Virus record (IMG/VR): IMGVR_UViG_3300021387_001267
Location: 1-64,000 of that record
Origin: a virus
Lineage: Duplodnaviria; Heunggongvirae; Uroviricota; Caudoviricetes
Length of the DNA stretch: 64,000 bases
Reading direction: 5' to 3' (one strand)
This document shows, piece by piece, positions 1-64,000 of this stretch; the first letter of the stretch is position 1; each line of letters begins with the position of its first letter. Both the position numbers and the translations under genes were made by a program. The notes below the pieces were generated by a model. It had not been told where the DNA came from and made no database searches. It saw nothing but the letters and a program-made list of their open reading frames with translations.

Positions 1-323
1 GTTTCTGCTGGTTCTCATGCCGCTTCGTGGAGCTCCTCTGCCGTCCGGATAGAACAGCATGCTGAGTCCGGTCTGCATAATGTTGTATCCGAGATCGCGA
101 AGACCGGGCTTGATGACCTCGTTTTTCACGCGTTCAGACACCAGCAGAGGATCATCCGACAGGAATGTATCGAGAATTTTCCGTCCGAATGATGTCTTTT
201 TGCGCTCTGCAGCCTGCTTTCCGGTATCCGAGATTCCCTGTTCACGTTCTTCCTTTTCTCGTTGCTCTCTGCGTCGCTTCAGATCTTCCTGTCGTTCTCT
301 GTTATCTTCCATTTCATACCTCC
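1..323 (-). CDS. hypothetical protein; ORF reads through coordinate 1, so the C-terminus lies outside the window
   Basis: Open minus-strand frame from ATG at 321-323 (MEDNRERQEDLKRRREQ...) with AGGAGG 7 nt upstream; no stop before coordinate 1. The plus-strand ORF 59..340 in the track is its shadow. Confidence 0.5.
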
Positions 324-394
324 TAAATATCAAAGATTAGAAAAAAAAGAGCAGCAGTTGTTTCTGCCGCTCCTTTTGGATGCCCCATAAACCT

Positions 395-853
395 TTATTC
401 GGTTTGCTCTTCTTCGGACTTCTTCTTTTTGGTTTCTTCGGTCTCTTCTTCCTCGCCGCCATTTTCCGGCAGGCAGACTGTCCGATTTTCCTCGGAATCG
501 TCATTTCCGCTGCTCACGTCTACCGTTGCTTCTTCGTCCCGCTTTTTCTTGCGAGAGCCATAAGCTGCAAGGCCGAGTCCGGCTACCGCAACGACCGTAG
601 ATGCGCCCTTGGCAAAATCGCCAATGCGCTCTTTACGCCGCTGCTTCTTAGCCTCCTTTTCGGCCTTTTCAGCATTCAGCTCTTCCTCGCTTTTCTGCGG
701 GATCTCTTCCTTGCACCACGGCAGGCGAAAACGGATACGGAATTTCTTTTTCGTTTCCTTGGTCTTCGTTCCTGCATCCTCCTTCGTACCGATTTCCGGC
801 GCGACAGGATTGGTTTCCTCAGTTCCCTGAACCTGATTCTTGTCCTGATCCAT
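395..853 (-). CDS. hypothetical highly charged protein with one central TM segment
   Basis: ORF track 152 aa; TAGGAGG SD 8 nt upstream; K/E-rich with VVAVAGLGLAAY hydrophobic stretch. Confidence 0.5.
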   Translation of the reverse strand: MDQDKNQVQGTEETNPVAPEIGTKEDAGTKTKETKKKFRIRFRLPWCKEEIPQKSEEELNAEKAEKEAKKQRRKERIGDFAKGASTVVAVAGLGLAAYGSRKKKRDEEATVDVSSGNDDSEENRTVCLPENGGEEEETEETKKKKSEEEQTE

Positions 854-994
854 TTTTAGTACCTCCTAAAAGATTTAATGTTGGAGAATCCATTCTCCAA
901 TATACGAAATGCAGTTTTTGTGATTCGCGTCTCATTAATGCCAGACAGGCCTTCCCCGTGCACTGAGAAGGCCCATCTGAATATCATTTGCGTA

Positions 995-1873
995 TTACCA
1001 GGGATTCCGCTCGATAAAATCATCGCTTGGCGTCAGGAATCGTTCAAAATCAATAAAGCAGATACGCGGTTCTCCGGTCGTCGGATCAATATAATCATGC
1101 CAGTCAAGAATCTGATTCGGATGGATGAGATCATACTTTCCATTCATTCGGAATGCCGCATACTTTCCACACTTTCGGCTTCTTGTGTCAATATCCAGCA
1201 TATCATAGACTTCTGAAAGCTCAACATACTGATCTTCTTGCAGCCTTGTATTGAGTTCGGTAATCGCAGTGTTGACTGCAGTAACCGACGAATGGAATCT
1301 TGCCCCGGACCAGGTTTCAACAAACAGCGTGTTTCCATTCCCGGTCTCATGAATTCGATCGCCTTCGAGTACCGGATTTTTCTCGTAGTCATCGCGATGC
1401 CTTTGTTGCCTTGCCTTTTCGAGATCGCCTTTCTTCAGACTGTCCGATTCCTTATTCGAAACTCTGCCCTGAATTGCCGACAGTTCATTCTTGGCGCTCT
1501 GATACAGTGCTGTCATACCCGCAAGTCTCGACAGGTTGATCTTATTGGCGCCTGCTACAGCCAGCGTAGAAGCCCCTGCAACGGCCGCAGGACGCCACAT
1601 ATGCTCGGTAATGATTTTTCCTTTGTCAAGTCTGTCAAGAGGCTCCAGGCCGTTTTCTGCGCGTCTGGAGGCCTCCTGAGCGATTGCTTCTTCCACTTTC
1701 GGAACTTCCATAGCAGTCATAACACCTGCCGCCCAGAATCCCGTAATTCCGACGATTGTCAGAATCGTAGGAGCGTGCTGTTTCCCGACCTTGGCGATGG
1801 CATTGACCGTTTCAGGAATCGCACGGAAGTTAATATTTTTCAGGAAGTCAAAGCTGATCGAGAACTTACTCAT
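995..1873 (-). CDS. hypothetical membrane-anchored protein (paralog of 2641..3531)
   Basis: ORF track 995..1945; start moved to internal ATG (MSKFSISFD) preceded by GGGGGAAG SD; shares HAPTIL and C-terminal blocks with 2641..3531. Confidence 0.5.
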   Translation of the reverse strand: MSKFSISFDFLKNINFRAIPETVNAIAKVGKQHAPTILTIVGITGFWAAGVMTAMEVPKVEEAIAQEASRRAENGLEPLDRLDKGKIITEHMWRPAAVAGASTLAVAGANKINLSRLAGMTALYQSAKNELSAIQGRVSNKESDSLKKGDLEKARQQRHRDDYEKNPVLEGDRIHETGNGNTLFVETWSGARFHSSVTAVNTAITELNTRLQEDQYVELSEVYDMLDIDTRSRKCGKYAAFRMNGKYDLIHPNQILDWHDYIDPTTGEPRICFIDFERFLTPSDDFIERNPW

Positions 1874-2465
1874 GATCGTCTTCCCCCTTCTCGCGAATAT
1901 CGTTGCCATGGTCTTTGCTGTCTTCGGAGGATTTGTCATCCACAACTTTGGCTTCCTCCCGTCTTAGATCTCCTGCGAGAACACCGAGCTTTCCGATCAG
2001 CTCCGAGCAGTATTCTTTGACGTTGTTGGAATAAGATTTCTTCGCAATGCTTCCGAGCTGGCAGATGGCGCACTCAATTGCCGTCGCATCGCCGTTTGCC
2101 GCAATATCAAAGATCTTTGTAGCGGCATCGGTCTTTACGCTGTTGGAATACGAATTGTTCGCGCTCTCCGTCAGCGAAATGATTGCCACAACTTGCGGAG
2201 TCCGTTCCCAGCTGAGTTCGTCGATGTGCTTCGGTTTCTGCTTCTGCTCAGGTGCTGGAGCTTTCTTCTCTTCCTTCTTGCCGGTCTCCACGTGAATATC
2301 ATTTCCGTCGTAGTCAACCTTGACGCCGAACTGACCGAGCTCGTTGTTGATGGCGTTCAGGATCGCCATAGATCCAATGGCAAGTGCACACTTGGCAACA
2401 ATTTTTCCGACTTTCGTAGCGGCCTTCATAAACTTCTCATACTTCTGCGGATCGATTTTCTTCAT
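1866..2465 (-). CDS. hypothetical protein
   Basis: ORF track 199 aa; AAGGAGAA SD; stop overlaps downstream start. Confidence 0.5.
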   Translation of the reverse strand: MKKIDPQKYEKFMKAATKVGKIVAKCALAIGSMAILNAINNELGQFGVKVDYDGNDIHVETGKKEEKKAPAPEQKQKPKHIDELSWERTPQVVAIISLTESANNSYSNSVKTDAATKIFDIAANGDATAIECAICQLGSIAKKSYSNNVKEYCSELIGKLGVLAGDLRREEAKVVDDKSSEDSKDHGNDIREKGEDDHE

Positions 2466-2605
2466 GCGTTCGTTCTCCTTTTAATAATATAAATGATGAG
2501 GAGTGCCAGCAAAATCAGCACTCCTATGATTTTCAGGATCAGCCCTCCAAGAAATAGCGTGACCCTGAGCGACAATTGGAACAGAGAATATAATGCTGAC
2601 AGCAT
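2462..2605 (-). CDS. small hydrophobic membrane protein (47 aa)
   Basis: Not in track (<60 aa); ATG with AAGGAGAG SD; MLSALYSLFQLSLRVTLFLGGLILKIIGVLILLALLIIYIIKRRTNA; TGA overlaps the ATG of 1866..2465 (ATGA). Confidence 0.4.
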   Translation of the reverse strand: MLSALYSLFQLSLRVTLFLGGLILKIIGVLILLALLIIYIIKRRTNA

Positions 2606-2640
2606 GCCGGGACTCTCCTTTCAAGTTCTCCACTATGGCA

Positions 2641-3531
2641 TTACGTAGTCATCAGCGCAAGAGTACGCGTAACCGGCTCAAAGACGTTTCCTTCTTCGTC
2701 TTCAAATATAATTGCCATGACCTCATCACCCTCATAGAAGACGGATCCGAGCTTTGCCTTGAACGGGTGCAGTGGATTCCACTCTGCCACACCGCCGGCC
2801 GGACAGTCTGGAAGTCCGAGGAACCCTCTCCACTTGTTATAGTTCAGAACATGATTGCGTTTGATATATTCTTCTGCAAGTGCGATGGCGTTTTCAACAT
2901 CGTCAACAGTTCCCCAGAACGGAGATCCAAGATACGTGTCAAAGATCAGAATTTCGTTTTCTCCATCCGATTTCTTGCTGACGTCAAACGGCGTATCACC
3001 GTTCATTTTTTCATCGAGAACTTCTTTTCTGAAATCATTGCGAATCTCTTTGAACTCTTCGCTGCCGACCTTGTCCTTGACCGACTTTGCGAATTTCTTT
3101 AGTTTATCTTCGCTCGCTGCAAGCGCAACCGTGAGACCCGCAATCTTGCTTCCGCTGATGCGATTCGACGCAAAGCTGCACCCGAAGGACAAAAATCCGA
3201 ACAACGCAACATACTTATATGCCAGAGCGTACTGAACATCGCGGTTGATACGTGCTTTTCTTTCGAGATCCTTCATTTCTTCATCATCGATCTTTCCGGC
3301 TGTCCGGTCCTTCTGAATGCTGGCACTCTTTTCTTCGTAACGATTCCGGATCTTTACGACATTCTTTGATGCCTTGAACGCTGAAAAAATGCAGAGTCCG
3401 AGCGCAATACCGGATCCCGCGCACAGAATCGTCGGCGCATGATCATCAATAATTCGCTTAATGTCATTCAGTGTTCCGGGATTTGTAGACTTGACTTTGC
3501 CGAATGTTTTAAATACTTTTCCGAAATTCAT
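2641..3531 (-). CDS. hypothetical membrane-anchored protein (paralog of 995..1873)
   Basis: ORF track 296 aa; N-terminal TM; conserved blocks shared with 995..1873. Confidence 0.5.
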   Translation of the reverse strand: MNFGKVFKTFGKVKSTNPGTLNDIKRIIDDHAPTILCAGSGIALGLCIFSAFKASKNVVKIRNRYEEKSASIQKDRTAGKIDDEEMKDLERKARINRDVQYALAYKYVALFGFLSFGCSFASNRISGSKIAGLTVALAASEDKLKKFAKSVKDKVGSEEFKEIRNDFRKEVLDEKMNGDTPFDVSKKSDGENEILIFDTYLGSPFWGTVDDVENAIALAEEYIKRNHVLNYNKWRGFLGLPDCPAGGVAEWNPLHPFKAKLGSVFYEGDEVMAIIFEDEEGNVFEPVTRTLALMTT

Positions 3532-3561
3532 TCAATTTCCTCCTTTTTCAATTCTGTGTAT

Positions 3562-4026
3562 TCAGACTTCCCAATATGCTTCAAATGGCAGACAAGTTCC
3601 TTCCGGGCCAACTACTGTAACAGACTCGTGGATGTTATAGGTATGCCAGTCACAGCTTCTGTTGAACTCCTCTGGTGTCATACGTGTCATGCTGAATTTT
3701 AAATCGACCTTCCAGTCTTCACTTGGCGAATATCCATACTGATACCCAAAATCGGATAGCGCCATTCCCTGAAGTTCATACCAATCGCTGTAGCTGAGAA
3801 CATTCCCATTTTCGTACTCCTCAATGAACTTTTCATTGCATTCTTTTACCGCTTCATAGCTTGAACGAAACCAACGCCCTCCATAGCTGTCATAGAACAG
3901 CTCGTTGCCTCGTCCGGTCAGCTCAGCGGATGGCTGAAACTGATGCACGCTCTTCGGAACGCCGCATTTCGGCCAGATTCCGTTTTTTGACTTTGGCATT
4001 ACTTTTCTTACTACCGATGCTAACAT
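3562..4026 (-). CDS. hypothetical protein
   Basis: ORF track 3562..4050; start moved to MLASVV with GAAAGGAGGAC SD. Confidence 0.5.
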   Translation of the reverse strand: MLASVVRKVMPKSKNGIWPKCGVPKSVHQFQPSAELTGRGNELFYDSYGGRWFRSSYEAVKECNEKFIEEYENGNVLSYSDWYELQGMALSDFGYQYGYSPSEDWKVDLKFSMTRMTPEEFNRSCDWHTYNIHESVTVVGPEGTCLPFEAYWEV

Positions 4027-4107
4027 ATGTCCTCCTTTCACATGTCGCATTGAATCCTGAAATAAAACGAAGAGCAGCCGTAATTAGCCGCTCTCTACGT
4101 TAGAGAC

Positions 4108-4467
4108 TCATTCGGATTTGTTCTCTTCTGTTTCTTCTTCGGGATTCTGTTCAGGTTCTGCAGTCTCGGTTTCTTCTGCAGGTTCTCCAGCCTCATCTTC
4201 CTCGTATGCAACCTTGTAATTTTTGCAGAGATGCACAAAAGCTTTTCCATTTCCGACCATACGGCTGCCGAGTGCTGTTACGCCAACGATCTTGAATCCG
4301 TTTTTCATGTTGGAATTCAGGATCTGTTTGACACACAACGCATCGACAGCAATCGCACCGACCGACATAGCTCTTGCGGTCTGCAAGGATGCATTCGCGA
4401 TCCAATACTTTGGTGCTGACGAAGTAATGCGTTTTCCGCTGACGTGTAGAATATAATACTTTCCCAT
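4108..4467 (-). CDS. hypothetical protein with acidic C-terminal tail
   Basis: ORF track; start moved to MGKYYIL with AAAGGAGAAT SD. Confidence 0.5.
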   Translation of the reverse strand: MGKYYILHVSGKRITSSAPKYWIANASLQTARAMSVGAIAVDALCVKQILNSNMKNGFKIVGVTALGSRMVGNGKAFVHLCKNYKVAYEEDEAGEPAEETETAEPEQNPEEETEENKSE

Positions 4468-4601
4468 AATAGATTCTCCTTTCAATTTTTCCAAAAGATT
4501 CTTTTACTTACTATAGTCTCCATAATAGACCTTGCAGATTTTGTGAGAGGCCGAATGAAAAGAGAAGGGCCGTCGTAAAACAGCCCTTTGAATTCGATAG
4601 G

Positions 4602-4754
4602 TTAACTTTTTCCTTTTCCGGCTTTTGACATTGCCAATATCAATCCGAATACTGCTCCCATTGGTCCTGCCGCCCAGAAGCCTAATCCGCAAAAGATTGC
4701 AACAGTCAATACCTGTACCAAATATCCCTTATCGAATCCATTATTGTTTTCCAT
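4602..4754 (-). CDS. small membrane protein (50 aa)
   Basis: ORF track 4602..4793; start moved to MENNNG with AGAGGAGG SD; two hydrophobic segments. Confidence 0.45.
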   Translation of the reverse strand: MENNNGFDKGYLVQVLTVAIFCGLGFWAAGPMGAVFGLILAMSKAGKGKS

Positions 4755-4831
4755 AAACAGCCTCCTCTTATAATAGATTGACGTCTCTTTCAACGTCTCT
4801 ATTATAAGAGATGCAGAATCTGTGATCTGCC

Positions 4832-5224
4832 CTATTCGATCTCATTAAAATTCTCTTCTTCCCAGAATTCTCGTTTGAGCGGTTTCATTCTAAGCGCCCA
4901 CATGATTTTTCGCAGCGGAACCGTAAAATATAATTGATCCTCATCTGCACATGTTGCAAATGCTTCGAAATATTCTTTAAAGCGCTCGTTCTCCAGAATA
5001 TCATTTGCGATCCATGGGTCAATCGATCCCCACCAGATCGACTTTGTGGCCTCATTAAAATGCTGCTGGACAACCGCCAATCCGATCTCCTCGCCGTCCT
5101 CATTCCAGCCAGTAAATAACGTGCAGCGATTATACATCGGATGATTGCAGCGATAAACTTTTACGCGGTCTTTTTTCAGGTTCAGATTCTCCAAATCTTC
5201 CGGAGCTTTGTAATAATACTTCAT
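4832..5224 (-). CDS. hypothetical protein
   Basis: ORF track 130 aa; weak GAGGAA SD. Confidence 0.45.
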   Translation of the reverse strand: MKYYYKAPEDLENLNLKKDRVKVYRCNHPMYNRCTLFTGWNEDGEEIGLAVVQQHFNEATKSIWWGSIDPWIANDILENERFKEYFEAFATCADEDQLYFTVPLRKIMWALRMKPLKREFWEEENFNEIE

Positions 5225-5290
5225 GTAATATCAATTCCTCAAAAACGAAAAGCAGAGCAACTGCAACGAGTCACTCTGCTTCCGGGAAGG

Positions 5291-5476
5291 TTATTTTTTA
5301 GAAACCCACTTAATATCCATTCTCTGTTTGGTAACGAGACCATACAGTTCAAAGCATACAACATAGAACCAGAATGTGGCGCCGGACCCAATTAAAAAGC
5401 CTTCAATTCCGGCTTTCGCAAAGAGCTTGATGTCATCCCAATTTGCATTCACCTTGTCCTTAATTTTCTTCAGCAT
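5291..5476 (-). CDS. small membrane protein (61 aa)
   Basis: ORF track 5291..5599; start moved to MLKKIKDKV preceded by GGAGGT SD; one TM (FWFYVVCFELYGLV). Confidence 0.45.
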   Translation of the reverse strand: MLKKIKDKVNANWDDIKLFAKAGIEGFLIGSGATFWFYVVCFELYGLVTKQRMDIKWVSKK

Positions 5477-5595
5477 AGTCAATACCTCCATATAATTAGA
5501 TTTAGAATTCATAGATTCCTTCCCAATATATGGATTGTAATTTTTGTGAGAAAAAGAGAGCAGCTGTATGCCGCTCCCCTTTTGAGATGATTCCT

Positions 5596-6003
5596 TCACC
5601 GTTTTTTCGTCTTCAGATATCCCGATGCCACCTGATAAATTGACTTGATCGCATAGGAGACTTTGTCACCATTATATGCAATCCAGCAGAACGCTCCGGC
5701 TTTTCCCGCATCAATCAGACTGTCAGCAAGCCCCGCACCGATCTTCATCTTCTCAACCTTCAGTCTTTGCTGCTCAACTTCAACTTTCCGGTTCTCGACC
5801 TCAACCTTCATGCGGTTGATGTCATTGACCTCGTTATTGTTGAGTCTCGCATTGTCCTCTTTGATTGCCGCGATTTTCATATCGTGCAGAATCTTTGCGT
5901 TTTCCACGATGTATTTGTAGTCGTCATGTTCCGCTTTGGTCTGCCCAAGTTTGTCCAACAATTCATCCTGTCTCTTTTCAATTTTTTCAATGATGTCGTC
6001 CAT
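5596..6003 (-). CDS. hypothetical coiled-coil protein
   Basis: ORF track 135 aa; AAGGAGGT SD; heptad-rich KVEVE repeats. Confidence 0.5.
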   Translation of the reverse strand: MDDIIEKIEKRQDELLDKLGQTKAEHDDYKYIVENAKILHDMKIAAIKEDNARLNNNEVNDINRMKVEVENRKVEVEQQRLKVEKMKIGAGLADSLIDAGKAGAFCWIAYNGDKVSYAIKSIYQVASGYLKTKKR

Positions 6004-6066
6004 AAATCTGACCTCCTTATAAAAATTCAGGATATCATCCCATTACAGAAGGTGCAGATTATGTGA

Positions 6067-6306
6067 TTACATCTTTTGGCCATTGCGCACCTCAAATATA
6101 ATAAAGTTCTGTTTCGCGATCCAGTCTACATCGCCATCAAGCTTAAACACACAACCGATGCTGCCGTCTTCCCGATTCTCGAAATCAATAAAACCGGCCG
6201 GAGTAGGTTTTACACCAACTCGTTTCCCTGCTCGAAAACCGATCAACACAAATATCACAGCCGTCACGATAATGCACACTACAAACTTCCATACTTCCAT
6301 ACTCAT
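6067..6306 (-). CDS. small membrane-anchored protein
   Basis: ORF track 79 aa; AAGGAG SD; N-terminal TM. Confidence 0.5.
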   Translation of the reverse strand: MSMEVWKFVVCIIVTAVIFVLIGFRAGKRVGVKPTPAGFIDFENREDGSIGCVFKLDGDVDWIAKQNFIIFEVRNGQKM

Positions 6307-6369
6307 AGATTTTTGTTTACTCCTTAAAATATAATTGATGAACTACTTTACATTAAAATTCGAGGATTT

Positions 6370-6615
6370 TCAAGTCGAATACTCTTCCTGAATGAGCCGC
6401 TCTGCCTCATCGTAGCTTTCGGCCTCAAAAAGAATCCTCCCGTTGTTTCGATTGTATACCGTTACATCGTCCTGAAGCATCGTAATACCGACGTTAAAAA
6501 TATCATGTGGGGCGTGCTGCTCCGGCTTCTTTGACTTCTTGCGCTTTGTTTCCAGTTGTGCGTTCATCATCCATGTTCCGTAGTCCCAGAGTTGCTTTCC
6601 GCTTCGTACAGCCAT
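6370..6615 (-). CDS. hypothetical protein
   Basis: ORF track 81 aa; AAAGGAGA SD; followed by hairpin terminator. Confidence 0.5.
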   Translation of the reverse strand: MAVRSGKQLWDYGTWMMNAQLETKRKKSKKPEQHAPHDIFNVGITMLQDDVTVYNRNNGRILFEAESYDEAERLIQEEYST

Positions 6616-6772
6616 CTTTGTCTCCTTTCGAATATAAAAGAAAGGAGCCGCTGTTAAGCTAGCTCCTTTTCGGATAATGTTGCCATAAAAATATACTGAT
6701 TTCCTTTCAGCTCAAAGCTTCCAGATCATAATCAGAATCAGTGCCAGTAGGATAAGCAGAATAAACGTGTTT

Positions 6773-7087
6773 TCAGCCATGATCATTCACTACGGCAGGA
6801 TTGCGTGCAGTTGTGACTACTTTTGTTTGACTCTTATAATCTTTTGTTGAACTGCTGGTAAAATCCGATTTTCCTTGCCGACGATTATCTTTTTCGGTGC
6901 GTTCTTCTCGAACATTAAACACAATAAGCGCTTCTCTGTACCCTGCTCCGCTCAGCAAACTCATAGTTGCGACGCTGAATCCTGGGTGATTCTCCAGGTA
7001 TTCATTAATCTGATCTTCGAGAGGCGTGTTGTTCCAGTCACTGCGCAATACATTGTTTCCAAATACAAAATTTTTAGCTATCTGCAT
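6773..7087 (-). CDS. hypothetical protein
   Basis: ORF track 6773..7186; start moved to MQIAKNF with GCGGAGGT SD. Confidence 0.5.
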   Translation of the reverse strand: MQIAKNFVFGNNVLRSDWNNTPLEDQINEYLENHPGFSVATMSLLSGAGYREALIVFNVREERTEKDNRRQGKSDFTSSSTKDYKSQTKVVTTARNPAVVNDHG

Positions 7088-7088
7088 A

Positions 7089-7295
7089 TCATACCTCCGC
7101 ATTAAGACTATAAATGTAAACAACCAGAGTGTATCTGGTCTCGCTATATTTCCCCGCTGCAACAGAATTCTCAATCTGAAGATCAAAATTCACGGTATTG
7201 TCGACATCACCGTACTCTGCAATCAGTTGATTAACCTTATCCTGAGCTCTCTGTGCGGTCATATTTGAATAGATAAATACTTTTGTAAGGTGCAT
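7089..7295 (-). CDS. hypothetical protein
   Basis: ORF track 68 aa; AAGGAGAAT SD; ATGA coupling to 6773..7087. Confidence 0.5.
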   Translation of the reverse strand: MHLTKVFIYSNMTAQRAQDKVNQLIAEYGDVDNTVNFDLQIENSVAAGKYSETRYTLVVYIYSLNAEV

Positions 7296-7342
7296 GATGA
7301 TTCTCCTTGAGATAAAAGAAGAGAAGCCGTTAAGCTTCTCTA

Positions 7343-7528
7343 TTAAATGATGGTGTTACGCGTGTAGATCTCAAAAATGTGTTCCGTACGCTCAAGTTCC
7401 ATTTCTGCGGCAACAAGATATGCCTTTGTAACAACATCGTCGTCCATAGCCTTAAGCTTCTGTAAGTATACTTTAACTTCGTCGATCTGCGTTCCAATCT
7501 TTTTAATAAGATCTTTCTTCTCTTCCAT
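7343..7528 (-). CDS. hypothetical protein
   Basis: ORF track 61 aa; AAAGGAG SD. Confidence 0.5.
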   Translation of the reverse strand: MEEKKDLIKKIGTQIDEVKVYLQKLKAMDDDVVTKAYLVAAEMELERTEHIFEIYTRNTII

Positions 7529-7533
7529 TTATT

Positions 7534-7803
7534 TTACTCCTTTTTATAAAAGTCAGATTTCTCTGCATTATAGGAGTTGTGAAAATTACGATCTTTACAT
7601 TGCATATTGCACATCTCGTTATCGAGTTTGCAGAATGGAATATGAGCACCCATGTCCTGCTCCCATTCAACGCTTGGACAATTATTCACAAATTCGACAT
7701 CTGCCCTCTTTTGTTCGAGGTCAATGAGACTTATTTCTTTGCCTTGTTCTTGCACAGAACATAATAGAAGTAACATAATCATCCAGGCTTCGTCATTTGA
7801 CAT
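7534..7803 (-). CDS. hypothetical Cys-containing protein
   Basis: ORF track 89 aa; TGGAGGAT SD. Confidence 0.5.
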   Translation of the reverse strand: MSNDEAWMIMLLLLCSVQEQGKEISLIDLEQKRADVEFVNNCPSVEWEQDMGAHIPFCKLDNEMCNMQCKDRNFHNSYNAEKSDFYKKE

Positions 7804-7825
7804 TAAGAATCCTCCATAAAAATAT

Positions 7826-7850
7826 GAGGACCTGTAAGTTACAAGTCCTC
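7826..7850 (-). terminator. member of the near-identical terminator family GAGGACCTGTAAGTTACAAGTCCTC
   Basis: Other copies at ~17247-17271, ~19197-19224, ~19603-19629, ~30226-30247. Confidence 0.55.
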
Positions 7851-7857
7851 ATGCTCT

Positions 7858-8142
7858 TTAATAAGAGTCCCATGTTTTATCGAATTCCTCATCGAAGAAT
7901 TTCCAGTTTTTACTCTTCGGAATCCTAAAGTCTCCAAGAAGCATCGGCTGAGCGTAGAGTGCCGCGATTATCAGCCTCTTAGGATTGAACCGATCTATGA
8001 ACTTTGTATGCTGTAATACAAACTTTACAACATCCATATCATAGACATCATGTCCATCCTGCGCAGTTGCATAACCGCTAGTCCAATCTAATTTACTCGG
8101 CGCACGCATCTTCATGCCTTTAGTATTTTGAGTACCCCACAT
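7858..8142 (-). CDS. hypothetical protein
   Basis: ORF track 94 aa; AAGGAGTGAAG SD; terminator hairpin GAGGACCTGTAAGTTACAAGTCCTC immediately downstream. Confidence 0.5.
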   Translation of the reverse strand: MWGTQNTKGMKMRAPSKLDWTSGYATAQDGHDVYDMDVVKFVLQHTKFIDRFNPKRLIIAALYAQPMLLGDFRIPKSKNWKFFDEEFDKTWDSY

Positions 8143-8219
8143 GATTCTTCACTCCTTTAATAAAAATATAGTACTCCATTAAAGGAACTGTAATTATTGC
8201 GATTCTTCTTTCTTTTTAT

Positions 8220-8783
8220 CTAATCATGAAGATCAACAATACAAGCATAGTAATCTTGACTATTTTTAATTGTACTTTTGATAAGTTCATCAAAATTTTC
8301 ATTTTTTGTAAGATGCTTACCATCCCAATGTTCCCGCGCGTATCCGTTACCGTCTATATCAATAAAACAATAACAGTTAATCAGATCGTCGACATTAATG
8401 ATATCTGAAATCTTTGCGCCATCAACATAAAGAAATCCATCTCTAAAGCCAAGAGATGGAAAAAAGGTTTCTTCTATACCGGCAAAACTATAAAATCCAT
8501 GTTTAACGTCATTTGCTATTAATTCTTCAAGAAGATATGAACGAAACAATCTTCCAGCTCTAGGATTGGCGATATAGTAGCCCCATTCATATTTATCTGA
8601 ATTCTTTTTGGTGGACAGCTTAAGCAGTCCGTTATATCTTCCACCGAGTCCATACCAGTCCCATAAGAATGCAGGATATTTACATGGCCTTGTTTCATCA
8701 TCTTCGCAAAATGGACTTAACATCTTACTTATAACAGCATCAGATGGAAATTCTTTTGAAAAAATAACACAACAATAATGCAT
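8220..8783 (-). CDS. hypothetical protein
   Basis: ORF track 187 aa; 1-nt overlap with upstream gene. Confidence 0.5.
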   Translation of the reverse strand: MHYCCVIFSKEFPSDAVISKMLSPFCEDDETRPCKYPAFLWDWYGLGGRYNGLLKLSTKKNSDKYEWGYYIANPRAGRLFRSYLLEELIANDVKHGFYSFAGIEETFFPSLGFRDGFLYVDGAKISDIINVDDLINCYCFIDIDGNGYAREHWDGKHLTKNENFDELIKSTIKNSQDYYACIVDLHD

Positions 8784-9634
8784 TAACTATTCTCCTTCAA
8801 ATACTTCTTAAATTTATTCTCATCTCCGACCGAAATATCATTCTCGAAATCCAGTCCAAACTCCTCAGCTTTTTCGAGAATAGCCTCTGCCAGCTCCTTC
8901 TCATACTTCGGATCGACATAGTTAAAGAATCTGATAGCAGATTTCACGTGCTTCTTGTCCGGCATAGGAAATTTTTTGATCTCAGGAATGCCGTAGAGGC
9001 CTTCATCGGAGTCTTCTGTGTCAGAATGCTCCAAATTCAGCTGATCCATTTTCTGTTCGACCCAGAACCTGCGATACTGTCCCTCAATCTCTGAAATATC
9101 ACGTCCACGAACTGTTTCCTGCATAATGAGCACGTCCCAGATCTTTTCCAGGACTCGCTCCAGAATCATTCGGCTATTCAGATTAATATACTGCTTATCT
9201 CGGTGCTCGGCATACCAATTAAATATCTCAAAGAGATTTCCAGACTTCCAGCTAAACGACCACCAGTCGGCAATCATTTCGAAAATATAAGGCAGTGGGA
9301 TCATGAGAGTCTTATACGGTAGCCCGGCTTCAGGATCATCTTCCATCAGCACCCAATATTGCCAGTGATGCGGATTCTGATGAATGTGATGCAGCCAGGC
9401 ATAGTTAAAGTCCTGTACTACTTTGTAACTACGATTCCCGCCATAGAAATATCTGTCATATGCATCGTACTCCTCGGTCGAATACTTACTCTCATCATGA
9501 TTAAATGACACCATGGCGGTTTCAATTGCAGACTTTTCTTCCTGACTGAGTGCCAGATTATCCAGCATCCAGTGAAGTCCCTTATTTACATTACCGATAT
9601 GCTCGGCCAGATACTGATCGTATGCATAGCTCAT
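8783..9634 (-). CDS. hypothetical protein (His/Trp-rich WLHHIHQNPHHWQYW block)
   Basis: ORF track 283 aa; SD GAGGAAAAC; overlaps neighbours by 1-4 nt. Confidence 0.5.
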   Translation of the reverse strand: MSYAYDQYLAEHIGNVNKGLHWMLDNLALSQEEKSAIETAMVSFNHDESKYSTEEYDAYDRYFYGGNRSYKVVQDFNYAWLHHIHQNPHHWQYWVLMEDDPEAGLPYKTLMIPLPYIFEMIADWWSFSWKSGNLFEIFNWYAEHRDKQYINLNSRMILERVLEKIWDVLIMQETVRGRDISEIEGQYRRFWVEQKMDQLNLEHSDTEDSDEGLYGIPEIKKFPMPDKKHVKSAIRFFNYVDPKYEKELAEAILEKAEEFGLDFENDISVGDENKFKKYLKENS

Positions 9635-10206
9635 TTGTTTTCCTCCTCTTTCTCTGGATTATAATCAAATGGAATACTGTCAAAGTGTCGTCCCGTTTTC
9701 TTGCATTTAGTACTATTAGCCCAACAAAAATTAAAACCACGTGCAGGTGTTAGTCTATAGGATATCCATACTACATCATTATCATCGTCGACATTCGTAA
9801 TGATTCCGATAATACTGCCATCCGTTATAACCTCGTCACCAACATGAAGCTCCTGCGATTCTTTTCTTTTGGTTATCCACGCAAGAGTCTTGTCCATAAT
9901 CTCCAGATGACTATAGCCAAGTATGATGCCTAATACGGAAGGCGTCCCGAAAGCATCCTTCAATTCAGATATTGACATTCCGCCATCCGATCCATCTGTC
10001 GCAATAAGGCGAATAGCCTCATGCATATCCTGAAGCCCTTTATTATATGCTTCATCGATCTTCGCCTGCAAATCCGCCTGTTGTTCTTCTTTTTCCTGAA
10101 GTTTCTTCAGTCTCGCATCGATTTGCGCGTTCGTACTGTTCATATGGCTAGTAAAATTTCCGATTTTTGATCTGAGTTCTTTCCATTCAGCGCTAATATC
10201 ACTCAT
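9631..10206 (-). CDS. hypothetical coiled-coil protein, tandem paralog A
   Basis: ORF track 191 aa; first ~60 aa nearly identical to 10199..10759 (MSDISAEWKELR...); identical upstream DNA. Confidence 0.55.
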   Translation of the reverse strand: MSDISAEWKELRSKIGNFTSHMNSTNAQIDARLKKLQEKEEQQADLQAKIDEAYNKGLQDMHEAIRLIATDGSDGGMSISELKDAFGTPSVLGIILGYSHLEIMDKTLAWITKRKESQELHVGDEVITDGSIIGIITNVDDDNDVVWISYRLTPARGFNFCWANSTKCKKTGRHFDSIPFDYNPEKEEENK

Positions 10207-10759
10207 CTTTATTCCTCCTTATCTCCTCCGCAAATGGAATGGCATCATAGTGTTTACTGGTCTTACGATAATCAACAAAATTATTTGTAAATTCAGCCTT
10301 CATTTTATCGAGATTAAACATTTTCATATGGTATTCATCTCTACCTAAATAAATAAAAGTTTTATCGTAATCCATACTGCATTCGTTAACACATATAATC
10401 TCATCGCCAATGTGAAAATCCTGTTCTTTGGCCTGCTTTTCTTTTTCGGCCTTTAACTGATTTACTTTTTCTATAATTTCTGCCATTGAATGGTCTTTAA
10501 GTATATTAAAATTGTAATATGATCCAAATATTTCTTTCCAGTTTTCATTATCGTAAAGTTGGAGTACAGCGTTTCGAGCATCTTCAAGACCTTTGTTATA
10601 TGCTTTCTCAATCTGTTCCTGTAAATCTGCTTGCCGCTCTTCTTTTTCCTGAAGTTCTTTCAGTTTTGCATCAATGTGGCAATTTTCGCTATCCATACGA
10701 CTAATTAAATTTCCAATTTTCGGTCTGAGTTCTTTCCATTCAGCGCTAATATCACTCAT
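10199..10759 (-). CDS. hypothetical coiled-coil protein, tandem paralog B
   Basis: ORF track 186 aa; see 9631..10206. Confidence 0.55.
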   Translation of the reverse strand: MSDISAEWKELRPKIGNLISRMDSENCHIDAKLKELQEKEERQADLQEQIEKAYNKGLEDARNAVLQLYDNENWKEIFGSYYNFNILKDHSMAEIIEKVNQLKAEKEKQAKEQDFHIGDEIICVNECSMDYDKTFIYLGRDEYHMKMFNLDKMKAEFTNNFVDYRKTSKHYDAIPFAEEIRRNKDE

Positions 10760-10761
10760 CT

Positions 10762-11391
10762 TTATTCCTCCTTAAATCTCAAATAATAACTTTTTGCAAA
10801 GCTCGCGATTGTCTCAGCGCCGAGCTGGCTCGTTCCGTCGTACAAATATCCAATCCGCCTTCCGATGCGATACGGATCGTCAAGCTCTATGATTTCGTTC
10901 CAAAGTCTTTCGTTTCGCATCATGCTCTCAAATATAAACGCACACTGAACCTCAGCATCGGCAATTGACTCTCCGTTTTCCTGCACATAATCATAGAAAT
11001 GCTCAAGATACTGAATATCTGACCATTGTCCAAGTCCAAATCCACCATAGTTAATATTAACTCTCCTGATAAACTCATCTCTCGTGGATCCATCAGCCAG
11101 TCCGGCATCGATCGATTCGACAAACTCGGAACAAATATCCGTTACACCCTTCGCGTGATTTCTCTGAGGCCATCCGGCTATAGCATCGGATCTCATCTGA
11201 CTTTCCCTAAAGAAATATCCCATCACGCCTGCCGTAATCGCATCACTCGGAGAATACTTACTGAGCTCTTCCCAAATAAGCTCTTCGGACCATTCAGCTT
11301 TATACTCCGTCGCGACACTATGAGCAACACATGGCTCCAGGGCAAATATTACGACTAAGAATGCTGCGAGCATTTCTACTAACTTTTTCAT
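10762..11391 (-). CDS. secreted protein of unknown function (signal peptide)
   Basis: ORF track 209 aa; N-terminal MKKLVEMLAAFLVVIFALEPCVAHS looks like a signal peptide. Confidence 0.5.
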   Translation of the reverse strand: MKKLVEMLAAFLVVIFALEPCVAHSVATEYKAEWSEELIWEELSKYSPSDAITAGVMGYFFRESQMRSDAIAGWPQRNHAKGVTDICSEFVESIDAGLADGSTRDEFIRRVNINYGGFGLGQWSDIQYLEHFYDYVQENGESIADAEVQCAFIFESMMRNERLWNEIIELDDPYRIGRRIGYLYDGTSQLGAETIASFAKSYYLRFKEE

Positions 11392-11462
11392 AAGTTATAC
11401 CTCCAAAAATTAAAAGGATCTGCCCACGGTACTATGAGCAGATCCAGTCCTATTAGTTTACT

Positions 11463-11630
11463 TTACCAAATGAACGGTGTATGATCGGTATATTTCTTCA
11501 CGATTTCTTCCAAATTGGCTTTTGTATCCGACTCGTTGATCGCCGTATATACATCCTGAAGTGCTTTGTGTAAATTCTCTTCAGCCTGTCTAAGCCTGCA
11601 CATCGCTTCATTAAATTTCTCGTAGTTCAT
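11463..11630 (-). CDS. small hypothetical protein (55 aa)
   Basis: Not in track; ATG overlaps TGA of 11627..11908 (ATGA); MNYEKFNEAMCRLRQAEENLHKALQDVYTAINESDTKANLEEIVKKYTDHTPFIW. Confidence 0.4.
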   Translation of the reverse strand: MNYEKFNEAMCRLRQAEENLHKALQDVYTAINESDTKANLEEIVKKYTDHTPFIW

Positions 11631-11908
11631 TTCAAACCTTCTTCTTTCTTCAGTTTACTAAGTTCCTTTTCCAGTTCCAGAATCCGCTCCTGCCTCTGAA
11701 TATCACAGCTGATCATTTCAGTTAAAGCGATATTAAACTTTTCAGAGATCTTAACAGCTCTGTCCAGATCGATCGGAGTCTCTCTTCTAAACATGGTCGC
11801 CAAATATCCACGACGAAAACCAAGTTCTTCTTCAAAATCTTGGATTCTGATTCCTTGTTTTTTACAGAAATATTGAGTATTTGAAATAAGGATCTGAGAT
11901 GGAGTCAT
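11627..11908 (-). CDS. HTH (XRE/Cro-like) DNA-binding protein
   Basis: ORF track 11627..11932 with TTG start; moved to ATG (MTPSQ). The 25-aa stretch LGFRRGYLATMFRRETPIDLDRAVK fits an HTH_3-type helix-turn-helix. Confidence 0.55.
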   Translation of the reverse strand: MTPSQILISNTQYFCKKQGIRIQDFEEELGFRRGYLATMFRRETPIDLDRAVKISEKFNIALTEMISCDIQRQERILELEKELSKLKKEEGLK

Positions 11909-11921
11909 AAATAGTCGATTC

Positions 11922-12374
11922 CTACCTTTCAACAGCCATCAAACGAAGGACCTCTTTCTCCAGTGCACGGTTAGTTAATCTACCCACAACCCAGTCGTTC
12001 ATTACATATTGTATGGCCTGTTCTCTATCAGTAAAAAAGTGAATTCCATTTACACACATGAATGGTTGTTCTTCGAAACAATCCGGATAAACAGTTTCTC
12101 CTGGACGATAGCAAAAATTTGGATCGAAAAGCGAATATGCCGAATCTAAGTATTCTTGAGTTACTTTTACAATCGGTTCTAAAAGGCATCTCATGGTGTA
12201 ATCTATTTTATTAATTTTCAGAACCCTGGCGACATTGGATCGATTCGAGCTCTCAAAACTGTAGCATTTTAATCCAGGATAATCTTCAGGGATCTCAAGT
12301 TCGATTAACGCATAACAAAAGCTGAGATCACCATTGTTGTCAATCTCACCTAATCCAATCTTATAACCTTTCAA
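11922..12374 (-). CDS. hypothetical protein (TTG start coupled by TTGA overlap)
   Basis: ORF track 150 aa; TTG start overlaps TGA of 12371..12649. Confidence 0.45.
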   Translation of the reverse strand: MKGYKIGLGEIDNNGDLSFCYALIELEIPEDYPGLKCYSFESSNRSNVARVLKINKIDYTMRCLLEPIVKVTQEYLDSAYSLFDPNFCYRPGETVYPDCFEEQPFMCVNGIHFFTDREQAIQYVMNDWVVGRLTNRALEKEVLRLMAVER

Positions 12375-12649
12375 AAGTCAATTCCTTTCTTTTCAACAAC
12401 CCAGTTTTCATCCCGAAATATCACATCACTGAATGTTCTCTCCTGCACACCAATTCCATGGTACATATATTTACACTTAATAAAATATCCGGTCTCGGCA
12501 GGAGTTACTTCAGTCACCTCCATGCGATCCGGAACGGTCATATTTCTATGCTTACGATAAATGCGGTCGCCAGGTTTAACCTTGCATCTCGGCTTCATGA
12601 ATTCCTCAACGCTGGTTTCATTTGCAGTAACAGTTTTCATTTCGTCCAT
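12371..12649 (-). CDS. hypothetical protein
   Basis: ORF track 92 aa; AAGGAGATAA SD. Confidence 0.5.
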   Translation of the reverse strand: MDEMKTVTANETSVEEFMKPRCKVKPGDRIYRKHRNMTVPDRMEVTEVTPAETGYFIKCKYMYHGIGVQERTFSDVIFRDENWVVEKKGIDF

Positions 12650-12664
12650 GATTTGTTTATCTCC

Positions 12665-13075
12665 TTACTTGTTGATTTGGAATAGGGTGTCGAATAAAAT
12701 GTTGGCCAAGCCTTGCGGCGTTGACGAAAACAGTCCGTTAAAATATAATTGCTGATAACTTCGTTCACCGTGAAACGATTTCACAACGTTACAAAACCAC
12801 TCGGCGAGATCTCTATTAAAGTCTCTCGACATCAGCCATTTCTTGAATGTCTTACGGGACATTTTCTTATTTGGAAGTCTGATATAACCATATATTGTCA
12901 TATCTAATTCTTTTGCCAGGTCGAATCCTACTGTATAGTATTCGTCTACGTTTTCATCTAGACTATACGTTACATTTTCGATGTTTTCAAATTCGATCGG
13001 ATCGCCATAAGTTCCGTCTGGATTAATCGGTCTTAATGTCAGTTTTGAAATACTGTTTTCTTCAAGCGGTCCCAT
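12665..13075 (-). CDS. hypothetical protein
   Basis: ORF track 136 aa; GGAGGAGAGA SD. Confidence 0.5.
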   Translation of the reverse strand: MGPLEENSISKLTLRPINPDGTYGDPIEFENIENVTYSLDENVDEYYTVGFDLAKELDMTIYGYIRLPNKKMSRKTFKKWLMSRDFNRDLAEWFCNVVKSFHGERSYQQLYFNGLFSSTPQGLANILFDTLFQINK

Positions 13076-13280
13076 TATATCTCTCCTCCATCAAAAGTTT
13101 ACGTCTTCCACCCGGCTCTTTGACCCAGAGTTCTTTACGAAAATATACCGGCCCAAGTTCCAGCTTTTTAAATGCTCTTTCGGCAGCCGTTCGATCTGTC
13201 CAACAGTCTTCCCAGAGATCTGAAATATAACCGGTAGGCTCCCCTGGGCAGACTTTCGTGAGTGTAAGTATATAGATCAT
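13062..13280 (-). CDS. hypothetical protein
   Basis: ORF track 13062..13298; start moved to MIYILT with GGGAGGAAG SD. Confidence 0.45.
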   Translation of the reverse strand: MIYILTLTKVCPGEPTGYISDLWEDCWTDRTAAERAFKKLELGPVYFRKELWVKEPGGRRKLLMEERYNGTA

Positions 13281-13522
13281 TTGACATCTTCCTCCCAATA
13301 ATAACTTGGTACACAGCTGTCAGACCTCTCCTGAAATGTAAATCGCTCAGGATGATTCTCAGGGTCCTCACAGGCTCCATACTTTGCGCATTTCGGATCC
13401 ATTGTGTGATTGCAGACCCAATCGGTAGCGCTAACTGGATCCTCACGATAGATGCATCCGGGATGCAAGAAACACGTCATCCCTTCGCCTTTACAAATAT
13501 AAATAATGTCAGGTTTTGTCAT
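13277..13522 (-). CDS. Cys-rich hypothetical protein
   Basis: ORF track 13277..13528; start MTKPD with GGAGGATG SD; 9 Cys. Confidence 0.5.
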   Translation of the reverse strand: MTKPDIIYICKGEGMTCFLHPGCIYREDPVSATDWVCNHTMDPKCAKYGACEDPENHPERFTFQERSDSCVPSYYWEEDVK

Positions 13523-13709
13523 TTTCATCCTCCACTTCTCCAGGACAATTGTCTGATCGTTTCGTTAGTCCATCCTTCGCCAAAATATCAAGCGTTGGTT
13601 CAATGGTGCATCGAAGCTTAAGAGGCCCGTATCCGGATGAGACACGAACCTCTTTAAACGGACATTCAATACAGTTTTCAGGAGTTGGAATTGAAAAGTG
13701 AAAAGTCAT
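13509..13709 (-). CDS. small hypothetical protein
   Basis: ORF track 13509..13760; start moved to MTFHFSI with AGAGGTG SD. Confidence 0.45.
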   Translation of the reverse strand: MTFHFSIPTPENCIECPFKEVRVSSGYGPLKLRCTIEPTLDILAKDGLTKRSDNCPGEVEDENDKT

Positions 13710-13711
13710 AA

Positions 13712-13909
13712 TTACACCTCTGGAAAATTTCCATCGTACAGCGAATACACCACGTGGCATGCAATTCTGACAACCTCATCAGCCGAAATGCTGGTATGCT
13801 TGTCATTTAGCATGTCGATATTACTCTGTTCTTTAAGTACTTCATCAGCATGCTTTCCGCTTTTCATACCAAATATCACGTTTTCAACAAGATGCTCAGC
13901 GTTACTCAT
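13712..13909 (-). CDS. small hypothetical protein
   Basis: ORF track 13712..13921 (TTG); moved to ATG MSNAEHL. Confidence 0.45.
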   Translation of the reverse strand: MSNAEHLVENVIFGMKSGKHADEVLKEQSNIDMLNDKHTSISADEVVRIACHVVYSLYDGNFPEV

Positions 13910-14088
13910 TTTGCTTCCCAATACTCCGGTTTCTCGGTGCCTTCTCGCATGGCATTTTCAGCGTCAAGACAGGTAGCACACGGCTCCTGAGCCTCAAATG
14001 AAAAAGCCTCTTTCGGAAACTTATGAGCATAGTGTTTACATCTCTCGCACCACTTGTCAAAGCGTACTTCTTTCAGGTCAGCGTCCAT
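13906..14088 (-). CDS. small Cys-containing (zinc-ribbon-like) protein
   Basis: ORF track 60 aa; AAGGAGATAG SD; CERCKHYAH...CATC. Confidence 0.5.
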   Translation of the reverse strand: MDADLKEVRFDKWCERCKHYAHKFPKEAFSFEAQEPCATCLDAENAMREGTEKPEYWEAK

Positions 14089-14183
14089 AGTTTTCTATCT
14101 CCTTACATAATTCTTTGGCTGCATTAATCAGAATCTCATCAAAGCTTAGTTTCGAGGCTTGATAGAGTTGATGCGTGATGACA

Positions 14184-14360
14184 CTATTTGCGGTAACTCC
14201 GGACCTGCTTCTTGGAAGCAAAGTCGTAAATATCTGTATATGACAGATTGTATGCTTCCCTAAACTTAGAGTTCTTGCTTCCACTGATGATTCTCTGTGA
14301 AAGAACATAGTCCATCATCCTGGCATACAGTGCAAGTAGTACCGCAATAATCTTTTTCAT
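14184..14360 (-). CDS. small membrane protein (58 aa); possible 5' part of a frameshifted gene
   Basis: Not in track; ATG with TTAAAGGAGAAT SD; MKKIIAVLLALYARMM...; different frame from track ORF 14078..14308, which lacks its own SD. Confidence 0.35.
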   Translation of the reverse strand: MKKIIAVLLALYARMMDYVLSQRIISGSKNSKFREAYNLSYTDIYDFASKKQVRSYRK

Positions 14361-14521
14361 AGAATTCTCCTTTAATCTAAATCGTTTAATTTATTATATA
14401 AAGCAGCGACTGGGCATTGTTTGGCGTTGCGAAATATACATCCTCCACAGTTGCTGTAATGGCGAGGTGAAAAACAAAACTTATTCAGAATTCTGGAAAT
14501 AAAGTCTTTAATATTATCACC

Positions 14522-14689
14522 TCATTTCTTCAGAATAATCTCGACACCTACGCCATTCATCGTGTAAAAGCATCCATTTTTCTCCAATGTTTTCAGATCC
14601 TGAGTCGGGAAATTCGGATTAATGCATTTCAGGACTGTGTTAATCTGATCCACGGTCCCGATTACGATCATATTTTGTGTTTCTATCAT
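14522..14689 (-). CDS. small hypothetical protein (55 aa)
   Basis: Not in track; ATG with AAGGAGATAC SD; MIETQNMIVIGTVDQINTVLKCINPNF...; overlaps 14640..14852 out of frame by ~50 nt. Confidence 0.4.
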   Translation of the reverse strand: MIETQNMIVIGTVDQINTVLKCINPNFPTQDLKTLEKNGCFYTMNGVGVEIILKK

Positions 14690-14852
14690 TGTTAAGTATC
14701 TCCTTTATATCTTCTAATTCAGCGCAAATTAAGGCGATCCATGCGCAAATCATCGCTCCCGTCATACGACAATCTGGAATAATACCATCAAGGCATAAGA
14801 CAAATATGACAAGCGCTCCGATTCGAAGGATAAAACCCATTATACTATCCAT
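14640..14852 (-). CDS. small 2-TM membrane protein
   Basis: ORF track 14640..14882 (TTG); start moved to MDSIMG with GTGAGGAA SD overlapping the stop of 14861..15031. Confidence 0.35.
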   Translation of the reverse strand: MDSIMGFILRIGALVIFVLCLDGIIPDCRMTGAMICAWIALICAELEDIKEILNNDRNTKYDRNRDRGSD

Positions 14853-14860
14853 ACCATTCC

Positions 14861-15031
14861 TCACTTTAAAAATATCAGCCAAAACGGAACCCAGTAGATT
14901 ACACCGAGAATCAGAAACGTGCCTATACTGAATACCAGATTTACAGAACGTTTATGCTCAGTACTCCATTGAATTCCGGCTTGAAGAAAAAACCAGACTA
15001 CAAGAATGAGTCCGGCGAAAAAGTAGTTCAT
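14861..15031 (-). CDS. small 2-TM membrane protein (56 aa)
   Basis: Not in track; ATG with GGAGAAAAG SD; MNYFFAGLILVVWFFLQAGIQWSTEHKRSVNLVFSIGTFLILGVIYWVPFWLIFLK. Confidence 0.4.
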   Translation of the reverse strand: MNYFFAGLILVVWFFLQAGIQWSTEHKRSVNLVFSIGTFLILGVIYWVPFWLIFLK

Positions 15032-15042
15032 GACTTTTCTCC

Positions 15043-15195
15043 TTAGTCTACCGCATAATCCATCGCGAGAGTCAGAGCAGTCGAGCTATCCATACCGAGT
15101 TTTCTCAGCTCTGCCAGGATTGCATCCCGTTGCTTTTTGTCTTTGTTATGAAGTGCCTTTGCCAGCTTGTAAATATAATTTTCCAGTTCTCCCAT
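15043..15195 (-). CDS. small hypothetical protein (50 aa)
   Basis: ORF track 15043..15249; start moved to MGELENY with AAAGGAGAC SD. Confidence 0.4.
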   Translation of the reverse strand: MGELENYIYKLAKALHNKDKKQRDAILAELRKLGMDSSTALTLAMDYAVD

Positions 15196-15214
15196 AAGGC
15201 AGTCTCCTTTTAAA

Positions 15215-15754
15215 TTAATTAGTTTTCTCCTGCTTTTCTTTTGACTCAATCATCCAGCCAAGATAAACCTGAGCTTTCTTTAGATCTTCGAGTCCATTCT
15301 TTTCTCTGAATCTCCAGACATACTTCATGACGTTCCCTTTGCAATACCCCTGAAATTCCTCAGGAGTCATGCTGGCTTCAATGGCCTTGATACACTCGAT
15401 TCCGCCCTGGCAATAATGAGATGGATGCATAACAGTATCGGATTTGGTCGTTTCTTTCTCATTTTGTTTCTTAAACGTATCCTGTGACATGAAAAAGACA
15501 CACGATTCACCGCCGTTTCGTACACAGGACTTGTCCCAAGCCGAACATAATTTATTAGCGCATTTCCAATTGAACAAATAAAGACAAATGTCATTCGTCA
15601 TCGGATCGTCGAGCTTATTCACATCTGCATGAAATCTACAAAATGTCTGCTCATTCAGCAATAGATTATCCGCCTCAATACATCTTTTATTAAATGTTTC
15701 CGGACTTTTATTATTCATGCAAACAGAGTTATTATCGAAAATGCACCAACTCAT
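15215..15754 (-). CDS. DUF3310-like phage protein with N-terminal Cys-rich region
   Basis: ORF track 179 aa. The C-terminal HYCQGGIECIKAIEASMTPEEFQGYCKGNVMKYVWRF stretch matches the DUF3310 signature (H-Y..G.IE..D.I......F..GN..KY..R) as I recall it. Confidence 0.5.
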   Translation of the reverse strand: MSWCIFDNNSVCMNNKSPETFNKRCIEADNLLLNEQTFCRFHADVNKLDDPMTNDICLYLFNWKCANKLCSAWDKSCVRNGGESCVFFMSQDTFKKQNEKETTKSDTVMHPSHYCQGGIECIKAIEASMTPEEFQGYCKGNVMKYVWRFREKNGLEDLKKAQVYLGWMIESKEKQEKTN

Positions 15755-15781
15755 TTCTCATTCCTCCAGTCACAGAACTTT

Positions 15782-16399
15782 TCAAACCATTCGGAATGAA
15801 TGGTCCCGAGAAATATCAGTACTTTCTTCCACCATGGGAACATCCAGGCGAGCTTCTTCCACTCCAGCCATCTGTTCCAGCGGTGAATCAGTTTCTTCAT
15901 CGTCGCATCCCTCCCTTTTTCGAATTTTTAAAATATAATCACGAAGGTCATAATTGATTTCATCTGGGCAGTGGACAAGCAAACCTGTTTTAAAGCAATG
16001 ATCCAGTTTCTTATCCCAGTCTTCTATCGCGCCTTTAAAAGCGCGAAGATCTTTTTCATTTTCACTGTTTAAATATCGGTTGACGAGTCTTATTGCCCAG
16101 GCTTTTTTCATGTCATACCTTGGACAAAATATAACAATCGGCACGTCTTTATAATGGGTTACTTTAAAACGATCAAAACAATCTATTACTGCCGCATGAG
16201 TAGAGGTCATGACTGTGTAGCCCTGTAATGCCAAATAGTATGCAAGATTGCAGTATTCTCTGACCCAATTATCGTCAGACTTCATGCACGAATCCTCATA
16301 GTGCGAAAACAGGCTACTCTCCAGATCAATGCAGTTATTCCATCCAGCAATTGAACTCTTTCCAATTCCAGGATATCCGCAAACAATAAGCCCTTTCAT
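15782..16399 (-). CDS. P-loop NTPase, probable (deoxy)nucleotide kinase-like
   Basis: ORF track 205 aa; Walker A GYPGIGKSS at residues 8-16; small size fits a kinase-type P-loop protein. Confidence 0.55.
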   Translation of the reverse strand: MKGLIVCGYPGIGKSSIAGWNNCIDLESSLFSHYEDSCMKSDDNWVREYCNLAYYLALQGYTVMTSTHAAVIDCFDRFKVTHYKDVPIVIFCPRYDMKKAWAIRLVNRYLNSENEKDLRAFKGAIEDWDKKLDHCFKTGLLVHCPDEINYDLRDYILKIRKREGCDDEETDSPLEQMAGVEEARLDVPMVEESTDISRDHSFRMV

Positions 16400-16701
16400 T
16401 AAATACCTCCTTGTCTTGATCTCTGCCCTCGATGATATGCCACTTTCACAGGATCTTTCTTGCGATTCTCAACTTTATCGAAGTAATATAAAACACTCAC
16501 ATGACGACCGCATTCCGGACAGTCCACCATTTCCATTCCGTCTTCAGCCAAATGTGTAGTTCGATAGTTGAGTTTGAATGGATATCCACAGAAAAAACAC
16601 TTTATGATATCGTCCTTCTCAAGAGTTTTTGTAAGGTGCTGCCCACCTTCAATAATATCTCGAACGATTGGAAACTTGACATTGACTTTCGGTTCCATCA
16701 C
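16399..16701 (-). CDS. zinc-ribbon protein
   Basis: ORF track 100 aa; CFFCGYP...CPECGRH. Confidence 0.5.
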   Translation of the reverse strand: MMEPKVNVKFPIVRDIIEGGQHLTKTLEKDDIIKCFFCGYPFKLNYRTTHLAEDGMEMVDCPECGRHVSVLYYFDKVENRKKDPVKVAYHRGQRSRQGGI

Positions 16702-16709
16702 GATTCTCC

Positions 16710-16961
16710 TTAAATAAATATTGCTTCTTTTCGACTATCGGTATAAGCATCAAAAACGATCGTTTTTCCAGAAATTTTATGAATATAATCCTCACATGCT
16801 TCTTCAAACGTTTTACCTCTTCCATATTCGCCGACTAGGAACATACCGTCTTTAATCTCGGAATTCTGAAAGCAAACACCGATTCCTTTTTCTACTCCAT
16901 TATTCCATTGAAAAACGTCCAAATGATAACCGGTATTTATCAGTCTTTCAAAAGCTGTCAT
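16710..16961 (-). CDS. hypothetical protein
   Basis: ORF track 83 aa; GGAGGCTAAACG SD region. Confidence 0.45.
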   Translation of the reverse strand: MTAFERLINTGYHLDVFQWNNGVEKGIGVCFQNSEIKDGMFLVGEYGRGKTFEEACEDYIHKISGKTIVFDAYTDSRKEAIFI

Positions 16962-17017
16962 TTAATTCTCCTCTAAGAGACATTCGTTTAGCCTCCTTAA
17001 AAAAAAAGAAGCCGCTG

Positions 17018-17200
17018 TTAAACGACTTCCTTTTTCCATACTTTTATTATTCTATTACGTTCTGTTAACTCATAAAGTTGTGTATGATCATATAAAGATC
17101 TGTCTTTCTCGTTAATTAGACCTCTTTCAATCATATCGTCCAATGGAGAAAGATAGTTTGTTTTATACAACCGTCCTTCAAATTCATAAATTATATACAT
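17018..17200 (-). CDS. small hypothetical protein
   Basis: ORF track 60 aa; ATGGAGGTGAAG SD inside conserved box. Confidence 0.45.
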   Translation of the reverse strand: MYIIYEFEGRLYKTNYLSPLDDMIERGLINEKDRSLYDHTQLYELTERNRIIKVWKKEVV

Positions 17201-17220
17201 AAATCTTCACCTCCATTAAA

Positions 17221-17271
17221 GGAGCTGTAAAACTTGCGAAAAGTAAGAAGACCTGTAAATTACAAGTCCTC
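17221..17271 (-). promoter_or_regulatory. representative copy of the conserved intergenic module (terminator hairpin GAAGACCTGTAAATTACAAGTCCTC, T-run, box TTTTCGCAAGTTTTACAG, SD hairpin CTCCtttaatGGAGGTG)
   Basis: More than 30 copies across 900-46650; see findings. Confidence 0.6.
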
Positions 17272-17273
17272 TT

Positions 17274-17573
17274 TTATTTAATATTTAACTTAAACCACGG
17301 TTTAAATGTCTTTGGAGCCCGTTTCCGTTTTTTATAATGCATACATCTGAGCGAATACTCAATTAATCTTCGCCCGATTCTAAATGCCGTATCTGGCGTA
17401 AATACATATCTGATGTCCGATTCGTTGATTGTTTGCAAATCATCCCCAAATATAATCGCCGGATAAAAAGTATAATCATTATCGGCCGAGTCAACAAAAC
17501 ATACGCCCCAAGCGTCTGGTGCTTTATAATTTTTCTCGGAAACGTCCTCAAAATATACATTTTCTCTTTCCAT
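17274..17573 (-). CDS. hypothetical protein
   Basis: ORF track 17274..17663; start moved to MERENVYF with AGAAAGGAGAAAAC SD; the upstream 90 nt of the track ORF are the conserved intergenic box. Confidence 0.5.
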   Translation of the reverse strand: MERENVYFEDVSEKNYKAPDAWGVCFVDSADNDYTFYPAIIFGDDLQTINESDIRYVFTPDTAFRIGRRLIEYSLRCMHYKKRKRAPKTFKPWFKLNIK

Positions 17574-17625
17574 GTTTTCTCCTTTCTGAAATATCTTCAT
17601 TAGAGAAGCTGTAATTCTTGCGAAA

Positions 17626-17838
17626 TTATGTTGTATGGCTCTCTTCCCAGCGCTTCTTTGCATCCGCTACCATCTGGACATTATCCTCATGAAAATATCC
17701 ACCGGCTTTTTCAATAGCAAAGACGATCTCTTCGATGGCCTCATCGGTACTTCCTTCTCTCAGAAACCGCAGCGCATTATTAAGCAGATCGCATGAAGGA
17801 TATCTTCCGAATAATGCGTTTTTCTTATTTACATTCAT
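17626..17838 (-). CDS. hypothetical protein
   Basis: ORF track 70 aa. Confidence 0.45.
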   Translation of the reverse strand: MNVNKKNALFGRYPSCDLLNNALRFLREGSTDEAIEEIVFAIEKAGGYFHEDNVQMVADAKKRWEESHTT

Positions 17839-18089
17839 TCCGATATACCTTTCAGCGCCTTCAGAAACTGTTCCTCACCAATTCGTTCCTTGATCTTCCA
17901 GCAGTCAGAGCAAATATAAATATTCTTCCATTTCCGAAGAGGAGCTCTGTTTCCGGCGCCGCATGAGATACAAAATACCTTAGCGCCTTTTCGCTTACAA
18001 CGTTTTTCATACAGAATTCGCGCAATTTCTTTGTCCAATAACGATTTTTCTTCCGGTGAAAGCTCAGATCTTATGCCAACGTTCTCCAT
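17835..18089 (-). CDS. zinc-finger protein
   Basis: ORF track 17835..18149; start moved to MENVGIRS; CISCGAG...CSDC. Confidence 0.4.
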   Translation of the reverse strand: MENVGIRSELSPEEKSLLDKEIARILYEKRCKRKGAKVFCISCGAGNRAPLRKWKNIYICSDCWKIKERIGEEQFLKALKGISE

Positions 18090-18453
18090 AGAGCACCGTC
18101 CCTTCCTCATAAGGCAGTTCTTCGATAGATCTGACTCTCGTTTCTTCACCGTAGTGCTTCTTTAGCATATCGACCGCTCGATCTCTGTCATATGCGAATA
18201 TGTACCCGGCCGAAGCATGATACTCGTGATCCTTAAGAACAGCAAACATGGCGAAATATAATTTGAGTCTCTGCGAACCTTCTAATACTCTTACATGTTC
18301 GATCGCGTAACCGTCTCGAAATAGTTCTTCTACTTCATCCGGATAACGCATATACGCGCCGCTAACAATGTCGTCATCAGAAACAATGCGATGAACAAGC
18401 TGTTTTGTTACCTGATCTTCTTCCCGCTTCACGAGTTCAAATTCTACAATCAT
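18064..18453 (-). CDS. hypothetical protein
   Basis: ORF track 129 aa; GGAGGAGAAAAC SD. Confidence 0.5.
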   Translation of the reverse strand: MIVEFELVKREEDQVTKQLVHRIVSDDDIVSGAYMRYPDEVEELFRDGYAIEHVRVLEGSQRLKLYFAMFAVLKDHEYHASAGYIFAYDRDRAVDMLKKHYGEETRVRSIEELPYEEGTVLYGERWHKI

Positions 18454-18848
18454 GTTTTCTCCTCCGCCATGTCATCTTCCAGTAAGTCTCTAAATCGTTC
18501 ACGAACCGTTTTGCTTCGCCGCATGGAATCGGCCAATTGATGAGCCGCTTCTTTGATAATGATCTCTTTGTTTTCATTCAGAAATTCTTTGAAAATATCG
18601 GCAGCCCAATCCTGAAATCTACTTTCCCCGAAATGAGTTGTTCGCTTGAATATTTCACTTTCAACTTGTTTCTTAATTTCCGCAATAGTTTCTTTACCGG
18701 CAGTTTCAGAAATGTTTCGAATCAGACTGTTCGGAATGGCCATTTCAATAGAAATCTTATTACCTTCAGTAGGTTCTTCTGGCTCAGTTTTCTCGTTGCT
18801 TTCAGAACGATAATTGGTTATAGGAGTATTGAATGATGTCCAATGCAT
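18450..18848 (-). CDS. hypothetical protein
   Basis: ORF track 18450..18875; start MHWTSF with AGAGGGTGA SD. Confidence 0.5.
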   Translation of the reverse strand: MHWTSFNTPITNYRSESNEKTEPEEPTEGNKISIEMAIPNSLIRNISETAGKETIAEIKKQVESEIFKRTTHFGESRFQDWAADIFKEFLNENKEIIIKEAAHQLADSMRRSKTVRERFRDLLEDDMAEEKT

Positions 18849-18861
18849 ACTTATCACCCTC

Positions 18862-19086
18862 TTACATCTTCTCATTAATCGTCACTGTAGCAGAAGTCGG
18901 CATCTTCGAGAATTCATCATCCAGGAACTGCTCCAGCTCCATTTTGCACTGATCGCAGAACTTCAAACCTCTGCGATAAATTGTCCCGTTTTCATCCTTG
19001 CAGGGTTTCGAGATCTCATACTTCCCTGCGCCATAGGAATCCTTCTTCACCTGAGTACCACACCGATCACAAAGCCAAATAGTCAT
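18862..19086 (-). CDS. zinc-ribbon protein
   Basis: ORF track 18862..19107; start MTIWLCDRCG with GGAGGAT SD; CDRCG...CDQC. Confidence 0.5.
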   Translation of the reverse strand: MTIWLCDRCGTQVKKDSYGAGKYEISKPCKDENGTIYRRGLKFCDQCKMELEQFLDDEFSKMPTSATVTINEKM

Positions 19087-19231
19087 TTTATTAAATCCTC
19101 CATTCATTTAATTCATTACGGATCACTTTTTAGTACGGCCCTCTTCATTTCATTCAGAGAGACCGCCTTCGATATGCCTTTTCAGATAAAAAATTTTAGA
19201 GGGCATGTAAGTTACAAGTCCTCTTGTCGGA

Positions 19232-19543
19232 TTATTCCTTTTTCCGTCTATGTCCCTCTAAATATTCGCGAGCATAGTGTTCGAGTTCACTCTTTCCGCA
19301 TGCCATAATGTGATAAGTATCTACGGCATTATCCTCGGAAATATAATTAATGCTCCCGTCTTCGTTCTTGAACGGTATATTCATCATCCATTCAACAAAG
19401 CCTTCTTCATCGTTATAATCTCCTCCGCAATTAAGCCAAGATGCCCAATATCTTGACATGCGAATTCCCATAATGAACTCATTGTCCCAACCTAACGCTT
19501 CGCCAGTTAAAATATCATTTGTAGGAACGTTTATAATTTTCAT
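19232..19543 (-). CDS. hypothetical protein
   Basis: ORF track 103 aa; AAAGGAGAATG SD downstream of conserved box. Confidence 0.5.
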   Translation of the reverse strand: MKIINVPTNDILTGEALGWDNEFIMGIRMSRYWASWLNCGGDYNDEEGFVEWMMNIPFKNEDGSINYISEDNAVDTYHIMACGKSELEHYAREYLEGHRRKKE

Positions 19544-19574
19544 TACATTCTCCTTTCTGGAATATCTCCATTAA

Positions 19575-19629
19575 GGAAGCTGTTGAAATTGCGAAAAATT
19601 TTAGAGGACCTGTAAGTTACAGATCCTCT
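19575..19629 (-). promoter_or_regulatory. conserved intergenic module copy (terminator AGAGGACCTGTAAGTTACAGATCCTCT, box TTTTTCGCAATTTCAACAG, CTTCCTTAATGGAG)
   Basis: Same architecture as 17221..17271. Confidence 0.6.
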
Positions 19630-19835
19630 TTATTTGGAGTTGTAAATACTCCAGCCATTCCAGCTTCAAATAGTATTCTCATGCCTTCATTGTTTCGTCT
19701 TTCCTGCTCTTTAAGATCGTCCTTATACATTTTTTCCCATTTTTTAGCTTCTTTAAGTTCGTCCTTTAAACGTCTGTTTTCCAAAACAATATCTGCCATT
19801 GTAAGAATAAATTCTTCAGCCTCGTATGTGTTCAT
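19617..19835 (-). CDS. hypothetical coiled-coil protein
   Basis: ORF track 72 aa; AGGAGGTGAAT SD in hairpin CCTCCTtagtAGGAGG. Confidence 0.5.
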   Translation of the reverse strand: MNTYEAEEFILTMADIVLENRRLKDELKEAKKWEKMYKDDLKEQERRNNEGMRILFEAGMAGVFTTPNKEDL

Positions 19836-19876
19836 TTTTATTCACCTCCTACTAAGGAGGCTGTAATTATTGCGAA

Positions 19877-20191
19877 TTATTCCATCCAGCTGAGATCTTC
19901 GGTCTTCTTTTCTTCTTCAGCAGCCTTCGGAATATCAACCGACTTTTCTTTCTTTGGCTTCTCGTGCTTCTCTGGCTGTTTGGCTCCAGAAACAGACTTA
20001 ACTTCTGGCTTTTTCTCAATTTTTGGAGCTTCTACCTTCTGTTTCGGCGGATCAATTTTATCGACGTCCACGCCGTTGAGTCTGCCAATCAGATGCTTTA
20101 GGCTCATGCCGAGACTTCTCGCAATCTGACTGTCCGATCTTCCCTGCCGTCTTTCTTCATATACGTATGCGTTAAATTCTTTATCTGTCAT
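19877..20191 (-). CDS. HTH protein (paralog of 32128..32292) with Lys/Pro-rich tail
   Basis: ORF track 104 aa; RRQGRSDSQIARSLGMSLKHL resembles a sigma-70 region-4 / small-terminase-type HTH. Confidence 0.45.
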   Translation of the reverse strand: MTDKEFNAYVYEERRQGRSDSQIARSLGMSLKHLIGRLNGVDVDKIDPPKQKVEAPKIEKKPEVKSVSGAKQPEKHEKPKKEKSVDIPKAAEEEKKTEDLSWME

Positions 20192-20218
20192 GATTTTATC
20201 CTCCTACGAATATATTTT

Positions 20219-20776
20219 TCAAGTAGTAAGGGTCGTATAAGCTACCTGTGCTTGTTCATTTACGTCTCGAGTATCTGTGCAGAAGAATACACCATTGTGC
20301 ACTGCAAAAATATCACGAGCAATATACTCAGCGAGTGTTGACTTCATACCATTCAGATCGCCTAGATTATCATTGTAGTACTGAACAACCTTCTTCTGGA
20401 AGACAACGAACACGGCGTCAAAGCCCATCATGTTTTTGATTGTCCTGGTAGAAGAAAACAGTTCGTTTCCATTGAGTGCGTGACAATATTCGATGTTGTA
20501 ATTTTCTTCATTGTTTGCAGTCTTAAAGAACAGCTTGACATCTTTCATTACCTCATTTGCCGGAACAACTGTAATCAGTAGTTTAACCCCGCCAAAATCA
20601 ACCTCGCTGTTTAGCAGATATGTAAGAGCTTCTGCCTTATGCTGGGTGCGGACCAAAACCTTAATATGTTTTTCCTCTGTGTCGTAGAGAACCATCACAT
20701 CCGGATCTTCCGCGAAGAAAGCTACCATCTCATTGTAATATTCGTCCCAAGGGGCCACCAGATTAACTTTTGCCAT
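20219..20776 (-). CDS. hypothetical protein
   Basis: ORF track 185 aa; AAAGGAGAAAAC SD. Confidence 0.5.
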   Translation of the reverse strand: MAKVNLVAPWDEYYNEMVAFFAEDPDVMVLYDTEEKHIKVLVRTQHKAEALTYLLNSEVDFGGVKLLITVVPANEVMKDVKLFFKTANNEENYNIEYCHALNGNELFSSTRTIKNMMGFDAVFVVFQKKVVQYYNDNLGDLNGMKSTLAEYIARDIFAVHNGVFFCTDTRDVNEQAQVAYTTLTT

Positions 20777-20811
20777 TGTTGTTTTCTCCTTTAAAAATAT
20801 ATTTTTTTTAT

Positions 20812-21810
20812 TTAATTTTCGGCTGCGCTGACGCTTCCGAGATCAAGAATATAATCATTCCCATCTCCAAGAACCGTTGTCGGAAGTTTGCCATCCCACT
20901 GTTTAATCCAGTAATAGTCAATAACATTTCCATTAAGAGATTCGCCGATTCGTTTATTCATTTCGGCTTCCTTTTCACCGGCGTAGAGTGCGGCCTCTGC
21001 CTGAACCTTTACAACTTCGAGATCCGCATTTGCCGCAATAACTGCCTTTTCAGCCTCTGCATTTGCCGCAATAATCGCTCGCTTCGCCGTCTGCTCTTCT
21101 TCCATCGTCTTCTGGGCCTGCTCAGTTTCAGCCTTCAGCTTATTCTGAGCTGCCACCTGCTTGGCCTCAACAGCGTTTGTAAATGTATCAGTAAAGTCAA
21201 TATCACGAATGGCAATGGATACAACATTAATTCCATAACGACTCATATCGGCTGCAACACTTTCGGTTACCTTTTGTGAGAGAATATCACGGTTTCCGAT
21301 TAAGCTTTCAGCAGTATACTTCGCAAAAATTGTCTTAATATTATCCTGAATGGGTCCGAACATAACAGTCTCATAGTAGTTTGTTCCGACGGTCTTATAA
21401 ATATCACGGGCCGCTGTCTGATCGATGCTGTAGTTAATTGTGACGGCGTAAGAGGCCTCCTGAAGATCGCTTGAGAACGCAGCCGATTCGAACTCCTGCT
21501 TCTGAATACGATTATCCATTTTCACAACTTCCTGCCAGGGGGCAATAACATTAATACCTGAACTGACAGTACGATCTTCAACTCTTCCAAATGTAGTCAG
21601 AATTCCGGTATACCCCGTAGGCACGACAGCAATACATGCAATAATGAATAAAATAACAGATACAGCGATTGCCACGAGAAGCGGCCAAGCGACAAATTTT
21701 GCGCGCTTCGGCTCACCGTTTTTATATTCGTCATATGTGGAATGCGCGATAGCAACGCCAAGTACAACGCCTGTAATAATAAGAATAATAGAAAATACAA
21801 TTGCGAACAT
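20812..21810 (-). CDS. SPFH/band-7 (stomatin/prohibitin-like) membrane protein
   Basis: ORF track 332 aa; two N-terminal TM helices then a GYTGILTTFGRV...VIAPWQEVVKMDNRIQ SPFH-type core and an Ala/Glu-rich coiled coil. Confidence 0.7.
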   Translation of the reverse strand: MFAIVFSIILIITGVVLGVAIAHSTYDEYKNGEPKRAKFVAWPLLVAIAVSVILFIIACIAVVPTGYTGILTTFGRVEDRTVSSGINVIAPWQEVVKMDNRIQKQEFESAAFSSDLQEASYAVTINYSIDQTAARDIYKTVGTNYYETVMFGPIQDNIKTIFAKYTAESLIGNRDILSQKVTESVAADMSRYGINVVSIAIRDIDFTDTFTNAVEAKQVAAQNKLKAETEQAQKTMEEEQTAKRAIIAANAEAEKAVIAANADLEVVKVQAEAALYAGEKEAEMNKRIGESLNGNVIDYYWIKQWDGKLPTTVLGDGNDYILDLGSVSAAEN

Positions 21811-21838
21811 AAATTAATCTCCTTTTAAAATATAATTT

Positions 21839-22144
21839 TTATTCTTTTACTAAATAGCCAGCACGAATGGTACATGTTTTTCTATTATCGTCTATATCCA
21901 TCCAAAGTAAATAGGCTCCGATAAATAAATCTTTGTAATATAATTCGGCACGTTGAACTATACCGAATGAGGTGCTAGTAGAAGGAAACTCCCATAGTCG
22001 AAAATCATCCGGATGCTCCACAAGATCTTCAATCGAAAGTCCATTTTGTTCGAGGATTTTAACGATGATACCATCTATTATTTTGCCAGACGTTTTCTTA
22101 ATATTGTCTAATATTTGTTTGGTATAATCGATAAGTTCGTTCAT
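21839..22144 (-). CDS. hypothetical protein
   Basis: ORF track 101 aa. Confidence 0.45.
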   Translation of the reverse strand: MNELIDYTKQILDNIKKTSGKIIDGIIVKILEQNGLSIEDLVEHPDDFRLWEFPSTSTSFGIVQRAELYYKDLFIGAYLLWMDIDDNRKTCTIRAGYLVKE

Positions 22145-22156
22145 TTACTTTTCTTC

Positions 22157-22774
22157 TCATATCAGCTCTGCACTATCGTCATCTTCATTCGGATGTGTAT
22201 TTACGGCTTCCAAATAGTCCTCGTCAGTCCATTCGCCATTTTTCATATTCCAAACTGGACAATTTCCAGTAAGGCATTGATCATACGGACAATCAAGGCA
22301 TACCGTATCACAAGCTTCATGAAGCGTCAGGGTGTACTCATCTTCGGTTGAAACATTCGCAAGATCGGTAAGCTTGGAACTGACTTCTTTCAGATTATCC
22401 GAACAATGCTTAAATAGTTCATAGCTTTGAGAATATCTCTCTTCGCAGCCTTTCCAGCATTCGAGAAGCTTTGTGTTCATATCGACAATCGAATCATACT
22501 GCCCTCGCATAAGTTTGTAAGCATCGCAAATATTATCATAGCCGGTATCAATCGAATCACATATTGCATTTTCGTTAGCAAAAAATTTTTTCATAGCGTT
22601 ACTATAATTAGTAATCTGTTCGCTGCAAAGATCGAAAGCACGCTTGGACAACTCTTCCATATCCATAAGCGACTTTGTGGCGGATAGCAGTTCATGAACA
22701 ATCCAGAACATAATAAGTGTTAAACAAAGGTTCAAGAAAAGCAGAGAGATGATAATTACGGTTGTAATAGGCAT
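22157..22774 (-). CDS. membrane protein with Cys-rich C-terminal domain
   Basis: ORF track 22157..22951; start moved to MPITTVIIISLL with AAAGGAGAAAG SD; the track's N-terminal extension is in a different frame from 22803..22964. Confidence 0.5.
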   Translation of the reverse strand: MPITTVIIISLLFLNLCLTLIMFWIVHELLSATKSLMDMEELSKRAFDLCSEQITNYSNAMKKFFANENAICDSIDTGYDNICDAYKLMRGQYDSIVDMNTKLLECWKGCEERYSQSYELFKHCSDNLKEVSSKLTDLANVSTEDEYTLTLHEACDTVCLDCPYDQCLTGNCPVWNMKNGEWTDEDYLEAVNTHPNEDDDSAELI

Positions 22775-22802
22775 AAATCTTTCTCCTTTACAAATTATAG
22801 TG

Positions 22803-22964
22803 TTATTTCCTTGTATCTTCGCCTCTGGCCTTTTTATCAAACCATTTTTCAATATCGACCACTCGAGTTCCCTTCGGCCAGCCAAAGAATTCCTCCTTGA
22901 TTCGTCCGGCAATGTCAGTCGGAACATCTTTAAGAAACTTTCGAACTTCATTGTAGTTTGTCAT
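22803..22964 (-). CDS. small hypothetical protein (53 aa)
   Basis: Not in track; ATG with GAGGAGGAGAAAAC SD; ATGA coupling to 22961..23494. Confidence 0.45.
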   Translation of the reverse strand: MTNYNEVRKFLKDVPTDIAGRIKEEFFGWPKGTRVVDIEKWFDKKARGEDTRK

Positions 22965-23494
22965 TTTGTTTTCTCCTCCTCAAGTCGGTTGACTTCTTCA
23001 CGTAGATACTCAATAACTGCTTGTGCCCGTTCTAAATAGTATCCGAGAGTTTCTAATTGCTTTTTAGACACTGGATATAATCCATCTTTTCCGCATGTAG
23101 ATGCCATCCTGAAGCAACCACCTTTCTCTGCATTAAGAGAATTACATAAATGGCTTTTAGACTCATCCGCATCTCGAATATATAATTTGTTTTTATAATA
23201 CTCTATCGAGTCTATAGAATCAGATCTCTCCATCGGCTCATAATTCTTTTCGAAAACATCTGGATTACAAGGATAAACTCTGCCATCTTCGAAGCCTTTA
23301 ATAATGTAATCTCCAATAGATACATGAGTTTTGCCGGCAGGTGTGTTTATAATCATACTGTAAGTTCCTTCGGAGACCTGGTAAATATCATGAACTGCTG
23401 TTCCCGCAAACGCCAGCATTTCGCTGACATTCTTACCAGTCCATTGAACAGCTTCTACTATAAATGGTTTATTACGATATTTCATGACATTCAT
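22961..23494 (-). CDS. hypothetical protein
   Basis: ORF track 177 aa; ATGA coupling upstream. Confidence 0.5.
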   Translation of the reverse strand: MNVMKYRNKPFIVEAVQWTGKNVSEMLAFAGTAVHDIYQVSEGTYSMIINTPAGKTHVSIGDYIIKGFEDGRVYPCNPDVFEKNYEPMERSDSIDSIEYYKNKLYIRDADESKSHLCNSLNAEKGGCFRMASTCGKDGLYPVSKKQLETLGYYLERAQAVIEYLREEVNRLEEEKTK

Positions 23495-23616
23495 TCTTCT
23501 TCAAGATCGATAGCACGTTTCCACCAGTCTTCAACATATCCGTCACCGTCAACGTCTGGACGGTTTCTGCTGTAACGACATCTCTCATTATTTTGTGTAT
23601 AAGTTCCGATTCCCAT
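23491..23616 (-). CDS. tiny hypothetical protein (41 aa)
   Basis: ORF track 23491..23736; start moved to MGIGTY with AAAGGAGAAT SD. Confidence 0.35.
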   Translation of the reverse strand: MGIGTYTQNNERCRYSRNRPDVDGDGYVEDWWKRAIDLEEE

Positions 23617-23653
23617 TATGACAATTCTCCTTTCCAGGCTCATTTGAGGATTC

Positions 23654-23899
23654 CTATTCATTAGCAAAATCTTCAAGGAGCTTTTTCTTATTTTGCCGTA
23701 AATATTTGATCGACAAATTAGTTCTTTCGAAATCACTCATGTCATAACGCACATTGCCATCTTTAGAACGATATACTTTTGAAATCATTCTTCTTGACAT
23801 ATTGTGCTTTTCCGTAAACCATAGACGTGGATCAATAACCGTATATGACCAAACCGCATTATCTAAATATGGGTTTCTAACTATTCTTAAATATTTCAT
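23654..23899 (-). CDS. hypothetical protein
   Basis: ORF track 81 aa. Confidence 0.45.
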   Translation of the reverse strand: MKYLRIVRNPYLDNAVWSYTVIDPRLWFTEKHNMSRRMISKVYRSKDGNVRYDMSDFERTNLSIKYLRQNKKKLLEDFANE

Positions 23900-24141
23900 T
23901 ATTCGTCCTCAAGTCCCATCAGTTTCACAACTCCATCGGGATATTTCTCATCAAACCAATGCCAAATATCCTCGCGATTAGTTCCTTTCGGCCACCAGAG
24001 AAATGACTCCTGAATGATCCCATCATCGTCCACCGGAATATCACCAAGCTCATTCCAGAATGTTTCAAGAGACTCCGGCGATACGAGTATGGCTCCGTCA
24101 GGTTTAATTACTTTCATTTCTGATTGTACAAATTCCGCCAT
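23899..24141 (-). CDS. hypothetical acidic protein
   Basis: ORF track 80 aa. Confidence 0.45.
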   Translation of the reverse strand: MAEFVQSEMKVIKPDGAILVSPESLETFWNELGDIPVDDDGIIQESFLWWPKGTNREDIWHWFDEKYPDGVVKLMGLEDE

Positions 24142-24446
24142 TAAGTTTCCTCCATTTCAAGAATCTTATAGTTATCAGGAGTTCCGGAAACACGCACTGA
24201 GCTTATGTCAACGAACCCGACTAGTTCTATATCTTTTTGACCTTCCCACCAGTCAGACTCAAAGACCCAGTGAGGATCGGTCCAGTCTGGATCACCAGTT
24301 TCGTAGATCAAGTATTCAACGCAAAGCTCTCCGTTTATTCGCAAGGTAACTAAAAAATTGCTATAGTAATGTTCCTGGCACCATTCTTCAATTTCATCTG
24401 CAATAATATCATATGGTGTTTTAGATATTGATCCGAAATTAGCCAT
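24141..24446 (-). CDS. hypothetical protein (ends ...KILEMEET)
   Basis: ORF track 101 aa; GGAGGAAACTTA-ATG junction repeated at 24446. Confidence 0.5.
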   Translation of the reverse strand: MANFGSISKTPYDIIADEIEEWCQEHYYSNFLVTLRINGELCVEYLIYETGDPDWTDPHWVFESDWWEGQKDIELVGFVDISSVRVSGTPDNYKILEMEET

Positions 24447-24823
24447 TAAGTTTCCTCCATCGTAATAAATTCATATTGTGGAGCCTCGCCATCGAGCAAA
24501 TATAACGCATATCGAAGGCCATTACGAAAACCGACCATATACTCATCTGTTCCATTTGATGATTCGATCGCGAACTCAATTTTTGAATATAAACTGATCG
24601 GGTCGACAATTGATTCGGCAGTCTTTTCATCAGTAATTTCCAATTTGATGCCAAGAGCTTTGAGTATTTTCAGCGCTGCTTTTGTAGATCCTTTGCGCTT
24701 TCCGGTCTCAAGACGGCACACGGTAGCTGCCGAAGTATCTGACAGTTCGGCAAGCTCTCTACATGAAAGTCCTTTACGAATTCGTTCTGTGTGAATAACG
24801 CTTCCGATTTCTTCTACTGTCAT
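24446..24823 (-). CDS. XRE-family HTH transcriptional regulator with C-terminal domain
   Basis: ORF track 125 aa; N-terminal 40 aa (KGLSCRELAELSDTSAATVCRLETGK) fit an HTH_3 motif; ends ...EFITMEET. Confidence 0.6.
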   Translation of the reverse strand: MTVEEIGSVIHTERIRKGLSCRELAELSDTSAATVCRLETGKRKGSTKAALKILKALGIKLEITDEKTAESIVDPISLYSKIEFAIESSNGTDEYMVGFRNGLRYALYLLDGEAPQYEFITMEET

Positions 24824-24872
24824 GTTTCCTCCGATCTCATCAATTTCGCTACTCTACCCGGATACTGCTCAT

Positions 24873-25202
24873 TTACTTTTCTAATTCTTTAAGATGGTCA
24901 CAGAACTTTTGAAATTCTGCCTTGCGCTCGGATAGCGTTTGAAAATTCCATGTCGCTGGATAATCTATTCCTCCATCTTCTCCTTCTAAAAAATACCAGT
25001 CAGGTTCTCCTCGAAAATAATTATCAGCAATTTCGATTCGACCTTCATATGTATGACCTATGGCAAAATACTCAGAAAGGAGCTTAAACTCATTTTCATT
25101 ATGAATATAAGCTCCTTCGACTTGAAACTCTGACCCATATACAATCAGATTTTTCTTGACAAGATTGTCTAATTTTAGAAAATAATCAAAATGTGTCATC
25201 AA
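24873..25202 (-). CDS. hypothetical protein
   Basis: ORF track 109 aa; GGAGAAGGAGGAC SD. Confidence 0.5.
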   Translation of the reverse strand: MMTHFDYFLKLDNLVKKNLIVYGSEFQVEGAYIHNENEFKLLSEYFAIGHTYEGRIEIADNYFRGEPDWYFLEGEDGGIDYPATWNFQTLSERKAEFQKFCDHLKELEK

Positions 25203-25274
25203 TTGTCCTCCTTCTCCTGTTTTTTTTAATCAGGCAATTTGTATTGTACAAATTCCGCCATTAAGTTTCCTTCT

Positions 25275-25802
25275 TTAAACCTTACTCCATACCAGCCCAG
25301 GCGAAGAATTTTGTTCTCGGATCATGCTTTTATGATCTTCACATTCACGAATCGCTTCTTTACTTCGTTGCTCAAGCTTCTCTTTTAATTCTTCAGTGAC
25401 ATTTTCTCTCTTTGTAGCTAAATATACGTCACAAAGCTTTTTGTCACCCCAATAATAATGTTTATAAGTTAGAACCTCGATTCCGAGATCGTCCAATAAG
25501 CTTAAATCCATTAAATCTTCTGTATACGGATGCCATTGAACACTGCGTACACCGCGTTCACAAAATTCAATAAGACTAATAATCTCAGAAGGAGTCAGTT
25601 CTTTACGCTTTATCAAGCACCGACGCCGTTCTTTATTTGGTTCTACAAATTCAATTTCTTCAAACTCAGTTTTTCGTCCTTTTACCATTCTTTTTCCAAT
25701 GATTTTAGTAATATTGCATTGCCCAATAATGGCCTCATGAGTAATGATGTAATTTCCACGATCGTCAACTTTAAACAGGTAGCCTTTCGTAGATTTTTTC
25801 AT
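25275..25802 (-). CDS. hypothetical protein
   Basis: ORF track 175 aa; AGGAGGAAAG SD. Confidence 0.5.
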   Translation of the reverse strand: MKKSTKGYLFKVDDRGNYIITHEAIIGQCNITKIIGKRMVKGRKTEFEEIEFVEPNKERRRCLIKRKELTPSEIISLIEFCERGVRSVQWHPYTEDLMDLSLLDDLGIEVLTYKHYYWGDKKLCDVYLATKRENVTEELKEKLEQRSKEAIRECEDHKSMIREQNSSPGLVWSKV

Positions 25803-26115
25803 TTACTTTCCTCCTGTTCAGCATATGAATGTCATGTTCATATTTAAAATGGTCCATTAGTTGTTCTTTACTCAAACCATATTGCTCAAATATCCAAAGA
25901 ATACTTTTTAATTGCTGCTTTGCGTGCTCTTTTTCGAGTTCATCGGAAGAAACCAGCGCTAATCGATCTTTATATTGTTTCCAGTTTTCGAGAAGAAATT
26001 TTACGTCGAGGATATGCATACAATTCAAAGGCCTAAGGCATGGCGAATTTCTGAGCCATAAAGCATAGTCCGGCATATTCGCAGGACATAGATCGCATTT
26101 GGTTATTTGATACAT
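25771..26115 (-). CDS. hypothetical Cys-containing protein
   Basis: ORF track 114 aa; overlaps downstream gene by 32 nt. Confidence 0.45.
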   Translation of the reverse strand: MYQITKCDLCPANMPDYALWLRNSPCLRPLNCMHILDVKFLLENWKQYKDRLALVSSDELEKEHAKQQLKSILWIFEQYGLSKEQLMDHFKYEHDIHMLNRRKVNEKIYERLPV

Positions 26116-26817
26116 TTACTCCTCCATCGTAATAAACTCCGAATAGGGCAAGCTACGGATCCAGTCACAATACTGATGCCACTCATCGAGCTTGTGGTTT
26201 TTCCTCTGCCGATATTGCGCCGCCAGAACTTCATAGTTCAGATCGATGGTCCTCTTCTGGTTATAGGAACTCGGAAGCAGCTGGATCATCTGGTACCAGT
26301 AGACTTTGTCTCTGGTTTTCAGAAAAGCTTCTCTTGCAGCGTTCATCATTTCAATCTGAATTTTCAGACTGTCATACGGTCTTAGTTTTCCATCTTCAAA
26401 ATCCTTCGAACTAATCCAAAGTTCGTGCGGCATATCTACTGCCGGAATCAAATGTTCACACGAAAAATCATCCAGCGTAAATTCCTTCGCCTGAATCTTA
26501 TGCATTGTGGAGCAGCTGTTCGAGACCGTTGCAATTTTGTAAGTTTCAAACTCTTTCCACCAATAAAGAGGCGCCGTCACATCCATTTGGACATGAACCA
26601 TGCGCCTCCATTTTGCTTCCTCGGTTCCTCCCTTGCAGAGATTCATGAGGAGTTTATGATCATTAGGGCCGATGTATGCCGATCCTCTGTGGCAAGACAT
26701 TCCTTCGTCATCGCACCAAAAATCAGTATCAGACTTTTCTCGACTGTTCATTGGATTTCTGCAGCCAAGTATAGCCATTCTCCATCCGAAAACTTCAGTA
26801 TTCTCGATTTTAATCAT
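26116..26817 (-). CDS. divergent ThyX-like (thymidylate synthase complementing protein fold) protein without canonical RHR motif
   Basis: ORF track 233 aa. Blocks VHVQMDVTAPLYWW and KIATVSNS resemble, from memory, the Thermotoga ThyX segments FHVKAPIFVARQW and RIASYNELS. The RHR-x7-S catalytic motif itself is absent. Confidence 0.35.
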   Translation of the reverse strand: MIKIENTEVFGWRMAILGCRNPMNSREKSDTDFWCDDEGMSCHRGSAYIGPNDHKLLMNLCKGGTEEAKWRRMVHVQMDVTAPLYWWKEFETYKIATVSNSCSTMHKIQAKEFTLDDFSCEHLIPAVDMPHELWISSKDFEDGKLRPYDSLKIQIEMMNAAREAFLKTRDKVYWYQMIQLLPSSYNQKRTIDLNYEVLAAQYRQRKNHKLDEWHQYCDWIRSLPYSEFITMEE

Positions 26818-27499
26818 CTATATGCCTCCAATTAATATTTTGAGCAGCGTCGCTTATCGTCGTTCTGTTAACACCAAATTTTCGAGCTAAAGCAGCGAAA
26901 CCAAATTCACGATCGTTCTTTTTATATACTTGACGAATATAATGGACATCGTTTTCAGTTAATTTATGAATTGGGTTGTTTTCGCCATGCATCGGAGATT
27001 CTAGCCCATAAGCAAATGCATGTTTTAAATTATCAGAACGTGTACACCACTCTAGGTTTTCAACACGATTATCGGTCTTGACTCCATTTATATGATTAAC
27101 TTGTTCGAGATTATTTTCATTCGGGATAAAACATTCTGCGATTATTCTATGAATATCTCGATTCTTTTTGTTGATAATGGTATGCCGGTATCCATCTCTG
27201 CCTATAGCGCCCTCCATCATATGCCCATGAAGGTTATAAATATTTCCAGATGGAAACGCGGCATAGTGATCTTCAACAATTTTTCCGTCCTCAAGATTGT
27301 CGCCATTAAGCTCGATGACATGCTTAAATCTATTTATTCGGTAATCATTTACTGCATTTTTAGCATCATCTTCACATTTATACGTGCCAAGATTTATACT
27401 TTTAGATTTCTCACTAACAAATGTTTCATATTTTTGATTTTCAGTTTGCCGATAGCTTTTTGCAGGAAGATTCTTTATTGCATCTTCAATTTCAGTCAT
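26810..27499 (-). CDS. HNH homing endonuclease (HNH + NUMOD-like C-terminal DNA-binding helix)
   Basis: ORF track 26810..27565; start moved to MTEIEDAI with AGGAGGAGGG SD; HNH-type stretch NLHGH...HINGVKTDNRVENLEWCTRSDN and C-terminal FGFAALARKFGVNRTTISD. Confidence 0.7.
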   Translation of the reverse strand: MTEIEDAIKNLPAKSYRQTENQKYETFVSEKSKSINLGTYKCEDDAKNAVNDYRINRFKHVIELNGDNLEDGKIVEDHYAAFPSGNIYNLHGHMMEGAIGRDGYRHTIINKKNRDIHRIIAECFIPNENNLEQVNHINGVKTDNRVENLEWCTRSDNLKHAFAYGLESPMHGENNPIHKLTENDVHYIRQVYKKNDREFGFAALARKFGVNRTTISDAAQNINWRHIDD

Positions 27500-27522
27500 T
27501 TCTGTCCCTCCTCCTAGCTTGC

Positions 27523-27705
27523 CTAGATGCCAGTTTCTCCTTTCTGAATTCGCGACAGGTAACAATCTTTACAAATCTCAGTCGTCCCTTGCAAATGAAT
27601 AATGTCCGCGACGTTGATTTCCGGGCGCGAACATTCAACGGTTAATACCACCTTGAACCAAACGCCCATTTCCTTTCCGCAAATATCGCACTTATGAATT
27701 ATCAT
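27523..27705 (-). CDS. zinc-ribbon protein
   Basis: ORF track 60 aa; CDICG...CKDC. Confidence 0.45.
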   Translation of the reverse strand: MIIHKCDICGKEMGVWFKVVLTVECSRPEINVADIIHLQGTTEICKDCYLSRIQKGETGI

Positions 27706-27866
27706 TCAGTTACCTCTTTCATCACACAAATATAACGAACCATTACTTCATCACGAAAAATACATTTATAGCATTCATTTGTGCAGGTACTGTTCGGATT
27801 TCTGCACTTAACCTTCGCCTGAGGTAATCCATAAACGCAATCTCGACAATTATTCGTGCAAGTCAA
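27702..27866 (-). CDS. Cys-rich mini-protein (TTG start), paralog of 28602..28784
   Basis: Not in track; TTG start with GGAGGGAGAG SD and TTGA overlap with upstream stop; LTCTNNCRDCVYGLPQAKVKCRNPNSTCTNECYKC aligns with MTCSNNCQHCAHGIPQSSFICLNRNSTCNGHCDKC. Confidence 0.4.
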   Translation of the reverse strand: MTCTNNCRDCVYGLPQAKVKCRNPNSTCTNECYKCIFRDEVMVRYICVMKEVTE

Positions 27867-28123
27867 TAGTACTCTCCCTCCGCCCTGAGAAGTTCAGCAT
27901 CTAGTTCCATCTCAGGATTTCTGACATACATTCTTTCATCCGGCGCCATTTCTCTGGCTTTCATCAGAAGTTCTTTACCGATAAAACCTTCCATTGTTTT
28001 ATCATTAATGGTATACAAGGTTACAGGAGGAGTGCATACATTATCATAAACAATAAACTCCTTCTTGGCCCAACTCATTTCGTCGTGATCATACTCATCT
28101 TCAGTAATTACAAATGGTTTCAT
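27863..28123 (-). CDS. hypothetical acidic protein
   Basis: ORF track 86 aa. Confidence 0.5.
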   Translation of the reverse strand: MKPFVITEDEYDHDEMSWAKKEFIVYDNVCTPPVTLYTINDKTMEGFIGKELLMKAREMAPDERMYVRNPEMELDAELLRAEGEYY

Positions 28124-28137
28124 TTAGTTTCTCCTTT

Positions 28138-28335
28138 TCAAATATAATCCTTACAGATTCGGCAATCTACACCAATTGCATCTACTATTGCCACCATACT
28201 CTCTGGAAAAGTTCTTCCATCTCGAAAATCATTCCATGAGATAACGTCCATATAATAACCGGTAACGAGGTCGCATGGATAGGATTTAATGAAATCGACA
28301 AATTCATCTCGACTTACTTTCTGCCAGTTTTTCAT
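28138..28335 (-). CDS. hypothetical protein
   Basis: ORF track 28138..28425; start moved to MKNWQKV with GGAAGGGAGA SD. Confidence 0.45.
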   Translation of the reverse strand: MKNWQKVSRDEFVDFIKSYPCDLVTGYYMDVISWNDFRDGRTFPESMVAIVDAIGVDCRICKDYI

Positions 28336-28336
28336 A

Positions 28337-28609
28337 TTAATCTCCCTTCCAAAGCATAGGACTTCCGTCAGGATTGAGCAGTACAGTAAAATTACCAGTG
28401 TTATATGTTCCACAAGATACAGCATACATGACTTTAGTATCTCGATGATATACGATTCGATATGAGTCCATACCGCTTCCTTCGACGATAATAAACATCG
28501 ATACTGGCTTTTGTGGCTTTTCGTCTACTCGCTCAATTGGCGTACCGCAGCCAATTAGAAAGAACGCAAATATCACGCAGAGTAATGCACAAATGATTCG
28601 TTTAATCAA
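28337..28609 (-). CDS. lipoprotein (signal peptide plus lipobox LIGC)
   Basis: ORF track 90 aa; MIKRIICALLCVIFAFFLIGCGTP is a Sec/SPII-type signal with a lipobox; candidate superinfection-exclusion protein. Confidence 0.55.
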   Translation of the reverse strand: MIKRIICALLCVIFAFFLIGCGTPIERVDEKPQKPVSMFIIVEGSGMDSYRIVYHRDTKVMYAVSCGTYNTGNFTVLLNPDGSPMLWKGD

Positions 28610-28784
28610 TTGGTTCTCCTTTCCTATTTACCCAATCCAATGAACAAATATAACGAATCGACTCTACAGCACTATATGAACATTTATCACAATGCCCATT
28701 GCATGTAGAATTTCGATTTAGACATATAAACGACGATTGAGGTATCCCGTGTGCACAATGTTGACAGTTGTTCGAACAGGTCAT
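28602..28784 (-). CDS. Cys-rich mini-protein, paralog of 27702..27866
   Basis: ORF track 60 aa. Confidence 0.45.
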   Translation of the reverse strand: MTCSNNCQHCAHGIPQSSFICLNRNSTCNGHCDKCSYSAVESIRYICSLDWVNRKGEPID

Positions 28785-28824
28785 TCAATTTTCCTTTCAA
28801 AAATATAAATAGGCCGCTGATTAT

Positions 28825-29055
28825 TCAACGACCTCTTTCCTCGACATTAAAACGATAATGATCATATAGATCTTCGTACGGTTTTGCATTAGCTCTGAGA
28901 TGTTCATTCAAACGGTCTGCGAATATGTTAGCATCGCTTCGATTGCGAAATACTTTAACAATTTCACAAAGATTGCTGTGCCAGCCAATATCCTGTCCGT
29001 TGCTGTCCTCATCTCGATACCAATGCTTTTTGACTACTACGTATGCTTTCATCAT
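28825..29055 (-). CDS. hypothetical protein
   Basis: ORF track 76 aa; GGAGGCGAAAATG SD. Confidence 0.5.
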   Translation of the reverse strand: MMKAYVVVKKHWYRDEDSNGQDIGWHSNLCEIVKVFRNRSDANIFADRLNEHLRANAKPYEDLYDHYRFNVEERGR

Positions 29056-29096
29056 TTTCGCCTCCTTCTATTAAGAAGGCTGTAATTATTGCGATC

Positions 29097-29495
29097 TTAC
29101 TTCTGCTTCGGTCCAAGAATGACAAGGCCAGGACTATCCATTTCCTTAACAAGAGACTCGGCTTCTTCTAGAGTGTCAAAACCAGCGATCATGGCTCCTT
29201 TGCAAACATCGCCGTGCGGACTACGATAATTTTCATCAATAACCAGATAGTCTTTGTTCCATTCGTCAACGCCTGTTTCCTTATACTTGTCTTCCAGCTC
29301 AGCAATCACATAGTCCTCATATGACTTCTTCCAGTCGACATCTACGTCCTTATTCGATCGAACGACATCGGCAGACCACAAAATAGCCCGCTCCAGCTCC
29401 TCTGTTGTAGCTCCGTTAACCGCCATATTGGTAATCAGATCAACCGCCCTCTTCATTGCACTTTTTCTTTCATCGACCACATAGTTTTTGCTCAT
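29097..29495 (-). CDS. hypothetical protein
   Basis: ORF track 132 aa; AAGGAGAATAAAGC SD. Confidence 0.5.
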   Translation of the reverse strand: MSKNYVVDERKSAMKRAVDLITNMAVNGATTEELERAILWSADVVRSNKDVDVDWKKSYEDYVIAELEDKYKETGVDEWNKDYLVIDENYRSPHGDVCKGAMIAGFDTLEEAESLVKEMDSPGLVILGPKQK

Positions 29496-29521
29496 GCTTT
29501 ATTCTCCTTTCGAAAATATAA

Positions 29522-29860
29522 TCACATACCCTCGCTGGCTCTATAGTAATCATACGATAATATTAAATCGGTAAGACCTGAGCGTAAACTATAATTTCGT
29601 TCGATAGCTTTTTGAAGTGATTCCCATGCTTCTGGAGCATTTCCTGGAATTAATTCAAGAGCTCTTTTAGACCCAATCGATTTGCCCAAAGCGAGTCCAG
29701 TTTGAAAAGCCTTATCTGTATTTACGCTTTTCTTTCCATTAGTAAATCCGAATTGATAGCAGATAAAACAGCCACCAGCAAATCCAAGCAAGCCTAATAT
29801 AAGCATGACGACCTGACTTTTTGTAATCTTTTTCTTTTCTTTTTTCTTATCGTCGCTCAT
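29522..29860 (-). CDS. membrane protein
   Basis: ORF track 112 aa; one TM (VVMLILGLLGFAGGCFICYQFGF). Confidence 0.5.
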   Translation of the reverse strand: MSDDKKKEKKKITKSQVVMLILGLLGFAGGCFICYQFGFTNGKKSVNTDKAFQTGLALGKSIGSKRALELIPGNAPEAWESLQKAIERNYSLRSGLTDLILSYDYYRASEGM

Positions 29861-29890
29861 AATTTGTTCTCCTTTTTAGATAATTTATAA

Positions 29891-30199
29891 CTATTCTGCA
29901 ACATAACACTGCTGAACAGTTATATCAGTCATAGATGTGATTTGGATATCGTTTTCTTCATCAGCATGAAAATGAAATGGACTATAGCATTGCTCGACTT
30001 CAGGATAATGTTGTTTAATATATTTGACTATGGAATCATAATCTTTAAATGCCATAGGAATAAAATTGCATTCACTTCGTATTACACGATACTCATGATC
30101 TGGATTGAAAACCGGCAATTGTTCATATTCGTGTTTCGAAACGTATGCTACGAAAACCCATCCGGGCATGTTTTTAGGTTTATAATATGGACGATCCAT
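29891..30199 (-). CDS. hypothetical protein
   Basis: ORF track 29891..30214; start MDRPYY with AAAGGAGAAT SD. Confidence 0.5.
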   Translation of the reverse strand: MDRPYYKPKNMPGWVFVAYVSKHEYEQLPVFNPDHEYRVIRSECNFIPMAFKDYDSIVKYIKQHYPEVEQCYSPFHFHADEENDIQITSMTDITVQQCYVAE

Positions 30200-30254
30200 A
30201 TATTCTCCTTTCAAAAAATATAAAAGAGCCTGCGAATTACAAGCTCCTTTATGC

Positions 30255-30554
30255 TTAGTTTTCGAAGATAGTAAACATCACCGAAGTTTCCATTGCCTCT
30301 GAATCGTCTTCACATTTGAAATAATGCGTTTCAGTATACGATACTTTTCCGTTGCTTTCTGTGCCAAAATCCTTAATTGGGATGCCGTCCTCAGACCAAG
30401 CTCCGGCTACTTCTTCATATACGACTTTCTTGTAGTCGCATCTGTCGATAAGCCGGAAAGCCTGTGACCAGCAATCCGCAATTCCAAGGAGATTCACCAT
30501 AAAACCACCGGAAAGCGCATACGATGCAATAACAACATACTTCCGTTCGTTCAT
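30255..30554 (-). CDS. hypothetical protein
   Basis: ORF track 30255..30569; start MNERKYVV with TGGAGGTAA SD. Confidence 0.5.
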   Translation of the reverse strand: MNERKYVVIASYALSGGFMVNLLGIADCWSQAFRLIDRCDYKKVVYEEVAGAWSEDGIPIKDFGTESNGKVSYTETHYFKCEDDSEAMETSVMFTIFEN

Positions 30555-30598
30555 AAACATTACCTCCATAATTTAATAATCTTCTATTATGGAAGTTG

Positions 30599-30955
30599 TT
30601 AATTTTGCGATCCTAATTCTTCTTCTGTTTCCTGCTGTGCCAACATATTATTATCACTGACATCGCAGTTTTCCAAAATACTCCAGAGTTCCGGTGCGAG
30701 CTTTGACTTCTTATTATTCTGCACAAGCTCGTTGATCTGCCCTCTTAGCATCAGATACTTTGTTTTCCAATAGCTCTTAGCGCTGTCTGTTCGGATATGA
30801 GGCATCGTGAGATCAAATATCATACGATACTCTTCTTCCGAAAGACCGAATCGGCGCTTGATTATACCAACAGTTTTTGATGGATTCTTCAGAATATAAT
30901 CCATGACAGCATTTATAGTTTTAATTTCATCAGGATCGAGAAGTGTCAGATTCAT
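30599..30955 (-). CDS. hypothetical protein
   Basis: ORF track 118 aa. Confidence 0.5.
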   Translation of the reverse strand: MNLTLLDPDEIKTINAVMDYILKNPSKTVGIIKRRFGLSEEEYRMIFDLTMPHIRTDSAKSYWKTKYLMLRGQINELVQNNKKSKLAPELWSILENCDVSDNNMLAQQETEEELGSQN

Positions 30956-30966
30956 GTTACGTCTCC

Positions 30967-32082
30967 TTAAATCGTCCGAATGGTGATACAGACTTCCACC
31001 AGCTTATCCTTGCACATGATCTTCATACCTTCCAGCTCGTCAGAATCAAGACCAATAGATCTGTAATTGGAAGTAAAGACCATCGTATGGTGGTTTGTTT
31101 CCTCAAGTTTCGGAGCCTCGGGTTCTTCAGGAATAAGATCAATGAAACCATCCTCAACAGGAATATAAAAGTCAGAAATATTGCTCTCCGGAAGTTCACC
31201 GCTCTTAGGCTTCTCCTCGGGTATTTTGGCCTCGATGCTTTTAGCGGATGGAGTCTCTTCTGCAGGATTCTCCTCCCCGATAATAGCTTTAGGTTCTTCC
31301 TTGGGTTGCTCTAGTACAGTTTCTTCCAAAGTAGATTCTCCTCTCCAATTTTTAAGAGCATCACAAAAATCTTTGTTCGCCTTCGCGGCATTGAACCCGC
31401 TCTTTCCACGCTTGATCTGCTTAAGAACTCCTGCCGCATCCAGTTTGCGTCTGAGATTGGTGGCGGGAAGCTCAAAGAGTTCTCTTTCGATAGCGGCAAA
31501 AGATACTCCATACTTATCGATGAGCGAATTCAGATAGAGAACCTTCTCATCTGTCGTGAAATTGGAGAATTCTTCGAAACTAATAAACTCAGCATCATCA
31601 ATAATATTACGCTTTCGCTGAGCTTCGGAGAGATCAATAATCTTAGCAGTCTTTTCTCGTTCGCGCCAAATCTCGATTAAATCGTGAAAGTCCTTAATGT
31701 CATCGTCGGTCACATCTAAGGCGTTAATTTTTACGATTTTCTTGTCAACGCCCTTGATCTTGAGCCGGGCCATTAGATCACGTTCGCCAAGCTCAAAGAG
31801 ATACTTACTCACCTGCTCGTGCCGGACGTGATACTTTTTGCAAAGATTATTCACATATTCGGCTTCGAGATCGGGATCCATCTTCTTGAATGTCTCATAA
31901 TCCATGAATCCACCAAGATCATATTCCTTGCACTCGCCATGCTTACGGTTGATCTCCTGCCAACTCATCGGCTTATTCCCAAGTTTCGAAACAGCCGATC
32001 CACCCTTTTTGTGATGCACACCATAGCCGGCTACCTTTCTCTCGCGATTGGTTTGTTTGAGCACCTGAGCAGCTTCGTTCAT
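30967..32082 (-). CDS. hypothetical protein with internally duplicated ~55-aa domain and acidic/Pro-rich C-terminal half
   Basis: ORF track 371 aa; two repeats (F..F....D.E..Y.N.L..KY.V.....LFEL....L...L...GV) at roughly aa 60-115 and 165-220. Confidence 0.5.
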   Translation of the reverse strand: MNEAAQVLKQTNRERKVAGYGVHHKKGGSAVSKLGNKPMSWQEINRKHGECKEYDLGGFMDYETFKKMDPDLEAEYVNNLCKKYHVRHEQVSKYLFELGERDLMARLKIKGVDKKIVKINALDVTDDDIKDFHDLIEIWREREKTAKIIDLSEAQRKRNIIDDAEFISFEEFSNFTTDEKVLYLNSLIDKYGVSFAAIERELFELPATNLRRKLDAAGVLKQIKRGKSGFNAAKANKDFCDALKNWRGESTLEETVLEQPKEEPKAIIGEENPAEETPSAKSIEAKIPEEKPKSGELPESNISDFYIPVEDGFIDLIPEEPEAPKLEETNHHTMVFTSNYRSIGLDSDELEGMKIMCKDKLVEVCITIRTI

Positions 32083-32127
32083 TAATTCCGTTCTCCTTTT
32101 ATTAAATTTTTAAAAATCAGTCGTCTA

Positions 32128-32292
32128 TTACTTGTCTTTCTTATCTTTGGTATCGGTATCCGTCTCATCGTCTCGACTCATGAGATAATATAATCTCTCA
32201 AGAGTCAGGCCGAGAGAACCGGCAATTGCCTGATCGCTCATTCCTCTCAGATGCTGCTGATTTACAAATGCGTTCAAGTCTGTTGTTTTCAT
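32128..32292 (-). CDS. small HTH protein (paralog of 19877..20191)
   Basis: ORF track 32128..32334; start MKTTDL with TAGGAGGAAAC SD; RGMSDQAIAGSLGLTLERL HTH. Confidence 0.45.
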   Translation of the reverse strand: MKTTDLNAFVNQQHLRGMSDQAIAGSLGLTLERLYYLMSRDDETDTDTKDKKDK

Positions 32293-32340
32293 TTTTTGTT
32301 TCCTCCTAAATATAGTTTGTATATTGCTGTGCACCGTACG

Positions 32341-32526
32341 TTAGAACTCCTTTGCATCAAAGTGCGAAATATAATCGGAAATCAATGTCCGTACAGTCTG
32401 CGAGATGGACAGCCCAGTAACTTCGCTGATTGATTTCAGCTTGGTATAGTCATCTTCGCTGAGCCGAAGTCGAAATGCCGACTCAAATTTTCCAGTACCT
32501 TTAGGTCTTCCGCGTTTATTTTTCAT
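32341..32526 (-). CDS. ribbon-helix-helix (Arc/CopG-like) DNA-binding protein
   Basis: ORF track 32341..32535 (TTG); moved to ATG MKNKRGRPKG. Basic N-arm followed by RLSEDDYTKLKSISEVTGLSISQTVRTLI fits a beta-strand-helix-helix fold. Divergent from the plus-strand gene. Confidence 0.55.
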   Translation of the reverse strand: MKNKRGRPKGTGKFESAFRLRLSEDDYTKLKSISEVTGLSISQTVRTLISDYISHFDAKEF

Positions 32527-32563
32527 ATATACCAACCTTCTTTTTAAATTTATTTTGAATTAA

Positions 32564-32592
32564 TTGCACAGATGAAAGATTTCTGTTAGAAT
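32564..32592 (+). promoter_or_regulatory. sigma-70-type promoter: -35 TTGCAC, 17-bp spacer, -10 TAGAAT
   Basis: Read directly from sequence; lies 15 bp upstream of the SD/ATG of the only plus-strand gene. Confidence 0.6.
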
Positions 32593-32607
32593 AGAAAATG
32601 CGAGGTG

Positions 32608-32832
32608 ATGAGAGTGTTCTACAGTGTTTTTGCTTTTCCGGATGATGCGCAGGACACGAATATGGACTTTGATGGCGATAGCTACATAGCAACCTGGACT
32701 GGTTCCGATGGTAAGCACCATTGCGAAATCCTGGATCCGGAAGAAGTAGAGACCGTCGAATGGCAAAATGCGCAATTGCCCGACGATGCTCTACAGTACT
32801 ATTCCGATGACGGCTGTTATTATCACGACTGA
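32608..32832 (+). CDS. acidic hypothetical protein, the only plus-strand gene in the window (start may be the GTG at 32614)
   Basis: ORF track 32605..32832; GAGGTGA SD; canonical promoter upstream; hairpin plus T-run terminator at ~32836-32883 downstream. Confidence 0.55.
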   Translation: MRVFYSVFAFPDDAQDTNMDFDGDSYIATWTGSDGKHHCEILDPEEVETVEWQNAQLPDDALQYYSDDGCYYHD

Positions 32833-32835
32833 AAA

Positions 32836-32883
32836 ACAAAAGAGAGACTGCTCGTAATTGAGTCAGTCCCTCTTTTTATTGTT
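32836..32883. terminator. bidirectional hairpin terminator (AGAGAGACTG...CAGTCCCTCT plus TTTTT), shared by the convergent 32608..32832 (+) and 32892..33152 (-) genes
   Basis: Inverted repeat with flanking A/T runs; near-identical copy at ~33631-33672. Confidence 0.55.
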
Positions 32884-32891
32884 GAAGAAGA

Positions 32892-33152
32892 TTACAACGC
32901 GCTCCAATTCATTGGCATCTGTCCTGTAATCTCCAGCGGGTTCAGGCCGAAATGGTCGGCGATCTTACGGACAAGATTCGCAGACGGGAGTCTCTTGCCC
33001 AGTTCATATGCACTCATGGTCGGCTGGTCAATACCAACCTTCTTCCCAAAAGCCTCCTGGGAGTATCCCATCTGTACTCTCATTCCGTACAGATTCCGAC
33101 CGGTTTTCCGATCAATAACCAGAACCTCGTTGTTGTACTTTGACATAGACAT
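32892..33152 (-). CDS. XRE/Cro-CI family HTH transcriptional regulator
   Basis: ORF track 86 aa; LYGMRVQMGYSQEAFGKKVGIDQPTMSAYELGKRLPSANLVRKIADHFGLNPLEI is a classic HTH_3 pattern. Confidence 0.65.
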   Translation of the reverse strand: MSMSKYNNEVLVIDRKTGRNLYGMRVQMGYSQEAFGKKVGIDQPTMSAYELGKRLPSANLVRKIADHFGLNPLEITGQMPMNWSAL

Positions 33153-33242
33153 AATAAATACCTCCTATAATGAATTAATAAAGTTCTTTCTTCTTCACTA
33201 TAGGAGGTGCAATTTTTGTGATTCTGTTATTTAATCAAGCAA

Positions 33243-33560
33243 TTATAGTCCGGCAAAATATACGTACAAAAACAGCAGTATAAATCCGATAGCGCATCCG
33301 ATTAGGATTCTGGAACGAACTTTATCCATACGGGCGTTCTCTTTTTGCCGGTGTTCCAGGCGCATTCTTTCAAGCTCGACGGATGCCTGCGCTTTAGCAA
33401 TTTCAGCCTCGTTGACATATCGGTTCGTAATCTCTTTTCGTTCAATGCCGTCATCCAAAAGAATTTTGGTACCGCAATAGGAACAGAAAATCTGTTCGCG
33501 TCCATCGTTGACATCGAGTGCAGCACCACATTCCGGGCATTTGACTTCGTAAGCTTTCAT
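33243..33560 (-). CDS. zinc-ribbon protein with C-terminal TM anchor
   Basis: ORF track 105 aa; CPECG...CSYCG then coiled coil then ILIGCAIGFILLFLYVYFAGL. Confidence 0.5.
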   Translation of the reverse strand: MKAYEVKCPECGAALDVNDGREQIFCSYCGTKILLDDGIERKEITNRYVNEAEIAKAQASVELERMRLEHRQKENARMDKVRSRILIGCAIGFILLFLYVYFAGL

Positions 33561-33681
33561 TTTGATTCGTTCTGCCTCCTTTCTTTAAGCTCAATTTTAA
33601 CATGACTTTTTCGTATCTGCAACATCAATGATAAAACAAAAGAGAAACTGCTCGTAATTTGAACAGTTTCTCAATGTGGTT

Positions 33682-33864
33682 TCATGTCGTAGATTCTTCG
33701 TGTCCTCGTGCCGCCCGGATAATGGCAATTACGATCAGCGAAACCGTCGTGCTGATCAGGTGGGTCAGAACAGCCCGAACAACGGACCGCCCAATCACCC
33801 GAGGCATCGGCTTCAGATAATGATCATATGTGCTTTTTCCAATAATAGCAAGAGTATTTTTCAT
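33682..33864 (-). CDS. small membrane protein (60 aa)
   Basis: ORF track 33682..33924; start MKNTLAIIG with AAGGAGGAT SD. Confidence 0.45.
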   Translation of the reverse strand: MKNTLAIIGKSTYDHYLKPMPRVIGRSVVRAVLTHLISTTVSLIVIAIIRAARGHEESTT

Positions 33865-33974
33865 GATAGAATCCTCCTTAATAATATTATTCCCATTATA
33901 TGAAATGCAGTTTTTGTGATTCATTTAATACAGGAATAACAGAAGCAGACTGTAATAGCCTGCTTCCATTGTAC

Positions 33975-34343
33975 TTACTTGAGAAGCCCCATGTCTGCGA
34001 GTACTTCGCCGCGGGATTCACCGTTCTTTACTCGGTGTTCAATCTCCAGAAGTTCCCTGCTGGTGAGCTCTCTGCGAAGCTTCCACCAGTGTCCCTCTAC
34101 AGGATCCCACATCTCGGTCTTCCGGTGATTATCGTCAGCCCGTCTTGCGCGTCTCTTGCTGGCCATCTTTACAACTTCGACGGCCGCAGGGACCGCAACA
34201 GATCCAACCGCGATAACAGTTTCCTTGTTTTCCTTAATGATCTCCCATTTTTCGGAACACCAGGCTTTCGCATCTGCCCAGGTCTCCTTCAGAGTTCTCT
34301 TTCTGGGATTTCCATTCTCATCCACATAAACAACGTTACCCAT
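33975..34343 (-). CDS. hypothetical protein
   Basis: ORF track 122 aa; AAAGGAGAC SD. Confidence 0.5.
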   Translation of the reverse strand: MGNVVYVDENGNPRKRTLKETWADAKAWCSEKWEIIKENKETVIAVGSVAVPAAVEVVKMASKRRARRADDNHRKTEMWDPVEGHWWKLRRELTSRELLEIEHRVKNGESRGEVLADMGLLK

Positions 34344-34455
34344 TTTTAAAGTCTCCTTTCAGATATAAATATTTGATTTCCCATTAAATGCATTGCAGTT
34401 TTTGTGAAAAAAAGAAAGCGACTGTAGAAGCCGCCTTCTTCGAGGAGTAGAGGGA

Positions 34456-34746
34456 TTAATTATCGTTATTCTTTTCTTTCCTATACTCGCGGAGTCCAAA
34501 CTGTATGGTATCAATAAGTATTGCCAGGCCAACTCCGCAGCACCCAACGCTGAGCATCGTGCGCCATTCGGATCCGTACCACCATTGTAGATACTCGGAA
34601 TAGGAAAATCCGAAATGACCCCAAATTTTGTCATACCATTCGGATAATCCAAATCCGTAATAAATTCCAAGAAATACGGCTTCGATCGCAATAATTACAG
34701 CAGTAATCTGCAGTTTTTCCTTTACGTTCTTCATGATGTTTTCCAT
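34456..34746 (-). CDS. membrane protein (3 predicted TM)
   Basis: ORF track 96 aa; AAAGGAGATAAT SD. Confidence 0.5.
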   Translation of the reverse strand: MENIMKNVKEKLQITAVIIAIEAVFLGIYYGFGLSEWYDKIWGHFGFSYSEYLQWWYGSEWRTMLSVGCCGVGLAILIDTIQFGLREYRKEKNNDN

Positions 34747-34875
34747 TGTATTATCTCCTTTTCTAGTAAGTTTTAGATCTTATTTTGATCCATTCTCCTC
34801 ACTATAAAAGGTGTAATTTTTGTGAGACAAAAAAAATAATAGCTGTTAAAATAGAGAAAATGTACTATTTTTCAT

Positions 34876-35007
34876 TTACTCTTCGTCCGGGCTGTGTAGC
34901 TCTCGACAATCATCATTCCCTGCAGTGGCCTTAACCCCCGTCGAAATATCTGATTTCGGAGTCCTAGCTCCGTTCCGGCTACGAATTTCTATTATTTCAT
35001 AATTCAT
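34876..35007 (-). CDS. tiny hypothetical protein (43 aa)
   Basis: ORF track 34876..35067; start MNYEIIEI. Confidence 0.25.
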   Translation of the reverse strand: MNYEIIEIRSRNGARTPKSDISTGVKATAGNDDCRELHSPDEE

Positions 35008-35063
35008 TCTCTCTCCAATATATAAATTGCAGATTCTGTGAAAAAAGAAAGCCCGTGTAAATA

Positions 35064-35279
35064 TCACGAGCTTTTGCAGATATCTTCTGGCGGTTTTATT
35101 CCGTATTTTGCGTATACAAGTTCCAAAAGAGATGTCATATCATCCGGTGTATAGCCTTGCGTCTTTATGCCAATTGCCGAAAGCCTGATCAACATATCAG
35201 GTGCTTTAACTGCCATATCGTTCATCCACTCGCAAAACTCATCTGCCAGGGCGTTCATTTTGGTTTTTGTAATTGCCAT
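35064..35279 (-). CDS. hypothetical protein
   Basis: ORF track 71 aa; AAAGGAGGTTTTAAAT SD. Confidence 0.5.
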   Translation of the reverse strand: MAITKTKMNALADEFCEWMNDMAVKAPDMLIRLSAIGIKTQGYTPDDMTSLLELVYAKYGIKPPEDICKSS

Positions 35280-35350
35280 ATTTAAAACCTCCTTTTTGTT
35301 TCTATTATAAAGAATGCAAAAATTGCGAAAAAAAAAAGAAAGACCGGTTA

Positions 35351-35623
35351 TTAAGCCGGCCCTCTTTCAATTCCGTATGTGTATATATAACCGTTTTTAT
35401 CTTCTTTGCTCGGCGTGTACCACTCGAAAATATTATTAGTATAATAAACTGGAGGAAATGGCGTCTCAACTCTATAAACGTTTTTAATAAATGTAATTGC
35501 CATCTTTATAGAGTCAAAGGATCCACAATATTCGCTATCAGAAAATAATAGTATTCCGGTAGTTTCGCCTTCTTCAAAGTATACTTTATAGCGTAATCTT
35601 TTTACAATATACACATATATCAT
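35351..35623 (-). CDS. hypothetical protein (start may be the GTG at 35614)
   Basis: ORF track 35351..35641 (GTG); ATG abuts the AAGGAG SD, whereas the GTG 9 nt further on has ideal spacing. Confidence 0.45.
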   Translation of the reverse strand: MIYVYIVKRLRYKVYFEEGETTGILLFSDSEYCGSFDSIKMAITFIKNVYRVETPFPPVYYTNNIFEWYTPSKEDKNGYIYTYGIERGPA

Positions 35624-35704
35624 CTCCTTTCCATTAAGCACCTTGTAAAATCGGTGAAAAAAGAAGCGACTGTAAAAGCCGCCTTCTTCTGATCCGTAAG
35701 TGGA

Positions 35705-36067
35705 TCACGCTTTCTTCAGGAAAAACTCCACCGTGGTTCCATTGTTGAGTTCTGCCGAGAAATTGTACTCAGGTCCGATAAAGAACCGTTTAATCGGCGT
35801 CATAAGCGGCCGGTTCTTCTTCCAGCGATCATTGATACGATCGATATACGGCTGAGTGAGGGCCCGAATATAAGTAACGTACTCGCCGTTCATGTCGTCC
35901 CCATCATCTGGGCCATCATAATTGGCATTCCATTTCTCATAATTCGGATTCACAGCATCGCAGTACTCGTTGTATACCCGCATGAAATCTCTTTCGGTCG
36001 CTGACTTGAACAGCGGATTCGGTTCCTTTCCATTGTACCTGAATTCAACATAATAGGTATCGCTCAT
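35705..36067 (-). CDS. hypothetical protein
   Basis: ORF track 120 aa; AAGGAGGTAAC SD. Confidence 0.5.
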   Translation of the reverse strand: MSDTYYVEFRYNGKEPNPLFKSATERDFMRVYNEYCDAVNPNYEKWNANYDGPDDGDDMNGEYVTYIRALTQPYIDRINDRWKKNRPLMTPIKRFFIGPEYNFSAELNNGTTVEFFLKKA

Positions 36068-36135
36068 TTTTGTTACCTCCTTAAAAATATAGTTTTTCCA
36101 CTAAATGCAGTGTAAATTTTGTGATTCTAATAAAA

Positions 36136-36156
36136 AGAGACCCATTGCAGGTCTCT
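36136..36156 (-). terminator. terminator hairpin AGAGACCCATTGCAGGTCTCT (identical copy at ~36503-36523)
   Basis: Perfect 8-bp stem with A-run / T-run flanks. Confidence 0.55.
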
Positions 36157-36441
36157 TTATAGATACGCTGGAATAAGTATTGGTATGTCATCCATCATAT
36201 CGCACTTTCCAAACACAGTCCATCCTTCAATGAAATCTCGTGCGTCGGCCTCCGGTATGTCGAACTCATATGCAACAAATTCCGAGGGATATGTTTCTCC
36301 GGTTTTTAGATTTACAGCAGTCGTATGCATATACGTCTTTACCGATTTTTGTCCCGTCGGAAGCATAAGGTCGTTCGAGCCATATAGCTTCACAAAATGC
36401 TCATGGTAGGCTGTGCGATGATGCAGAATTCTGAATATCAT
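36157..36441 (-). CDS. hypothetical protein
   Basis: ORF track 36157..36447; start MIFRIL with AAGGAGGAT SD; terminator AGAGACCCATTGCAGGTCTCT directly downstream. Confidence 0.5.
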   Translation of the reverse strand: MIFRILHHRTAYHEHFVKLYGSNDLMLPTGQKSVKTYMHTTAVNLKTGETYPSEFVAYEFDIPEADARDFIEGWTVFGKCDMMDDIPILIPAYL

Positions 36442-36543
36442 TACCATATCCTCCTTATAGTTTCTTCACTATACGAAGTGCAATTCATGCGATTGCGTAA
36501 AAAGAGACCCATTGCAGGTCTCTAAAGCGCTTACTTTATCGAA

Positions 36544-36747
36544 TTACGCAGTTTTGTTATCTGAGTTCTTTCCGGTGCCGATGAACGCGTCATATAGTCT
36601 GTCTCCAATATTTAGTTTATCAGCAAGTTCCTTCACCAGCTCAGTGGTAAAGATCCCTGCTCCAAACAAACGGATCAACAGATTCTGCATCCAGAACGGC
36701 AGTTTGTAAAAACGGTTTGAATTCAGAAGCTTTTCAAATGCTTTCAT
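36544..36747 (-). CDS. hypothetical protein
   Basis: ORF track 67 aa; identical terminator copy downstream. Confidence 0.5.
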   Translation of the reverse strand: MKAFEKLLNSNRFYKLPFWMQNLLIRLFGAGIFTTELVKELADKLNIGDRLYDAFIGTGKNSDNKTA

Positions 36748-36853
36748 TTTGATTTTCCTTTCGATTGATGTAAGCTTTACGCTCCATTATATAAACTGCA
36801 ATTTCGGTGAAAGAGATAGTCCGTGCAATTCACACAGACTATCTGAAAGAATT

Positions 36854-37069
36854 TTAACTGAGCTCTTGAGTCTGATACCATTTTTTAAACAATTCTTCTG
36901 GGTCCATGCCGCCGACAAGACGAACGATCCGGTGCCATTTCTTTGGCAGATAAAACTTGAAATTTACCAAGTTTTCACCATCTTTACCAACAACGTCGGA
37001 TTTTTCGTATGTTTCACCCTCAGCATGCTTGGCCATAATTTTCATTGCTTCAATTTCTCTGAATGTCAT
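36854..37069 (-). CDS. hypothetical protein
   Basis: ORF track 71 aa; AAAGGAGGCAATAAAT SD. Confidence 0.5.
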   Translation of the reverse strand: MTFREIEAMKIMAKHAEGETYEKSDVVGKDGENLVNFKFYLPKKWHRIVRLVGGMDPEELFKKWYQTQELS

Positions 37070-37168
37070 ATTTATTGCCTCCTTTAATTATAATAATCCT
37101 TTCCATTAAAACAGATGTAATTTTTGTGAAGTTAAAAAGAAAATAGTTGTAAAAGAAGAGAGCCGCTG

Positions 37169-37354
37169 TCAGCAGCGCTCCTTCCTGAAGAATCCAAGCA
37201 TGTATACGATTGTCACTATGATGGCAATGCAAATCATGTTGTATCCCATTTTGCCGATAATATCTACAATCACCGGGCGGTACATTTCTGCGTAGTGTCC
37301 GATAACGCCCTGGATCATGATAATTACCATTTTAATAAATCCATTATTCAACAT
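37169..37354 (-). CDS. small 2-TM membrane protein (61 aa)
   Basis: ORF track 37169..37474; start MLNNGF with TGGAGGAAAAAG SD; the track's N-terminal extension covers the conserved box. Confidence 0.45.
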   Translation of the reverse strand: MLNNGFIKMVIIMIQGVIGHYAEMYRPVIVDIIGKMGYNMICIAIIVTIVYMLGFFRKERC

Positions 37355-37470
37355 TTCTTTTTCCTCCATATAGTAAAGTTTAATTTGCTTATTATCTTCA
37401 CTATAGGAGCTGTATTTTCTGTGATCACAAATAAAAAAGGAAGACTCTGCAGAAATCTTCCTTATGCGAC

Positions 37471-37683
37471 TCACTCTTCGTAATAGTCGTAATCATCGTC
37501 ATATTCTGCAGGATCCTCCGGAAAGGCAATATCCCATCCAATAAAGCCCATCAATACGGCTGCTGCCATACTTGCAAGATCAAAGCCGACGAAATAAGTA
37601 ATCGCCACAAAGCCAAAAATGGCTATAACAAGCATTGCTATTCCGCTAAAAAGTCTGATCTTTTCAATATCGCGTTTTGTCAT
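37471..37683 (-). CDS. small 2-TM membrane protein with acidic tail
   Basis: ORF track 70 aa; CAGGAGGTTTAATC SD. Confidence 0.5.
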   Translation of the reverse strand: MTKRDIEKIRLFSGIAMLVIAIFGFVAITYFVGFDLASMAAAVLMGFIGWDIAFPEDPAEYDDDYDYYEE

Positions 37684-37776
37684 TTTGATTAAACCTCCTG
37701 TGTTTTTAATTCCTTTCCAATATATAAGTTGTAAAATTGATGAAAAAAGAGAGCCGTTGTAGACTCTCTTTTCGAA

Positions 37777-38286
37777 TTAATCTCCGACATAGTTCCAAAG
37801 ATTACCAAAATATTCGCGAGCTTCTTGATAGGTTTCTTCATCTATCAATTTGTCGCTTAACGCATGCCGAAATGCGTCATATGCGGCCATCTGAATTGGG
37901 TAAGTATTATACTTCTCCTCAAACTCAGCGTACATCTTACTGTAATCTTTTGTAGGATCAATCGGAACTTTAATCCTCAACTTCTTATCAATATCAATTC
38001 CACCTGTTAAGAAATAAATGTTTTGAGTTACATTTTGGACAACGAGGCCGGTTTGTTTTAAAACTGCCTGAAGAACATAAGGCTTGGTCTTATACAATAA
38101 GCCTGTAGTACGGTCATCTTTGCTTTTCGGAACCAATAGTTTCGGATAGCCGAAAAACTCGAAATTATAGCTAAAATAGTCAGTTATTGCATTAATCCAA
38201 GTAGTTTGTTCTTCGTTTGTCTTATGCGTTACCAAACACCACCATACGCGTCCATCTTCTTGTAATTTAAAATTAGCTTCATTCAT
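37777..38286 (-). CDS. hypothetical protein
   Basis: ORF track 169 aa; AAAGGAGAATAAAC SD after conserved box. Confidence 0.5.
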   Translation of the reverse strand: MNEANFKLQEDGRVWWCLVTHKTNEEQTTWINAITDYFSYNFEFFGYPKLLVPKSKDDRTTGLLYKTKPYVLQAVLKQTGLVVQNVTQNIYFLTGGIDIDKKLRIKVPIDPTKDYSKMYAEFEEKYNTYPIQMAAYDAFRHALSDKLIDEETYQEAREYFGNLWNYVGD

Positions 38287-38300
38287 TGTTTATTCTCCTT

Positions 38301-38365
38301 TCTGGAATATCTCCATTAAAGAAACTGCAGAATACGTGAAAAAAAAGAAGACGCAGTTTTTACGT
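38301..38365 (-). promoter_or_regulatory. conserved intergenic module copy (terminator AAGAAGACGTAAAAACTGCGTCTTCTT, T8, CACGTATTCTGCAG, TTTCTTTAATGGAGATATTCCAGAAAGGAG)
   Basis: Same architecture. Confidence 0.6.
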
Positions 38366-38369
38366 CTTC

Positions 38370-38621
38370 TTAAAGGCCCCTCTTAATATAACGCCGTATG
38401 TCATCTGCAACACAAATCGGCCATAAGCACCATAGTATAATGGCAATCACGCATATGATAAGAACGAAAGGCGACCACAGATTTTCGTTGAGTCCTTTGT
38501 CATTGAACTCTTTTCTTATATCTTTTGTGATTGTGTCCGTGAACTCATGATATGATTGCACCGCATATACTATTGCCCCGATAGCGTACAGAATAATAGA
38601 CATTAAAGTATTAGTATTCAT
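38370..38621 (-). CDS. small 2-TM membrane protein
   Basis: ORF track 83 aa; GGAGGTG SD within hairpin CCTCtatagtGGAGG. Confidence 0.5.
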   Translation of the reverse strand: MNTNTLMSIILYAIGAIVYAVQSYHEFTDTITKDIRKEFNDKGLNENLWSPFVLIICVIAIILWCLWPICVADDIRRYIKRGL

Positions 38622-38674
38622 TTCAACACCTCCACTATAGAGGATGCAATTTTTGTGAAAAAGAGACTAGCTGT

Positions 38675-38995
38675 TTAAACTAGCTCTTTATAGAGTATAA
38701 TTGGCTCTGGCTCTTCAAACCAAGGATCTCCAGCATTTAGTCTGATCTTGATGATCTGAAATGCTGCATACTGAATCGGCTTCCCTCGACGATCCGTACA
38801 GCTATTTGTGCAATACACATACCTGGAATGACGTTCAATCTCATCCTCATGCCAGCATTCAAACAATTGCTGCTTGAGAACATTGATTGCTTTCCGATGG
38901 TCTGTGTATACACCAAGCGTCCGTACATTGTCTTTTGGTCCGAACCCATGCGCATCAGACATCTGATACAAATATGTGTACTTGGCTTTTGCCAT
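38675..38995 (-). CDS. hypothetical protein
   Basis: ORF track 106 aa. Confidence 0.5.
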   Translation of the reverse strand: MAKAKYTYLYQMSDAHGFGPKDNVRTLGVYTDHRKAINVLKQQLFECWHEDEIERHSRYVYCTNSCTDRRGKPIQYAAFQIIKIRLNAGDPWFEEPEPIILYKELV

Positions 38996-39053
38996 TGTTC
39001 ATCACCTCATTAATTAGGTTGCAAAAATCGTGAAAAAAGAAGCTCGCTGTATT

Positions 39054-39383
39054 TCAAGCGAGTTCTTCTTTATCTATGGCTTTTGCTATGGGGTCTGCCG
39101 TAAATCCAAAGCATATCCAATCTCCAAATACGTCAATTACATACAGATAAGCATAGCCATACTCGTGCCTGACGATTACATTACCCCGTGAAGCAGTTGT
39201 GACATCGGAGAACCATGGGTCCCATGCCTTAACAGCATCCCCATAAGTTCTTGCTTGTCTAAGGCGAGATCTCCATCCATCAATATCTCCAACATAGTGC
39301 CACGGTCTGACATAAACATCGCCGGTAACCATTCTGGCCCCTGCCTTTGCAAAGACGCTCGAATTAAGATTTACACTACTCAT
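39054..39383 (-). CDS. hypothetical protein
   Basis: ORF track 109 aa; TGGAGGTAAATC SD. Confidence 0.5.
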   Translation of the reverse strand: MSSVNLNSSVFAKAGARMVTGDVYVRPWHYVGDIDGWRSRLRQARTYGDAVKAWDPWFSDVTTASRGNVIVRHEYGYAYLYVIDVFGDWICFGFTADPIAKAIDKEELA

Positions 39384-39451
39384 AGATTTACCTCCATAGT
39401 TTTATTTCTATCACAGAGGTTGTAATTTTTATGAAAAAAAGAAACTAGCTG

Positions 39452-39823
39452 TTAAGCTAGTCCTTTTTCTCTTGTGTATTGGTTTAGACTATTGAGGAGC
39501 ATTTGAAATGCTTTTGCAGCACTGACGCCGCCATAGACCTTATTTTTATGTCCATAAAGTCCAAAAACTTCAAGAAGATCCATTACTGCACCTTCCGAAT
39601 AGCAGTTCTCACGCGCTTTTCCTATGTGCTTCCCATTACTGTGCTTAAATATAATAGTAATGCCGCCATCTTCGTAATACGCATGATACGGAATCTCATA
39701 GCATTTAAGGGTGTCTTCAAGTTTCCGGATTTCATAAAAGCCTTCGTATGCTTTGCCTTTTTTCTTGCTGCGTACAAATTCCCACATTTCATCGCTCCGT
39801 CTAAATATCAATTCTTTGGTCAT
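39452..39823 (-). CDS. hypothetical protein
   Basis: ORF track 123 aa; TAGGAGGTGTATTTTA SD. Confidence 0.5.
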   Translation of the reverse strand: MTKELIFRRSDEMWEFVRSKKKGKAYEGFYEIRKLEDTLKCYEIPYHAYYEDGGITIIFKHSNGKHIGKARENCYSEGAVMDLLEVFGLYGHKNKVYGGVSAAKAFQMLLNSLNQYTREKGLA

Positions 39824-39871
39824 TAAAATACACCTCCTATAATATAAGGTGTATTTTTTGCGAAAGCATGG

Positions 39872-40189
39872 TTACCCTCTCATCTGGCTCAGCTTCCAGA
39901 AGAATATCCGGTGCTGATACCAAAGTTCAGGAGGTATACTACTCCCCTCAACTGTGACAAACCGAAGAAGATTCCGGTCTATCGAATTCGCGCATTCCTC
40001 AATCATAGTAATATTTCGAATCAGGTCTGCTCTGCGAATACCATCTCGTGAGGTTACATCTCCTCTTCCATCCCAGCCGTCAGACTTTTCATACTGAGAT
40101 TTCCAGGTCTCGTACTGATAACAAAACTGTTGCAGTTCACGGAAGCGATGTATACCCAGGTCATATTGAGTTTTTCGTTTAGTCGCCAT
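39872..40189 (-). CDS. hypothetical protein
   Basis: ORF track 105 aa; overlaps the upstream HTH gene by ~11 nt. Confidence 0.45.
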   Translation of the reverse strand: MATKRKTQYDLGIHRFRELQQFCYQYETWKSQYEKSDGWDGRGDVTSRDGIRRADLIRNITMIEECANSIDRNLLRFVTVEGSSIPPELWYQHRIFFWKLSQMRG

Positions 40190-40451
40190 CGTGTTGCCCC
40201 GTCGGAAGACCTAAAATATAACGAAGGTCCTGATTCGAAACATTTGCCATACGTAGGCAATTGGCAATAATTGAGAGTGGTGCCCGTCTAAAATATTCCA
40301 CCTTTCTGCGATAACGCCAAAGACTCGAAGGATTACACCCGGCTTTTTCAGCCAAGTACTCCATAGATTTCCGATTCGATCTGAGGTATTCATGGAGTAC
40401 GGCATCGAACCGATCCATGCGTTTCTCTTCGTCTGAAAATACATTTTTCAT
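40179..40451 (-). CDS. HTH DNA-binding protein
   Basis: ORF track 40179..40505; start MKNVFSDEE with AAAGGAGAT SD; SMEYLAEKAGCNPSSLWRYRRK fits a helix-turn-helix. Confidence 0.5.
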   Translation of the reverse strand: MKNVFSDEEKRMDRFDAVLHEYLRSNRKSMEYLAEKAGCNPSSLWRYRRKVEYFRRAPLSIIANCLRMANVSNQDLRYILGLPTGQHDGD

Positions 40452-40653
40452 TGCTGCAATCTCCTTTTTACAGTTGATTGCTGGCCAGCAGATACAGTAT
40501 ATCACGAGAAAGCTGAAAGTAAATCACGATTGTTACCATTTGTTTCCAGCTTGCAATAAATCATTCAGTCCTGCACGACGAAAAAAGATTGCAATTGTGA
40601 AATATAATTGTGCAGTTAGAATAATCCAACTAAATAAAAAAAAGAAAGGCAGC

Positions 40654-40926
40654 TTATTCGGCTGCCAGTCTTTCCAGGATTTCCATTAATTGGTGCTTAT
40701 TCACATAATGGCAAAGTCCGTTGTCTCGAACATAAATCTTTCCACCAGCATAGAAACTGACCCGACAATAAGGCAGATACAGATCTTTGTATTTGTTCGG
40801 ATGCTCTTTTTTCTTCTTATAGGCATTTCGAGCGCAAACATAAATCTGCTCTTTGTCTTCGAATCCGGTCACCTCATATGGAAGATCCAGTTCTTTCAGT
40901 TTTTCCAACAGCATTTCTTTGTTCAT
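40654..40926 (-). CDS. hypothetical protein (alternative longer form with N-terminal TM starting at 41061)
   Basis: ORF track 40654..41061; internal ATG (MNKEMLLEKL) has TGGAGGTTTTC SD inside a conserved box. Confidence 0.45.
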   Translation of the reverse strand: MNKEMLLEKLKELDLPYEVTGFEDKEQIYVCARNAYKKKKEHPNKYKDLYLPYCRVSFYAGGKIYVRDNGLCHYVNKHQLMEILERLAAE

Positions 40927-41122
40927 ATGAAAACCTCCAATATAAATTTTAGTTCCTATAATAAGAACTGTAATTCCGGTGAAAAACAAAATAATCGTAA
41001 ATATCATGAAAAAGTTACCGACTGGAGCGATTCTGTGAGATTTAAATGAACATTTCATCATTCAATGATCTCCCATTGGCTCCAGCCGGCATGTTTTTAT
41101 GCTATTTTACTTCCGTTTTAAT

Positions 41123-41542
41123 TTATGTAAACAGATCACCTCTTTTCTCTCGTAGACTTACATAGTCATATGGAGTTAAGATAAAGTGATCCAATACTTT
41201 GATTCCGAGCACTTGCCCGGCTCGAACTAGTAACTCGGTCGCTTCGATATCTTCGTGCGATTCCTGTAGAGTTCCGCCAGGATGATTATGCGCAACGAGT
41301 ATTGAAACAGCGTTCTGCAGCAATGCCGTTTTAAATACACTGCTTACAGTAAAAGGTACAGAACAAGTTGAGCCGATTCCTGCGATGTGGTAGCTGATTG
41401 GTCGTCCTTGGGCGTCCATGTTAACCGAAATGAAATACTCCCGATCGGCGTCAGCAAATTGTTCTTGCAATATTCTTCCTGCATCCCAGGTATTTCGTAT
41501 GGGCGAGGCTGATGCGATGGCCCGTACTTCTTGAAGGTACAT
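41123..41542 (-). CDS. RadC-like JAB/MPN domain protein
   Basis: ORF track 139 aa; LVAHNHPGGTLQESHEDIEATELLVRAGQVLGIKVLDHFIL matches the RadC/UPF0758 JAMM-like core (HNHPSG...S..D...T..L....LGI.LLDH). Confidence 0.75.
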   Translation of the reverse strand: MYLQEVRAIASASPIRNTWDAGRILQEQFADADREYFISVNMDAQGRPISYHIAGIGSTCSVPFTVSSVFKTALLQNAVSILVAHNHPGGTLQESHEDIEATELLVRAGQVLGIKVLDHFILTPYDYVSLREKRGDLFT

Positions 41543-41576
41543 TCGAGTTTGTACCTCCGGAATTCTATAGTCGCCT

Positions 41577-41888
41577 TTAGTCCACCGTCCTTAGAAAATA
41601 CTGCAGCTCTTCACCAATTAAATTATCCAGTGCATACTGATCTGCTTTCTTCCAGAGTTCATTATAAAGCTCTGTCAGCTCTTCTGCTTTCTTCGTTCCG
41701 GCGCCGTCCCAGTACCAGATGTTCCAGTTCAAAACCATAACAAGCTCAGTAAGATAAATATAATTCTTTTTCCAGGCTTTCATGGCTCTATTAAAGGTAT
41801 CATGAACGGCGTCTGCTCCAAATTTTTCTGCGATCATAAAATCATCCCAGAAAGTGGTCTGAGGCTTGTACCCGGTCATTTCACACAT
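41577..41888 (-). CDS. hypothetical Trp-rich protein
   Basis: ORF track 103 aa; start uncertain (weak SD). Confidence 0.4.
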   Translation of the reverse strand: MCEMTGYKPQTTFWDDFMIAEKFGADAVHDTFNRAMKAWKKNYIYLTELVMVLNWNIWYWDGAGTKKAEELTELYNELWKKADQYALDNLIGEELQYFLRTVD

Positions 41889-42039
41889 TTGCTCGAAAAA
41901 TGCTATTAAACATCATCCTTTCATAAATTATTTTAGTCCATAGAAATCATCTCCACTCACCTTCCATATATTAATAAAGCCCTCCCGCGGTCGACTTCAC
42001 GAGAGAGCTTTAGCTACACCTGACGATTTATAACGTCAT

Positions 42040-42477
42040 TCATTTGGCATCGCCACGCTTTCCAAGAGAGCGAATCTCATCGAATGCTTTTTCAAGCTCA
42101 GCATCAAATTCTTCTGCTGGTACTTCCGTATATTCTTGTTTAATGCATTCGACTGGATCTTCCGCATCCGAAGCACGTGTAAATACATCACGAATAATTA
42201 GTCTTCCAACATCCGCTCGAATAGTCGGATCATTGCAGCAGAATAGAATCGGAAGTCGGTACTCGTTGAATGCTGTGTATGATTTATTATATTGAACTGG
42301 CGGAATGTCTATAATTCGAAAATAATTATCGTCTTCGTCTTTAAATGACATCCCAACCAATTTTTCGAGTTTATTCTGTAGTTCTTTGATACGATTGCCA
42401 CGTAACTTCTCATATTCAATTTTGAGATCTGTTATTTTATTGCTAATTTCTTTTATTTTGATTTCCGTATCGCTCAT
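42040..42477 (-). CDS. hypothetical coiled-coil protein
   Basis: ORF track 145 aa; AAAGGAGAATAAAT SD. Confidence 0.5.
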   Translation of the reverse strand: MSDTEIKIKEISNKITDLKIEYEKLRGNRIKELQNKLEKLVGMSFKDEDDNYFRIIDIPPVQYNKSYTAFNEYRLPILFCCNDPTIRADVGRLIIRDVFTRASDAEDPVECIKQEYTEVPAEEFDAELEKAFDEIRSLGKRGDAK

Positions 42478-42527
42478 TATTTATTCTCCTTTTACTTTCA
42501 TACTTTAAATCGTTCGAGAAACTTCAC

Positions 42528-42546
42528 ACAAAATATCCCGTGTGCA
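42528..42546. repeat. 19-bp direct repeat CCGTGTGCATTTTCGTGTG, copy 1 (candidate integrase arm-type site)
   Basis: Exact copy at ~42760-42778; the two flank the tRNA-fragment core beside the integrase gene. Confidence 0.5.
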
Positions 42547-42684
42547 TTTTCGTGTGCAGAAATTTCACTCAGAAATGCAAAATAGCTCCCAGATCTGAAA
42601 GCGACGTCTCAGACCTGAGAGCTCAAAATGACAGTAAAATAAAGGAAAATCCCAGAACCTCAACGAGGCCTGGGACTCTCAATC

Positions 42685-42725
42685 TGGAGCGGATGATGGG
42701 AGTCGAACCCGTCATATGAGCCCAT
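42685..42725 (-). other. 3' fragment of a tRNA gene (T-arm and acceptor 3' strand, GGGTTCGACTCCCATCATCCGCTCCA on the minus strand): candidate attP core
   Basis: T-loop TTCGACT flanked by GGG/CCC, then a 7-nt acceptor strand, discriminator and CCA. No complementary 5' acceptor strand or D-arm upstream, so it is a fragment, as is typical of a phage attachment core. Confidence 0.55.
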
Positions 42726-42759
42726 CACCCACCCAGTAATTACTGACGCTCTTCAATCG

Positions 42760-42778
42760 CCGTGTGCATTTTCGTGTG
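42760..42778. repeat. 19-bp direct repeat CCGTGTGCATTTTCGTGTG, copy 2
   Basis: See 42528..42546. Confidence 0.5.
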
Positions 42779-42909
42779 AAGAAGAATTAAGATGATGCTC
42801 AATTATACCAATTGCACACGATAGGCCTTCGTTCCATCCATAATCAAATTGGTATTCTGGACGCTCTTCTCGCTGCTCTAGTATTTCCTTAATTATCTCA
42901 TTCAATATC

Positions 42910-43962
42910 TCATCCATTATACAGTTTCTCCATTTTTTCGTCAATAATCTGCCCGAATTCGTCCTCCTTGTCTCTTAATGTATGCTGATAGACGTTCTGT
43001 AACATATTTTCGGTCTTATGCCCCATGCGCTTCATAGAGTACTTATTTGGAACTCCAAGTGCATGAGCTTCAGATGCAGCAAAATGTCGAAGATCATGGA
43101 ACCTGCATGGCTCAACTCCGGCTTTCTTACAGATGCTGACGAAATTCTTGTAGATCGTAATGTCAGCATATGGGCAAATATAATTTTTCGCGATTTCTTC
43201 TTTGGTCTTTCCAGTATCTTCTAGTTTCAGCCTCTCGACGATAATCAAATGTTGAATTGTTCCAGGACACTTAATCCAGCGATCGCCAGAAACTGTTTTC
43301 GTCCCCTTTTCAATGCTCTTCCCTTCCGAATCACGAACAACGGCCGTATGAATGTGGAGTTTACCTTCTTTCAGATCCTCAAACTTCAATCCACGAACCT
43401 CGCTCATTCTAAGACCCATCCAGGATCCGAGCAGAATCGAAAGCTCATATTTAGTACCCTTCACAGCGTTCCAGACTTTCTGCATTTCTTCTTCGGTAAA
43501 TATGCGCATTTCAGTCTGCTGCTTTTCTGGCAAATGAGTATGCGTAGAGAAGTTCGGTCTAAATTCTTCAAGAACAGCATTCAATAATCCATGAGCATTT
43601 CGAATTGTCTTCGGCGACTTTCCATTCAGTGCTTCGTTCGATACGGAAAGCTGAATATCACCCTGGGTCAGATCCGAAATATTAATGTCCATAAGATCCT
43701 GAAGATAGTTCTTTCGGACGGACTTATACCCACGAATTGTACTCGAAGACAGAACACCGGACTTTTCAGTTATATACTGATCCATAGCACGGCCCACGGT
43801 CATCGGAAGTCGTTTTTCCATTTCTGCCCCTGCGAAAATTTGCTTAGCCTTTTCCTGAGCTTCCTTCTTTGTAGCTCCGGTACAGGAATATCTGTGTCCA
43901 TCTATCTGGATTTGAATTCGCCAATTGCCAGATTTAAGTTTCGTAGCTTTAGGCAATTTCAT
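42910..43962 (-). CDS. int: tyrosine-type site-specific integrase
   Basis: ORF track 42910..44019; start moved to MKLPKATKL (AAAGGAGG SD; the first ATG abuts the SD). C-terminal catalytic stretch FHDLRHFAASEAHALGVPNKYSMKRMGHKTENMLQNVY carries the R..H..R...Y signature; N-terminal SAM-like core-binding domain. Confidence 0.85.
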   Translation of the reverse strand: MKLPKATKLKSGNWRIQIQIDGHRYSCTGATKKEAQEKAKQIFAGAEMEKRLPMTVGRAMDQYITEKSGVLSSSTIRGYKSVRKNYLQDLMDINISDLTQGDIQLSVSNEALNGKSPKTIRNAHGLLNAVLEEFRPNFSTHTHLPEKQQTEMRIFTEEEMQKVWNAVKGTKYELSILLGSWMGLRMSEVRGLKFEDLKEGKLHIHTAVVRDSEGKSIEKGTKTVSGDRWIKCPGTIQHLIIVERLKLEDTGKTKEEIAKNYICPYADITIYKNFVSICKKAGVEPCRFHDLRHFAASEAHALGVPNKYSMKRMGHKTENMLQNVYQHTLRDKEDEFGQIIDEKMEKLYNG

Positions 43963-44398
43963 TGCCATCCTCCTTTGTAACACGAATATTTGGATGAAAG
44001 TCGGGTCTATACTCGGCAAGAACTTTCAGAATAAAGGTTTTATAACCTTTCAGAGTTTTTACGCTAAGGCCTTTTGCGATTTCCGCATCGAAAGCCTGCT
44101 GAAGAAGCTCTTCAGTAAGTTTATCGAGCCAAATAAGCCACAGACAACTAAGATGATGGTCGATAATGTTCTCATAACCTTTAATTGTCGAAGTCTTGAG
44201 TTCCCCTCGTTTAGAGTCAATATACTTTACGGCTGCCTCCATAAAGCAAAGACGCTCCGGTTCTTCCATTTTGATTTCTTCTGATTGACCTTTAACAAGA
44301 TCTTTTGCCATTTCAAGTCGGTCGATCACTTCATATTTTCTCTTTTCAATCATAATCGTGACATGGTACTTGCAAATATTAAAGTTGCAGATTTTCAT
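43949..44398 (-). pseudogene. truncated paralog of the integrase N-terminal (core-binding) domain; integrase remnant or small accessory protein
   Basis: ORF track 149 aa; YIDSKRGELKTSTIKGYENIIDHHL...KGLSVKTLKGYKTFILKVLAEYRPDFHPN aligns with the integrase N-terminus YITEKSGVLSSSTIRGYKSVRKNYL...NGKSPKTIRNAHGLLNAVLEEFRPNFS; no catalytic domain. Confidence 0.5.
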
Positions 44399-44434
44399 TT
44401 TTTATAAGTTCCTTCCTTATTATAATATAGTATT

Positions 44435-44632
44435 TTAATCGAAATAAATGTTATCGACGCCCAGAAGAGTAATCATGTCAAATGGTGTAAATAGACCTCT
44501 TTCGTGCATCGCTTCTTGAAAAGCCCTATAAGCCATAGCCTCACGTTCTCTTTTTGATGGAGGCTTTGGCTTTGGCGGAATTTCTCCATTTTTTGCAGCA
44601 ATCGCTTTTGGATTATACTTATGTTGGCCCAT
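44435..44632 (-). CDS. hypothetical protein
   Basis: ORF track 44435..44674 (TTG); start moved to MGQHKYNPK with AGGAGGTTCACGG SD to resolve overlap with the Lar-like gene. Confidence 0.4.
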   Translation of the reverse strand: MGQHKYNPKAIAAKNGEIPPKPKPPSKREREAMAYRAFQEAMHERGLFTPFDMITLLGVDNIYFD

Positions 44633-44810
44633 CCGTGAACCTCCTATTCCAATTTTTGATGTCATCTTCGTCAACTACCACATTTTGAACTAAGTTTGCT
44701 AACGGGCACCATTTTTCGTGTTCTCCGGAATACAAAAAATCATCATCGTCTTTACTGTATTCACAGCCGCAAAACGGGCAAGGCTTTATTACATTCGTAC
44801 TGTACCTCAC
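44619..44810 (-). CDS. Lar-family restriction-alleviation-like zinc-finger protein
   Basis: ORF track 44619..44825; GTG start coupled by GTGA overlap to 44807..45568 with GGTGGAG SD. The KPCPFCG...EHEKWCPLANL...IKNWNRR stretch matches the Lar-family N-terminal KPCPFCGG and C-terminal WNrR pattern. Confidence 0.55.
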   Translation of the reverse strand: MRYSTNVIKPCPFCGCEYSKDDDDFLYSGEHEKWCPLANLVQNVVVDEDDIKNWNRRFTDGPT

Positions 44811-45568
44811 TCCGAGTATCTCCACCAGGTATAAGCCGGCGCATTCGGATCATTTGCAAGATAGATTCCGTGCTGCGTATAAATCGTATAGACATAATCA
44901 GATCCAACCGGCTCAGGCAGGCCTTGCACCTCGCGATCATTCTTAAGCCGTTCTGACTTCATCGCAAGATTAAAGTAATAGTCCTGTACCGGATTCGTAT
45001 CATATGATGCAATAAACTGTCCTTCTTTGAATGCAATCTCATCAATCGTCATGCCAAGATACATTTTATTCTTCAGCCGATTATCAACGCACTGATACAA
45101 TGTCATAAAATCAGCGTCGCTGTAATTGTACTTTTCGATGAAATTGCGACTGCCATAACCGAGCTTTGCCTTTACTTGAGCATTCGCCTTCATCTGATTC
45201 TCAAGCGACTGCTCTGCCGCCTTACGATCTGCTTCCTGCTGCGCCAGAAACGCCTGATGCTCTGCGTCTTTCTGTTCGGCGACTGCTTCGGCATATGCAA
45301 CTGCGGTCTTCTCGGTATGGATGTTCACACCCCAGATACAGAATGATGCGAACAAGCCGAGAATCAATACCACAATCAACCAGTTATACATGATCGGAAA
45401 CCACGGATACTTCTTTCCAAGCTCTCGCGTCTCTTTGGCCTGCCCCTCGAGAACGCTCTTCCAGACTTTCCAATCCGTGATATACTCCCAGACCATCTTC
45501 CATTTTGATTCTTTAACTGCGCTAATTTCACTATGTTTCGGCCGATAAATTCTAATCGCTTCGTCCAT
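44807..45568 (-). CDS. membrane protein with Ala/Gln-rich coiled coil
   Basis: ORF track 253 aa; TM (FPIMYNWLIVVLILGLFASFCIWGV). Confidence 0.5.
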   Translation of the reverse strand: MDEAIRIYRPKHSEISAVKESKWKMVWEYITDWKVWKSVLEGQAKETRELGKKYPWFPIMYNWLIVVLILGLFASFCIWGVNIHTEKTAVAYAEAVAEQKDAEHQAFLAQQEADRKAAEQSLENQMKANAQVKAKLGYGSRNFIEKYNYSDADFMTLYQCVDNRLKNKMYLGMTIDEIAFKEGQFIASYDTNPVQDYYFNLAMKSERLKNDREVQGLPEPVGSDYVYTIYTQHGIYLANDPNAPAYTWWRYSE

Positions 45569-45570
45569 GA

Positions 45571-46173
45571 TTACAATTCTCCTTTTTCAAGCTTTTTAAA
45601 TAGTTCGTCGATTCTCTGGCGCTCTCTTTGTCTGGCCCTCTTCTGAGCCTGTTTATAGTATTTCTTCTGCTTCGGCGTTGACTTCGGCAGTTTCTTCCAA
45701 TCGTTTTCGATAATTTTCTTCGCTTTATCATGATCGGAGATATACTGCATGATTCGTCCAATGTTCGTTGTTTCCTTAACATCCGACTGCCTGTGGAACT
45801 CCCTGCGCATCAGAATCTTATCGGGAAGCTCTGTATCGAAATGTCCTCGGTTAAGATGCCAGAGCTTATAGGTTTCAACCGGTCCTCGAATAATTACCTT
45901 CCAAAAGCCATATGACGTACGAAAACAAATTCCGCGATCGACCCGGTCATATGAGATCAGCAGTCCATCCTTACTCCTGCTGCAATACGCTGGATCGTCA
46001 CGTAGCTTCAGATACAGCCCATGAATCCCACCGCAGTATGAACACGCATGGTATCCTCGCTCTTTTGCGTTTTTCTCGGAAATATAGCGACGATATTTTT
46101 TGACCATGCGCTTTGCATACGGACAGGATTCTTCGTGATAGATCATGTCTTTCGACTTTTTACTGATGACCAC
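45571..46173 (-). CDS. zinc-finger protein with basic C-terminal tail
   Basis: ORF track 200 aa; CPYAKR...CSYCGG motifs. Confidence 0.5.
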   Translation of the reverse strand: MVISKKSKDMIYHEESCPYAKRMVKKYRRYISEKNAKERGYHACSYCGGIHGLYLKLRDDPAYCSRSKDGLLISYDRVDRGICFRTSYGFWKVIIRGPVETYKLWHLNRGHFDTELPDKILMRREFHRQSDVKETTNIGRIMQYISDHDKAKKIIENDWKKLPKSTPKQKKYYKQAQKRARQRERQRIDELFKKLEKGEL

Positions 46174-46289
46174 ATTGAATTCACCTCTTCAATTTTGATT
46201 TTGAAAAACGTCAACCGTGGAAATTTTTAAAAAAGAAAGAGAGCCGCTGTGCATGTGCTATTAACAGCGACCCTCCGTCTCCTTTCAAC

Positions 46290-46424
46290 TTACTTTATGT
46301 CTATGTATCCGCCTCCTCCTGATAAAATATAGTTGTTTGCGCCAATCACTCCTTTCGCCAGTGAATCAATAAATTCACTATGATTCTCAATCAATTGCCT
46401 CAAACCAACGATTATTTTCTTCAT
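46290..46424 (-). CDS. tiny hypothetical protein (44 aa)
   Basis: Not in track; ATG with AAAGGAGTTTTCTGA SD; MKKIIVGLRQLIENHSEFIDSLAKGVIGANNYILSGGGGYIDIK. Confidence 0.3.
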   Translation of the reverse strand: MKKIIVGLRQLIENHSEFIDSLAKGVIGANNYILSGGGGYIDIK

Positions 46425-46496
46425 TCAGAAAACTCCTTTTCATAAGTTTTAGTTGCTCTTCTATTAAGACAATTGCAAATTTTGCGAATACAAAAA

Positions 46497-46530
46497 AAAT
46501 AACGGGCATCGAACCCGCATCTCCGTTTCC
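46497..46530 (-). terminator. rho-independent terminator whose hairpin mimics a tRNA T-arm (GCGGGTTCGATGCCCG plus T8)
   Basis: Hairpin plus an 8-T run on the minus strand; a tRNA-like D-arm string lies upstream but no cloverleaf closes. Confidence 0.45.
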
Positions 46531-46660
46531 GTTTCCGGTGTGCTACCAAATTGCACCATATCTCTCTATTATAATAATTGCAAATTTTGCGATTATCGTG
46601 ACCTTGCGAAAAAAAATAAGGGCTGTAAATCATACGATCCGCAGCCCTTGCCTTTAAATA

Positions 46661-46999
46661 TTACGCTTCATGTTTTCCTTCGTAGACTTCAACTTTGACT
46701 TTTGCTGTCTTCGCATTCAGAAGATCCTCGGCATTGGTCTCATCGAAATTGAAGTTAGCCGTTTCATTCTCGGTATCAATTGCAAGCGTGCCAAGAACAT
46801 CCCGGCCCTGCGCATAGTACTTATCCGAACTGAGCTTCAGAAGAGCGCCCAGGAATGCATCAATTGCGGCAATCGTCCCAACGACGGCTTCTGCGTAAGG
46901 AAGCTTCCAAAGCGGAGCAAGAGCCGCGTACAGAGCGCCAAGAGCCGGAAGCACGATCTGAGCAATGTACTTCAGAATATCATAGGTTTTGTTTTTCAT
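46661..46999 (-). CDS. 2-TM membrane protein, holin-like
   Basis: ORF track 112 aa; two TM helices followed by a charged C-terminal tail; AAGGAGAAG SD. Confidence 0.4.
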   Translation of the reverse strand: MKNKTYDILKYIAQIVLPALGALYAALAPLWKLPYAEAVVGTIAAIDAFLGALLKLSSDKYYAQGRDVLGTLAIDTENETANFNFDETNAEDLLNAKTAKVKVEVYEGKHEA

Positions 47000-47526
47000 A
47001 GTTCCACTTCTCCTTCTTTCAAGAAACTGTTTTCATGCCTGCATTTTTCATAGAGCCGCCTGATTTCTTTGATTGCAGTTTCGATAACACCATTTTTCGT
47101 GTCCGTTTTCTCGATATAGGCTTCGTAATCATCGCATTGCTTGATCACAAAATCGAACTGCTCCATGGTGTGCTTACGTCCATTCATACACGCGTTTGCG
47201 AATTCGAGAATATCACGCCTTGTGTCCTGTAATGATTTTATTTCAGACTCTTCGATATGATCGGTAAGATCGCTCTGGACCTTACCGACCTCGGTCTTAA
47301 GATTATCAACTTTTTCATCAAGGGCCTTAATTTCTTCCCGAACAGCCTTGAGATTATTATCGATTTGTTTGTTGAATCTTGAGCCAATCCATTTAAACAG
47401 GGCGGTCCATGGATTCCACTTAATTTCCGGCCGCCACTCGATAAACAACGACGACAGGAATACCAATCCGGTCCAGAAAGCTTTCTGACTGATGCCGATT
47501 GATTCCAGAATTTCCCAAAAGTCCAT
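46996..47526 (-). CDS. membrane-anchored coiled-coil protein
   Basis: ORF track 176 aa; N-terminal TM (FWTGLVFLSSLFIEW). Confidence 0.5.
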   Translation of the reverse strand: MDFWEILESIGISQKAFWTGLVFLSSLFIEWRPEIKWNPWTALFKWIGSRFNKQIDNNLKAVREEIKALDEKVDNLKTEVGKVQSDLTDHIEESEIKSLQDTRRDILEFANACMNGRKHTMEQFDFVIKQCDDYEAYIEKTDTKNGVIETAIKEIRRLYEKCRHENSFLKEGEVEL

Positions 47527-47560
47527 AGGAAATTACCTCCGGGAGCTTAAAAATATATAA

Positions 47561-48022
47561 TTACGGCAGCATACACTTATACTTAAACGCGGCAATGTAA
47601 ACTTCCGTTGCGTCACTTGTAGCGCAGCACGCACATAAAATATCAGTCGCCGACCTTGGATAAACACCAACCCCGTCGCAGGTAAAGCAGGTATTGAAAC
47701 GCTTTGCCCGCAGAACTCGGTTGCAGACGTACTGCTCAGTCTTGTCCGGCAGCACGAGAAACCCAAGCATATCCGGCAAAACGTTTCTGATCTGCCACTT
47801 ACCGTTTCCGGCCTTGCTATATGCGTGGTCCTCGATAATTCTTCCGCATCCCCAGGGTCTGATTGATGCGCTATTTTCTAGGTCGACGATCTTTTGTGCA
47901 TTTGCTTTGCCGGAGCTTTTGTAAAGCGGAATTACAATGTCAAGATCCGGAATCTGCCAAACGCCGTACGCGCCATCCGGAATCTCACATTTTCGTGGAA
48001 TTGCAAACTGAGTCACTGTCAT
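47561..48022 (-). CDS. Cys-rich hypothetical protein
   Basis: ORF track 153 aa. Confidence 0.5.
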   Translation of the reverse strand: MTVTQFAIPRKCEIPDGAYGVWQIPDLDIVIPLYKSSGKANAQKIVDLENSASIRPWGCGRIIEDHAYSKAGNGKWQIRNVLPDMLGFLVLPDKTEQYVCNRVLRAKRFNTCFTCDGVGVYPRSATDILCACCATSDATEVYIAAFKYKCMLP

Positions 48023-49971
48023 GGCGTATCACCGGCTTCAATCATAGACCGCAGCTGATCGAATTTTCCGTCAATATACGACTTAATATCAACCGCGTAT
48101 TCCATTGCAATACTTCCGGCATCGCACCAGAATTTATTGTGATTCAAAGCAGTTCGAATCGTAATTTCAGGCTGCTGGAACGGAACAGGCTCAGCCATTT
48201 CATAGACAATTTCGATCTGCGTCGTATCGTCAATTGCCTGATAAAGCTCCTCGGAGATTCTCATAACCGGTACATTATTAACCAGATTCAGGTAAATAAC
48301 CGCGAGATAGTCGCCATAGCTTGTATCGGTATCAGGGTTCGCAATAACGGCGATGTTGCAGACCTGAGAACTTCTTGCCGCTGTGGAATCCGTTCCCGAA
48401 GACGGCACAGGCAATGTGCCAAACGATACTTCCCGATACGAATGGCCTGTTCCGGAGACATTGACGCTTCCGAAATCAGCTTTAACAGCCGAAGCCTTTG
48501 CATAGGTAGATTCCGCGACGCCGGTAATCACGTCGACCGATCCGCCATAAATCGGTGAAACAGCTTCTAGATCACACTCGACATTAAATGGATCCTCTCC
48601 GCGAATGCCATTAATGGTCAGCTTGGTATAGCCCGAAATATCACAGCGGTTTTCATATGGCAGGAAACTGAGATCATCCTCACCGACCGGAATCAGCATT
48701 GGCTGAAGTACCTGATCGGACAATATCAGTCCGTTTGCGATGCGGCAAACAAGTCGCATGCCATCGCCGTGATCTTCAAGAGCGTCTCCATTGGCAAGCT
48801 CCTGAACGGCATCGTTGCTTGAAGCACCAGCAATCCGCCAGCTGATCCCGGTCACCGTATTTACACAGAATATCATTCCGGCAAGAGCAGTGGTGTCGAG
48901 AGCATCATTCACGACATAATAGCAAATGCTGTCTGACGTGCCGCTTACTTTGATTTCTCCGCCGTCAGGCACACGAATCGTAAGCCCGGATGCAATTTCA
49001 TCAGAACCTGTAATCTTCAGTTGATTCTTTTTCACTCCGCCTGGCCACGGCGTTTCATAGCCGTGCAGATCCGGTTCCGGCAGAATATCAATCCGCATTG
49101 ACCGAATTGGGGCGAAGTCTGCTCCGTCCTGAACCTCCACAACAGCTCCGCTAGCATCGTTATAGAACAATCCGATTTTTGTGGACAGAGCATTCTTTGT
49201 CTCGGTCATGTAATACTTGGCATTGTTATGATAAGCCGCGTCCGTAATGTCAACAAGACTTCCGTTTTTCGTTCCGGAAGACCAGGCTTCGGCTTTCAGC
49301 ACCGATTCATCAGCGGATTCCTTGTCATCACGAATGGACAACGCGTAGTATTTCGCATTGTTCTCAAAAGTAATATCGTCTTCTTCGACTTCAGCCCCGC
49401 CCCTTGTTCCAAGAGCATAAGCTTCGGCATCAGAAACAAACTCATCAATTTTATGTGACCGCTGAATGTTCTTCGCAAACTGGGTAATTAAATCATAGTT
49501 GGCGAGAAGAATTCCTTCGTCAGGTTCAATGCCTTCGACAACAGGCAGCGAATGAATTCTAGTGTTGTATTTCTTTAAAATATAACCTTCCTGATCCGTT
49601 AAAACCGCCTGCACAATAAACTGTACCTTACCGCTGTAAAGACAGGCATGCCGCCCGACTTCCCATGTAAACTGAAGCTCGCCATCGACAACGTTAACTT
49701 CCGGGGCAACGTAAATATCACTCTCGCCTCTGGCATTCAGATAAACAATGCGAATAGAAAACGTACTGAGATCAGATCCCTCATAAAACTGAGGTCCTTT
49801 GAAATTCAGATAATTGATTCGCTCATCACTCGTAACACCGAGAAGCTTCTTGTTTGCCGGAATATCAATCGTTCTGAAATCGTGATCGATAACAAGCCAT
49901 GACTTCTCGAAATTCGAATCGCCGACAACTGAAGCTGCCTGAAATAAGTTGTTTAGATCCGGCATTCTCAA
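48019..49971 (-). CDS. tail fibre / receptor-binding protein (N-terminal domain shared with 58991..62335)
   Basis: ORF track 650 aa; the first ~170 aa align residue-by-residue with the 1114-aa fibre (ASVVG..LGVTSDE..QRHACLY..IHSLPVV); beta-rich C-terminal domain. Confidence 0.7.
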   Translation of the reverse strand: MRMPDLNNLFQAASVVGDSNFEKSWLVIDHDFRTIDIPANKKLLGVTSDERINYLNFKGPQFYEGSDLSTFSIRIVYLNARGESDIYVAPEVNVVDGELQFTWEVGRHACLYSGKVQFIVQAVLTDQEGYILKKYNTRIHSLPVVEGIEPDEGILLANYDLITQFAKNIQRSHKIDEFVSDAEAYALGTRGGAEVEEDDITFENNAKYYALSIRDDKESADESVLKAEAWSSGTKNGSLVDITDAAYHNNAKYYMTETKNALSTKIGLFYNDASGAVVEVQDGADFAPIRSMRIDILPEPDLHGYETPWPGGVKKNQLKITGSDEIASGLTIRVPDGGEIKVSGTSDSICYYVVNDALDTTALAGMIFCVNTVTGISWRIAGASSNDAVQELANGDALEDHGDGMRLVCRIANGLILSDQVLQPMLIPVGEDDLSFLPYENRCDISGYTKLTINGIRGEDPFNVECDLEAVSPIYGGSVDVITGVAESTYAKASAVKADFGSVNVSGTGHSYREVSFGTLPVPSSGTDSTAARSSQVCNIAVIANPDTDTSYGDYLAVIYLNLVNNVPVMRISEELYQAIDDTTQIEIVYEMAEPVPFQQPEITIRTALNHNKFWCDAGSIAMEYAVDIKSYIDGKFDQLRSMIEAGDTP

Positions 49972-50324
49972 ATCCCTCCGATCTGAACAACCTTATTGGT
50001 CGTCGTTGTCAACATGGATACTCCGTTTTTACCGATAACGGAAACGGAGAAATTCTTGTTCTTCAGAACAGACTCCGGGATCATTGCCCGCCCCGATTTA
50101 ATCGGAACAAATTCGGTACCATCTTCCGTTTCAAATTTGGCAAGGCAGTTGTATCCTGTCCATGCCGAATCCATGTCAAATGCGGCAACATAATAGTTCG
50201 AAGTTCCCGCCACCATCTTCGAAAAAGGAGAGTTCGGGTCCTTCTTAATCATTTGCCCTTTTACAATAAATCGCAATTCCTGCATGCAGCTGCCTCCCAA
50301 ACTGAAAAAATTAAATCGGTCCAT
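49968..50324 (-). CDS. hypothetical protein (possible fibre assembly or tail accessory protein)
   Basis: ORF track 118 aa. Confidence 0.45.
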   Translation of the reverse strand: MDRFNFFSLGGSCMQELRFIVKGQMIKKDPNSPFSKMVAGTSNYYVAAFDMDSAWTGYNCLAKFETEDGTEFVPIKSGRAMIPESVLKNKNFSVSVIGKNGVSMLTTTTNKVVQIGGI

Positions 50325-50381
50325 TACTGCGAAACCACGAAATAATCACCGTTACAGCAATAGCCCATAAGAAAAGCCACT

Positions 50382-52004
50382 TCATACTCGAAGCAACTCC
50401 TTCCAGGTACTCGGACCGATTTCACCATCAGGATCCAGACACTTTGCCTTCTGAAAATGCCGGATCTTCTCGTCCATTTCCTTCCCGAAAATCCCCGTCA
50501 CGACGATCGTATAGCCCCAGCACTGCAAAGCTGCCTGAGCGAGTTTAACATCGGGACCATCGTCTTCCATTTTGATTGTTCGAACCTGAAGATTCTTTCG
50601 TGGAATTGACGTATCCGGTTTAGCAGGTTCTGGTTCCGGTGTCGAGGTTGGTACTTCTTCTTTCGGAAGCTCCGTTGGCTCAGATTTCCAAAGAATCTCG
50701 TTCAGAACTTTTCTGGTGTCATCCCCGACTTCTCCGTCAACTGGCTCAAGTTTATGTTCTTGCTGGAACTTCATAACGGCTTTTTTCGTGTTATCGCCGT
50801 AATCTCCGTCGGCTTTGTCAGGTCCGACATCATAGCCCATTCGAATGAGATCTTCCTGAAGTTTCTTTACGTCGTCACCTTTGCAGCCGAGTTTTAGAAT
50901 TCGCTCGGAGCTCTCAGACGGACCAAAGGAAATATCACTCGGACTTGTATCTGCTGCGAGCTCCCATCTGGGTCTTCCGTATCCGGCAATTGTGGAACTT
51001 CCAACTGCATAGGACCGCCTTCCGACTGACTCGGATGTATTCCCCTCGATCGTGGTTACAACTCCGCCCGATACGGATTCGACAAGACCCGTATGGCTGT
51101 ACTCACCAGGAGCGTAACTGAAGAAAATCTGGTCGCCAGGTTCTGGATTGCCTGTAATCCATCGGCCATGTTGCTTATAGTACTGAACGGAAAACATGCA
51201 TCCAGCTCCGGCGCTGTTCAGAGGCTGACAGAGCATCTGACGCCCGAGTTCCGCTCCAAAGCATTTCACGAACAGCCAGTCGTAAAACACGTCGCACCAC
51301 ATGTAGCCATTCTTGGCTGTGTTATAAAAGTTTCTGAGTTTGTCGAGATCTCTGGCGTACTTTGTCCAGTTTCCGACTCCGGCATTCGCTGTTTTATCAT
51401 CAAGCTGCGAATTAGATGCCTTTTCGCGATAGCCGACTTCCGATCTCGCCAAGTTCAGGACGAGATCAATTGCTTCCTGTTTTGTCATACTGCTCGTCCT
51501 TTCAATATCGAGATTATGAAATCGTTCATAAAATTCTTCGGCGGATTTCAAACGGCGCGGTTTCTGCTTGTCCTTGTCTTGCGGATTTTCCCATTTGTCC
51601 AGAAGCTGCCAGCTGCACTCGGCCAGATCATGACTGCTCGTAACGAGTCTCCACTGGATCGAGAAATCATGCTGCATTTCCCAGATGAGGAAATCAATCT
51701 GTGTATCTGAGTCTCCGATCGACTTGCCTCTTGCCCTATGGAAATCGTACATAAGTCCTTTACGGTCAGGAAAAGTCCACTGGGCATAACCGTAGCCGAC
51801 TCCGTCATACATAAACTGGTGCTTTGAAATAATTCCGTTGTCAACCTGCCTCGTATAAATGGCATCGACAATCTTTTTGGAATCTTCCGCATTGGTAGAT
51901 TGAAAGACGCCCTCGTGCTGAATCTGACCGAGAACAGCACAGGCGCCTTCAACCGTCATACCGGCTTTCCGAAATCGCCGGTACATATGTTCCTGGATGG
52001 TCAT
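50382..52004 (-). CDS. multidomain peptidoglycan hydrolase (lysin): tail-lysozyme-like N-domain + CHAP + 2x PG_binding_1
   Basis: ORF track 540 aa. N-terminal GMTVEGACAVLGQIQHEGVF...YGYAQWTFPDRK. CHAP Cys/His pair at WCDVFYDW and SHTGLVESV. Two GDYGDNTKKAV-type PG-binding repeats at the C-terminus. Confidence 0.8.
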   Translation of the reverse strand: MTIQEHMYRRFRKAGMTVEGACAVLGQIQHEGVFQSTNAEDSKKIVDAIYTRQVDNGIISKHQFMYDGVGYGYAQWTFPDRKGLMYDFHRARGKSIGDSDTQIDFLIWEMQHDFSIQWRLVTSSHDLAECSWQLLDKWENPQDKDKQKPRRLKSAEEFYERFHNLDIERTSSMTKQEAIDLVLNLARSEVGYREKASNSQLDDKTANAGVGNWTKYARDLDKLRNFYNTAKNGYMWCDVFYDWLFVKCFGAELGRQMLCQPLNSAGAGCMFSVQYYKQHGRWITGNPEPGDQIFFSYAPGEYSHTGLVESVSGGVVTTIEGNTSESVGRRSYAVGSSTIAGYGRPRWELAADTSPSDISFGPSESSERILKLGCKGDDVKKLQEDLIRMGYDVGPDKADGDYGDNTKKAVMKFQQEHKLEPVDGEVGDDTRKVLNEILWKSEPTELPKEEVPTSTPEPEPAKPDTSIPRKNLQVRTIKMEDDGPDVKLAQAALQCWGYTIVVTGIFGKEMDEKIRHFQKAKCLDPDGEIGPSTWKELLRV

Positions 52005-52037
52005 AAGAAATCACCTCCAGACTTCTATTTTGAATTT

Positions 52038-52250
52038 TTACGAATGTAAAAGCTCGATCGAATTAATGACTGCAACGGCAAGTACGATCCCAAAATAGAC
52101 CAAAGATGCGAACTTGCAGATCTTTCTTACCGATTCCGGAAGCAGATCATTATTCGTTCCGATATACGCTAAATAAAAGGCGGTGAGCAGCCTTGCAATC
52201 TGAGAGATCGTAGTGTACTGCCCACCAAATATAAAAGCATGTACTAGCAT
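52038..52250 (-). CDS. 2-TM membrane protein immediately upstream of the lysin: holin candidate
   Basis: ORF track 70 aa; two hydrophobic helices; position. Confidence 0.5.
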   Translation of the reverse strand: MLVHAFIFGGQYTTISQIARLLTAFYLAYIGTNNDLLPESVRKICKFASLVYFGIVLAVAVINSIELLHS

Positions 52251-52643
52251 TTACGCAGGATCCCATCCATACACGCCGGGTTCCCAAACGTTGTTGTCAA
52301 TAGTGCAAACCCAGGTGCTGCCATTATGGGTTACCTTATCGCCCTTCATGTACGGATTCGTGCTGTCAGGCTGCTTCCATTCGGGAATTACATCGGGGTC
52401 AGGAATCAGCACTTCGGCAAACAGACTCGGTGCTGCACCGGGCTCCCAGCCTTCCTGAGAGGTGTGATCCTGAAGCACTTTCCAGACAATACCGCCATAC
52501 TGAATCTTCTTGCCGGTCTTATAAGCAACACCGGCTTTCCATTCGGGCAGGAGCTGAGGGGTCTCAAGAACAACGGAATCATCTTCCTTGCTCATGGCCT
52601 CTTCAATAATCGCCCGAAGTTCCATGGCTCTTGCAAGCTTCAT
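52251..52643 (-). CDS. carbohydrate-binding (CBM5/12-like, two repeats) protein
   Basis: ORF track 130 aa; YKTGKKIQYGGIVWKVLQDH...WEPG and YMKGDKVTHNGSTWVCT...WEPGVYGW repeats. Confidence 0.6.
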   Translation of the reverse strand: MKLARAMELRAIIEEAMSKEDDSVVLETPQLLPEWKAGVAYKTGKKIQYGGIVWKVLQDHTSQEGWEPGAAPSLFAEVLIPDPDVIPEWKQPDSTNPYMKGDKVTHNGSTWVCTIDNNVWEPGVYGWDPA

Positions 52644-52927
52644 TCGGTTTCTCCTCCTAAAATAACGTGGAGGGCCTCCTCGGATGACATGAGAAGGTCC
52701 CCATCGCTCTCTTCATAATTCTGCCAGGTATTTTCTCCGGAAATAATCGAAAGCGCTTCATCGGACGCAATCTCGATTTCTTCTTCGGTCTCTTCATAAG
52801 TCCGATGGGTCCAGTCCGGATCAATAGCCTCGTAATATACTTCGCCGTCGGGATTCTTGATATAAAGCCCTTTGTCGGAATAGGCCCGAACCAGTCCCGG
52901 ACGATAGGTTTCATAAACTACTGCCAT
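52640..52927 (-). CDS. hypothetical acidic protein
   Basis: ORF track 95 aa. Confidence 0.5.
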   Translation of the reverse strand: MAVVYETYRPGLVRAYSDKGLYIKNPDGEVYYEAIDPDWTHRTYEETEEEIEIASDEALSIISGENTWQNYEESDGDLLMSSEEALHVILGGETE

Positions 52928-53075
52928 TTTGAATTTCTCCTTTAATTAAGGTTGCTTTCTTACTGGCTTTGTATTTCTTATAAAAAGATTCATTTAAGTC
53001 TCTCAGCCATTTCGGCTGAACGATCTTCATTTTATAGTTTTTAATCGGATAAACCGAGCTAATAGTGCACATAGA

Positions 53076-54317
53076 TTATCCATCGTACTCCGTAATATCT
53101 CTCGCAAGGAATCTTACTGCGTAAGGCCTCAGGTCATCGAATACGGCCGTATAGGTTGTGTCTTTGGTCATAGGACCAAGCGGAGGATCCCATCTGATAA
53201 ATGGAAATACTTCAGCGGTTCCTTTGCTTGTGGTCGGAATCGCTGCTGTATAATTCGGAGTCGTGTTATACGGAACAGCGTTAATCGTCTGCAGAGTTCC
53301 GCCGCCATCAGCACTGGCCTTCACGAACATCGCCTTATGAGTCTCTACGACTTCAGTGTAGGTTGCCGTATAAGTCGTAAATCCAGTCAGAGGTACAATC
53401 TGCTTGTCCCAGCCCGCGAAAGTGTAGGTATACCCCGGAACAGCAGGTCTTGTCGGAGTTTCGCCATTGTAAGTCGGAGTGGTTCCGATCGGGACATCAC
53501 GGTCTAATTCCAGCAGACTTCCATCCCAGTTCAGCCATGTAACGTTTGCCTCAGTCAGAACCTCGTGAACATCGGTATACTCTTCGATAGTTCTCGCAAG
53601 GAACTGAACAGTATAAGGTCTGTTATCCTTGAATACCGCAGTATAGGTCGTATTCTTCGTAATCGGTCCGAGCGCAGGTTCCCATCCTTCAAAGGTAATC
53701 TCAGGAGGAACGCCCTTCGTGGACGTAGGATCAGCAGAACCGAAATCCGGAGTTTCGCCGTAGTTTACCATTACGGTCTTAATTGTACCGCCGCCGTCAG
53801 AGGAATCCTTGATGAATGTTGCTGTAACCGTATTTGGAACTTCCTGGAACTGAGCTGTGTAGACTGCGTCTTCGTAAATAACAGTCGGCGAAGGACTCCA
53901 GCCGGTGAAGTTATAGCAATACTGCGTGGTCGAGGGTTTCGTCGGTGTAGTTCCGCTGTACGTAGATTTCGTACCGGCCTGAACTTCTTCCATTTTGATT
54001 ACACTGGAATCATAGTTCAGCCACTGAACCTGAACCATAATCGGAACTTCAGTGAAGGTCGCGGTATAAGTGGTGTCCCCTGTAACCGCCACAACCGAAG
54101 GAGTCCATCCGGCGAATTCGTAACGAACCGTCTGAGTTGCGGGCTTCGTCGGAGTAGGTCCTGCATATCCGGGAATCCCACCTTCCGCTGCTTTGGTATC
54201 TACGTAAAGATCAGATCCATCCCAGTTTTTCCACGTAACTGTGTACTTTGGGATAGTCTTATTCTCATCGAGGTATAGTAAAACTTTTCGTCGATTATCA
54301 AGCAATGACAATCTCAT
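53076..54317 (-). CDS. tail-associated protein with five Listeria-Bacteroides (Flg_new) repeats
   Basis: ORF track 413 aa; repeats ending Y.F.GW.P....TG.TTYTA.F; C-terminal RFLARDITEYDG matches the C-terminus of 56842..58974. Confidence 0.65.
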   Translation of the reverse strand: MRLSLLDNRRKVLLYLDENKTIPKYTVTWKNWDGSDLYVDTKAAEGGIPGYAGPTPTKPATQTVRYEFAGWTPSVVAVTGDTTYTATFTEVPIMVQVQWLNYDSSVIKMEEVQAGTKSTYSGTTPTKPSTTQYCYNFTGWSPSPTVIYEDAVYTAQFQEVPNTVTATFIKDSSDGGGTIKTVMVNYGETPDFGSADPTSTKGVPPEITFEGWEPALGPITKNTTYTAVFKDNRPYTVQFLARTIEEYTDVHEVLTEANVTWLNWDGSLLELDRDVPIGTTPTYNGETPTRPAVPGYTYTFAGWDKQIVPLTGFTTYTATYTEVVETHKAMFVKASADGGGTLQTINAVPYNTTPNYTAAIPTTSKGTAEVFPFIRWDPPLGPMTKDTTYTAVFDDLRPYAVRFLARDITEYDG

Positions 54318-54324
54318 TAGATCA

Positions 54325-54543
54325 TCACTCCTTTAATTCGCGCCATTTACTCCAGGTTTGTGTCTTTTCATTAAAGAAATACCAGTCTCCGGTATCTGTG
54401 TCGATCAGATTGCTGCCGTTTGCTACATTCTTAACAGGCTTTTCATCTGATGTATTGCAGTAACCTTCAAGGTATTCGATGTAGGTCGTCTTATTGCCGT
54501 CTTTAATCTCGCCGACAGTCTGACGTTTGGTATAACGAATCAT
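54325..54543 (-). CDS. small hypothetical protein
   Basis: ORF track 72 aa. Confidence 0.45.
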   Translation of the reverse strand: MIRYTKRQTVGEIKDGNKTTYIEYLEGYCNTSDEKPVKNVANGSNLIDTDTGDWYFFNEKTQTWSKWRELKE

Positions 54544-54555
54544 GGAGATAGTACC

Positions 54556-54600
54556 CCTTTCGTTTCAAATAAAAAGTGGGACCCGTGGCGAATGAGTGAC
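54556..54600 (-). terminator. 11-bp-stem hairpin (GGGACCCGTGG...CCACGAGTCCC) with flanking T/A runs
   Basis: Inverted repeat read from sequence, downstream of 54682..55791. Confidence 0.5.
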
Positions 54601-54681
54601 AAAACCACGAGTCCCGTATTCAATTAACCGGCGGTTGTAAAATAATAACTGACCCGCCGAGCAGTTTCATTATGAAAGGAA

Positions 54682-55791
54682 TTAGTCAGTACAAAAGCCG
54701 AAGACGACGCCAAGCGCGCTATTCGCGGCGGCGCTTTTATTATTACCACTTATGTCCACGTCGTTGAAATCACGTGAACCGTAAGCAGACCTAAGCCACC
54801 AGAGGAGCACGGTGCCCGAAGCGCCGTATTTTACTCGTGACCCCTGATTCGTGAAAAGATTGGAATATACAACCCCATCAGACTCAACATAAGATGCATT
54901 TGTAAATCCAACTTCTTTATAAGATGGAATCCAGATTTCATCGTTGGACGTTAAAGTCTCATTATTCGGAGATTTAGATTGATAAGACTTCTTTACAGAC
55001 ACAATATGAGATTTAATCTCGGTTGGAATCTTGGATAGAATATCACTGATAAGATAGCTTCTCATTTCAGAACCAGCCCATCCGCCTGAAGTGGTTTGAG
55101 ACTCGTTCATTTTATGCAAATAAGGAATTCCATGGCAGATCCATGTCATTTTAGCTGTACCACTGTTATCAGATTTAACATCTGTATTAAGGGCCGCTAA
55201 ATCCATTTTGATTTTGGTGCCATCTGTAAGTTCTAAAGTTTTAGTGTCTTTGACGATGTAGTCTGTTGCATAATTGCTATTTGCAAAAATATCAGTCCAA
55301 GAGTCCTCAATTGTATCGAAACTACTCAGAGGATACTTCTGAAGCTTTGTGATAAAGTAGTTCTTCCACACTGAGTCTGCTTTATATGTCGGTACAAGAT
55401 TCTCCGGCACATAAACAGCGCCTTCACCTTTTTCTATCAATGTTCCGGTTAGCGCAGAAGTTGCTACAAGTGTTGCCATACTCGGTCTGTCTATAACTAA
55501 ATGCTTTAGCTTCGAGCAGGCATTAAAAGCAAGTGGCGCAATTCTAAGCGAATTGGAAGATCCTTCTCCGCCTAACTTAACAACTTCAAGATTACGGCAT
55601 TCATGGAATGCGTAGTCCTTAATCTGTGAAACACCGGTAAGCTCTATAGACTGTAGACCAGTATTTTTATAGCACGCGTAAGTCTCTACAATTCCAATCC
55701 CATCTTCCTTCAGCTCTGTTAAACTGTGCTCGACCAATCCGTCAACCGTTGCCTGATCTCCGATGGTATCTCTTGTGTTTACAAAAGCCAT
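54682..55791 (-). CDS. BspA-type leucine-rich-repeat protein, putative receptor-binding protein (tandem paralog 1)
   Basis: ORF track 369 aa; BspA-type LRR N-domain (YAFHECRNLEVVKLG...LAFNACSKLKHL); shares long blocks with 55815..56831. Confidence 0.6.
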   Translation of the reverse strand: MAFVNTRDTIGDQATVDGLVEHSLTELKEDGIGIVETYACYKNTGLQSIELTGVSQIKDYAFHECRNLEVVKLGGEGSSNSLRIAPLAFNACSKLKHLVIDRPSMATLVATSALTGTLIEKGEGAVYVPENLVPTYKADSVWKNYFITKLQKYPLSSFDTIEDSWTDIFANSNYATDYIVKDTKTLELTDGTKIKMDLAALNTDVKSDNSGTAKMTWICHGIPYLHKMNESQTTSGGWAGSEMRSYLISDILSKIPTEIKSHIVSVKKSYQSKSPNNETLTSNDEIWIPSYKEVGFTNASYVESDGVVYSNLFTNQGSRVKYGASGTVLLWWLRSAYGSRDFNDVDISGNNKSAAANSALGVVFGFCTD

Positions 55792-55814
55792 TTAAAATCT
55801 CACCTCATTTCGGA

Positions 55815-56831
55815 TTAATCAGTGCAGAAGCCAAAGACGACACCGCAAACGCTATTTGCGAAGGCGGTGCCAGAGCCACCGGTGTTTTGTACGCATCTAA
55901 AATAACTAGCATCGCCGGCAGACCGAAGACACCAGAGGCTCGCTGAACCAGAACTATTGTATTTAGTACGAGTCGCATTGGAATTAAAAAGTCCAGAATA
56001 TACAACACCGTCGGATTCAGCAGGAGATGTATTCGCAAATCCGACTTCTTTATAAGACAGAATCCAGATCTCATCATCAGACCATAAAGTTTCATCATTC
56101 GGTAATTTGGTTCGATAATACTTCTTGACTGATACAATATGAGATTTAATCTCGGTTGGAATCTTGGATAGAATATCACTGATAAGATAGCTTCTCATCT
56201 CTGAATCGGCCCATCCACCAGCCGTTGTACTGGTCGCATTCATACGATGCGTCATAGGAATTCCATGACAGATCCATGTCATTTTAGCTGTACCGCTGTT
56301 ATCCGATTTAACGTCCGTATCAAGAGCTGCTAAATCCATTTTAATTTTTGTGCCATCGGTAAGCTCTAATGTTTTAGTATCCTTAACGGCATAAGCTGTG
56401 GCGTAATCCGGATTGGTAAGGATCATTGGCCATGTATCAGGAATACTATCAAAGTTTGCTCTCGGGTATTCGCCAAGAGGGTAAATATTCGCCGCAATTT
56501 CGCTCCAGTTGGTCGCCGACTTATAGGAATCAAGAAGATCTGCCGGAACATAAATGCCGCCATCGCCTAACTTGATGCTTGTGCCATTAAATGCTGAAGT
56601 CGAGGATAATGAACTTCTTGTGGTGCTTCTTACAACAAGATGCTTCATCGCCGTACATTGGTTAAATGCATATTCTGCAATGCTCACTGCTGCTTCTGAA
56701 GTCAAGTCCACAGCTTCCAGTTTCTTTGCACCACTAAAAGCATTCGCCTCAATCACAGGCGCAGACACCACGGCTCTCTCAAGATTCGGGTGATTATAGA
56801 ACGCATAGGTTCCAACTTTCGATATGCTCAT
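55815..56831 (-). CDS. BspA-type leucine-rich-repeat protein, putative receptor-binding protein (tandem paralog 2)
   Basis: ORF track 338 aa; ~85% nucleotide identity to paralog 1 across the DYATAYAVKDTKTLELTDGTKIKMDLAALDTDVKSDNSGTAKMTWICHGIP region. Confidence 0.6.
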   Translation of the reverse strand: MSISKVGTYAFYNHPNLERAVVSAPVIEANAFSGAKKLEAVDLTSEAAVSIAEYAFNQCTAMKHLVVRSTTRSSLSSTSAFNGTSIKLGDGGIYVPADLLDSYKSATNWSEIAANIYPLGEYPRANFDSIPDTWPMILTNPDYATAYAVKDTKTLELTDGTKIKMDLAALDTDVKSDNSGTAKMTWICHGIPMTHRMNATSTTAGGWADSEMRSYLISDILSKIPTEIKSHIVSVKKYYRTKLPNDETLWSDDEIWILSYKEVGFANTSPAESDGVVYSGLFNSNATRTKYNSSGSASLWCLRSAGDASYFRCVQNTGGSGTAFANSVCGVVFGFCTD

Positions 56832-56841
56832 AAGGTTTGTT

Positions 56842-58974
56842 TCACCCCTCGTATTCTCTTAATGTCCGCGCCAGGAACTGGATAACAATATTCCGATTAT
56901 CCTGGAATTTCGCGGTATAGGTTGTATTTGCGGAAATAGGTCCAAGTGCAGGCTCCCAACCGATAAACTCGAACTCCGTACTATCGCCCTGGGTTGTGGT
57001 GGGTGTAGATCCGCCGTAGACAGGGGTCGTATTCTCGGCAAAGCGTCCGGACCACAGAGTTTGTCCGCCATCGTCAGCGGATGTGACGAATGTTGCAGTA
57101 TAATGCGGAATGTATGTTGCGATATAGACCGTATTGCCAGTAATCGGGCCAACTTCCGGAGTCCAGCCTGTAGAAGCTACACCATCCTGTGTCGGAGTTG
57201 CTCCATTGTAAGTCGGAGTCGTACCGTAAGGAACATTTGTGTCGGTCTCGAGAACCGCGCCATTGGCATTCTTCCATGTAACTGTGTACTTATTCACGAC
57301 GCTTGTATACGCCGCATAGACACTTCGGTTCGCAGTAACTGCATTCCGTGCGCTGCTATCAGCGCTTCCATTTTGAATGGTGCTCCAGCCTGCAAATGTA
57401 TAAGTATACTGAGCATTAGCAGCTCTTGCCGGTTCTCCGTTCCATGTGCCGTTACCGCCATCAACAATCGTCTCGGTATGCAGAATCTCACTGCCGTCAT
57501 AGTTATAATACGTAAGCAGTGTCGTCGTATGATCGGCCGTCGGATTAATATATGGATACCTTGCCTTCAGCTCGGCAATCTCATCACCGCTCAGCCGATC
57601 AACATGCACTTCCCCACTGATTACAGGTTTCGCCAGAGACGGGTCCGAAGTTTTGTCGTGATAAATCCATTCACCAGTGGACGGATTTCTTTCTCTGGTA
57701 AAGCCTTCCATCGTATCCAACAAATCGTAGAAATCGTCGATCGCTGCCTTATCGGTAAGCGCCAGATACAGACCTTGAATATTAACCTGCGAATGCGCAG
57801 GAATGCCTTCAAGAATGTCAACCAGCGGCACAACCGTGGTGTTAATATTCGAGAGCATCAAGCTCTGTATATTCGTGTAATTCGGCAGCACAAACTCATT
57901 CAGCTTCGTAAGATTCAGAAGTGTCAAAGTCGTAATCGTACTAGGCAGATGCAATTTCTCTATCACGCAGCCATCCGCCAGCTCAACTCCGGTTATAGCA
58001 GTACCGTCAAAATACGCCTCAACCAGTCTCGGTGAATTTTCAAGATTCACAGGGATCGCAAGCCTCGGGCAATTCCTTACATCCAGATACTCCAGCAGCG
58101 GACTGTTCTGCACGTTAATGGTTGTGAGGTTTGCATTGGAATAACTCGCAGCTTCGTCACCGATCTTCAGTCTTCGAAGCAGTGTCGCTTTTGAGAAGTC
58201 GCATTCGTTCGGATAAAATACGCTCAGATCTGAAATATCGGTAACCAGATTCCCGGAATGAATCCAGGTCTCCATTTCTGTAACGCCGGTCGGGACAATG
58301 TAAGGAAATGAAGCCTCTTCTCCGGCATCCACTCGTACCATGGCCGGAGTTGTACCGCCGCCAAAGCTAACTGCGGCATACCCCGGAATTGCCATTTTGA
58401 ATTTCAGAACACCGGCGTTAAACAAACGAAGGTTGATAATATTCGCTGAGGCATTGCCGGTATCGTATTTGCTGTCCAGATACCGGAAGCGATTATAGAT
58501 CCACCATTTGCGCTGCTCTTCCTTACTCCCCTGCAGCATCGTGAGATACCGGTCGGTCTTAATCAGTCTTCCTGTCTCCTCGTCAACTGTTACAGGATCA
58601 ACCAGCGGCGTAATGTACTTAACATAGGCATCCTCATTGAAAATCGCTTCCGGCCAGTAGGCCTGATGATCTTCAAAACGCTTTTCAATGGCGTCATAAG
58701 TCCAGGCGCCGGTACGAAGATCGCGATACATCTGAGTCAATTCGCCTCTAAATGCGTCGCGGAGATTGTTCCAGAAGACCGAGTCCTGAGCGTTGAACAC
58801 AGGAGCATTCGATCCTCCGGAGTCGCTTCCGCTGATCACGCTATCAACGGTATCAGTATCCTCCAGATAAGGAGAAAACATCAGAACGCCGGAGTTGTTG
58901 GTACCCGCTGCAGTGTCCATATCGTAAGGCTCGAATACTGCTTTGCGGTCCATTTTACGGTCTGAATCCGCCAT
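56842..58974 (-). CDS. large tail protein with LRR-like central region and C-terminal Flg_new repeats
   Basis: ORF track 56842..59019; start moved to MADSDRK with AAGGAGGAAATC SD; C-terminal ~200 aa paralogous to 53076..54317. Confidence 0.6.
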   Translation of the reverse strand: MADSDRKMDRKAVFEPYDMDTAAGTNNSGVLMFSPYLEDTDTVDSVISGSDSGGSNAPVFNAQDSVFWNNLRDAFRGELTQMYRDLRTGAWTYDAIEKRFEDHQAYWPEAIFNEDAYVKYITPLVDPVTVDEETGRLIKTDRYLTMLQGSKEEQRKWWIYNRFRYLDSKYDTGNASANIINLRLFNAGVLKFKMAIPGYAAVSFGGGTTPAMVRVDAGEEASFPYIVPTGVTEMETWIHSGNLVTDISDLSVFYPNECDFSKATLLRRLKIGDEAASYSNANLTTINVQNSPLLEYLDVRNCPRLAIPVNLENSPRLVEAYFDGTAITGVELADGCVIEKLHLPSTITTLTLLNLTKLNEFVLPNYTNIQSLMLSNINTTVVPLVDILEGIPAHSQVNIQGLYLALTDKAAIDDFYDLLDTMEGFTRERNPSTGEWIYHDKTSDPSLAKPVISGEVHVDRLSGDEIAELKARYPYINPTADHTTTLLTYYNYDGSEILHTETIVDGGNGTWNGEPARAANAQYTYTFAGWSTIQNGSADSSARNAVTANRSVYAAYTSVVNKYTVTWKNANGAVLETDTNVPYGTTPTYNGATPTQDGVASTGWTPEVGPITGNTVYIATYIPHYTATFVTSADDGGQTLWSGRFAENTTPVYGGSTPTTTQGDSTEFEFIGWEPALGPISANTTYTAKFQDNRNIVIQFLARTLREYEG

Positions 58975-58990
58975 TTTGATTTCCTCCTTA

Positions 58991-61900
58991 TCAGATTTCG
59001 CTGCCGTCAAAACCGACAAACATGTTCTTCGCTCGGCTGTCGATCATCAGGAACAGCTCGGTGAACAGATAATAAAAGACTGCGCTGTCGATCTCCACAT
59101 AATCGCTCAGTTCTGCTCTGAACTTGGAGAGTCGATACGCAGCCGTATCTTTTGTAAATGTTACGATTTTTCGCCCGGTGTTTACGCCTTCGATAATCTC
59201 ATCCGCAACCGTAAAACTGCTGTCTGTCGCGCTGTACGGACTGATCGTGGCATCCGACGGGAGCGTATAGGTAACTGATGCAGGAAGGTTTTCATTCGTC
59301 GCAGTATCGCGCCAGGTGGATTTTACCCAGCTGAGAAATTCCTTGAGTTTCGAATAGTCACGCCATTCATCACTCGGGAATCTTGCCTCAAAGTCGTCAT
59401 ACCAGGTCGGATAGCTTGTCTGGGTCAGAGCGTCGTAGGACATGGAAGTAAAGTCGTCGTCCTGAAACTTCACGTTTGCCGAGTTGTTTCGTTCCCACTC
59501 CCAGCTTTCCATATTGCCGGAATATCCATAAGGCGCCGGTGCACGTTTCGGCAGGTTGAAATTGTACTTGCCAAGAAACGTCGTGCTTCGATCGCTTGGA
59601 TTATACCAGAAGACCACAACCGGATAGCCCTCGATGCCATATCGAACCTTGTCGTTTTCCCGCATTGCCGGGGTTCTGTACGGGCAGGTGTCGTTGTAGA
59701 ACATCGTGAGTTCTGTATTGTTTGCGCCTTCGCTCGAGGCCACATCAGCCTTCAGAACAAAACGGTTAAACGGGATTGAATCATCCCGAAGCTTATAGTT
59801 CGAAACAACACCGCTCTGCATGGTAAAGCCACCCTTAAACTGCAGGTCATAGTTCTTTCGATAGTAAATCGCCGAGCTGGTACCCTGAACATTGATCTGA
59901 CAGCCTTCGAATGTAAACGATCTCGCGTTACTCGTCGGATCTACATAAGACCCGGAAATTGTCTTCTTATCTCCCTTGTACTGCGGAAGCTCTTTCGCGT
60001 TCAGCACGAAATACGGAAGATTCGAAGGCAAATTCGCGGCCACGATTTGAGACGCGTCATTGTAGACCTGATTATGCTGGTATCGCTCTACCATCAAATC
60101 ACCGACCTGGGTATCGGCAATCCAGTTATCCAATACCTGTCTCCTGTTAAGGCTGTTGTCATAGACTCGAATAGCATAAATATCAATTCCGCAGTCATTC
60201 GATCCAATACTGATGCTGACCGGGTTTCGCTGGCTGAATCGTTCGCCAGACGCGTACTGAATTGCTCTTGACATAATTCCGTTGATATACATCAGAATCA
60301 GTCTGTTCTCGGTCTGCTTCTCGACAACAATCGTCAGTCTGACATGCTCATTGTCCTTATAGAGCGTACTGAGGGAGCTCTGGGCGCCTCTGAATTCAAC
60401 ACTCTGAGGAGTGATTTTCAGACCGACGTTATCGGACATGCAGTTCAGAATCGTGGCGTTATAGTCGGCTACCTGCCGTGTCGCGAACTCAATCTCGATC
60501 GTCTTTCCGGTCGACTTGAAGTCAGACTCGAAGATTTGATAAGGAATTGTAATCCGTGCATCATCGGAAAGACGCATGACCACAATTCCATCGTCATCCG
60601 TCTGCCAGCCGTTCAGAGCCCAGTTAAAGTTCTGAAGCTGAGCAGTAATCATCTCATGCGTTGCCGGATTTTCATAACGCCAGATATCACGGGTCTCCTC
60701 ATTATTGGATCGGCCCTGTGTATTTAAATATAGCACAAGGTCTTCCGTTTCAGCCTGCACGTTGACATTTACTTCATTTACGTGGAAGCTGATCACCTTC
60801 GGAGTTGTGCCTTCACCGGCCGAAATCTTGAATACCACATCCCCGGCTTCAAGAGCACGGTAAGAATAGCTTGCTTCAGAACGGTCAACTTCCGGAGAAG
60901 AAACCAGCTCGTCATTTACATACAGATAAACTCTGCGCTTATCATTCTGCGGATCATAAACTCGGTAAGGAATTGTAACGGTCGAATACTGCTGCACCTG
61001 TGTAAGTCCGAACGAACTTGTGATGATGACCGTATTGTTTCCCTCTTCAATTGAGATAAACTCAAAATATAACTCGTTGCTTCGTACCGGCTCGCCGTTA
61101 ATCTCGCAGTCAAAGTAAACCCGGAGCGAATGACCTCCATGAGCCTGCGCCGGGATCTGATACGTAACCTGATTGTTCGTAACGGAAGTTTCCTGCGTTC
61201 CGATCTCCGTTCCGTCCAGTATAAAATGAACGGTCTTCGGGAGAGATCCAATAGGTGTATACGGGAAAGGAATTTTGCCGGTATACGGAACGCTGGTATC
61301 GAAGGACGAGGAAAGTGAAATGGACGTTACCATAATCGAGAAGGCAAACGTCTTTTTGTTGGAATAAATATCAGTCAGGGTCAGAATGCAGGAGTTCAGT
61401 CCGGTATTGCAGTATTTCGCAAGATCAACTCGTACAATGCCCTGATCTACCTGCAGGACTGCCGGAGCCGCACCATTCACGGCAATTGCAAGGCGCCCCG
61501 GACCTGTCGGAATTTCATCCTCAATCGAGCTCCAGGTAATCGATGCGATGCATTCGGAATCAGACGCGATCGTCTTGGACATCCATCCACTGGAGTTTGT
61601 CGCTGTAAATTTGGCGTTGGTAGTGCTTCCGCCGCCACCTCCGCCTCCTCCCCCGCCGCCAGAGAACGGACCGAGAGGACCGACGACATCTTCGCTGTTT
61701 GATGTCAAATATAAAAAACCATCTTCGGTGACATACGCGCCGTCAACCTTTCGAATCGTTGCAAGTTCAAGGTCTGTAACCCGAACCTTCAGATCCTGAA
61801 CATCAGCGGATAGTGCAAAGATTCCCTGCGCATTGCGAAGGAACTCTTCCACGATATCTGTATTCGCTTCAATATCCTCGCGTATCGCGTAATTGGTTTC

Positions 61901-62335
61901 AAGACCCTGAACCACAGGGAGCGAGTGAATGGCCGTATTGTATTCACGGAGAATATCACCGCTCTCGGCATCAAAAAGCTTTGCGCAGACAATAAAACGC
62001 ACATTGCCAACATAAAGACAGGCATGTCTCTGAACGGTCCAGGAGAAGGTAATATCATTCTCGCCGACTTCTTTGTCGATCACGAGGTAGACATCGCCTT
62101 CTCCTGCCGCGTTCATATAATTTACTCGGAAATCAAAGTCGCCGAGGTCAATGGTATTGCAGTACCGCGGGCAGCGAAAGTGAAGTATGTTGACATTTTC
62201 ATCGCTGGTAACGCCCAACAGTTGCTTCTTGGACGGAATTGTGATCCGTCTGAAATCGTGGTCGATAGTCAGCCACTCAGTTGTATCTTCGCTGTTTTCG
62301 CCGACGACAGAGGCCGACTGAAATAGCTCATCCAT
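58991..62335 (-). CDS. large tail fibre protein (1114 aa) with Gly13 linker
   Basis: ORF track; N-terminal domain shared with 48019..49971; GGGGGGGGGGGGG hinge at ~aa 225. Confidence 0.7.
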   Translation of the reverse strand: MDELFQSASVVGENSEDTTEWLTIDHDFRRITIPSKKQLLGVTSDENVNILHFRCPRYCNTIDLGDFDFRVNYMNAAGEGDVYLVIDKEVGENDITFSWTVQRHACLYVGNVRFIVCAKLFDAESGDILREYNTAIHSLPVVQGLETNYAIREDIEANTDIVEEFLRNAQGIFALSADVQDLKVRVTDLELATIRKVDGAYVTEDGFLYLTSNSEDVVGPLGPFSGGGGGGGGGGGSTTNAKFTATNSSGWMSKTIASDSECIASITWSSIEDEIPTGPGRLAIAVNGAAPAVLQVDQGIVRVDLAKYCNTGLNSCILTLTDIYSNKKTFAFSIMVTSISLSSSFDTSVPYTGKIPFPYTPIGSLPKTVHFILDGTEIGTQETSVTNNQVTYQIPAQAHGGHSLRVYFDCEINGEPVRSNELYFEFISIEEGNNTVIITSSFGLTQVQQYSTVTIPYRVYDPQNDKRRVYLYVNDELVSSPEVDRSEASYSYRALEAGDVVFKISAGEGTTPKVISFHVNEVNVNVQAETEDLVLYLNTQGRSNNEETRDIWRYENPATHEMITAQLQNFNWALNGWQTDDDGIVVMRLSDDARITIPYQIFESDFKSTGKTIEIEFATRQVADYNATILNCMSDNVGLKITPQSVEFRGAQSSLSTLYKDNEHVRLTIVVEKQTENRLILMYINGIMSRAIQYASGERFSQRNPVSISIGSNDCGIDIYAIRVYDNSLNRRQVLDNWIADTQVGDLMVERYQHNQVYNDASQIVAANLPSNLPYFVLNAKELPQYKGDKKTISGSYVDPTSNARSFTFEGCQINVQGTSSAIYYRKNYDLQFKGGFTMQSGVVSNYKLRDDSIPFNRFVLKADVASSEGANNTELTMFYNDTCPYRTPAMRENDKVRYGIEGYPVVVFWYNPSDRSTTFLGKYNFNLPKRAPAPYGYSGNMESWEWERNNSANVKFQDDDFTSMSYDALTQTSYPTWYDDFEARFPSDEWRDYSKLKEFLSWVKSTWRDTATNENLPASVTYTLPSDATISPYSATDSSFTVADEIIEGVNTGRKIVTFTKDTAAYRLSKFRAELSDYVEIDSAVFYYLFTELFLMIDSRAKNMFVGFDGSEI

Positions 62336-62365
62336 TCTTTTCTTCCTCCTGCCCAGGGTTTGTTA

Positions 62366-63430
62366 TTAAAGCATGTCCTTGATCAGGTCATACGTATCAT
62401 TGGTAAGAATCTGCTTGGCCTTCAAAATATCCAGAAGAGCCACAATCGCCGACGGATTCGGAACGTCGAGATTCTCGATCGTATCCTTGTCTGTATCGGT
62501 GAAGTCATTGCTCGAAAGGCCCTTCGAAGGATCGTTGAGCCTTGCTACGACAGCTTTATCCGCATCGGTGTAGTCATTTGTTGAGAGCGATTTATCTGGG
62601 TCGTTGAGTCTTGTGACGGTCGCTTTATCCGCATTGGTATAGTCGTTTGTTGAAAGCGATTTGTCAGGATCGTTGAGTCTCGTAACTGTCGCTCTATCCG
62701 CGTCGGTGTAATCGTTTGTCGAGAGACCTTTTCCTTGAACTGCGTCGACAAGACCGTAATATGCTCCATTGTGATCACCAGTCATTGTCGTTCCATTGAT
62801 TGACGGAAGAGCCGACTCTACGGCATTATCAACCATCGTCTGAATATCACTTCGGACATTCTCAACTGCATCAGAAGCAGCATTAGCGGCAGCCGTTGAA
62901 GCAGCAGACACGGTATTGTCGTAGATTGTCTGAATATCGCTCTTCAGTGTCTCGATCTGCGTCTGGATGGCTTGAATATCCGTAAGGGTTGACTCGACAC
63001 GACTCGCCGCCGCCAAAAGATCATCGGTTTTGTCGATGACGTTTACAAGCTCACGGATTTTAGACTGTGATACTATCGTGTCTTTATCGAGAGCTGCGCG
63101 TTCAACGCGGAGAATAAAATTGGCGGATGAGAGTTCTTTGTCATCTTTGGTCAGTACGATCTCGAATATGTTATCGCCAGGAACCGCAGTCATCTGTTGA
63201 TCACCAATTACTGTAACAACATTCTCAGAAATTGTAGCACCGGCAGAATATCCATTTCCATCAATTTTTGTTCCACGAATGGAAGCAACGATCGTTCCAT
63301 CCAAATAAAACGTAGCCCCAACGGCATATAACTCAAATTCTAGAGTAAAGTCACTGTCATACTGATTTAGCTTTATAATTGTTTGTGGTTCGCCAGGCAG
63401 CACGCTTAACAATTTATGATAAGTTATCAT
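62366..63430 (-). CDS. tail fibre protein with ~20-aa tandem repeats (KSLSTNDYTDADKATVTRLNDPD x3.5)
   Basis: ORF track 62366..63466; start MITYHKLL with TGGGGGATTATT SD; the nucleotide sequence has a 60-bp tandem repeat. Confidence 0.65.
   Translation of the reverse strand: MITYHKLLSVLPGEPQTIIKLNQYDSDFTLEFELYAVGATFYLDGTIVASIRGTKIDGNGYSAGATISENVVTVIGDQQMTAVPGDNIFEIVLTKDDKELSSANFILRVERAALDKDTIVSQSKIRELVNVIDKTDDLLAAASRVESTLTDIQAIQTQIETLKSDIQTIYDNTVSAASTAAANAASDAVENVRSDIQTMVDNAVESALPSINGTTMTGDHNGAYYGLVDAVQGKGLSTNDYTDADRATVTRLNDPDKSLSTNDYTNADKATVTRLNDPDKSLSTNDYTDADKAVVARLNDPSKGLSSNDFTDTDKDTIENLDVPNPSAIVALLDILKAKQILTNDTYDLIKDML
62488..62730. repeat. 60-bp tandem repeat, about 4 copies, inside the tail fibre gene
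   Basis: Successive ~60-nt units with >85% identity read directly from the sequence. Confidence 0.6.
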
Positions 63431-63443
63431 AATAATCCCCCAT

Positions 63444-64000
63444 TTATGGAGCCGGTTCGATATCAATATAAAAAGGCATCGAATACAACTCAGAATATGG
63501 CGTATATACTGTTATTTTTTTGTCAACATAGTAAACGGCACTGCCATAAAAGAAATAAATCCGGCATGTGGTTCTTCCAATTATATCCGTAAAATCATTC
63601 GTTAAATTAAACGCTATCGAATAATTTGTTTTATTGGTTGCTGAATAAAACGAATCCGTTGAACTCGATAACGTCCCAACAAGCGAAACAAATTGCTTAT
63701 CCGGTCGCATGCCTTCTAAAAAATATCGATAACCGGTACTAACATGTGTTTTAATTACACCATTTTCTATATGCGTTGTTGGTTTAAAACTGGCATCTCC
63801 AAAATCCATGTCTACAATCAACTGCACATTTGTATCATGTTGACTAATGCGCACAATTGGAGGAACGCGTTTGTTATGCAAGCCCAAAACGATTCGCTTT
63901 TTTAATAATGGTATTCCAGATGCAGATACAATTGTAACATCAAATCTTCCACTACATATTAACTCGTTCTCGGCCGTGTAAAATTGAATTAAATATTCTG
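63444..64000 (-). CDS. tail/baseplate-associated protein; ORF reads through coordinate 64000, so the N-terminus lies outside the window
   Basis: The track's TTG start at 63887 is an artefact; the frame stays open to the window edge. Confidence 0.5.
   Translation of the reverse strand, partial: EYLIQFYTAENELICSGRFDVTIVSASGIPLLKKRIVLGLHNKRVPPIVRISQHDTNVQLIVDMDFGDASFKPTTHIENGVIKTHVSTGYRYFLEGMRPDKQFVSLVGTLSSSTDSFYSATNKTNYSIAFNLTNDFTDIIGRTTCRIYFFYGSAVYYVDKKITVYTPYSELYSMPFYIDIEPAP

Follow-up and report, generated by a model that had tools for sequence, protein, structure and literature searches.

A probable attP with a tRNA-Gly(CCC) core next to a lambda-like integrase gene in a large phage of rumen or gut Oscillospirales

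The integrase gene and its surroundings

The 64-kb window, i.e. the whole stretch of DNA that was analysed, contains at 42910..43962 on the minus strand a gene, int, for a tyrosine integrase of 350 aa, which adjoins the putative attP and lies just upstream of it on the same strand; its start was set at the Met matching the called 350-aa protein P0001. That this neighbouring gene encodes an integrase, as the earlier note had stated, was confirmed by matches to PF00589 of Pfam (E = 3e-11, above the gathering score) and to the PHROG family phrog_1 integrase (E = 1.6e-53), by the profile of the Int family, which matches lambda Int (E = 5e-9), and by a structural model, whose best match in the PDB is full-length lambda Int (1z1b, 345-365 aligned columns). 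R185, K219, H289, R292, H315 and Y325 are invariant among 34 Int homologues and are candidate catalytic residues, their roles being assigned from order and spacing. Judged by its sequence, Int is a lambda-like tyrosine recombinase that possesses the catalytic domain of this class. In the model (pLDDT 85) the N-terminus consists of strands at residues 7-8, 14-20 and 23-29 and a helix at 32-43, followed by a low-confidence linker, and a comparison of the Int N-terminus with the arm-binding families of Pfam yielded no match. A megablast search of deposited phages with 42000-44100 gave no match either, and tblastn of Int against deposited phages returned only matches of at most 42% identity, located in unannotated faecal contigs.

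Two small genes overlap int. The first, an ORF of 54 aa (42753..42917, minus strand) that is a called gene in an ENA contig, overlaps the int stop by 8 nt with its start and extends with its end into the P-arm repeat described below. It has no match in Pfam, and, with the exception of L001, the relatives have small ORFs unrelated to it at this position; that it encodes an excisionase is only a guess. The second (43949..44398, minus strand) overlaps the int start by 14 nt and encodes a protein of 149 aa that is paralogous to the N-terminal half of Int and lacks the catalytic domain. BLASTP aligns it with Int residues 14-152 (E = 2e-13), hhalign relates it to Int with 99.6% probability, and its model and PDB matches indicate integrase core-binding domains. 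The paralogue family comprises 141 members, all of them unnamed.

The putative attP spans ~290 bp (42494..42783, minus strand), a block that is kept in 11 aligned relatives with integrases 64-92% identical to that of the window, while the sequence outside diverges. Read in the sense of the tRNA, it begins with the P arm and a spacer, continues with the 26-bp core and two terminator hairpins and closes with the P' arm. Both orientations relative to int are found for the block, which stays together as a unit; in L126 and L138 it is inverted. On the P' side the first gene is a 145-aa ORF call (42040..42477, minus strand). The attP has phage genes to its left and right, and many independent contigs repeat the succession int, attP, small ORFs and RadC, so that the window is an unintegrated arrangement and not a prophage junction, just as had been concluded from the intact core within contiguous phage DNA.

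Core, hairpins and arm repeats of the putative attP

The common core, GGGTTCGACTCCCATCATCCGCTCCA (42685..42710, minus strand), equals positions 51-76 of the host tRNA-Gly(CCC) and runs from the last 3 nt of the T-stem 5' strand through the T loop, the 3' strands of T stem and acceptor and the discriminator U73 to the CCA. Identity between core and host tRNA breaks off at T-stem position 50 and straight after the CCA. The earlier note had described a tRNA 3' fragment with T-arm, acceptor and CCA lacking a 5' half; such a fragment is present, but its tRNA-identical length is 26 nt and not ~41-45. With 26 bp the core is also shorter than the 30-45 bp given as typical for actinophages (PMC10865867). 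The exact 26-nt core forms the 3' end of tRNA-Gly(CCC) in more than 100 genomes of Oscillospiraceae, Agathobaculum and Butyricicoccus, providing the bacterial tRNA match by which the fragment was to be checked. A 23-nt core pattern matched exactly at no fewer than 120 genome loci, ~110 of which are complete tRNA genes, and is preceded by GGG in 116/125 sequences; ARAGORN called tRNA-Gly(ccc) at 5/5 host loci tested. A complete tRNA at the site itself, the other check that had been asked for, was found neither by ARAGORN, which called no tRNA in the whole 64-kb window, nor by Rfam in 42300-43000, where only chance matches to microRNA-like hairpins were obtained. The core is invariant across all aligned attPs.

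We also considered the 3' end of a tmRNA as source of the core. This was ruled out as the acceptor 3' strand and discriminator read CATCCGC-U, which is the Gly pattern, and as ARAGORN called the host genes tRNA-Gly. A tRNA-like minihelix, or a relic 5' half upstream of the core, is unproven; the 13-bp stem in question is present in the window and is not conserved in the relatives.

Two hairpins follow the CCA in every relative, and both are followed by T runs. Hairpin 1 (42645..42680, minus strand) starts 5 nt past the CCA and is followed by TTTTCCTTTATTTT; the 55-nt segment 42630-42684 has a folding energy of -22.9 kcal/mol (z = -5.15). A hairpin occupies this position in every relative, with three unrelated types of sequence. 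Hairpin 2 (42584..42623, minus strand) has 17 bp, is followed by ATTTTG and was picked up by the terminator scan; the corresponding 55-nt segment 42576-42630 has -27.0 kcal/mol (z = -6.15), and its G-U pairs are possible only in minus-strand RNA. Both hairpins show covariation. Across them 96.7% of the cells in the alignment are paired and 9 pairs have changed on both sides, with two-sided changes in 7 pairs of hairpin 2, whereas in a control with the partners slid by 1-2 columns 50-60% were paired, and 32-33% when slid by 3. Both hairpins are terminator-like RNA elements with the features of intrinsic terminators. This gives a different reading of two features that had been listed earlier among the repeats around the core. 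The inverted pair TCCCAG...CTGGGA (42650-42655 and 42671-42676) is present, but is the stem of hairpin 1, and the imperfect repeats CAGATCTGAAAG / CAGACCTGAGAG (42590-42601 and 42611-42622), likewise present, are the arms of hairpin 2; neither is a protein-binding repeat.

A direct repeat flanks core and hairpins, its copies at 42538-42561 and 42760-42783 being identical in 19/19 nt and in 23/24 over 24 nt. The exact 19-bp repeats of the earlier note are thus real and the copy at 42760 is correctly placed; the other one starts at 42538 and not at 42528, a slip of 10 nt. The P-arm repeat (42760..42783, minus strand) reads TTCACACG-AAAA-TGCACACG-G, i.e. two 8-mers 12 nt apart, and the P'-arm repeat (42538..42561, minus strand) reads TGCACACG-AAAA-TGCACACG-G, both containing candidate arm-type sites. 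Beside the P'-arm pair a degenerate inverted copy of the motif is located on the plus strand (42522..42533, CTTCACACAAAA), a site at which most relatives have ATGCACACAAAA. Further out, the P' arm contains a conserved block, ATTTAAAGTATGAAAGT (42494..42510, minus strand), which is kept in 11/11 aligned attPs, among them the two whose cassette is inverted relative to int, and which could be a further binding site. Exact TGCACACG occurs five times in the 64-kb window, where 1.06 copies are expected, and four of the five lie within 42539-42820. One of them, an extra inverted 8-mer within the small ORF (42813..42820, plus strand), is probably not part of the conserved attP as it is present only in the window and L001.

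The spacing of the repeats is fixed. On the 5' side of the core, the distance to the end of the P-arm repeat is 47-49 nt in 23 attPs; on the 3' side, the distance to the start of the P'-arm repeat is 126/127 or 115 nt in 21 attPs, two classes that differ by 11 nt, about one helical turn. The P-arm repeat is covered by different reading frames in the window and in L135, indicating that its conservation is not due to coding. In L143 the arms are kept at the same spacing, though the core is the 3' end of a different tRNA (core pattern of this lineage, GGGTTCGAATCCCGTCGGCCGTACCA), and in L158 all four 8-mers have shifted jointly to TGCAGA(C/T)G. Fixed spacing, retention after a core swap and concerted change support the view that the tandem pairs have the properties expected of arm-type integrase sites, the role that had been suggested for the 19-bp repeats.

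Proposed integration reaction and alternative readings

The region is very probably an attP directed at tRNA-Gly(CCC), and the phage a large one of temperate type with Oscillospirales of rumen or gut as hosts. Its initial interpretation as a phage attachment core was essentially right, given the exact match to a host tRNA, the adjoining integrase gene and the phage genes on both sides. In the proposed reaction attB would be the 26 bp that end the host tRNA-Gly(CCC) gene on its 3' side and equal the 26-bp phage core; Int would recombine the two, with strand exchange most likely taking place in or beside the T-loop segment and the arms of the T stem presumably serving as inverted core-type sites. 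As the phage copy would bring the T loop, the acceptor 3' strand, U73 and CCA, an identical tRNA gene would be rebuilt at attL and insertion would spare the gene. At attR, int and the P arm would be followed immediately by the host 3' fragment that was displaced. Past the CCA, the two hairpins with their T runs may stop transcription of the tRNA and keep read-through from reaching the phage genes downstream; after integration the 145-aa gene at 42040..42477 would be located downstream of the regenerated tRNA and both hairpins. The comparative evidence further suggests that the tandem TGCACACG pairs on both arms, together with the inverted copies of the P' arm, act as arm-type sites, and that the N-terminal domain of Int binds them to form an intasome.

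Another protein might occupy the TGCACACG repeats of an otherwise genuine attP, i.e. a repressor, an excisionase or the Int paralogue without a catalytic domain, which we consider unlikely. The P'-arm pair and its inverted copy (ATGCACAC-N10-GTGTGCAT in most relatives) are operator-like and located ~60 nt upstream of the start of the next gene, but no obvious operator target exists for the P-arm copy, located where the int transcription unit ends. Both arms remain at a fixed distance from the core despite an inverted cassette or a swapped core, which ties them to recombination and not to a neighbouring promoter. The paralogue has its N-terminal half in common with Int, and Int itself has no match to an arm-binding family of Pfam; relatives devoid of the paralogue (L126 and L143), however, still carry the arms. 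We favour Int as the protein that would bind the arms.

Evidence for actual integration comes from relatives. In L134, whose integrase is 67% identical, int, a variant of the P arm, the core, a host terminator and a PUA-methyltransferase gene follow one another in an attR junction, and seven Oscillospiraceae MAGs show synteny with this flank in the DNA that follows their intact tRNA-Gly(CCC). At five loci of Agathobaculum a 33-36% identical integrase is encoded directly upstream of a displaced fragment and the host terminator. Among closer relatives only the phage form was observed. The attL pattern (host T stem, core and phage P' flank) had 0 matches in IMG/VR and JGI metagenomes, and a search for attR with the core-proximal P-side spacer and the core yielded 11 JGI matches, 11/11 in attP form. 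The look-up of attL and attR advised in the earlier note was successful on one side, with an attR junction for the 67% relative, but returned no attL and 0/11 attR. Lysogens of close relatives were not found in IMG/VR and JGI metagenomes, arm motifs downstream of the tRNA in 120 sampled host loci gave nothing convincing, and ENA / Logan contigs of relatives with an integrase identity of at least 68% are all in attP form. In one sample Logan contigs end exactly at both core borders, which is only suggestive of attP mixed with attL and attR, since co-occurring strains could explain these breaks too.

The attP could accordingly be a relic of a lineage that integrates rarely or no longer and leads a lytic or episomal life, a reading to which we assign a quite small probability. 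It would account for close relatives being known in attP form only and for the lack of a recognised repressor-like gene in the ORFs examined around int and the lysis genes. Nearly all genes of the 64 kb are on one strand, a unidirectional layout that is unusual for a temperate phage and counts against the temperate reading. On the other hand, the 26-nt core has not changed and the arms persist even where integrase identity falls to 64%, in contrast to the diverging flanks, which argues for purifying selection on recombination; the candidate catalytic residues of Int are all intact, the 67% relative was found integrated, and the contig breaks at the core borders, with the ambiguity just given, point in the same direction. 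An integration-competent attP is the reading that we retain.

It is extremely improbable that the window is bacterial chromosome and that the fragment marks a prophage end (attL or attR) as the displaced piece of a tRNA: displaced fragments beside int genes do exist in host genomes (L037, L047, L069, L092, L098 and L134), but here the flanks are phage-like, with lysis and tail genes on one side and RadC and ~42 kb of small genes including PHROG families on the other, left and right neighbours are the same in many independent contigs, and what follows the CCA is the P' arm conserved among the phages instead of a host terminator. The chance that the fragment is a decayed phage-encoded tRNA gene without a role in recombination is next to nil: tRNA genes are frequent in large phages, L004 has, in the spacer that precedes its core, GCGGGTG, which in some host tRNA-Gly genes is the 5' strand of the acceptor, and then GTTCAT as in a D arm, and the 13-bp stem can form in the window between upstream spacer and core, but this pairing is not conserved among relatives (z only -2.4), decay of a pseudogene would not leave 26 nt invariant up to the CCA across 64-92% identical integrases, and the fragment is always accompanied by int and arms.

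Taken as an attP, the site is of a textbook kind and leaves general views as they were. More interesting than the attP as such are its apparent behaviour as a portable cassette and the catalytic-domain-less Int paralogue upstream of int. In a wider reading, which we regard as rather unlikely yet not far-fetched, the attP of this phage group would be a portable, reprogrammable cassette of ~290 bp, with the paralogue as an undescribed directionality or regulatory factor. Arm sites, helical phasing and twin terminators may be its constant parts, the core may be swapped between tRNA genes (mostly Gly-CCC, another tRNA 3' end in L143), and the cassette may flip relative to int. The paralogue, translationally coupled to int, could compete for the same arm or core sites.

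The attP ties an uncultured phage lineage, with related contigs of up to ~95-100 kb from rumen and gut samples, to a host group, the Oscillospirales with this tRNA-Gly(CCC), and to a lifestyle, the phage being read from its sequence as integration-competent. The 26-bp core provides an exact target for finding prophages in MAGs, and the set of ~23 natural attP variants, with conserved arms, swapped core, inverted cassette and concerted arm change, can be used for studying how tyrosine integrases change their target specificity.

Comparison with known systems

The lambda attP comprises roughly 240 bp and is thus similar in size to the ~290 bp of the phage attP described here. The integrase of the window phage is predicted to have three parts like that of lambda, lambda Int being its best sequence-profile and structural match, and both systems have repeated sites unrelated to the core on both sides of it. 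In contrast to lambda, whose attB is intergenic, the core of the window phage lies within a tRNA gene, its arm motif TGCACACG is unrelated to that of lambda, its arm sites are tandem pairs with a spacing of 12 nt, its P' arm contains two terminator hairpins, and sites for accessory factors (IHF, Xis) were not identified in its attP.

tRNA-Gly is also used by mycobacteriophage L5. Among the attPs of actinobacteriophage tyrosine integrases there are some that overlap tRNA genes, several of them, such as those of B22/E1, BritBrat and Spooky, using tRNA-Gly(CCC), and in the standard design a core with the 3' part of a tRNA is located between pairs of arm-type sites (PMC10865867). The attP of the window phage resembles them in that the core carries the tRNA 3' part, from which the gene would be rebuilt on integration, and in the pairs of putative arm-type sites around it. 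[quoted passage not shown] Differences are the host, Bacillota/Oscillospirales instead of Actinobacteria, the core of 26 bp instead of 42-47 bp and the integrase, which is only distantly related to theirs.

Compared with the genomic islands and prophages that Islander maps to tRNA and tmRNA genes, the site of the window is seen as an attP inside a phage genome and not as the end points of an island. In both, the element carries a tRNA 3' fragment and its ends are, or in the case of the phage would be, marked by the regenerated gene and the displaced fragment. The identity block of the window, which covers T loop to 3' end, agrees with the common class of Williams with subsites in the T loop and at the T/acceptor junction, to which 1836/3919 islands belong (PMC4383910).

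The tRNA-derived core and its host target

The attachment site, read on the minus strand in tRNA sense, has a core at 42685-42710 with the sequence GGGTTCGACTCCCATCATCCGCTCCA. It opens with the final 3 nt of the T-stem 5' strand, followed by the T loop TTCGACT and the T-stem 3' strand CCCAT, and continues with the acceptor 3' strand CATCCGC, a discriminator U and CCA. A tRNA 3' fragment without a 5' half had been proposed here in an earlier note made from the sequence alone, and reading of 42300-43100 bore this out. The check for a full tRNA, run with ARAGORN, detected no complete tRNA across the 64-kb window, and an Rfam search of 42300-43000 gave no tRNA up to E = 10.

We then matched the fragment against host tRNA genes using the 23-nt pattern TTCGACTCCCATCATCCGCTCCA, which hit at least 120 genome loci and identified tRNA-Gly(CCC) as the target. 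About 110 of the loci listed are whole genes of the form GCGG(A/G)TG...CTTCCCAAG...GGTGGGTTCGACTCCCATCATCCGCTCCA, and tRNA-Gly(ccc) was called by ARAGORN in all five host loci tested. Nearly all matches listed are from Oscillospiraceae, Ruminococcaceae, Agathobaculum, Butyricicoccus and similar MAGs of rumen and gut origin, and on these matches the predicted host is resolved to this Oscillospiraceae/Agathobaculum/Butyricicoccus-type group and no finer. Phage and host are identical over 26 nt, an identity that ends at T-stem position 50 (host GT, phage AC) on one side and directly after CCA on the other, indicating that, for a crossover in the T-loop region, the phage carries exactly what rebuilds the gene on the 3' side. 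The region is very probably a functional-type attP for tRNA-Gly(CCC).

A 13-bp stem (z = -2.4) can form between the core and the spacer on its 5' side (42711-42733, minus strand). In a related attP locus the spacer (L004:3500-3536) has GCGGGTG, which some tRNA-Gly genes of the hosts carry as their acceptor 5' strand, and then GTTCAT, as found in the D arm. Both features may be decayed relics of a longer tRNA homology; the tRNA-like features of the spacer are not kept across the relatives.

Arm repeats and hairpins around the core

The core lies between two copies of a 24-nt direct repeat with 23/24 identity (42538-42561 and 42760-42783). Being exact over 19 nt, they are the 19-bp repeats of the earlier note, which placed the second copy correctly at 42760, whereas the 42528 given for the first is misplaced by 10 nt. 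Each copy consists of two 8-mers TGCACACG (minus strand) spaced 12 nt apart, and four of the five exact TGCACACG 8-mers in the 64-kb window fall inside 42539-42820, with 1.06 expected for the whole window. Integrase relatives were drawn from IMG/VR, ENA, Logan, NCBI assemblies and JGI metagenomes, resulting in 23 distinct related sites including the window: 21 complete attPs, a contig that stops before the P' arm (L162) and an attR junction (L134). In an alignment of 11 sites the core is invariant over 26 nt, the P-arm pair T(G/T)CACACGAAAATGCACACGG is conserved, after the P'-arm pair CTGCACACGAAAATGCACACGG comes an inverted copy, mostly TTTTGTGTGCAT, and the outer end of the P' arm is a conserved block, ATTTAAAGTGTGAAAGT. 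The stretch from the int stop to the P arm is unrelated between lineages. The P arm ends 47-49 nt 5' of the core in 23/23 sites, and the P' arm starts either 126/127 or 115 nt 3' of it, a step of 11 nt or about one helical turn, which would keep helical phase. The P'-arm distance goes with the type of the first hairpin present.

The P-arm repeat of the window translates as ...SSHENAHGD*. In the related locus L135 a different small ORF ends with the P-arm repeat, read there in another frame (hand translation). Two lineages with 64% and 68% identical integrases (L126:5006-5336 and L138:4397-4727, respectively) have the whole cassette, about 290 bp, turned around with respect to int; there int would adjoin the regenerated tRNA after integration. 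A further relative (L143:4060-4310, integrase 61% identical) has the arm repeats, spacing and two-hairpin layout of the window around a core, GGGTTCGAATCCCGTCGGCCGTACCA, that is the 3' end of another tRNA, which looks like a natural target swap with conserved arms. At L158:480-800 all four arm 8-mers, in both arms, have shifted together from TGCACACG to TGCAGACG or TGCAGATG, i.e. TGCAGA(C/T)G, as would be expected if one protein reads every copy. Finally, the P-arm pair of the L134 junction, GGACACGAAAATGGTCACGG, is diverged and lies equally far from the core. Taken together, the frame change, the inverted cassettes, the swapped core, the concerted change and the diverged junction tie the repeats to recombination rather than to coding or a neighbouring promoter, and they are probably arm sites of Int.

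Two hairpins with T runs follow CCA in every relative. In the window hairpin 1 (42645-42680, minus strand) has the stem TCCCAG...CTGGGA, followed by TTTTCCTTTATTTT, and hairpin 2 (42584-42623, minus strand) comprises 17 bp with the arms CAGATCTGAAAG / CAGACCTGAGAG, followed by ATTTTG. The inverted pair and the imperfect repeats listed in the earlier note are thus present, but the former is the stem of a terminator-like hairpin and the latter are the two arms of the 17-bp hairpin. The corresponding 55-nt minus-strand RNA segments fold at -22.9 kcal/mol (z = -5.2) and -27.0 kcal/mol (z = -6.2), and a terminator scan picks up hairpin 2. Across six sequences 96.7% of the cells in the hairpin pairing are paired, compared with 50-60% after shifting the partners by 1-2 columns and 32-33% after shifting them by 3, and nine pairs have changed on both sides. 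Several pairs are G-U, for which the opposite strand would offer C-A, and this places the structure in the minus-strand transcript. The first hairpin position is occupied by three unrelated sequence types among the relatives. From these features we infer that the secondary repeats are putative terminators.

The integrase, its paralogue and the genome setting

The int gene (42910-43962, minus strand) is best taken as encoding 350 aa because an identical 350-aa protein is on record. Int matches PF00589, R185, K219, H289, R292, H315 and Y325 are invariant in 34 homologues, and the family profile matches lambda Int (E = 5e-9). Its AlphaFold model (pLDDT 85) comprises an N-terminal sheet-plus-helix unit, a linker, a helical core-binding domain and a catalytic domain, with full-length lambda Int as best PDB match. 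Inside the 3' end of int a sigma-70-like promoter (42916-42944, minus strand; 11/12 match, TTGACG, 17 nt, TATAAT) points across the P arm and core; its conservation may merely reflect the coding sequence.

A gene that shares 14 nt with the start of int lies immediately upstream of it and encodes a 149-aa protein (43949-44398, minus strand) paralogous to residues 11-152 of Int, its N-terminal half (BLASTP E = 2e-13, residues 14-152; hhalign probability 99.6%, residues 11-144). The protein has no catalytic domain. In its model a core-binding-like helical domain is predicted confidently and an N-terminal hairpin plus helix with lower confidence, and its PDB matches are integrase core-binding domains. 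The family has 141 members, all unnamed, and the gene sits beside int in most relatives, not all. One may speculate that the protein modulates or directs recombination as a regulator or directionality factor. It holds more novelty than the attP itself.

The window has a G+C content of 42% and nearly all ORFs are on the minus strand. Upstream of attP in this sense are tail-like genes, an endolysin, a Dp-1-type holin and then the integrase. Downstream follow a RadC-like gene (41123-41542) and small genes spanning about 42 kb. Several of these belong to PHROG families, among them two paralogous phrog_2152 genes (995-1945 and 2641-3531), and an HNH endonuclease (26810-27565) is also encoded; 1-42000 holds mostly small ORFs on one strand. 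No repressor was recognised among the window ORFs tested. Contigs bearing integrase relatives reach about 95-100 kb.

Integrated forms and comparison with known systems

The search for attL and attR in bacterial genomes, suggested by the earlier note, yielded an attR junction in a relative and no lysogen of the window's own lineage. In the NCBI assembly locus L134 (integrase 67% identical) the order is int, P arm, core, terminator, PUA-domain methyltransferase and more host genes. In seven Oscillospiraceae MAGs an intact tRNA-Gly(CCC) is followed by that terminator and that methyltransferase, the protein being 69-77% identical over about 410 residues. By this gene order L134 is an attR junction with the geometry that the window predicts, int adjoining the displaced fragment. 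For the window's lineage, an attL pattern had no match in IMG/VR and JGI metagenomes, all 11 JGI matches to the core-proximal P-side spacer plus core were attP, as were all assembled relatives at 68% integrase identity or above, and none of these searches revealed a lysogen.

Among the at least 120 loci, eight (L013, L037, L047, L069, L083, L092, L098 and L111) have a tRNA-Gly(CCC) 3' fragment outside a complete tRNA. Six of them carry an integrase homologue (29-36% identical) directly upstream, and in most the downstream sequence is that found after intact tRNA-Gly genes in related genomes. In five Agathobaculum loci a 33-36% identical integrase lies directly upstream of the fragment and host terminator. 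Three further loci among the eight, L013, L083 and L111, have fragments that are likewise not part of a complete tRNA, and in L013 and L111 these precede sequence found after intact tRNA-Gly genes in related genomes. tRNA-Gly(CCC) therefore looks like a frequent target, apparently a hot spot of integration among Oscillospirales.

In Logan SRR873601 two contigs break at the core: the int-side one runs up to the final core base and the P'-side one opens with the first, the start of L153 and the end of L155 sharing exactly 26 nt with borders at 42685 and 42710 of the window. The Logan assembly graph uses k = 31, and a break at the core borders means that P-core and core-P' each need two continuations, which hints at attP mixed with attL and attR. 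Co-occurring strains differing right beside the invariant core could also produce the break; both contigs are identical to the window where compared.

The reaction would be of the lambda type overall. The N-terminal domain of Int would bind the arm 8-mers and its core-binding and catalytic domains the core, where the T-stem halves (phage GGG and CCC; host GTGGG and CCCAT) are likely to serve as inverted core-type sites on either side of the 7-nt T loop, with the crossover presumably in the T-loop region. Recombination with attB would yield an attL with the host 5' part, core, both phage terminators, P' arm and then the long series of phage genes, and an attR with lysis genes, int, P arm, core and host terminator, the rebuilt tRNA being identical to the original. 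After integration, transcription of the tRNA would stop at the twin terminators and not run on into the prophage; in the free phage the int transcript would end there.

No close named relative was found among deposited phages. In tyrosine-integrase phages the common core holds the 3' part of a tRNA, thereby reconstructing the gene, and pairs of arm-type sites flank the core; several actinophages use tRNA-Gly-CCC (PMC10865867). Sites in the T loop and at the T/acceptor junction form a large class among mapped islands (PMC4383910). The attP finding is correct and ordinary, the window's site following the same standard design, already known from tyrosine-integrase phages, and differing from known attPs in host group, the short 26-bp core and the arm motif.
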